A DNA stretch of 34,001 nt from Promethearchaeota archaeon (GTDB lineage: Archaea > Asgardarchaeota > Lokiarchaeia > Sigyniarchaeales > SOKP01): NCBI GenBank assembly GCA_011364925.1, contig RDOA01000041.1, forward strand, positions 1 to 34,001, given 5' to 3'. Position 1 is the first letter of the stretch. The number at the start of each line of letters is the position of its first letter. The notes under the pieces are model-generated. The model was not told the origin of the DNA, ran no database searches, and saw only the letters and a list, made by a program, of their open reading frames with translations. The translations under genes and the position numbers were made by a program. Positions 1 through 34,001 of the stretch are shown in pieces.

Positions 1-2102
1 TGAAATTTGATAAGGATGGATCTCCCCTAAATGATACCCCAAACTTAATTAGTCTTCCATTTCCAATTATTTTTAATCCCCCTCCCCATACTTCTAAAAA
101 CAATAGAAACCTCGAAACAGTCATAAAATCAGCACAGTCGTTAGGAACGATTGTTATTGTCCCCCAATCTGATTTTTCGAAGGATTTCCTACCATTTAGT
201 AAATCAATATCATTACGATTGAAAAAGGTGCCAAACCAAGAAGAAAAACAACTATTAAAGTTGTCTAAATTAGTTGAAATTGAGGATTTCAGCTTATTAA
301 GAACCGTGAAGAAGATTAATCCCGACATTTTATGTTCAATTTACCTTCCAATAGAGGAAGGGATTGAGACAAAAATACTTTCACTGGTAAGAAAAGGCAT
401 AGATATTATTCATTTAAATTTCAGTTTTTATGGTATGAGTAAACTAGGAGATATTCCGACCGTATTAAAAAGAATACACGATTTTCTGACTGATAAAAAG
501 TGTCGTAACTCAGCAAGTATCATCGTAAGTGGGGGAATAGCTGCTGCTGAACACGTCGCTAAAGCGATGATTTGTGGGGTGGATTGCGTAGCTATCGATT
601 ACGTTCTGTTAATAGCACTTGGATGTTCCTTATGGGCAGATTTATCTTTTCCGTGCGATGCTGAACACGGAGAGATAGATTTGAACTGGGGTGTGAGCAG
701 AATAAAAAATTTAGTTGCTACTTGGAGAGATCAATTACTTGAAATTCTTGGTGCTATGGGTATTCGAGAAATTAGACGAATAAGAGGAGAAGTAGGGAGG
801 GCGATATTTTATAAGAAAGAAAAAGAAGATTTTAAATCGCTTTTTATTTTAGCTAGTACAGAATCACCTTTAGGTTTCCGTGCTCCCCATGAACAACTTA
901 GCGTTGGAGATTGTCGTTGGCCTCTAGAATTAATTCAAGCCACATTCGAACAAGCACGCACGGGTCTCTTACCAAAAAGCTTAGAATACCGGATTGGTAG
1001 GAGTGCAGGAGGTTTTGACCGTCTTGCTTTCATATTTGAGGAAACCGAAAAAGAACTGAGAGACGATCAATCAATTGACCTATCGATTCCTTTAAATTTA
1101 AGGTCTAATGGTCCTAAAATATCGATTCCTATGCCAATTTATTCCGGAGGAATGTCTTTTGGTTCAATTTCTCTTAATGTAATGCTTGCTCGAGCGATGG
1201 CTGCCCAAGAATTAAAATCGTTTGTTTCTACAGGTGAAGGTGGGTATCCTACCGATTTAATACAATATAGAAAACATGTGATAACGCAAGTAGCAACTGG
1301 TTTATTTGGTGTGAGTGAGGCTTCGATTCAAAGGGCTCCTATTGTTGAGTTTAAATATGCTCAGGGAGCAAAACCCGGTTTAGGGGGACATCTACTGGCA
1401 GGAAAGGTTACAGAAGCTGTAGCTAATGCAAGAGAGTCAGTAGCGAATAGAAGTCTATTCTCTCCATTCCCTTTTCACAGTGTTTATTCAGTTGAAGATC
1501 ATAAAAAACATATAGATTGGATAAGACAAGTGAATCCAGAGGCTTTAGTGATCGTTAAGGTTTCAACTCCTACTGATGTAGACATGGTCGCCGTTGGTAG
1601 TTACTATGCTGGTGCCAATGTATTGAATATTGATGGGTCTTATGGGGGCACGGGTGCTGCTCCTGAAGTAAGTAAAAAAAACATAGCAATGCCCGTAGAG
1701 TATGCCATACCAAAGGTACATAATTTTTTGACAAAAGAAGGGATCAGAGACGATATTGTCTTGATTGCTTCTGGAGGAATACGTTCTGGTTATGATATTG
1801 CAAAAGCAATTGCATTAGGAGCGGATGGTGCGATGGTTGGTACAGCCGATTTAATAGCGTTAGGATGCGAACGATTAGGAGTATGTGAAAAGGGAGATGG
1901 GTGCCCAGCAGGTTTAACAACCACAGATCCAAAATTTGCTTCGCTAATAGATCCTCAATGGGGGAAAAGCCGTATAGTAAATCTACGAAAAGCGTGGGCT
2001 ATTCAATTACGCCAAATTTTAAACACATTAGGAATGAAAAGTATAAGAGAATTGAGAGGTAAAGCGGATACATTGTTATATTTAAATAAAGAGGTGCCAT
2101 AA
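1..2102 (+). CDS. Glutamate synthase-related protein with two tandem FMN-binding (GltB2-like) domains; 5'-truncated by the window edge
   Basis: The frame is open from position 3 (KFDKDGSP...), so the TTG at 219 is not the real start. The C-terminal domain has GGMSFGS, STGEGG, QVATGLFGV, KYAQGAKPGLGGHL, DGSYGGTGAAP, ASGGIRSGYDIAKAIALGAD and a [3Fe-4S]-type GCERLGVCEKGDGCPAG. An earlier degenerate copy has VSGGIAAAEHVAKAMICGVD and LGAMGIREIRRIRGE. Confidence 0.9.
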   Translation, partial: KFDKDGSPLNDTPNLISLPFPIIFNPPPHTSKNNRNLETVIKSAQSLGTIVIVPQSDFSKDFLPFSKSISLRLKKVPNQEEKQLLKLSKLVEIEDFSLLRTVKKINPDILCSIYLPIEEGIETKILSLVRKGIDIIHLNFSFYGMSKLGDIPTVLKRIHDFLTDKKCRNSASIIVSGGIAAAEHVAKAMICGVDCVAIDYVLLIALGCSLWADLSFPCDAEHGEIDLNWGVSRIKNLVATWRDQLLEILGAMGIREIRRIRGEVGRAIFYKKEKEDFKSLFILASTESPLGFRAPHEQLSVGDCRWPLELIQATFEQARTGLLPKSLEYRIGRSAGGFDRLAFIFEETEKELRDDQSIDLSIPLNLRSNGPKISIPMPIYSGGMSFGSISLNVMLARAMAAQELKSFVSTGEGGYPTDLIQYRKHVITQVATGLFGVSEASIQRAPIVEFKYAQGAKPGLGGHLLAGKVTEAVANARESVANRSLFSPFPFHSVYSVEDHKKHIDWIRQVNPEALVIVKVSTPTDVDMVAVGSYYAGANVLNIDGSYGGTGAAPEVSKKNIAMPVEYAIPKVHNFLTKEGIRDDIVLIASGGIRSGYDIAKAIALGADGAMVGTADLIALGCERLGVCEKGDGCPAGLTTTDPKFASLIDPQWGKSRIVNLRKAWAIQLRQILNTLGMKSIRELRGKADTLLYLNKEVP
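2091..2096 (+). promoter_or_regulatory. Shine-Dalgarno-like GAGGTG before a TAATG stop/start overlap
   Basis: GAGGTG lies 5 nt upstream of the ATG at 2102, and the upstream TAA shares its last A with that ATG. Confidence 0.6.
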
Positions 2103-4537
2103 TGAAGATTTTTAAGAAGGAAATCGAAGGTGGCTGTGGAGTTGTTGGTTTTTGCTCAAATGAAAAAATTACTGGGAAACATTTATTACCTCCGTGTTTT
2201 CAAATGCATAATAGGGGAAATGGAAAAGGAGGAGGTATAATTGCTATGGGATTAGAAGCTACACAACTTGATGTGTCAGAAGAAGTCCTAAATTCACATT
2301 ATTTGATCCAAATTGCCTATCTCGAACCCAAAGTTCGCAAAGAACTAGAAACTCAACATATTTACAAAAATTTTGATGTTCACTTGTTCTATAAAATAAA
2401 AATTAATGAAGATACATCAAAAATGTTTGAGATAACTCCACCTCAAGTATATAGATATTTCTGCCGAGTAAAAAAAACAGTTCTGAAGCAATTTATGAAT
2501 GATAACAGATTTTCAAATGAAGGAAAAGCTGAAGACGAATTTGTGTTTCAGAATAGTTACCGGATAAACAAGAAATTTTATAACGAAAATAAAGCTCAAG
2601 AAGCTTTTGTGTTATGTCATGGAAAAAATATGGTTGTGTTTAAAATAGTAGGGTATGCCGAAGAAGCTATCGAGTATTACAACTTAATGGAATTAAAGGC
2701 TCATATCTGGGTTGGGCACCAAAGATATCCCACTAGAGGGAGAGTATGGCATCCTGGAGGAGCTCATCCTTTTATAGGGCTAAAAGAGGCTTTAGTACAT
2801 AATGGAGATTTTGCAAATTATCACTCTATTTGTGAGTATCTCCTTCAAAATGGAAGGGAACCTTTATTTTCTACAGATACAGAAGTTGCTGTGTTATTAT
2901 TTGATCTCTGGACTCGAACATATAATTATCCATTAGAGTATGCTATCGAGGCTTTAGCGCCTACAACTGAAAGAGATTTCACAATGCTTCCCGTTGAAAA
3001 AAAGAACATTTATAAACAAATTCAGAGCTATCATATAGACAATTCTCCTGATGGTCCTTGGTTTTTTATAGTTGCTAGAAATGATGATTTAGAAGGTCAA
3101 CTCCAATTATTGGGCATAACTGACACTTCTATGTTAAGACCTCAAGTTTTTGCACTACAAGAAAACGATGAGGTAAAGATTGGTATAATAGCTTCTGAAA
3201 AACAGGCAATAGATTCGATTCTTTTAAGTATTTCTGAAGAAGATGACAGATTCTGTCCTATAGCTGATTTATATTGGAATGCTCGTGGTGGTAGTTATAC
3301 AGATGGAGGCGCCTTCCTTTTTTCATTGAAAAATAATATTTTATGTTGTACAGATAAATTTGGTAATGAAATAACAATTCCAAAAAAATTACAAAATAAA
3401 ACAAAAAGACTGAAGTCTTATCAGTTTAATCCAGATTTTAATAAATTTGTTAAGGAAATTCCTTCTATGGATTATGCTGATATATTAGGGTTTTTAAAAT
3501 CTGCTGAAGATCATGCAGAGAATGGTGATTTGCAATATCAAGAATCGATTACCTTACTTACTAAGTTAATTGATAGACATTATTCAGTTGGAGATAAAAA
3601 GCGAAGTAATTTATTAGCACTATATCAGAAGTCGTTATATGCGATATTTCGTAAAAAACTAGTTGGGTTAAAAAAATATAAGCATCTGAATTTTCAATCC
3701 TCAAGCATACCTGTTGCTGATGCAAGAGATCAATTTTTAATAATTGATGCTAGAGATTTTCCTTCAGAAGGTCCTAATAGCATAGCTTCAAGGATGGTTG
3801 AGGCTTTTTCTTACGGATGGATGAACATCATTGTATTTGATCTCAGAGGTCAGAGGTTTTGTGCTTGTGGTTTCGGAAATCATTCAAATTCTATTAGAAT
3901 TGAATTATATGGTTCTCCAGGTGATTATGTAGGCTCTGGTATTACTAATACCGAAATTTATGTGCATGCTAATGGGCAGGATCAATGGGGCCAGATAATG
4001 AAGTCAGGAAAACTTGTTATTCATGGTGATGTTGGACAAACATTTCTTTATGGAGCTAAAGGTGGTACTTGTTATGTTAGAGGAAACACGGCGGGAAGAG
4101 CTTTAATAAATGCAGTAGGGAATCCTCGCGTAATTATTAATGGAAGTTGTCTGGATTATTTAGCCGAATCATTTATGGCCGGTGATGTTTTTCATGATGG
4201 TGGTTTTGCTTTACTAAATGGAATATTTGCTAATAGTGATGGGAATATAGAAGAATATCCCGAACCTTATCCAGGAGGTAATTTATTTTCCTTGGCATCA
4301 GGAGGAGCAATATATATTCGGGACCCTCATCATAAAACTTCAAAAAATCAATTGAATGGTGGGAGTTTTGTTAATCTTACAAAAAAGGACTGGGATATCA
4401 TTAAACCATATTTACAGGAAAACGAAAGACTGTTTGGAATTAAAATCAATGATTTATTGACAGTTAACAATCAAATTAGACCACCAGAGGAAGTATATCG
4501 AAAAATTATTGTAGGAAGTACGGAGGTTTTGCATTGA
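2102..4537 (+). CDS. Glutamate synthase subunit: class II (Ntn) glutamine amidotransferase fused to a GXGXG (GltB3/FwdC-like) beta-helix domain
   Basis: N-terminal EGG-CGVVG (Ntn nucleophile after a short propeptide), HNRGNG, GHQRYPT, GAHPF, HNGDFAN and TDTEV. The C-terminal region has GSPGDYVGSG, HGDVGQTFLYGAKGG and YLAESFMAG. Confidence 0.9.
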   Translation: MKIFKKEIEGGCGVVGFCSNEKITGKHLLPPCFQMHNRGNGKGGGIIAMGLEATQLDVSEEVLNSHYLIQIAYLEPKVRKELETQHIYKNFDVHLFYKIKINEDTSKMFEITPPQVYRYFCRVKKTVLKQFMNDNRFSNEGKAEDEFVFQNSYRINKKFYNENKAQEAFVLCHGKNMVVFKIVGYAEEAIEYYNLMELKAHIWVGHQRYPTRGRVWHPGGAHPFIGLKEALVHNGDFANYHSICEYLLQNGREPLFSTDTEVAVLLFDLWTRTYNYPLEYAIEALAPTTERDFTMLPVEKKNIYKQIQSYHIDNSPDGPWFFIVARNDDLEGQLQLLGITDTSMLRPQVFALQENDEVKIGIIASEKQAIDSILLSISEEDDRFCPIADLYWNARGGSYTDGGAFLFSLKNNILCCTDKFGNEITIPKKLQNKTKRLKSYQFNPDFNKFVKEIPSMDYADILGFLKSAEDHAENGDLQYQESITLLTKLIDRHYSVGDKKRSNLLALYQKSLYAIFRKKLVGLKKYKHLNFQSSSIPVADARDQFLIIDARDFPSEGPNSIASRMVEAFSYGWMNIIVFDLRGQRFCACGFGNHSNSIRIELYGSPGDYVGSGITNTEIYVHANGQDQWGQIMKSGKLVIHGDVGQTFLYGAKGGTCYVRGNTAGRALINAVGNPRVIINGSCLDYLAESFMAGDVFHDGGFALLNGIFANSDGNIEEYPEPYPGGNLFSLASGGAIYIRDPHHKTSKNQLNGGSFVNLTKKDWDIIKPYLQENERLFGIKINDLLTVNNQIRPPEEVYRKIIVGSTEVLH

Positions 4538-5337
4538 ATATTATTGTTTGTTTAAAACAAGTACCAGATGCAGATGAAGTGAAAACAGATCCAGAGACAG
4601 GTCGAATTGTTCGTGAAGGTATTAAAGGGACAGTTAATCCTTTTGACATGTTTATTCTTGAAGAAGCTTTACGGTTAAAAGAACAATTTGGTGGAAAAAT
4701 TACATTACTCAGTATGGGACCTAAAGACGCGATACATACCCTATATTACGGTTTAGCTGTAGGGGCTGATGAGGGTTATTTACTTTCAGATAGTAAATTT
4801 GCGGGATCGGACACATTGGCTACATCTTACGCCTTGTCATGCGCTATAAAGACACTTGGCCTTTATGATTTAATAATGTGTGGTATTAAAACAACAGATG
4901 GTGATACTGGACAAGTAGGAGCAAATTTAGCCGAACTTCTTGATATTCCAAGCGTTTATTATGTTAATAGAATACTAAGTTATCAAAATGATTTTATAAA
5001 AGTGGAAAGGTTTTTAGAAGATAGATCCCAAATTTTAGAGGTGCATCTTCCTTGTCTCATTTCAATAATAAAAGGAGCAAATGTACCTAGAATGCCTACT
5101 TTGGAAGGAAAAATTGAAGCTGAAGGAAAGCAATTAAAAATACTTAATGCTTTCGAAGTGAACGCGATAGAAAAGTATTGTGGTATCGAAGGTTCTCCAA
5201 CTAGAGTAATAGAAATATTTCTTCCTGAAAAAAGGAAAAAGGGTGTAATTTTAAAGGGGTGTCGAGAACAAAATATCACTAAATTAATCCAATTTTTAAA
5301 AAATAAGAAAATATCAATCTTTGGGATGTGTTCTTAA
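4534..5337 (+). CDS. etfB: Electron transfer flavoprotein beta subunit
   Basis: MNIIVCLKQVPD, NPFD..LEEAL, SMGP, FAGSDTLATS, DGDTGQVG, GSPTRV. TTG start overlaps the upstream TGA (TTGA). Confidence 0.95.
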   Translation: MNIIVCLKQVPDADEVKTDPETGRIVREGIKGTVNPFDMFILEEALRLKEQFGGKITLLSMGPKDAIHTLYYGLAVGADEGYLLSDSKFAGSDTLATSYALSCAIKTLGLYDLIMCGIKTTDGDTGQVGANLAELLDIPSVYYVNRILSYQNDFIKVERFLEDRSQILEVHLPCLISIIKGANVPRMPTLEGKIEAEGKQLKILNAFEVNAIEKYCGIEGSPTRVIEIFLPEKRKKGVILKGCREQNITKLIQFLKNKKISIFGMCS

Positions 5338-5359
5338 AAGTTAATAGGGGCGTTAATAA

Positions 5360-6535
5360 TTGATTACTATTGATAGAGAAAAGTGCATTGGTTGCGGTGA
5401 ATGTGTGGATGTATGTGTATTTGGATCTATTTCTATGAAAGATAATCATCCCATAATCTCAGATGATTGTCGGTTATGCGGATCTTGTGCTAAAGTGTGC
5501 CAATATAATGCAATAGAAATTAAACGAGAGAAGAAAAAGAAAGTTACAGATTGGCGCGGTATTCTTATTTTTGGTGAACAGCGTGATGGGGTAATTTTAG
5601 AAGTGGTTTATGAGCTTTTAGGAAAGGGGAGAAAATTAGCAGATTCTATCAACGAGCCACTTTTATGTGTTATTCTAGGAAAATTTGTAGCAGAAATTAA
5701 TAAACTAGCATTATATGGAGCAGATGAGATACATTACTTCGAAGATGTAAAACTTGAATCGTTTAATTGTGAGATCTATTCAAATATCATTTCAAATTTT
5801 ATTAAAAAGATAAAGCCAAGCATTTTTTTAATAGGAGCGACCTCTATAGGACGCGAACTAGGACCTAGGGTTGCTGCAAAGCTTAAAACAGGACTAACTG
5901 CCGACTGCACTGGTTTAGAAGTAAATAAAGAGGGTTTGTTAGTTCAAACTAGGCCTGCATTTGGTGGAAATATCATGGCATCTATAATATGCCCAAATTC
6001 GCGACCACAAATGGCTACTGTACGCCCAAAAGTAATGAAGAAATTAGAAGCAAAAGAAAGAGAAGGAAAACTATTCAATCACGTAGTAAATTCAGAGTTA
6101 ATTGACTCAAGCATAAAAATATTAGGGGAAATCAAATTTAATGGCCAATGTGATATAAATAATGCTGAAATTATCGTTTCAGGAGGTTTGGGTGTAGGTA
6201 AGAAAGAAGGATTTGATTTATTAGAAAAACTCGCTCTCGAGCTAAATGGAGTAATAGCAGCAAGTAGACCAGCGGTTGATGCGGGATGGGCAGATCCTAA
6301 TATCCAAGTTGGTATGTCTGGAAAAGTTGTGCAACCGCATTTATATGTTGCCTGTGGAATATCCGGAGCTGTACAACACCGTGTTGGTATGGAAACATCT
6401 GATGTCATTGTTGCTATCAATAAAGATGAGCGCGCTCCAATATTTGATATTGCTGATTTTGGAATTGTAGCTGATTTATATGATTTTATTCCAAAATTTA
6501 TCCAAAATTTGAAAAACTCAAAAGCTCAAATATAA
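5360..6535 (+). CDS. etfA: Electron transfer flavoprotein alpha subunit with N-terminal 2x[4Fe-4S] ferredoxin domain
   Basis: CIGCGECVDVC and CRLCGSCAKVC, followed by GLTADC, TRPAFGGN, RPQMATVRP, SRPAVDAGW, QVGMSGK and GISGAVQH. Confidence 0.95.
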   Translation: MITIDREKCIGCGECVDVCVFGSISMKDNHPIISDDCRLCGSCAKVCQYNAIEIKREKKKKVTDWRGILIFGEQRDGVILEVVYELLGKGRKLADSINEPLLCVILGKFVAEINKLALYGADEIHYFEDVKLESFNCEIYSNIISNFIKKIKPSIFLIGATSIGRELGPRVAAKLKTGLTADCTGLEVNKEGLLVQTRPAFGGNIMASIICPNSRPQMATVRPKVMKKLEAKEREGKLFNHVVNSELIDSSIKILGEIKFNGQCDINNAEIIVSGGLGVGKKEGFDLLEKLALELNGVIAASRPAVDAGWADPNIQVGMSGKVVQPHLYVACGISGAVQHRVGMETSDVIVAINKDERAPIFDIADFGIVADLYDFIPKFIQNLKNSKAQI

Positions 6536-6616
6536 CGTGATAATTTTAATAACTGAGTTAAATAATGTGTTTGTTACAAAGTTAACTAATAAAAGTAAAA
6601 TAAAATTGATCAATAG

Positions 6617-8266
6617 ATGCATAATTCGGATCTTAAGCTAATAATCGCTCAAATTAATCCTATTGTAGGGGATATTGACTATAACACAGCAAAGATTACT
6701 GAGATTATAAAAAGTCACGAAAATTGCGACATTTTTATTTTTCCTGAAATGTCTTTAGTGGGTTATCCTATTATGGATCATATCCATGATCCTCTTATTC
6801 AGAGAAAAAATAATGAAGCAATTGAAGAAATTAAGGCATTAAACACTACTGCAACAGTTATTCTTGGTTCATTTACCAAACCTGAAAAGTTAAAAGAAAA
6901 AGTCCAACCTTTCTATAATTCAGCGATTATCATTGAAAACAACAAAATAAAAGCTTATGTGAACAAGCGATTATTACCGAACTATGATGTCTTTGACGAG
7001 AGAAGATATTTCTCTTTTGATAATGACTATGAGCCTATTAAAATACATAATTATAAAATTGGAATACTTATATGCGAAGATATATGGGATGAACATTATG
7101 ATACTAATGTAGCAAAGAACTTAGTAGATAATGGTGCTGAACTATTGATTGTTATAAATGCATCGCCGTTTCACATAAATAAATTTCAGATTAGAAGTGA
7201 TTTAATTACAAGAAAATCTAAGAACCTCCATGTTCCTATTGTATACGTTAATATGGTTGGTGGATTAGATGAAATAGTATACGATGGCCAGAGTTTTATT
7301 TCAAATAAATTTGGCCAAATAATTTTTAGAGCAAAAGCTTTTGAAGAGGATATTTCTACTTTTGTGCTTAATATGCAGGGACAAAGCAAAACTCAAGAAC
7401 AATTTAAAGAAGCTGATTGGAGAGAAGATGTAATTAAGGCATTGAAATTAAACTTGTATGACTACTACCATAAGAGTAATATCTTTAATGGCGTTGTATT
7501 AGGTTTGAGTGGGGGAGTAGATTCAGCGTTTACCGCATACATTTGTGCTCAGTCCCTTGGTTCTGACAAGGTGAATGCAATAATGATGCCAACGCGATTT
7601 ACATCAGAAGAAAGCATCGATCTTGCCCGAAAGCTGTGTAACAACTTAGAAATTAAATACAAAATCCATCCAATAGATGAGATTTTTGATCAATTTGAAA
7701 GTAATATAAATGATAATCTAGGGAAACAGCCTTTTGATATCGCTGACGAGAATCTTCAAGCTCGAATAAGAGCAAATATATTGATGTATTATTCAAATAA
7801 GTTTAATTGGTTATTAGTGTCAACAGGGAATAAATCTGAGATCGCAGTAGGTTTCTGTACGTTATACGGTGATACATGCGGTGGAAAGAACGTTCCGGGA
7901 GACCTCTTAAAGGTTCAGATTTACGATATTTGCAATTGGATCAACAAGGAAAAAGAGATAATCCCAAATGGTATTATTGAAAGACCTCCTACAGCAGAAT
8001 TAAGAGAAAATCAAAAAGATAGTGATTCTATACCTCCTTACGATGTCCTTGATGTTATATTAAACGAGATATTTGAACATGGGATTGGTTCTGAATATCA
8101 GAATTTACATGACTTAGGTTATGACAGTAATACAATTGAAAAGGTAAGAAGCCTTTATTTGAACTCCGAATATAAACGAAGGCAATTGGTGCAAACCATT
8201 AAAGTAAGTAAAAGTGCCTTTGGAATTGGAAGAAGATATCCAGTTTTAAAGAAGTTAAAATTCTAA
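6617..8266 (+). CDS. nadE: Glutamine-dependent NAD+ synthetase
   Basis: Nitrilase-type glutaminase domain (FPE, KRLLPNYDVFDERRYF, ICEDIW) plus synthetase domain (LGLSGGVDS, ENLQARIR, STGNKSE, TLYGD, PPTAELR). Confidence 0.96.
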   Translation: MHNSDLKLIIAQINPIVGDIDYNTAKITEIIKSHENCDIFIFPEMSLVGYPIMDHIHDPLIQRKNNEAIEEIKALNTTATVILGSFTKPEKLKEKVQPFYNSAIIIENNKIKAYVNKRLLPNYDVFDERRYFSFDNDYEPIKIHNYKIGILICEDIWDEHYDTNVAKNLVDNGAELLIVINASPFHINKFQIRSDLITRKSKNLHVPIVYVNMVGGLDEIVYDGQSFISNKFGQIIFRAKAFEEDISTFVLNMQGQSKTQEQFKEADWREDVIKALKLNLYDYYHKSNIFNGVVLGLSGGVDSAFTAYICAQSLGSDKVNAIMMPTRFTSEESIDLARKLCNNLEIKYKIHPIDEIFDQFESNINDNLGKQPFDIADENLQARIRANILMYYSNKFNWLLVSTGNKSEIAVGFCTLYGDTCGGKNVPGDLLKVQIYDICNWINKEKEIIPNGIIERPPTAELRENQKDSDSIPPYDVLDVILNEIFEHGIGSEYQNLHDLGYDSNTIEKVRSLYLNSEYKRRQLVQTIKVSKSAFGIGRRYPVLKKLKF

Positions 8267-8482
8267 ATTAACAAAATATCCTACGATTTTTTCGTTTATC
8301 CTATTTATAATTTAATAATAAGTCAAGCTGAATTCTATCGTCGCTCATAGTTAGAATAAAAAAAAATCTCTGATCTAAGGGCTCAGCACCACTCTTATCG
8401 CTTTTCTTCTCTTACATCGCAATTTTGCCGATCGAATGATCTTATTAACCGAAACATATCCTATCGAAAAAATTGGGCAACT

Positions 8483-8576
8483 TTTAAATATTTGAAAGAA
8501 GATATATAATATAATAAAGTTCAAAGTAAGTCGTGGGAACTTTATTAAAAAATTTGTAAAAATTAAAAGTGGAGGA
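8483..8576 (+). promoter_or_regulatory. Putative histone promoter and leader: TATA box, 11-bp hairpin, SD
   Basis: TTTAAATA at 8483-8490; inverted repeat TAATAAAGTTC (8512-8522) / GAACTTTATTA (8537-8547); GGAGGA at 8571-8576. Confidence 0.55.
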
Positions 8577-8584
8577 ATAGAACG

Positions 8585-8797
8585 ATGGCTAAGAAAGTAT
8601 TTGCCTGGTCGCCCGTCAGAAAGTTAATGAAAGATAATGGCGCTGAAATGGTGGCTCGTGAAGCTGTTGACGCCTTAATCGACTATCTTGAAAAAGTCGC
8701 TAAAGGGGTAACGAATAAAGCTTTAGAAATGACTCGCCATGCTGGCAGGAAGAAATTAACTGATGACGATATGAGCTTGGCAATGAAATTGATGTAA
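8585..8797 (+). CDS. Archaeal histone (single histone fold, no tail)
   Basis: 70 aa with HMf-like pattern: SPVRKLMK, GAEMVAREA, alpha2 helix, HAGRKKLTDDD; strong SD. Confidence 0.93.
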   Translation: MAKKVFAWSPVRKLMKDNGAEMVAREAVDALIDYLEKVAKGVTNKALEMTRHAGRKKLTDDDMSLAMKLM

Positions 8798-8822
8798 TTT
8801 GGATTTATTTTAAAACTTCAAC

Positions 8823-8837
8823 TTTTTATTTTTTTTT
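8823..8837 (+). terminator. Oligo-T archaeal terminator after the histone gene
   Basis: TTTTTATTTTTTTTT about 25 nt after the stop. Confidence 0.6.
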
Positions 8838-8951
8838 ACTATTTCTGTAAAATTCTAAATGAATTCAGTAAAAAACTTACCTCGAACTATCTCGAACTCT
8901 GCAATCATTAAATTAATAATGTATGGAATCTGGTTTATGTTATACAAGTGA

Positions 8952-10148
8952 TTGCTCGTGAGCGACGAAGAATTTAAACAAAAAATTTTTAGAAATGTTT
9001 GGAAATTCTATATATACAGTTTTATTTTGGGGATTCATACAGTTAGGGGTGTTTATTTACCGTATATGACTGAATGGGGTGGATTAACCTATCCGGAGAT
9101 AATGTTCTTGCAAGGTTATTTTATGCTTATGATTTTTTTGTTTGAAATCCCTTCAGGAGCTATTGCTGATTATTTGAGTAGAAGAGCAGCTTTATCTTTA
9201 TCCGCTATATTCGTGGTCTTGGCTACTTTTGCTTATAGTGTTTATCCACACATATTATTATTCTTCTTAGCTGAAACATTATGGGCGTTTAGTATTGCTT
9301 TATCGTCTGGAACTGACGAAGCTTTTATGTTTAGTACGTTAAAAACGAATAATGAAGAAAATAAATTACCAAGGGTTTTGGGAAGAGCTCAATTTATATA
9401 TGTGATTGCAAATGTTATATCCGCACCATTAGGTTCTGTAATTGCTGCCACTATTTCGTTACAGTTTACCATGACTTGTTTGGGATTGATATATATTGGA
9501 GCATTTATAACTTCTTTAACATATAAAGAACCTCCCTTTAGACGAGAAGAAAAAACCATATCATATATATCGATATTAAAGGACGGTTTTAAGGAATTAA
9601 AAAATAATAGAATTTTAAGAATCCTCTGTTTTGATAGATTATTCATAAACATTCCTGTATTCCTCTTATTCTGGACTTACCAACCCTATTTAACAGTTGT
9701 TAACATCCCCATACTGTGGTTTGGATTTATCTTATCTGCAATGAATATATTCAACGCAATGTTCAATGTTTTAATTCCAAAATTCTTGAAAAAAGTTAAT
9801 AAAAAAAAAGATTTATTGATTACTGTTAATATTATTACTGGTTTTGCATTTGTTGTATTGGGTTTTGCAGTAATTCCCGTTATTGGCATTTTAATGTTGT
9901 TTCTTATCGTGGGTTTTGGATACACTCGAGGTTTGATTTATATTAATGGAATAAATAGACAGATCGAATCTGAAAATAGAGCCACCGTTCTTAGCACGAT
10001 AAATATGTTTGGAAGCATAGCTAGGGCAATTCTCTATCCAATCATCGGTTTTATTGTAGAATGGAATCTTTTTGTAATGTTTTTAATAATTGGAATTATG
10101 ATCTTGATTCTTACTGCATTAACAAGGGTTAAGAGTGAGTATCTTTAA
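8952..10148 (+). CDS. MFS transporter
   Basis: About 12 hydrophobic segments; FEIPSGAIADYLSRR (motif A variant), SGTDEA, RATVLS. Start uncertain (TTG 8952 or GTG 8958). Confidence 0.9.
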   Translation: MLVSDEEFKQKIFRNVWKFYIYSFILGIHTVRGVYLPYMTEWGGLTYPEIMFLQGYFMLMIFLFEIPSGAIADYLSRRAALSLSAIFVVLATFAYSVYPHILLFFLAETLWAFSIALSSGTDEAFMFSTLKTNNEENKLPRVLGRAQFIYVIANVISAPLGSVIAATISLQFTMTCLGLIYIGAFITSLTYKEPPFRREEKTISYISILKDGFKELKNNRILRILCFDRLFINIPVFLLFWTYQPYLTVVNIPILWFGFILSAMNIFNAMFNVLIPKFLKKVNKKKDLLITVNIITGFAFVVLGFAVIPVIGILMLFLIVGFGYTRGLIYINGINRQIESENRATVLSTINMFGSIARAILYPIIGFIVEWNLFVMFLIIGIMILILTALTRVKSEYL

Positions 10149-10286
10149 TGCTTTTCTTTTTAAAGTAAATTTAACCGATTAAATTTTAAGAACCTAATTA
10201 CTACAAAATAGATAAAACTTTAAAATCTTCAAATATTTACTATCACTGTTCAAGTTTAGATAATCAAGTAAAAAATAATTTGAATT

Positions 10287-10877
10287 ATGAGTGAACTAAA
10301 AGAAACCGAAACAGGAATAGATGAAGTGTTTCCTTTCATTGAAGGAGAAATCATAGATTTAGTCGCTGGAAATTCCAACTGGGCAAAATTACATTGTAAG
10401 TGGAATAATGCTCCGAACGTACGTCATTACGCTCGAAATTTGTGGCCTATTACACTTGAAGAAGTAAAAAAGTGGTTTGATCCTTCAGTAGAAGGGCGCA
10501 CGAGGGACTTCGTTGTATTTACGATCTATCATAAGGCGGAAGAACGCCCAATCGGTACGATCGGTTTTGGTCGAATTAGATGGGTAGATCGTCGTGCGTC
10601 GATTTCTGGAGTTATTGGAGAGGTAGATTTATGGGGTCGAGGAATTATGCTTGAAGCGGCTAAATTATTAGTCGAATATGGTTTTCGTGAATTAAATTTG
10701 CATAAAATTAACGCAGAGTTGTTATCATCCGATAAAAGATCACTTCGGGTCGCAGAAAAATTAGGTTTTAAAAAAGAAGCAGTTTTTAAAGAACAGATGT
10801 ACGTTGATGGACAGTATCAGGATATAGAGAAACTCTCACTTTTTAAGAGGGATTGGCTAAAATTGAATACGTTGTGA
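10287..10877 (+). CDS. RimJ/RimL-family GNAT N-acetyltransferase (paralog 1)
   Basis: PIGTIG, WGRGIMLEA, GFRELNLHKI, EKLGFKKEA. Confidence 0.9.
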   Translation: MSELKETETGIDEVFPFIEGEIIDLVAGNSNWAKLHCKWNNAPNVRHYARNLWPITLEEVKKWFDPSVEGRTRDFVVFTIYHKAEERPIGTIGFGRIRWVDRRASISGVIGEVDLWGRGIMLEAAKLLVEYGFRELNLHKINAELLSSDKRSLRVAEKLGFKKEAVFKEQMYVDGQYQDIEKLSLFKRDWLKLNTL

Positions 10878-10901
10878 GTAAAAAACTTTTTTATAGAGAG
10901 G

Positions 10902-11501
10902 TTGGATATGATAGAAAAAAACAAAGAAAACGACAATAAGTTTGAGGTTTTTCCCTTTATCAAGGGAGATACCATTGACTTGGTTGTTAACAATTCTAAG
11001 TGGTTAGATTTAAGAACCAAATGGGAGAATGATCCAGAAGTAAGACGATATGCTCGCAACACCTGGCCGCGTACAGTTGAGGAATTAAAAAAATGGACCG
11101 AACCTGCGCCGAGAGGACAAATTAAGGAATTTATAAATCTAGTTATATATCATAAGCAAGATAAGAGGCCAATCGGCACTATTGGATTTGGTCATATAGA
11201 TTGGGTAAATCGTAATGCGAATATTGCTGCTATGATAGGAGAACCCGAGTATTGGGGAAAGGGGATAATAGGGGAAGCTTCTAAATTAGTAATTGACTAT
11301 GGTTTTAACGAATTGAATTTTCATAAAATATATGCTGGGATCTATAAACCGAATGAAAGGTCTCTTCGAGCAGCCGAAAAGCTAGGTTTTCAAAAAGAAG
11401 GCGTCCTTAAAGAAGAACAATATGTTGACGGGCAATATCACGATATGCATAAGTTCGCTCTCTTCAAAAGAGATTGGATTAAATTAAACGAGAACGAGTA
11501 A
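10902..11501 (+). CDS. RimJ/RimL-family GNAT N-acetyltransferase (paralog 2)
   Basis: IGEPEYWGKGI, NERSLRAAEKLGFQKEG. ATG at 10908 may be the true start. Confidence 0.9.
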   Translation: MDMIEKNKENDNKFEVFPFIKGDTIDLVVNNSKWLDLRTKWENDPEVRRYARNTWPRTVEELKKWTEPAPRGQIKEFINLVIYHKQDKRPIGTIGFGHIDWVNRNANIAAMIGEPEYWGKGIIGEASKLVIDYGFNELNFHKIYAGIYKPNERSLRAAEKLGFQKEGVLKEEQYVDGQYHDMHKFALFKRDWIKLNENE

Positions 11502-11519
11502 CACAGTTTTGATATCAAT

Positions 11520-12116
11520 ATGAGCGATCAAAGAATCTCGGTATTTATTACAGGAAACTTAGTGGACTTAATCCCTTTAAATAGTGAACACATTAATTTA
11601 TATGCGAAATGGGAAAATGATCCTTATGTACGTTTATACTCACGTAACATAATTCCGAAAACACCTGAAGATATGACAAGATTTTTAGAACCTTCTGAAA
11701 AAGGAACTATGAAGGAAGAGATAAGCTTTGAAGTATGGCATCAAAAAGATAACAAACCTATAGGATACGGAGAAGTTGCTGATATCGATTGGTATAGTCA
11801 AATAGGATGGTTGGGTTTAGTTATAGGAGAACCCGAATATTGGGGGCAGAAAATAGGAGAGGAAGTAATAGCTTTAATGATAGAGTACGCTTTTAGCGAA
11901 TTAAATTTTTTTAAACTGCACGCTGGAGTAATTTCCGCTAACATTGGATCTTGGAAATGTATCGAAAAGAATGGTTTTATCCGTGAAGCCATCCTAAGAA
12001 ATGAAACTTATGTTCATGGAAAATATTACGATTATTTTATTTATTCGCTCTTTAAAGATAATTGGGTAGAAAATAAAAAACAAATAACTCAAAAAAGAAA
12101 AAATAATAAATTTTAA
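11520..12116 (+). CDS. RimJ/RimL-family GNAT N-acetyltransferase (paralog 3)
   Basis: IGEPEYWGQKIG, NIGSWKCIEKNGFIRE. Confidence 0.88.
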   Translation: MSDQRISVFITGNLVDLIPLNSEHINLYAKWENDPYVRLYSRNIIPKTPEDMTRFLEPSEKGTMKEEISFEVWHQKDNKPIGYGEVADIDWYSQIGWLGLVIGEPEYWGQKIGEEVIALMIEYAFSELNFFKLHAGVISANIGSWKCIEKNGFIREAILRNETYVHGKYYDYFIYSLFKDNWVENKKQITQKRKNNKF

Positions 12117-12123
12117 TTCTACT

Positions 12124-12375
12124 TTATCCTCCCGCGAGTGGAGGGAAAATCGCTACAATATCACCGTTTTTTATAACAGTTTCTTTTGTTTGGTGTGGAA
12201 GACCGTTAATGAGAATAATTAATTTTGTTTTTTCTGAAATCTCATACATTTCTAAAATAGTATTTACAGTACTACCTCGATGTAAGGTTATACTTTCCTT
12301 AGCTGGAGCAAAATTTCGTAATGTAGCAAAAAATTTCACTGTTACACTGATCTCTTCTCCTTTATTCGTCTTCAT
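12124..12375 (-). CDS. MoaD/ThiS-family ubiquitin-like sulfur carrier
   Basis: VKFFATLR at the N-terminus and NGDIVAIFPPLAGG C-terminal diglycine; downstream of AOR. Confidence 0.92.
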   Translation of the reverse strand: MKTNKGEEISVTVKFFATLRNFAPAKESITLHRGSTVNTILEMYEISEKTKLIILINGLPHQTKETVIKNGDIVAIFPPLAGG

Positions 12376-12649
12376 GTCTTGTGAAATACCATTTGTATAA
12401 TAGTTTCATATTACTCGGGAATAAACCAACGCGATCGCCATCTCTAACTTTTTTAGAAAATCCCGAATAGGTTCCATTGACGAATAGATGGCCCGTGTCT
12501 TCATTTTCAATTCCATATTTCTCTAATATATCTGAAATAGTATTTATTCCATCACTCTCAATATGCAAATTTAGGGGTAATGAGTTAGTAGCTTCAAAAC
12601 CCTTAATTTTTTTCCGTAAGTCTCCAAAAATTTTCACTAAGATGGCCAT
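12362..12649 (-). CDS. MoaD-like beta-grasp protein lacking the C-terminal GG
   Basis: VKIFGDLR, LFVNG and DGDRVGLFP, followed by SNMKLLYKWYFTRHEDE instead of PxxGG. Confidence 0.8.
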   Translation of the reverse strand: MAILVKIFGDLRKKIKGFEATNSLPLNLHIESDGINTISDILEKYGIENEDTGHLFVNGTYSGFSKKVRDGDRVGLFPSNMKLLYKWYFTRHEDE

Positions 12650-12657
12650 TTTTTAAA

Positions 12658-14391
12658 TTATCCGCCCCAAACCTTGTCTAATTCCTCGTCCGTAACACCA
12701 AAAACATCATTACCAGGGGGTAAAGGCTCTTTTAAAAAGAACTCGGGTAATCTATCGTGTTTGTTAGTAAAACCTGCTGCTTTATTAAACTCTCTTTCAG
12801 TATCGATGATTGATTGTCCGTAACCGGGAACGTCATTAACAGTAAGGTTTGTGCCCAATACGCCATTTAATGTATCAACGACGCCTTCTAACCCTTCGGC
12901 AATATCTAAAATTGCAAAGGCAATGAAGAGACAATATCCTGTCGAATCCACTGCAGCAGTAGCAACTTGCAAGTTTCGCGATAACTCAGCTTTCTTAGTG
13001 TCTTTAGGATCTGCTGTACCGCCCACTCCTAGAATTTCGGTCGCAATTGCGTATCCAGCTGTGTGATCTGCACCCTGAGTTGTTGTTGCGTAAGTTACAC
13101 CTATTCCTTTTATTGCCCGTGGATCATACGCTGGCAGACTCTGCCCTTTAACAACTGGAACTCTGGTTACTCCATAAGCTTGTCCAACAAATGCGGCACC
13201 GTTAGCTAAAATTCTCCCTGTAGGTGTTTTATTCTTAATTTCGTCCATTAATTTTAAAGCATCTTTACCGTCCCCAAAATCAATTAATCCACCTTCCATT
13301 GCTACTCCAAGCAAGCCACCTGCTTCAATTGTATCCAGACCTAAATCGTTACACGCTCTATTTAGTTCTCCAATGGTATCTAAATCGTAAATCCCGCAGT
13401 TAGGACCTAGTGCCCAAACGCTTTCGTACTCTAAAACACCAACTGGCTCTTTTCCTCCAGGTTTTGTCCACACTTCCGAACATTGAATAATACATCCTGG
13501 GCTACAAAAGTGAGGACGAGCGCCTCCTCGTTTTTTGATTTCATCAGCTTTCACTTCTCCAGATACTTTTTCAGATTGATCATCTTGACCTGCCGAAAAG
13601 TTCCGTTGTGGTAAACCTCCAGCTTCGTTGATAATATTAACAAGCACACTTGTACCATATGAGTTTAAAGCCCCACCTGGTTTAGTTACATCGTGAGTTG
13701 TTAGGGCATCTCTTAACTTTTTAACACCCATATCAAAAGCTTCTTGATTTTTTATTTCCACTCCTGGAGCTCCTGTTTCGTCAACAATTATGAATTTTAA
13801 TCCTTTTGAAGCCATAACAGCTCCAAGTCCACCTCGACCTGCGTATCGACTAGGTAAGCCTTCAGGATCGTTAAAACATACGCCTGAGGCAGCTCCCATT
13901 AATTCACCCGCAATACCCGTGGCACAAATACCTACTTTATCTCCAAATTCTTTGAATAAATCTTTGTAGACTCCATATAGCCCCTTTCCAAACCATTTTT
14001 GAGCGTCCATGAATTCAACGCCATCCATTGTGACTTTAAGTAGGTGATAATGATCCTTCTGTTGCCCTTCAACTACAATTGCTGCTATCCTCATTCTTGC
14101 TAATTTTTGAGAGAAACTGGTCCCAGCATTTGCCTCCTTTATACCTCCTGTTAATGGAGATTTTGCTCCAACTGAAATTCGTCCGGAAGTTGGAGCTTTT
14201 GTTCCTGTTACCAAACCAGGAGCAAATACAAGCTTATTATTTGGACCTAATGGATGGCAAAGTGGATCAACTTCCTTCGCAACGATAGTCGATGTAAGAG
14301 CGCGTCCACCTAAAGCTACGAAATCCGCTGGTAAATCTTCAAATTTCGCTTCAAGTTTTGTCATATCTACTCTTAAAATTCTTTTTGACAT
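12658..14391 (-). CDS. aor: Tungsten-dependent aldehyde:ferredoxin oxidoreductase family protein
   Basis: RILRVDM, AKSPLTGGIKEANAG, AGRGGLGAVMASKGLK, CSPGCIIQC, EYES, GLDTIE, PAYDPR, GADHT, GYCLF, DRLPEFF. SD GAGGTGA upstream. Confidence 0.93.
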   Translation of the reverse strand: MSKRILRVDMTKLEAKFEDLPADFVALGGRALTSTIVAKEVDPLCHPLGPNNKLVFAPGLVTGTKAPTSGRISVGAKSPLTGGIKEANAGTSFSQKLARMRIAAIVVEGQQKDHYHLLKVTMDGVEFMDAQKWFGKGLYGVYKDLFKEFGDKVGICATGIAGELMGAASGVCFNDPEGLPSRYAGRGGLGAVMASKGLKFIIVDETGAPGVEIKNQEAFDMGVKKLRDALTTHDVTKPGGALNSYGTSVLVNIINEAGGLPQRNFSAGQDDQSEKVSGEVKADEIKKRGGARPHFCSPGCIIQCSEVWTKPGGKEPVGVLEYESVWALGPNCGIYDLDTIGELNRACNDLGLDTIEAGGLLGVAMEGGLIDFGDGKDALKLMDEIKNKTPTGRILANGAAFVGQAYGVTRVPVVKGQSLPAYDPRAIKGIGVTYATTTQGADHTAGYAIATEILGVGGTADPKDTKKAELSRNLQVATAAVDSTGYCLFIAFAILDIAEGLEGVVDTLNGVLGTNLTVNDVPGYGQSIIDTEREFNKAAGFTNKHDRLPEFFLKEPLPPGNDVFGVTDEELDKVWGG

Positions 14392-14434
14392 AATTTCACC
14401 TCTTTTTTAGGCATTTAATGTTGTGTTAGAATGG

Positions 14435-14470
14435 TATTTAAATTTACGTTATGCATGGTATGTAATAACG
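14435..14470 (-). promoter_or_regulatory. AOR promoter TATA (TTTAAATA) with an adjacent 24-bp palindromic operator
   Basis: Minus-strand TTTAAATA at 14442-14435; CGTTAT-N12-ATAACG at 14447-14470. Confidence 0.5.
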
Positions 14471-14498
14471 CGTTCCCTTTCGTTTAGACAAAAGAAAG

Positions 14499-14620
14499 CA
14501 GGCCCGGGGAGATGTGTTCATAAACGAGAAGTACGTTTCATATTGAACTCCCGACCTTCTGCTGTCTCCAATCTAAGGAAGTAGGAGGCAGCTGCGATAT
14601 CCATGCTTCGCTACGGGCCT
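14499..14620 (-). tRNA. tRNA-Arg(CCU) with two introns (37/38, 18 nt; 58/59, 29 nt)
   Basis: Minus strand reads AGGCCCG TA GCGA AGCATGGATA TCGC A GCTGC CT CCT A [CTTCCTTAGATTGGAGAC] A GCAGA AGGTC GGGAG TTCAA [TATGAAACGTACTTCTCGTTTATGAACAC] AT CTCCC CGGGCCT G. Removing both inserts gives a 75-nt cloverleaf with a TTCAAAT T-loop and a G27-A43 mismatch. CCA is not encoded. Confidence 0.92.
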
Positions 14621-14828
14621 TTATATATTAAAAATTCTAGTAATTAATACCATAAATGTTTTTTGATTCTCAATAGCACATCATTTAAAAAGCCATTAAA
14701 AGCTTGGTTGTTTAATGTGTTCTTTTTAAACTTCTAAGAATAAATAAACAAAAGGTTTTAATTATCAATTTCAATGTAAATTATTATAATAGATTTTTTT
14801 GAACTATTTTGTTTTAGTGTTAATCAAT

Positions 14829-15101
14829 ATGGAAAGGAGAAATTATCAACAGGGTAGACCTAACAGACCTATAGACTATCTAAAGAACTCTGTTAATAAG
14901 GTCATTTTAATAAAAGTTAAGCGAAATCGTTTGTTTAGAGGAATGCTTATGGGTTTTGATGAACATCTTAATCTCTATCTTGAAGGAACAAGTCAACTTT
15001 TCGAATATATGGACGAAGATGGAGCGATTAAGGAAGAACACGAAACTCTAGGAAATATCGTCGTCAGGGGCGATAATGTGATATTTGTTAATCTAGCCTA
15101 G
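14829..15101 (+). CDS. Sm-like (Lsm/SmAP) protein
   Basis: RPIDYL, Sm1 FRGMLMGFDEHLNLYL and Sm2 LGNIVVRGDNVIFV. ATG 14829 is preferred over TTG 14799. Confidence 0.93.
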   Translation: MERRNYQQGRPNRPIDYLKNSVNKVILIKVKRNRLFRGMLMGFDEHLNLYLEGTSQLFEYMDEDGAIKEEHETLGNIVVRGDNVIFVNLA

Positions 15102-15243
15102 GTTCGGGATCCCTTCCTCTGCTAGATTACCGAACGGGCGGAAAAGATTGCAAATCTCGAATTGGTAGATACCCTGAAATTATTAATGATATTTAACGAA
15201 AAAGTTATGCGCAAATTTTAAATGCAGTCCCAATTATCATTAA
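15089..15243 (+). ncRNA. Putative structured RNA element 3' of the Sm gene
   Basis: Several complementary segments: TAATCTAGC/GCTAGATTA, GTTCGG/CCGAAC, TTCGGGATC/GATACCCTGAA, AGAT-TGCAA-ATCT, TTAATGATA/TATCATTAA. Locally GC-richer than other intergenic DNA. Strand is assumed from the Sm gene. Confidence 0.35.
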
Positions 15244-15320
15244 GATCAAATAAAAACTTATTAGGTCTTGAGTCTTCTTCAAATAGTAGGTAATGAAATT
15301 ATATTGAAGCAATTTGACAC

Positions 15321-17402
15321 TTGATTGAATCTGAGTCCATTCGACCTAAGAACGCCTTATTGATTAGCCCAAATTTGGGGCATCCCTTATTCTTAACCAT
15401 AGATAATGAGAATGACCCTCGTGAATTTGAAACAAAATTATTGTTTGTTAGCAATCTCGATTCCACAACAAGTTTTGAAGAATATATAAAAAAATTTATC
15501 AAATTAACTCCTATTCTTGAATACAAATGGAAACTATTAGAGCATTTTAAGAGAATAAGAAAAAAAAGTATTTGGAGTAGATTCAAAGCAATTTTTACAC
15601 GCCGAAAAAAAAAAATCCCAATTTCAGGTGAACTTATAGATTCTAAAGGGAAGAAATTTAAGATTGTTCCACCTGAAAAAATTAACAGATTAAAACCCAG
15701 AGCCTTTCGGGGGGATATAATTACACCTTTTGTGATGAATGTTGAAGTTGCAAACTTTTTTGAGATAGATGATCTAAGGTATGATAACTACTGTAATCCT
15801 CAAAACTATCTAATCAAGCACGAAATTTACGACAGTTTAAATAAATATTACACAGTAAGTATAAACTTTAAAATCTCTAATGAAATAATTGATTTCCTTA
15901 ATGAATTTAACTTTATTATGTTTGATGTTGAACTTGAACTCCCTAATAGAGATGTTTGGATCAACTATCATTCGCTTGTTCTTTCAAAAAGTGAATGGAA
16001 GAATTTCAAGTTTTTTCACGCAACTGATCTCCACTTAGCTGAACGCAATGATAGAATTTATGAGATTGTAAAAAAGTGGAAATCCTTAGTTAGAAGATCA
16101 GATGCGAGCGAAATTATTGCTCAAAGTGCGAAGGCGATATCATTTTTTCAGCGTTTATTGATGAGAAAACCTGAGGAAAAAGCTAAAACGATAAAACCCC
16201 TTCATAAGAGATACATCAATCCAAATAATAATTTTCGTAATTTTATTAAGCTAGCTAATAAGCAAATAATACAAAATGATTTAGATTTTATTATACTCAC
16301 GGGAGATCTTATAGATTTTTGCATCCTTTCTAATATAGATAAAGAAAAAAGAAAAAACGTAAATTTTGATTATGAATACAGTAATTGGCGGATTTTTAAA
16401 GAAATAGTTTTAAACTTACCTCAAAAGAGAAGAAGAGGGATGGTTTCTGGTGAAGAATTATTATGCCCCATATTTACAATTCCGGGAAACCACGATTTTC
16501 GACCATATCATTACGACCTTCGTTGGGGTAATTTATATAAGAAAATAGGATTAACAGGAGAAGAAGCAATCGCTTTAAACGATGAATTATTGGCAAATCC
16601 GATAAGCTCAATCACTAAAAGCTTTTTATCGTTAAAGGCTTATTTAAGAGAAATTAATGCATCTTTGGATTATTCACTGAGATTGGGGGAAATTAATTTT
16701 GTATTCTTAAATTCAGGTTCAGATTCTTTTAAAAAGATTATAGATTTTGTGAGTGGGCACCCTTCTGTTACTGGAGTTACGAACAAACAAATAAGATATT
16801 TGGAAAATATAGTTAATGCCGTAATAAAACCAGGAAATAATACTTTTCTTTCAATTCACGGTCCTCCGATCAATCCTAAAAAGAATATTAGTTCTTTTAA
16901 GCGATTTTCAGTATCAAGAGCGCCTCAAGAAATGTTTACATCAATAGAGCAGTATAAAGAATCTAATCTGGCGAAAGCGGGGATAACAGGCCCCTCAGCT
17001 CGAATCGATGATAAATTTGATGTTAGATACGGGAGTATTTCTTCAAACTGGGCGAAACTTCTTAAGTTTTGTCTTGATTTTTGTGTCCTTACACTTTCAG
17101 GACACACTCATCAATTAAAAGAGTTTCGATTAACTGCTCTACAGAATTCTTCGATAAATACTTCTAACAAACGACCTTATGTTTTAGAAAAGTTAGAAAC
17201 CCCCTCGGGGATTTTTTACGATATTTATTCTGAACAATATCAGACACAAACAGAGGTAGAACATAATGCTCCCTATGTCGTTCAAACTCCCGCGTTAGGT
17301 TTAGGAAGCTATTTTAAGCCAACTTTAGCGGGAGCTTTTCGAGAAATTATTATTAAAGAAAATAAGTTAAGTTCCTTTAAAATCAGGTATATTACCCGTT
17401 GA
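15321..17402 (+). CDS. Large calcineurin-like metallophosphoesterase with N-terminal extension
   Basis: HATDLH, LTGDLID, PGNHD, IHGPP and LSGHTH in canonical order. TTG start (in-frame stop at 15315). Confidence 0.85.
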   Translation: MIESESIRPKNALLISPNLGHPLFLTIDNENDPREFETKLLFVSNLDSTTSFEEYIKKFIKLTPILEYKWKLLEHFKRIRKKSIWSRFKAIFTRRKKKIPISGELIDSKGKKFKIVPPEKINRLKPRAFRGDIITPFVMNVEVANFFEIDDLRYDNYCNPQNYLIKHEIYDSLNKYYTVSINFKISNEIIDFLNEFNFIMFDVELELPNRDVWINYHSLVLSKSEWKNFKFFHATDLHLAERNDRIYEIVKKWKSLVRRSDASEIIAQSAKAISFFQRLLMRKPEEKAKTIKPLHKRYINPNNNFRNFIKLANKQIIQNDLDFIILTGDLIDFCILSNIDKEKRKNVNFDYEYSNWRIFKEIVLNLPQKRRRGMVSGEELLCPIFTIPGNHDFRPYHYDLRWGNLYKKIGLTGEEAIALNDELLANPISSITKSFLSLKAYLREINASLDYSLRLGEINFVFLNSGSDSFKKIIDFVSGHPSVTGVTNKQIRYLENIVNAVIKPGNNTFLSIHGPPINPKKNISSFKRFSVSRAPQEMFTSIEQYKESNLAKAGITGPSARIDDKFDVRYGSISSNWAKLLKFCLDFCVLTLSGHTHQLKEFRLTALQNSSINTSNKRPYVLEKLETPSGIFYDIYSEQYQTQTEVEHNAPYVVQTPALGLGSYFKPTLAGAFREIIIKENKLSSFKIRYITR

Positions 17403-17422
17403 ATTAAAAGAAAAAGAGTAAA

Positions 17423-26824: not shown

Positions 26825-28042
26825 ATGAAGCAAATAAAAGTTTTCTTTAATATCAACTCGAGAACTCAATTGCGTGGAAAATGCTCCGTTGAGTTTATGT
26901 CTCAAAGCGTATCTCGAAGAGTTCGGGAATTTCATCGGTTGTTTCCCGATTACCAACCAACACCACTACAATCTCTAAGGCAGTTGGCCAAAAAAGTCAA
27001 TGTAGACAAAATTTGGATTAAGGATGAATCTTTTAGGTTTGGATTAAACGCATTCAAAGTTCTTGGCGGTTCGTACGCAATTGGAGTTTACCTGAGTAAA
27101 TTAATCGGAGTTGATGAAGGAGATTTTTCTTTTGAATTATTGAAATCTCAAGAATATAAAGAAAAAGTTGGAAATCTTACTTTTATAACAGCCACGGATG
27201 GTAATCATGGGCGAGGTGTTGCTTGGAGTGCTAAAGTGTTTGGACAAGAAGCTGTTGTATTCATGCCTAAAGGAAGCTCTAAATACAGGATCAATAATAT
27301 CAAAAAAGAAAACGCTGAAGTTGTTGTAACCAACGAATATTACGACGAAACAGTCAAAATCGCAGCTAATTTTGCTCGAGAAAATAACGGAGTCTTAATC
27401 CAAGATACTGCCTGGAAAGGATACGTTGAAATTCCTACTTTGATTATGCAGGGTTATTCAACTTTGATCGATGAAATAATGGAAGACCTTGAAAAACAAG
27501 GAGAATCACTTCCAACACATGTTTTCCTGCAAGCAGGAGTTGGATCTCTAGCTGCAGCGATCCAAGGATACCTCATCACTAGATTTGGAGATAATAGGCC
27601 GCTAACGGTTATTATAGAACCTCACAACGCGGCTTGTTTGTACAAATCTGTAAAGAAAGGAGATAAGAAACCTCATTCTGTTAAAGGATCTTTATCAACG
27701 ATAATGGCAGGATTAGCTTGTGGTAAACCGAATATACTCGCTTTGGAGGTTTTACGAGATTACGCAGATTTTTTCGTATCTTGCTCAGACGAGATTGCTG
27801 CTAAGGGTATGAGAGTTTTAGGAAATCCCCTTGTAAATGACCCTAAGGTAATTTCAGGAGAGTCTGGAGCAGTGGGTTTAGGGTTATTGATCGAAATACT
27901 CGAAAACAAATTGTTCAGCGGTTTTAAAGAGAAAATGAATTTAACTGAAGACTCTCGGATTTTAGTTATTAGTACTGAAGGTGATACAGATCCAGATCAT
28001 TATAGAAATGTAGTATGGGATGGAAAGTACCCTTCTCGTTAG
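26825..28042 (+). CDS. dpaL: Diaminopropionate ammonia-lyase (PLP)
   Basis: YQPTPL, KDESFRFGLNAFKVLGG, ATDGNHGRGVAW, QDTAW, QAGVGS, TIMAGLACG, SGESGAVG, STEGDTDP. Confidence 0.93.
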   Translation: MKQIKVFFNINSRTQLRGKCSVEFMSQSVSRRVREFHRLFPDYQPTPLQSLRQLAKKVNVDKIWIKDESFRFGLNAFKVLGGSYAIGVYLSKLIGVDEGDFSFELLKSQEYKEKVGNLTFITATDGNHGRGVAWSAKVFGQEAVVFMPKGSSKYRINNIKKENAEVVVTNEYYDETVKIAANFARENNGVLIQDTAWKGYVEIPTLIMQGYSTLIDEIMEDLEKQGESLPTHVFLQAGVGSLAAAIQGYLITRFGDNRPLTVIIEPHNAACLYKSVKKGDKKPHSVKGSLSTIMAGLACGKPNILALEVLRDYADFFVSCSDEIAAKGMRVLGNPLVNDPKVISGESGAVGLGLLIEILENKLFSGFKEKMNLTEDSRILVISTEGDTDPDHYRNVVWDGKYPSR

Positions 28043-28144
28043 GGTGATTTCTATAGTGAAAATTGATAATTTTTTAAACAAATAGTATTTTATTAAACTT
28101 ATTCTATAATATTTATATTATATTTTTCAAATGTGATTAAAGCC

Positions 28145-28390
28145 ATGTCTGAAGAAACTGAATCGAGATTCTGTCCATATTGCGGAATAAAACTTAAACA
28201 TCCATATTGGGAACATGTTCAGTCAGAACATCCAGAGAGATATACACAAAAAGAAACCTGGGTGAAACTTTATCAAGATTATAGAAACCTTGGAATGGAT
28301 GAAGAAATTTCGTTAACAGTGATCTCTGAATTGTTTAACGCAACAATAGAAGAAATTAAGTCCTTTTTGAAAAGTAAAAATGCTTTTTAG
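28145..28390 (+). CDS. Small C2H2-like zinc-finger protein with helical C-terminus
   Basis: FCPYCGIKLKHPYWEHVQSEHPE (CxxC...HxxxxH). ATG 28145 is preferred over GTG 28133. Confidence 0.7.
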   Translation: MSEETESRFCPYCGIKLKHPYWEHVQSEHPERYTQKETWVKLYQDYRNLGMDEEISLTVISELFNATIEEIKSFLKSKNAF

Positions 28391-28476
28391 GCTCTCCTTA
28401 TAACTAAGGATATAATAAGAATTTGAAAAATAAATAGAAAAATTGTAAAAGATCTATAAATTAATGCTTAAATAAA

Positions 28477-28764
28477 TCAGAACTCCTCTTCGTCTTCCTC
28501 TAAGAGTCCAGCTTGCTTTAGTAAATCCTCAACACTGTCTCTCATTTTCATGACTTGCTCGTTATCTTTGAGTTTTAGATTGTCGATGACGGTATCAGAA
28601 AATTCCATAAACTGTTTAATTGACTGACTGGAGAATTCTTTGATTTTTTCTGAAGTGTCTTCAATAAATTCTTTACCGCTTTCACCAAATGCCCCACCAA
28701 CGAAATCTATAAACGCATTGTTTAATTTGTCTAAGAGATTTTCTTTCTTCCCTTCTTCACTCAT
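28477..28764 (-). CDS. Hypothetical acidic amphipathic-helical protein
   Basis: 95-aa ORF with ATG start, AAGGT upstream and an acidic tail EEDEEEF. Confidence 0.7.
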   Translation of the reverse strand: MSEEGKKENLLDKLNNAFIDFVGGAFGESGKEFIEDTSEKIKEFSSQSIKQFMEFSDTVIDNLKLKDNEQVMKMRDSVEDLLKQAGLLEEDEEEF

Positions 28765-28975
28765 AGTTTTTTACCTTACTTTTAATTGATTCTATATTTG
28801 TTTCGTTTTTTAATGAACATTCTTTAAATAAATTTTTCCATCTATTTTATAAATTTGGCTTTTGGAAAATACTCACTGTATTTTAAAAAAACAAAAATGT
28901 TTTTAAAGAAATAAGAGGATAATTAGATATCAATTAGCTTATACAGAAGATTAAGTATTTAATTAGGTTATACTG

Positions 28976-29178
28976 ATGGGAAAAGATAAGAAGAAGAAAA
29001 AAAAATATGGGATGGACGATCTCGTAGAAGCTGCGGCGTATGAAGGAATGGAAGAAGGAATTAAAAAAGGAGTAGAAGATGCGTTGAATTGAAAGCAGCG
29101 GGTAAAGAAGATATGTTAGATGATGTTCTCAAAGGTTTAAAAGAAGAAGGATACGGCCTTAAAGACGACAAGGAATAA
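28976..29178 (+). pseudogene. Small charged-protein gene frameshifted by a 5-bp duplication (TTGAA)
   Basis: MGKDKKKKKKYGMDDLVEAAAYEGMEEGIKKGVEDALN* stops at 29092. Removing one TTGAA of TTGAATTGAA (29084-29093) gives a 65-aa ORF ...EDALKAAGKEDMLDDVLKGLKEEGYGLKDDKE*. Confidence 0.65.
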
Positions 29179-29210
29179 AACAAAAAAAATTAAAGTGTGT
29201 TTTTTTTTTA
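29179..29210. terminator. Possible bidirectional oligo-T terminator between convergent genes
   Basis: A-tract followed by T-tract (aacaaaaaaaat...gtgtttttttttt) between the stops at 29178 and 29218. Confidence 0.45.
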
Positions 29211-29217
29211 ACAGTGT

Positions 29218-30207
29218 TTAAAAGTCAATATCCTGACCAACACCTTCTTGCAGGGCTCTATCATAAACCAGTTTTCCAACTGCTACATCTTGAGCGCTAA
29301 TCCCTACAGATTTGAATACTGTAATTTCTGTATCAGATGTACGGCTATTCTTCTTTCCCGTTATAATGTCTCCTATTGAAATGATAGCATCTTTAGAAAT
29401 AATTCCTTCATTAATTGGAATTATGTAATCTCCTGCTTCTGCTAAGCATGCTTCTTTCAATCCAGCTATAAGCAAGGATGCTCTCTTAATTGTTGTAGAA
29501 TCTAATTCCCGAGCTTCTGGGGCGTGCGCACCGATAGATGAGATGTGTGTACCTTCCAATACCTTTTCACCAGCGAATATTGGAGTAGTACTAGTAGTAG
29601 CTGCTACGATAATGTCTGTATTTGAAAGTAAATCTTCACCAGAACTCATAATTTCAACATCAATTCCTAACTCTTTTTCGATTTCCGTTTTGAAACTTTC
29701 AGCGGTGTCTTTTTTAAGATCGTAGACTTTACATTTTTCTAATTTTTGGTTTAATCCGTAGAAAACACCAGAAACTTGCTTTCTAGCTTGAACCCCTGCG
29801 CTATATATGCTCATCGTGTTACTATCTTTACGCGCTAAGAATTTAACAGATACTCCCGTAGCTGCTCCCGTTCTCATCGCTGTTATAAGACTACCGTCCA
29901 TAATTCCAACTATATCACCAGTGTTAATGTCTTGAACCATAATTTTTGCCAACACAGTGGGTATATTGTATAACTCTGGATTTTTCTTATAAACAGACAC
30001 AATTTTAGTTGCTAAGGCGCTCATTTCCCCTCCTATAATACCAGGCATTATTAATGTTAGCCCTGGAGCGGGGTCTGTAATAGCTATTCTCTGTGGCACA
30101 AGCGCATTACCCAGTGTCAATTGTTTGTAAGCTTCCTCTACGTATTCCAACGCGTCTGCCATGTTTAATAACTCAGAAACATTATCCTTTGTTAAAATCC
30201 TTACCAT
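29218..30207 (-). CDS. Ornithine cyclodeaminase / archaeal alanine dehydrogenase (mu-crystallin family)
   Basis: ATKIVSVY..N, ITAMRTGAA, DIIVAATTS, GTHISSIGA, RELD, FKSVGISAQDV. Confidence 0.92.
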   Translation of the reverse strand: MVRILTKDNVSELLNMADALEYVEEAYKQLTLGNALVPQRIAITDPAPGLTLIMPGIIGGEMSALATKIVSVYKKNPELYNIPTVLAKIMVQDINTGDIVGIMDGSLITAMRTGAATGVSVKFLARKDSNTMSIYSAGVQARKQVSGVFYGLNQKLEKCKVYDLKKDTAESFKTEIEKELGIDVEIMSSGEDLLSNTDIIVAATTSTTPIFAGEKVLEGTHISSIGAHAPEARELDSTTIKRASLLIAGLKEACLAEAGDYIIPINEGIISKDAIISIGDIITGKKNSRTSDTEITVFKSVGISAQDVAVGKLVYDRALQEGVGQDIDF

Positions 30208-30386
30208 TATTTATAATACACCAATTTTGAATCTATAGAATTAATTAATGTATTATTCTTGAGTTATTAAATATATAGCTTTACATCTAAGGATTAATTC
30301 TAGATTAATTTTTCAGCGATCTAAATTAAAATCTTTAAATATTAGATTTTAATAAGATGCGATATTTTCCCATGTAAGTGAAGATT

Positions 30387-31871
30387 ATGAGTGAACAGCA
30401 TTTCCTTCATGGATTCTTAAACCCTAAAAAAAGCGTGGCATTTTACGGTGCAAACAATAAGGGAGGCTCGCTAGCAGCGATTCAAATAATGGATTTAATT
30501 AAGTCTGGATATGATGGAAACATTTATCCTATTCACTTGAAATTAGATTCAGTTATGGGATTCAAAGCGTACAAATCATTAGCAGAAATTCCGGAAATAC
30601 CCGATCTTGTAATCATTGTACTTCCCGCTAAAGTAGTGCCTCAGATATTTAAAGAATGCGGCGAGAAAGGCGTTAAAAAAATAATCTTAATCTCTGGAGG
30701 ATTTAGAGAATTAACAGACGATCGAAAAAACAGTCTCACTGAAGAAATATGCAATATCGCGGATAGCTATGGAATGCGCTTTATTGGTCCTAATTGTTTG
30801 GGCGTATTCAATAATTGGTACCACCCTGAAAACGAATATTCGGCGTTTAATATCGCCATTTGGGAGAAATTAAAAAAAGGCAATTTTTCGATTGCCTCCC
30901 AAAGCGGAACTCTAAGTTCTCATATCTGGTTCGATCCAAGTAGCGTAGATGTTGGTCTAAGCAAGTCTTTATCAGTAGGAAACGAAGCCAATATTGATAT
31001 CGTGGATTGTTTAGAGTACTATAAAAATGACGACCAAACGCAAGTTATAGGATTGTACATTGAAGAATTAAAGAGAGGAAAAAAATTTTTGGAATTGGCA
31101 AAAGAAGTTACATCAACTAAACCAATTGTGAGTATCTATGTGGGAGGTACCGAAGCAGGTAATCGTGCTCTCCAAAGTCACACGGGTTCCTTAGCAGGAA
31201 ATAGTAGGTTGTACGATGCTGCTTTTAAAGCGACGGGAATTATTAGAACGGATTATGTACAAGAATTTTTAGATGTCGCACTTATACTATCTAATGGCGT
31301 ATTACTCAAAGGCAATCGTTTAGGAATTATTACAAATTCAGGAGGACCGGGCGCAATGATAGCGAATAACGCCGAAAAGAAAGGATTAATCGTTCCCGAA
31401 TTTTCTAAATCGCTTCAAATTGAACTTAAAGAACATTTACCGTCAAATGCGAGCTTTAAAAATCCAGTCGATTGTGCTTTTGATATGGATTTGCCTTACT
31501 TTTACATTACTTTACCAGAACTTTTAATGAAATCTGGAGAAGTAGATGCTATTATCCAATATGGTGTTGTTGGATTCCAAGATGTACTGGATGATTTCCT
31601 CAACTATGAGAAAATAGCAAAAAGCGCAGAGTTTACAAACCAACCTGTTGAAGTTGTAGATAATTTAGCTAAAAAACTTGTGATCCCAACAGTGCAAAAT
31701 TCACGCAAGTATCAAGTCCCAATATTGCATGTCAGTCCAATGCCCTTCAATAGTCCTTGGTCAAAGAGGTTAAGAGAAAACGGTTTCCTCCTCTTCAGGT
31801 TATGGGATAGACCCGTAAATGCTTTAGCCAAGGTATATGAGTATGTCTCGTATATCCAAAAGTCAAAATGA
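30387..31871 (+). CDS. ADP-forming acyl-CoA synthetase alpha-like subunit (CoA-binding)
   Basis: LNPKKSVAFYGA, IGPNCLG, SQSG, SVGNEA, SHTGSLAG (phospho-His), TNSGGPG, NPVD. No ATP-grasp beta domain. GTG 30378 is an alternative start. Confidence 0.88.
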   Translation: MSEQHFLHGFLNPKKSVAFYGANNKGGSLAAIQIMDLIKSGYDGNIYPIHLKLDSVMGFKAYKSLAEIPEIPDLVIIVLPAKVVPQIFKECGEKGVKKIILISGGFRELTDDRKNSLTEEICNIADSYGMRFIGPNCLGVFNNWYHPENEYSAFNIAIWEKLKKGNFSIASQSGTLSSHIWFDPSSVDVGLSKSLSVGNEANIDIVDCLEYYKNDDQTQVIGLYIEELKRGKKFLELAKEVTSTKPIVSIYVGGTEAGNRALQSHTGSLAGNSRLYDAAFKATGIIRTDYVQEFLDVALILSNGVLLKGNRLGIITNSGGPGAMIANNAEKKGLIVPEFSKSLQIELKEHLPSNASFKNPVDCAFDMDLPYFYITLPELLMKSGEVDAIIQYGVVGFQDVLDDFLNYEKIAKSAEFTNQPVEVVDNLAKKLVIPTVQNSRKYQVPILHVSPMPFNSPWSKRLRENGFLLFRLWDRPVNALAKVYEYVSYIQKSK

Positions 31872-32009
31872 TTTCAGTATAAGTATTACTAATAACAACT
31901 CCATTCTATTTTCCTAATACCTAAATTGTAATCAATTATAAGTAGCAATCCAATTAATTCTATAGTCTATAGAGGGATAGTTTAAATTAGTGCAATTAAA
32001 ACCTAACAT

Positions 32010-32606
32010 ATGGATTCGTATGATAAATTACCAGATGCAGAGATTCTACCAGTAGGAGACCTTTCAAAAAAGTTTTTAAGCTTAGGTATTAATTCTTTTA
32101 AGGGTGCGTGCGATTATGTTCATAATATAACATATGGTTATAATACAGACTATGAAGATAGGATGATATTTTTTAAAGAAAAAAAAGGTTCCTGCACTAC
32201 CAAGCATGCTGTTATCGCTGGACTCGCTCAAGAGCTTGACATTCCCTTATATAAGCAAGTATGCGTGTATAAATTTACAGAAGATATCACGACAGGAGTC
32301 CAAGAAATTCTAAATAAGTACGAAGTCCCCTATATCCCTATGGTTCACTGCTTTCTCGTGTATAAAAACTATAAATTTGATCTTACAGAAGGAAATTACA
32401 ACGGTAAAAAGAAAGCTATAGACGACTATATTTACGCAGAACGAGTTGATCCATTCATTAGCAGAAAAGACGAATACTTACTTTATAAAAAGATATTAAG
32501 AGAAAAAATTCTCCCATCAAAAGAAATGGAAGGAATAGCGGAAAAAACAATATTGAAAGCTAGAGAGGAAGGTATTAAACTCTTGAAAGCTTGTATTCTA
32601 ATATAA
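32010..32606 (+). CDS. Hypothetical protein, transglutaminase-like (Cys-His-Asp) fold candidate
   Basis: GSCTTKHAVIAGLAQELDIP, VHCFL and FDLT spaced like a transglutaminase core. Confidence 0.6.
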   Translation: MDSYDKLPDAEILPVGDLSKKFLSLGINSFKGACDYVHNITYGYNTDYEDRMIFFKEKKGSCTTKHAVIAGLAQELDIPLYKQVCVYKFTEDITTGVQEILNKYEVPYIPMVHCFLVYKNYKFDLTEGNYNGKKKAIDDYIYAERVDPFISRKDEYLLYKKILREKILPSKEMEGIAEKTILKAREEGIKLLKACILI

Positions 32607-32651
32607 TCTGAGTAAAGAAAAGTAAATATTTAATCTCTTATTGTAAATATT

Positions 32652-33491
32652 ATGGTATACAATAGGAAGAAAGAGACTGAGAAAAGCGTCGTAAACTCTA
32701 CAACGGAGCCTAACACAATTACTTCCCTGAAACACGATTTTAAAGCGCTTGGTGTTAAACAAGGTGCCAATGTTATTCTGCATGTTTCCCTAAGTAAAAT
32801 TGGCTGGATAATTGGAGGGTCAGTTGCATTGCTTAAAGCGTTAATGGAAACTTTAACCGAGGAAGGAACATTAGTAATACCAACATTTACGGGAGACAAC
32901 TCTGACCCATCGTATTGGGAGAATCCACCCGTACCTAAGAGTTGGTGGGAAAAGATTAGGAAAGAAATGCCCGCTTTTGAACCCGAAATAACACCCTCGA
33001 GAGGGATAGGAAAAGTTGCAGAGACTTTTAGAAGTTGGCCCGGTGTATTACGGAGTAATCATCCCATCGCTTCATTCGCAGCATGGGGTAAAAACGCAAA
33101 TTTTATTACTGAAAACCATGAGTTAGAGATTGATCTTGGTGAAGGTTCGCCGATCTCTCGACTTTACGATCTTGATGGTCAGATTTTGTTAATTGGAGTT
33201 TCCCATATCAACAATTCATCGTTACATCTTGCAGAATATCGAAGTGATTTCCCTGGTAAAAGAAGAAGGATGACTGGGAGCGCTGTAAAAGTCGATAACC
33301 GGAATCAATGGGTAGAATGGGAAGAATTAGATATTAATAGTGATGATTTTGACCGCCTTGGAAAAGATTTTGAGCTTATGACTAATTATAACCCCGGAAA
33401 AATCGGATTAGCAGAAAGTCGATTGATCTCTGTCAGAGAAATCGTAGATTTTGGAGTAGAATGGTTAAAGAAAAACCGAAAAGCTCCTTAA
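32652..33491 (+). CDS. AAC(3)/YokD-family N-acetyltransferase
   Basis: LHVSLSKIGW, GTLVIPT, SDPSYWENPP, RSNHPIASFAAWG, GEGSP, SLHLAE. Confidence 0.9.
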   Translation: MVYNRKKETEKSVVNSTTEPNTITSLKHDFKALGVKQGANVILHVSLSKIGWIIGGSVALLKALMETLTEEGTLVIPTFTGDNSDPSYWENPPVPKSWWEKIRKEMPAFEPEITPSRGIGKVAETFRSWPGVLRSNHPIASFAAWGKNANFITENHELEIDLGEGSPISRLYDLDGQILLIGVSHINNSSLHLAEYRSDFPGKRRRMTGSAVKVDNRNQWVEWEELDINSDDFDRLGKDFELMTNYNPGKIGLAESRLISVREIVDFGVEWLKKNRKAP

Positions 33492-33525
33492 ATTTGAAGT
33501 ATAATCATAAATAGAGTGATACAAA

Positions 33526-34001
33526 ATGAAAATGATAAATGAAACCGCAATAGTAACCGGTTCTACTAGTGGAATCGGAAAAAAAATTGCAGAATTGTTC
33601 CTTAGAGAAGGATGTAAAGTTGCGATCTGTTCTCGAAACGAAAATCGAGTTACTCAAACTCTTTCGGAGTTCAAAGAACAATTCGGAGATTCTGTAATCG
33701 GATTACCATGCGATGTTACTGATCCAGTTGCACTTAAAAAACTCGTTGACATAACTATAGAAGCATTTGGCTCAATCCGTATTCTAGTGGCGAATGCTGG
33801 CCTTAACTTAACTTATGGACCTTTTCGATATTTAACTCCAGAAAAAGTTTATTCCGACGCAAATGAGATAATTGGGACAAATTTAATCGGAGTATTAAAT
33901 TCAATCTCAGCTGTGCTGCCTTTTATGATAGAACAAAAATACGGCAGGATTATAACCTTATCAGGTGGAGGCGCCGATAGACCCCTGGAGAACATGACGA
34001 T
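33526..34001 (+). CDS. Short-chain dehydrogenase/reductase, 3'-truncated by the window edge
   Basis: MKMINETAIVTGSTSGIG, ICSRN, CDVTD, ILVANAG, GRII; open to the end of the window. Confidence 0.9.
   Translation, partial: MKMINETAIVTGSTSGIGKKIAELFLREGCKVAICSRNENRVTQTLSEFKEQFGDSVIGLPCDVTDPVALKKLVDITIEAFGSIRILVANAGLNLTYGPFRYLTPEKVYSDANEIIGTNLIGVLNSISAVLPFMIEQKYGRIITLSGGGADRPLENMT

Follow-up and report, generated by a model that had tools for sequence, protein, structure and literature searches.

The window, a stretch of 34,001 nt that makes up an entire contig (C51) of a Lokiarchaeia genome, opens with four genes on the plus strand. The first, ORF1 (3..2102, 699 aa), matches the Pfam family Glu_synthase (E 8e-102) and is cut by the contig edge; since the window is the whole contig, the 5' end of the operon is missing. 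It is followed by ORF2 (2102..4537, 811 aa) with GATase_6 and GXGXG domains, by etfB (4534..5337, 267 aa), encoding an EtfB of bifurcating (group 2) type by sequence, and by etfA (5360..6535, 391 aa), in which an N-terminal 2x[4Fe-4S] domain (5384..5500, plus strand) precedes the ETF and ETF_alpha domains. ORF1 and ORF2 meet in TAATG (2100..2104, plus strand), where the stop overlaps the ATG start, ORF2 and etfB meet in TTGA (4534..4537, plus strand), where the stop overlaps the TTG start of etfB, and 22 bp (5338..5359) separate etfB from etfA. This gene order, with both overlaps and the gap, had been described in an earlier sequence-only reading and was confirmed throughout. A gene for glutamine-dependent NAD synthetase (nadE, 6617..8266, plus strand) lies 81 bp 3' of etfA; it adjoins the cassette in 6 of 15 cassette loci and is an accessory neighbour outside the core.

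No GltD or acyl-CoA dehydrogenase gene was found in or adjoining the operon. A metagenome contig (L056) is 97.7% identical to the operon region over 6,620 nt, and the comparison indicates that about 121 residues are absent from ORF1 here, the whole ORF1 comprising 820 aa. The genes upstream on L056 are a divergent lrp/asnC regulator, a 129-aa ORF and a type I glnA, with neither gltD nor a dehydrogenase gene upstream of ORF1. The previous claim that the operon lacks both therefore also holds for the 5' part seen on L056, and the inspection of upstream genes, which might have revealed another explanation for the ETF, yielded glnA and a regulator. The missing 5' part was not found in the genome's own assembly (G000), nor was any copy of glnA, which fits an assembly gap. 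A promoter scan stayed at chance level with a sigma-70 model that is ill-suited to an archaeon.

Predicted synthase subunits and ETF type

Together, ORF1 and ORF2 contain all four GltB domains with the catalytic residues kept, and are a predicted GltB-type glutamate synthase catalytic core in two pieces. The complete synthase barrel of ORF1 (1089..2036, plus strand) bears FMN- and 2-oxoglutarate-binding motifs and aligns to 7MFM and 2VDC (E ~1e-54 to 1e-57). It has equivalents of the A. brasilense GltB residues E886, Q909, K931, K937, R957, K999 and T1030. A three-cysteine [3Fe-4S] motif, Cx5Cx5C, is located at 1866..1904 (plus strand), and the FMN, 2-oxoglutarate and [3Fe-4S] motifs are invariant across cassette members. 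ORF1 had been described simply as an FMN protein; the FMN barrel is indeed present, and a second, degenerate barrel has to be added to the description. The best-matching part of the latter (279..632, plus strand) is 27% identical to the second barrel (E 2e-20), lacks the FMN and 2-oxoglutarate loops and retains 2 of the 4 cysteines of a cluster motif present in split homologues. The central domain matches Glu_syn_central (E 3e-10), and there are no N-terminal ferredoxin domains. A structure model of ORF1 superposes on residues 452-1182 of GltB 1EA0 (Z 28.9, 605 aligned, rmsd 5.4) and, being of modest quality (pLDDT only 66.6, 8-row alignment), informs on domain arrangement only. A family in which an FMN barrel stands beside its still recognisable degenerate copy bears on the question of a duplication origin for the central domain of GltB.

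ORF2 consists of a class II (Ntn) glutamine amidotransferase, a linker and a GXGXG beta-helix (GXGXG E 1e-11). Its glutaminase residues are Cys12 behind a short leader, Arg208, Asn234-Gly235 and Asp259; among 35 homologues all are invariant except Cys12, which is nearly so.

As for the ETF, the closest solved structures of both subunits (best PDB matches) are all bifurcating, namely LctB, CarD/E, Bcd-Etf and EtfABCX. Bifurcation motifs were taken from PMC10734219, PMC12630350 and PMC9232219. In the b-FAD motif of EtfB (122-130), Asp122, Gly123, Asp124, Thr125, Gln127 and Gly129 are invariant in its clade, while Pro at position 130 is replaced by Ala or Gln (Ala130 here). All 27 clade members keep the SPT anchor (221-223), whose role lies in coupling and not in individual redox steps (PMC9232219). 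In the RxGV motif Arg27-Gly29 is invariant in the clade, followed here by Ile. In the RxFxG NAD-binding motif (87-91) Phe89 and Gly91 are invariant, with Ser87 and Lys88 here; Arg87 is present in 19/27 clade members, is Ser in this subclade and also varies in homologues outside. Lys119 instead of Gln is, like Ala/Gln130, a clade-specific change. Finally, EtfA Arg198 of the RPxFGG motif, an arginine placed at N5 of b-FAD (PMC10734219), is invariant. Judged by these motifs, the ETF is of the two-FAD, bifurcating (group 2) type: the proposed check of group 2 residues found most motifs kept, with EtfB Ser87, Lys119 and Ala130 deviating. Against bifurcation speak these deviations and the non-bifurcating ETF of C. 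propionicum, a close relative of bifurcating ones (PMC9232219).

Conservation of the cassette and of the slot behind the synthase

Among 400 Asgard genomes, an EtfB of at least 55% identity was found in exactly the 10 that have an ORF2 ortholog of at least 58% identity; outside these, the next-best EtfB reaches at most 48%. In these 10 Lokiarchaeia genomes etfB always lies directly behind the synthase ortholog. All 10, and more distant archaeal contigs as well, have the four-gene set with its stop and start codons overlapping or abutting, which argues that the linkage is not due to chance; the suggested synteny survey of gltB-like genes with etfBA thus found it conserved. The 10 genomes are kin and may have inherited the block once, so that their co-occurrence overstates the case. 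EtfB forms its own clade (support 100/99), which includes the more distant archaeal contigs and in which every member with context checked sits directly after ORF2. On two contigs (L159, L161) nothing but unrelated genes surrounds the four. For the sister ETF (P0240), the gene neighbourhood is uninformative. The nearest ETFs outside the cassette lie beside acyl-CoA dehydrogenases and are likewise ferredoxin-fused.

In two further Asgard families, the position behind members of this synthase family is taken by a second ETF, about 40% identical. Its EtfA has no ferredoxin domain, the associated barrels keep theirs, and the synthases carrying it form a separate branch of the synthase (ORF2) tree, built with FastTree. 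Free trees suggested two independent ETF recruitments; a single origin was not rejected by the AU test (p 0.40). The idea that the ETF is the redox partner of the synthase is supported by this second type at the same position and by the dedicated ETF clade.

The synthase family also occurs without ETF, at 15 of 17 other Asgard loci and in all 80 metagenome loci. At the latter, other redox modules were found in the same slot (FAD_binding_4/Fe-S 12, MvhD 21, HdrA 7, GltD/NfnB 7), and this shared place suggests that it is an electron-supply slot. Neighbours in these 80 loci include the glutamine users glnA (11), carB (6), purF (6) and nadE (4). Fused homologues in loci with no ETF nearby indicate that the synthase can take electrons from elsewhere.

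Proposed function and alternatives

From domain content, active-site residues, operon structure, co-occurrence and the ETF type read from its sequence, we infer, with a probability of about 0.7, that the cassette codes for an assimilatory glutamate synthase with a dedicated two-FAD, NADH-oxidising ETF that replaces GltD. ORF2 would hydrolyse glutamine after removal of the short leader exposes Cys12, as in GltB, and ammonia would travel through the central-like barrel and reach the FMN barrel of ORF1, the site of reductive amination of 2-oxoglutarate to glutamate. Together with glnA upstream, the cassette would make up a GS-GOGAT cycle. NADH would reduce the b-FAD of EtfB, and the ETF, in contact with ORF1, would hand electrons to its single [3Fe-4S]. 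In the likeliest wiring, which takes about half of this hypothesis and is modelled on CarCDE and Ldh-EtfAB, an a-FAD shuttle would feed the synthase, and a low-potential electron would reach ferredoxin by way of the fused 2x[4Fe-4S] domain. The net reaction would be 2 NADH + oxidised Fd + glutamine + 2-oxoglutarate -> 2 NAD+ + reduced Fd (2 electrons) + 2 glutamate, exergonic by 18-34 kJ/mol with textbook potentials. Motifs and thermodynamics make bifurcation plausible, and we put forward tentatively an electron-bifurcating synthase in which NADH would drive the reductive amination of 2-oxoglutarate, and this exergonic arm would reduce ferredoxin.

The cofactors of known glutamate synthases count against bifurcation. 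In the A. brasilense enzyme, [3Fe-4S] is at -280 mV (-190 mV with 2-oxoglutarate) and FMN at -240/-270 mV (PMC8097209), which is an uphill target for the high-potential a-FAD branch and leaves room for an ETF that simply substitutes for GltD and conserves no energy. Electrons would then run from NADH through b-FAD and the fused 2x[4Fe-4S] to [3Fe-4S] and FMN, or both branches would rejoin inside the synthase. Such a FAD - 2x[4Fe-4S] - [3Fe-4S] - FMN chain equals the GltD/GltB wire (PMC8097209), and it agrees with the clade-specific EtfB changes beside b-FAD and with the fused Loki barrels having lost the ferredoxin domains and barrel-1 cluster of split homologues, the second ETF type being the reverse. 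This complementarity nevertheless rests on two lineages, the ferredoxin fusion is inherited, as the nearest ETFs outside the cassette also have it, such a domain relays to external ferredoxin in CarCDE/LctBCD (PMC9232219), and the SPT coupling anchor is kept throughout the clade; this sub-case of the ETF partnership is possible, though somewhat unlikely. About nine acyl-CoA dehydrogenase genes of the genome have no adjacent ETF and could use that of the cassette, which counts against a dedicated partnership. The ETF might even bifurcate with such a distant dehydrogenase as high-potential acceptor and feed low-potential electrons to a ferredoxin-type synthase, given that the synthase, with FMN, [3Fe-4S] and no FAD of its own, resembles Fd-GltS and that the nearest ETFs are partners of acyl-CoA dehydrogenases. 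Yet the cassette has no dehydrogenase gene as companion at any of 15 loci, and the acyl-CoA dehydrogenase on contig C69 has the second ETF of the genome beside it, so that we regard this as improbable. It is also unlikely that the ETF is a passenger, co-transferred or co-regulated, with other dehydrogenases as its partners and free ferredoxin as the electron source of the synthase. This would suit the many ETF-less loci and the patchiness of the cassette (10 of ~160 Lokiarchaeia genomes), as expected after transfer. On the contrary, the start/stop overlaps persist down to ~52% EtfB and 55% ORF2 identity, while glnA, nadE and the regulator vary, the EtfB clade was never found without the synthase among the 400 genomes, and the position is also taken by a second ETF type.

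The sequence-only reading had also considered an oxidative glutamate or N-methylglutamate pathway. Such a catabolic or C1 role could be the oxidative deamination of glutamate, with confurcation supplying the ETF, or that of an N-methylglutamate synthase like MgsABC/GlxBCD. N-methylglutamate synthase is built from the same three Pfam modules, canonical ETFs take electrons from amine dehydrogenases, and the genome holds a second, three-gene archaeal GltS as well as glutamate dehydrogenases on contig C66. This option is not supported: the neighbouring GlnA is of type I (500.7 against the TIGR00653 cut-off of 429.15; 314, below the cut-off of 469.6, for TIGR03105), the synthase has both a glutaminase site and a central domain, and the cassette is the sole Glu_synthase match in 5/5 relatives tested (genomes 91-100% complete). 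Moreover, N-methylglutamate synthase is redox-neutral and would need no ETF, and neither NMG dehydrogenase nor methylamine genes turned up at the cassette loci. The ETF belongs to the two-FAD type, the family's neighbours include glutamine users, and the reverse reaction would need glutamine made without ATP. N-methylglutamate synthase identity is unlikely, and a catabolic or C1 role as a whole very improbable.

Comparison with known systems

Known glutamate synthases receive electrons from GltD or free ferredoxin (PMC8097209), and surveyed ETF-based bifurcating complexes have Bcd, CarC, Ldh or FixCX as partners (PMC6085437). A literature search that covered few subscription papers turned up neither an account of an ETF-GltS pairing nor one of this synthase in Lokiarchaeia. 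An ETF-driven synthase would be a third input module for glutamate synthases and a new partner class for bifurcating ETFs, namely a biosynthetic FMN/[3Fe-4S] enzyme, a sort of partner not yet described for them. Should it bifurcate, reduced ferredoxin would be a product of nitrogen assimilation itself, a point of importance to slow-growing Asgard archaea, and part of the GS-GOGAT energy cost would be recovered in energy-starved sediment archaea. The claim is directly testable because the four genes are small, seemingly soluble and self-contained.

GltB/GltD (A. brasilense 1EA0, 2VDC, 6S6S; 7MFM) and Fd-GltS (Synechocystis 1LLW, 1OFD) have the same four large-subunit domains. Their central and synthase arrangement superposes with the ORF1 model (Z 27-30, ~600 residues), and they share the FMN, 2-oxoglutarate and [3Fe-4S] residues and the N-terminal catalytic cysteine. 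Unlike GltB, the Loki synthase is split over two genes with the domain order permuted (central-FMN, then GATase-GXGXG), 27% identity remains between its two barrels (central-like and FMN), its cluster spacing is Cx5Cx5C instead of Cx5Cx4C, and its NCBIfam GltB score of 220 is far under the cut-off of 1047. NADPH-GltS combines a single-chain GltB with an adjacent gltD, whereas here an ETF takes its place: no GltD was found in 15 cassette loci, and another contig of the genome (C38) carries a GltD/NfnB-like gene. The three-gene archaeal synthase (GATase, ferredoxin-FMN, GXGXG), of which the copy on C66 is 31-35% identical to the cassette synthase, has the same split style and the same three modules; the cassette differs by its extra degenerate barrel, by fusion of GATase to GXGXG and by an FMN subunit devoid of ferredoxin domain. 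MgsABC/GlxBCD likewise combines FMN, GATase and GXGXG modules with an adjacent gene of the glnA family, and the cassette departs from it by a type I GS neighbour in place of a methylamide synthetase type, a central-like barrel, an ETF and no NMG dehydrogenase.

CarCDE (6FAH), LctBCD (7QH2), Bcd-EtfAB (4KPU, 5OL2) and EtfABCX (7KOE) have Gly123, SPT and the EtfA arginine in common with the Loki ETF, and CarE is a ferredoxin-fused EtfA as well. Compared with them, the Loki ETF has the clade-specific Lys119 and Ala/Gln130, with Arg87 lost in its own subclade, and no acyl-CoA dehydrogenase, LctD or FixCX gene lies beside the cassette in 15 loci (FixCX by gene lists). While the known partners of bifurcating ETFs are FAD dehydrogenases, the one proposed here would be an FMN/[3Fe-4S] amidotransferase.

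Gene order and synthase domains

The window spans an entire contig (C51) of a 3.9-Mb genome whose relatives carry Promethearchaeota/Lokiarchaeota labels, and the stretch is present in marine-sediment and marsh metagenomes. The four ORFs described by the sequence-only reading, with TAATG and TTGA overlaps and a 22-bp gap, were all borne out: ORF1 (3-2102), open at the contig end with its 5' part outside the window, ORF2 (2102-4537), etfB (4534-5337) and etfA (5360-6535). The whole operon was recovered from the related contig L056 (97.7% identity across 6,620 nt) and comprises divergent lrp/asnC, a 129-aa ORF, glnA, an 820-aa ORF1, ORF2, etfB and etfA. Neither gltD nor a dehydrogenase lies upstream in this completed operon, so that no upstream gene offers another partner for the ETF, which had been proposed as redox partner of the synthase. 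GlnA is a type I glutamine synthetase, encoded at the same position in five further relatives. The small ORF (L056:5673-6062; 129-134 aa, N-terminal cysteine pairs) between lrp/asnC and glnA is kept in six relatives and gave no family match. L042 is titled Thorarchaeota, yet its operon is 78% identical and nested among Lokiarchaeia, probably a label discrepancy.

ORF1 consists of two barrels. The second aligns with the GltB synthase domain (E about 1e-55) and retains the FMN, 2-oxoglutarate and [3Fe-4S] residues; the first, matched by the Pfam central domain, is a degenerate copy (27% identity) and looks like a snapshot of a route by which a GltB central domain might originate through duplication. 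An AlphaFold model of the double barrel (pLDDT 66.6) superposes on residues 452-1182 of A. brasilense GltB (1EA0; Z 28.9, 605 residues, rmsd 5.4), the central and synthase domains by published boundaries (PMC8097209). ORF2 starts with a class II glutaminase, Cys12 following a short leader and Arg208, Asn234, Gly235 and Asp259 being invariant, and continues C-terminally into a GXGXG helix. ORF1 and ORF2 thus jointly contain all four GltB domains, in permuted order. The cassette synthase is the sole Glu_synthase match in five relatives (91-100% complete). The present genome additionally encodes a three-gene archaeal glutamate synthase on contig C66 (L052:4342-14945), with a CCG/Fe-S protein upstream and two glutamate dehydrogenase-family genes nearby; a second synthase of this kind is absent from five cassette-bearing relatives. 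The cassette is read as a probable assimilatory GS-GOGAT locus.

Elsewhere in the window, adjoining genes at 20798-24798 weakly match an adaptor-complex medium subunit (E 4e-8) and BBS7/BBS2 beta-propellers (E 5e-23) and may encode eukaryote-signature-like trafficking proteins. Three tandem GNAT (RimJ/RimL-like) acetyltransferase paralogues (10287-12116) lie 3' of an MFS transporter, and a predicted aminoglycoside 3-N-acetyltransferase family gene is found at 32652-33491 (Pfam Antibiotic_NAT, E 4e-88) in this Asgard archaeon. Ordinary catabolic genes encode an aldehyde:ferredoxin oxidoreductase (12658-14391), a dihydrolipoamide dehydrogenase-like flavoprotein (17423-18913), a MOFRL-family kinase (19020-20450) and an acyl-CoA synthetase (ADP-forming) alpha-like subunit (30378-31871).

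Conservation of the ETF link and redox neighbours of the family

Among 400 Asgard genomes, 27 carry the ORF2 family and 10 a close ortholog (>= 58% identity). EtfB at >= 55% identity occurs in exactly these 10 genomes, directly 3' of ORF2, a count that covers kin genomes and is hence non-independent; the next best EtfB elsewhere reaches <= 48%. The linkage is therefore conserved in 10/10 genomes, and also in more distant archaeal sequences: a MAG labelled Altiarchaeota and one other archaeal contig carry the four-gene block without glnA, and further contigs carry at minimum ORF2 followed by etfB. Cassette EtfB sequences form one clade (support 100/99) with the signature Lys119 (26/27) and Ala or Gln at 130. 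Acyl-CoA dehydrogenases adjoin the nearest outside EtfB relatives with readable context, pointing to an origin by recruitment out of an operon of the CarCDE/Bcd type. Another type of ETF, which shares about 40% identity and is devoid of the ferredoxin domain, lies 3' of ORF2 in G298, G397 (labelled Heimdallarchaeota) and L170-L172. Its synthase branches apart, with two ETF-less genomes, one Atabeyarchaeum, as sister; an AU test did not reject a single origin of both ETF types (p 0.40). A functional tie is supported whether the ETF was recruited twice or the link is ancient and single. An ornithine cyclodeaminase/mu-crystallin gene overlaps etfA in the Heimdallarchaeota-type cassette (L071:6009-7100; L170:2156-3232); another, at window 29218-30207, is unlinked to the cassette.

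With a cut-off of E 1e-50, at least 7,782 homologues of ORF2 were found, those named coming from anaerobic lineages, e.g. Chloroflexota, Aminicenantes, ANME-1 and Thermoplasmatota. In most, two genes encode one barrel apiece, a ferredoxin domain preceding each barrel at the N terminus, and barrel 1 bears a four-cysteine motif; both split barrels retain ferredoxin domain and cysteine cluster motif. This comparison of barrels covers L056:7539-10001, L054:7111-9995 and L055:7154-10011. The neighbours are interchangeable redox modules: across 80 metagenome loci, MvhD was found in 21, MetV with MetF in 20, a FAD_binding_4/Fe-S protein in 12, HdrA in 7, GltD/NfnB in 7 (with a PyrK-like gene in the single locus checked) and an ETF in none. 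In the Loki form the barrels are fused and the extra clusters lost; lacking an electron-entry flavin of its own, this synthase therefore needs an outside donor. The unnamed FAD_binding_4/Fe-S protein lies upstream of the same synthase in other lineages (L055:5359-7161; L054:5016-6782; L134; L139), with a GltD/NfnB-like gene downstream in 5/12 such loci and a PyrK-like gene in L139. The family is also often embedded with mvhD-metV-metF and hdrC-hdrB-hdrA (L119:3511-17730; L087:1962-7425), HdrA there being 1,500 aa long with a GltD-like insert.

ETF type and possible electron routes

The best solved matches of EtfB are LctB, C. difficile EtfB, CarD, A. fermentans EtfB and T. maritima EtfABCX, and that of EtfA is CarE. 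The residues expected of the bifurcating group are mostly kept: Gly123 (PMC12630350), the b-FAD motif apart from Pro130, the SPT anchor (PMC9232219), RxG and the EtfA arginine (PMC10734219) are present, while the NAD-motif Arg87, Arg in most clade members, is Ser here. Motifs alone do not imply bifurcation, since C. propionicum has close relatives of bifurcating ETFs that are themselves non-bifurcating (PMC9232219). All eight ferredoxin-domain cysteines of EtfA are retained, and EtfB and EtfA together are likely a two-FAD, NADH-using ETF.

On textbook values, the glutamine/2-oxoglutarate couple has a potential of about -46 mV. Oxidation of NADH would then yield some 53 kJ/mol if uncoupled, and coupling to ferredoxin at -420 to -500 mV would still leave -34 to -18 kJ/mol. 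The potential of the couple falls between those of two established bifurcation acceptors, crotonyl-CoA (-10 mV; PMC9232219) and menaquinone (-74 mV; PMC10734219). That the ETF is the dedicated donor of the synthase, by whichever route, is predicted with a probability of roughly 0.7, shared between a bifurcating form, a somewhat less likely simple wire and a small unspecified remainder. In a bifurcating form, put forward tentatively, an NADH-fed ETF would drive the synthase while reducing ferredoxin; the low potentials of glutamate synthase [3Fe-4S] (-280/-190 mV) and FMN (-240/-270 mV; PMC8097209) count against this. The same potentials favour a simple wire, in which ETF electrons would pass through the fused ferredoxin domain into the synthase, paralleling GltD. 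In favour of bifurcation, Ldh-EtfAB demonstrates tuning of a-FAD to a partner at -190 mV (PMC9232219), but the simple wire, itself rather doubtful, fits just as well.

Other explanations are less probable. The synthase might occupy the low-potential arm with a dehydrogenase acting in trans, and the genome does hold about nine acyl-CoA dehydrogenases without adjacent ETF, one other having a second ETF beside it; this is considered quite improbable. An ETF that is a passenger appears unlikely beside the conserved linkage. A catabolic or N-methylglutamate role seems very improbable.

No description of an ETF-glutamate synthase pairing was found in the literature searched. The cassette falls outside GltB/GltD and outside CarCDE/Bcd/Lct/Fix because their defining partners are absent. 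By analogy, its synthase may be likened to GltB in core function and its ETF to CarDE as input module.
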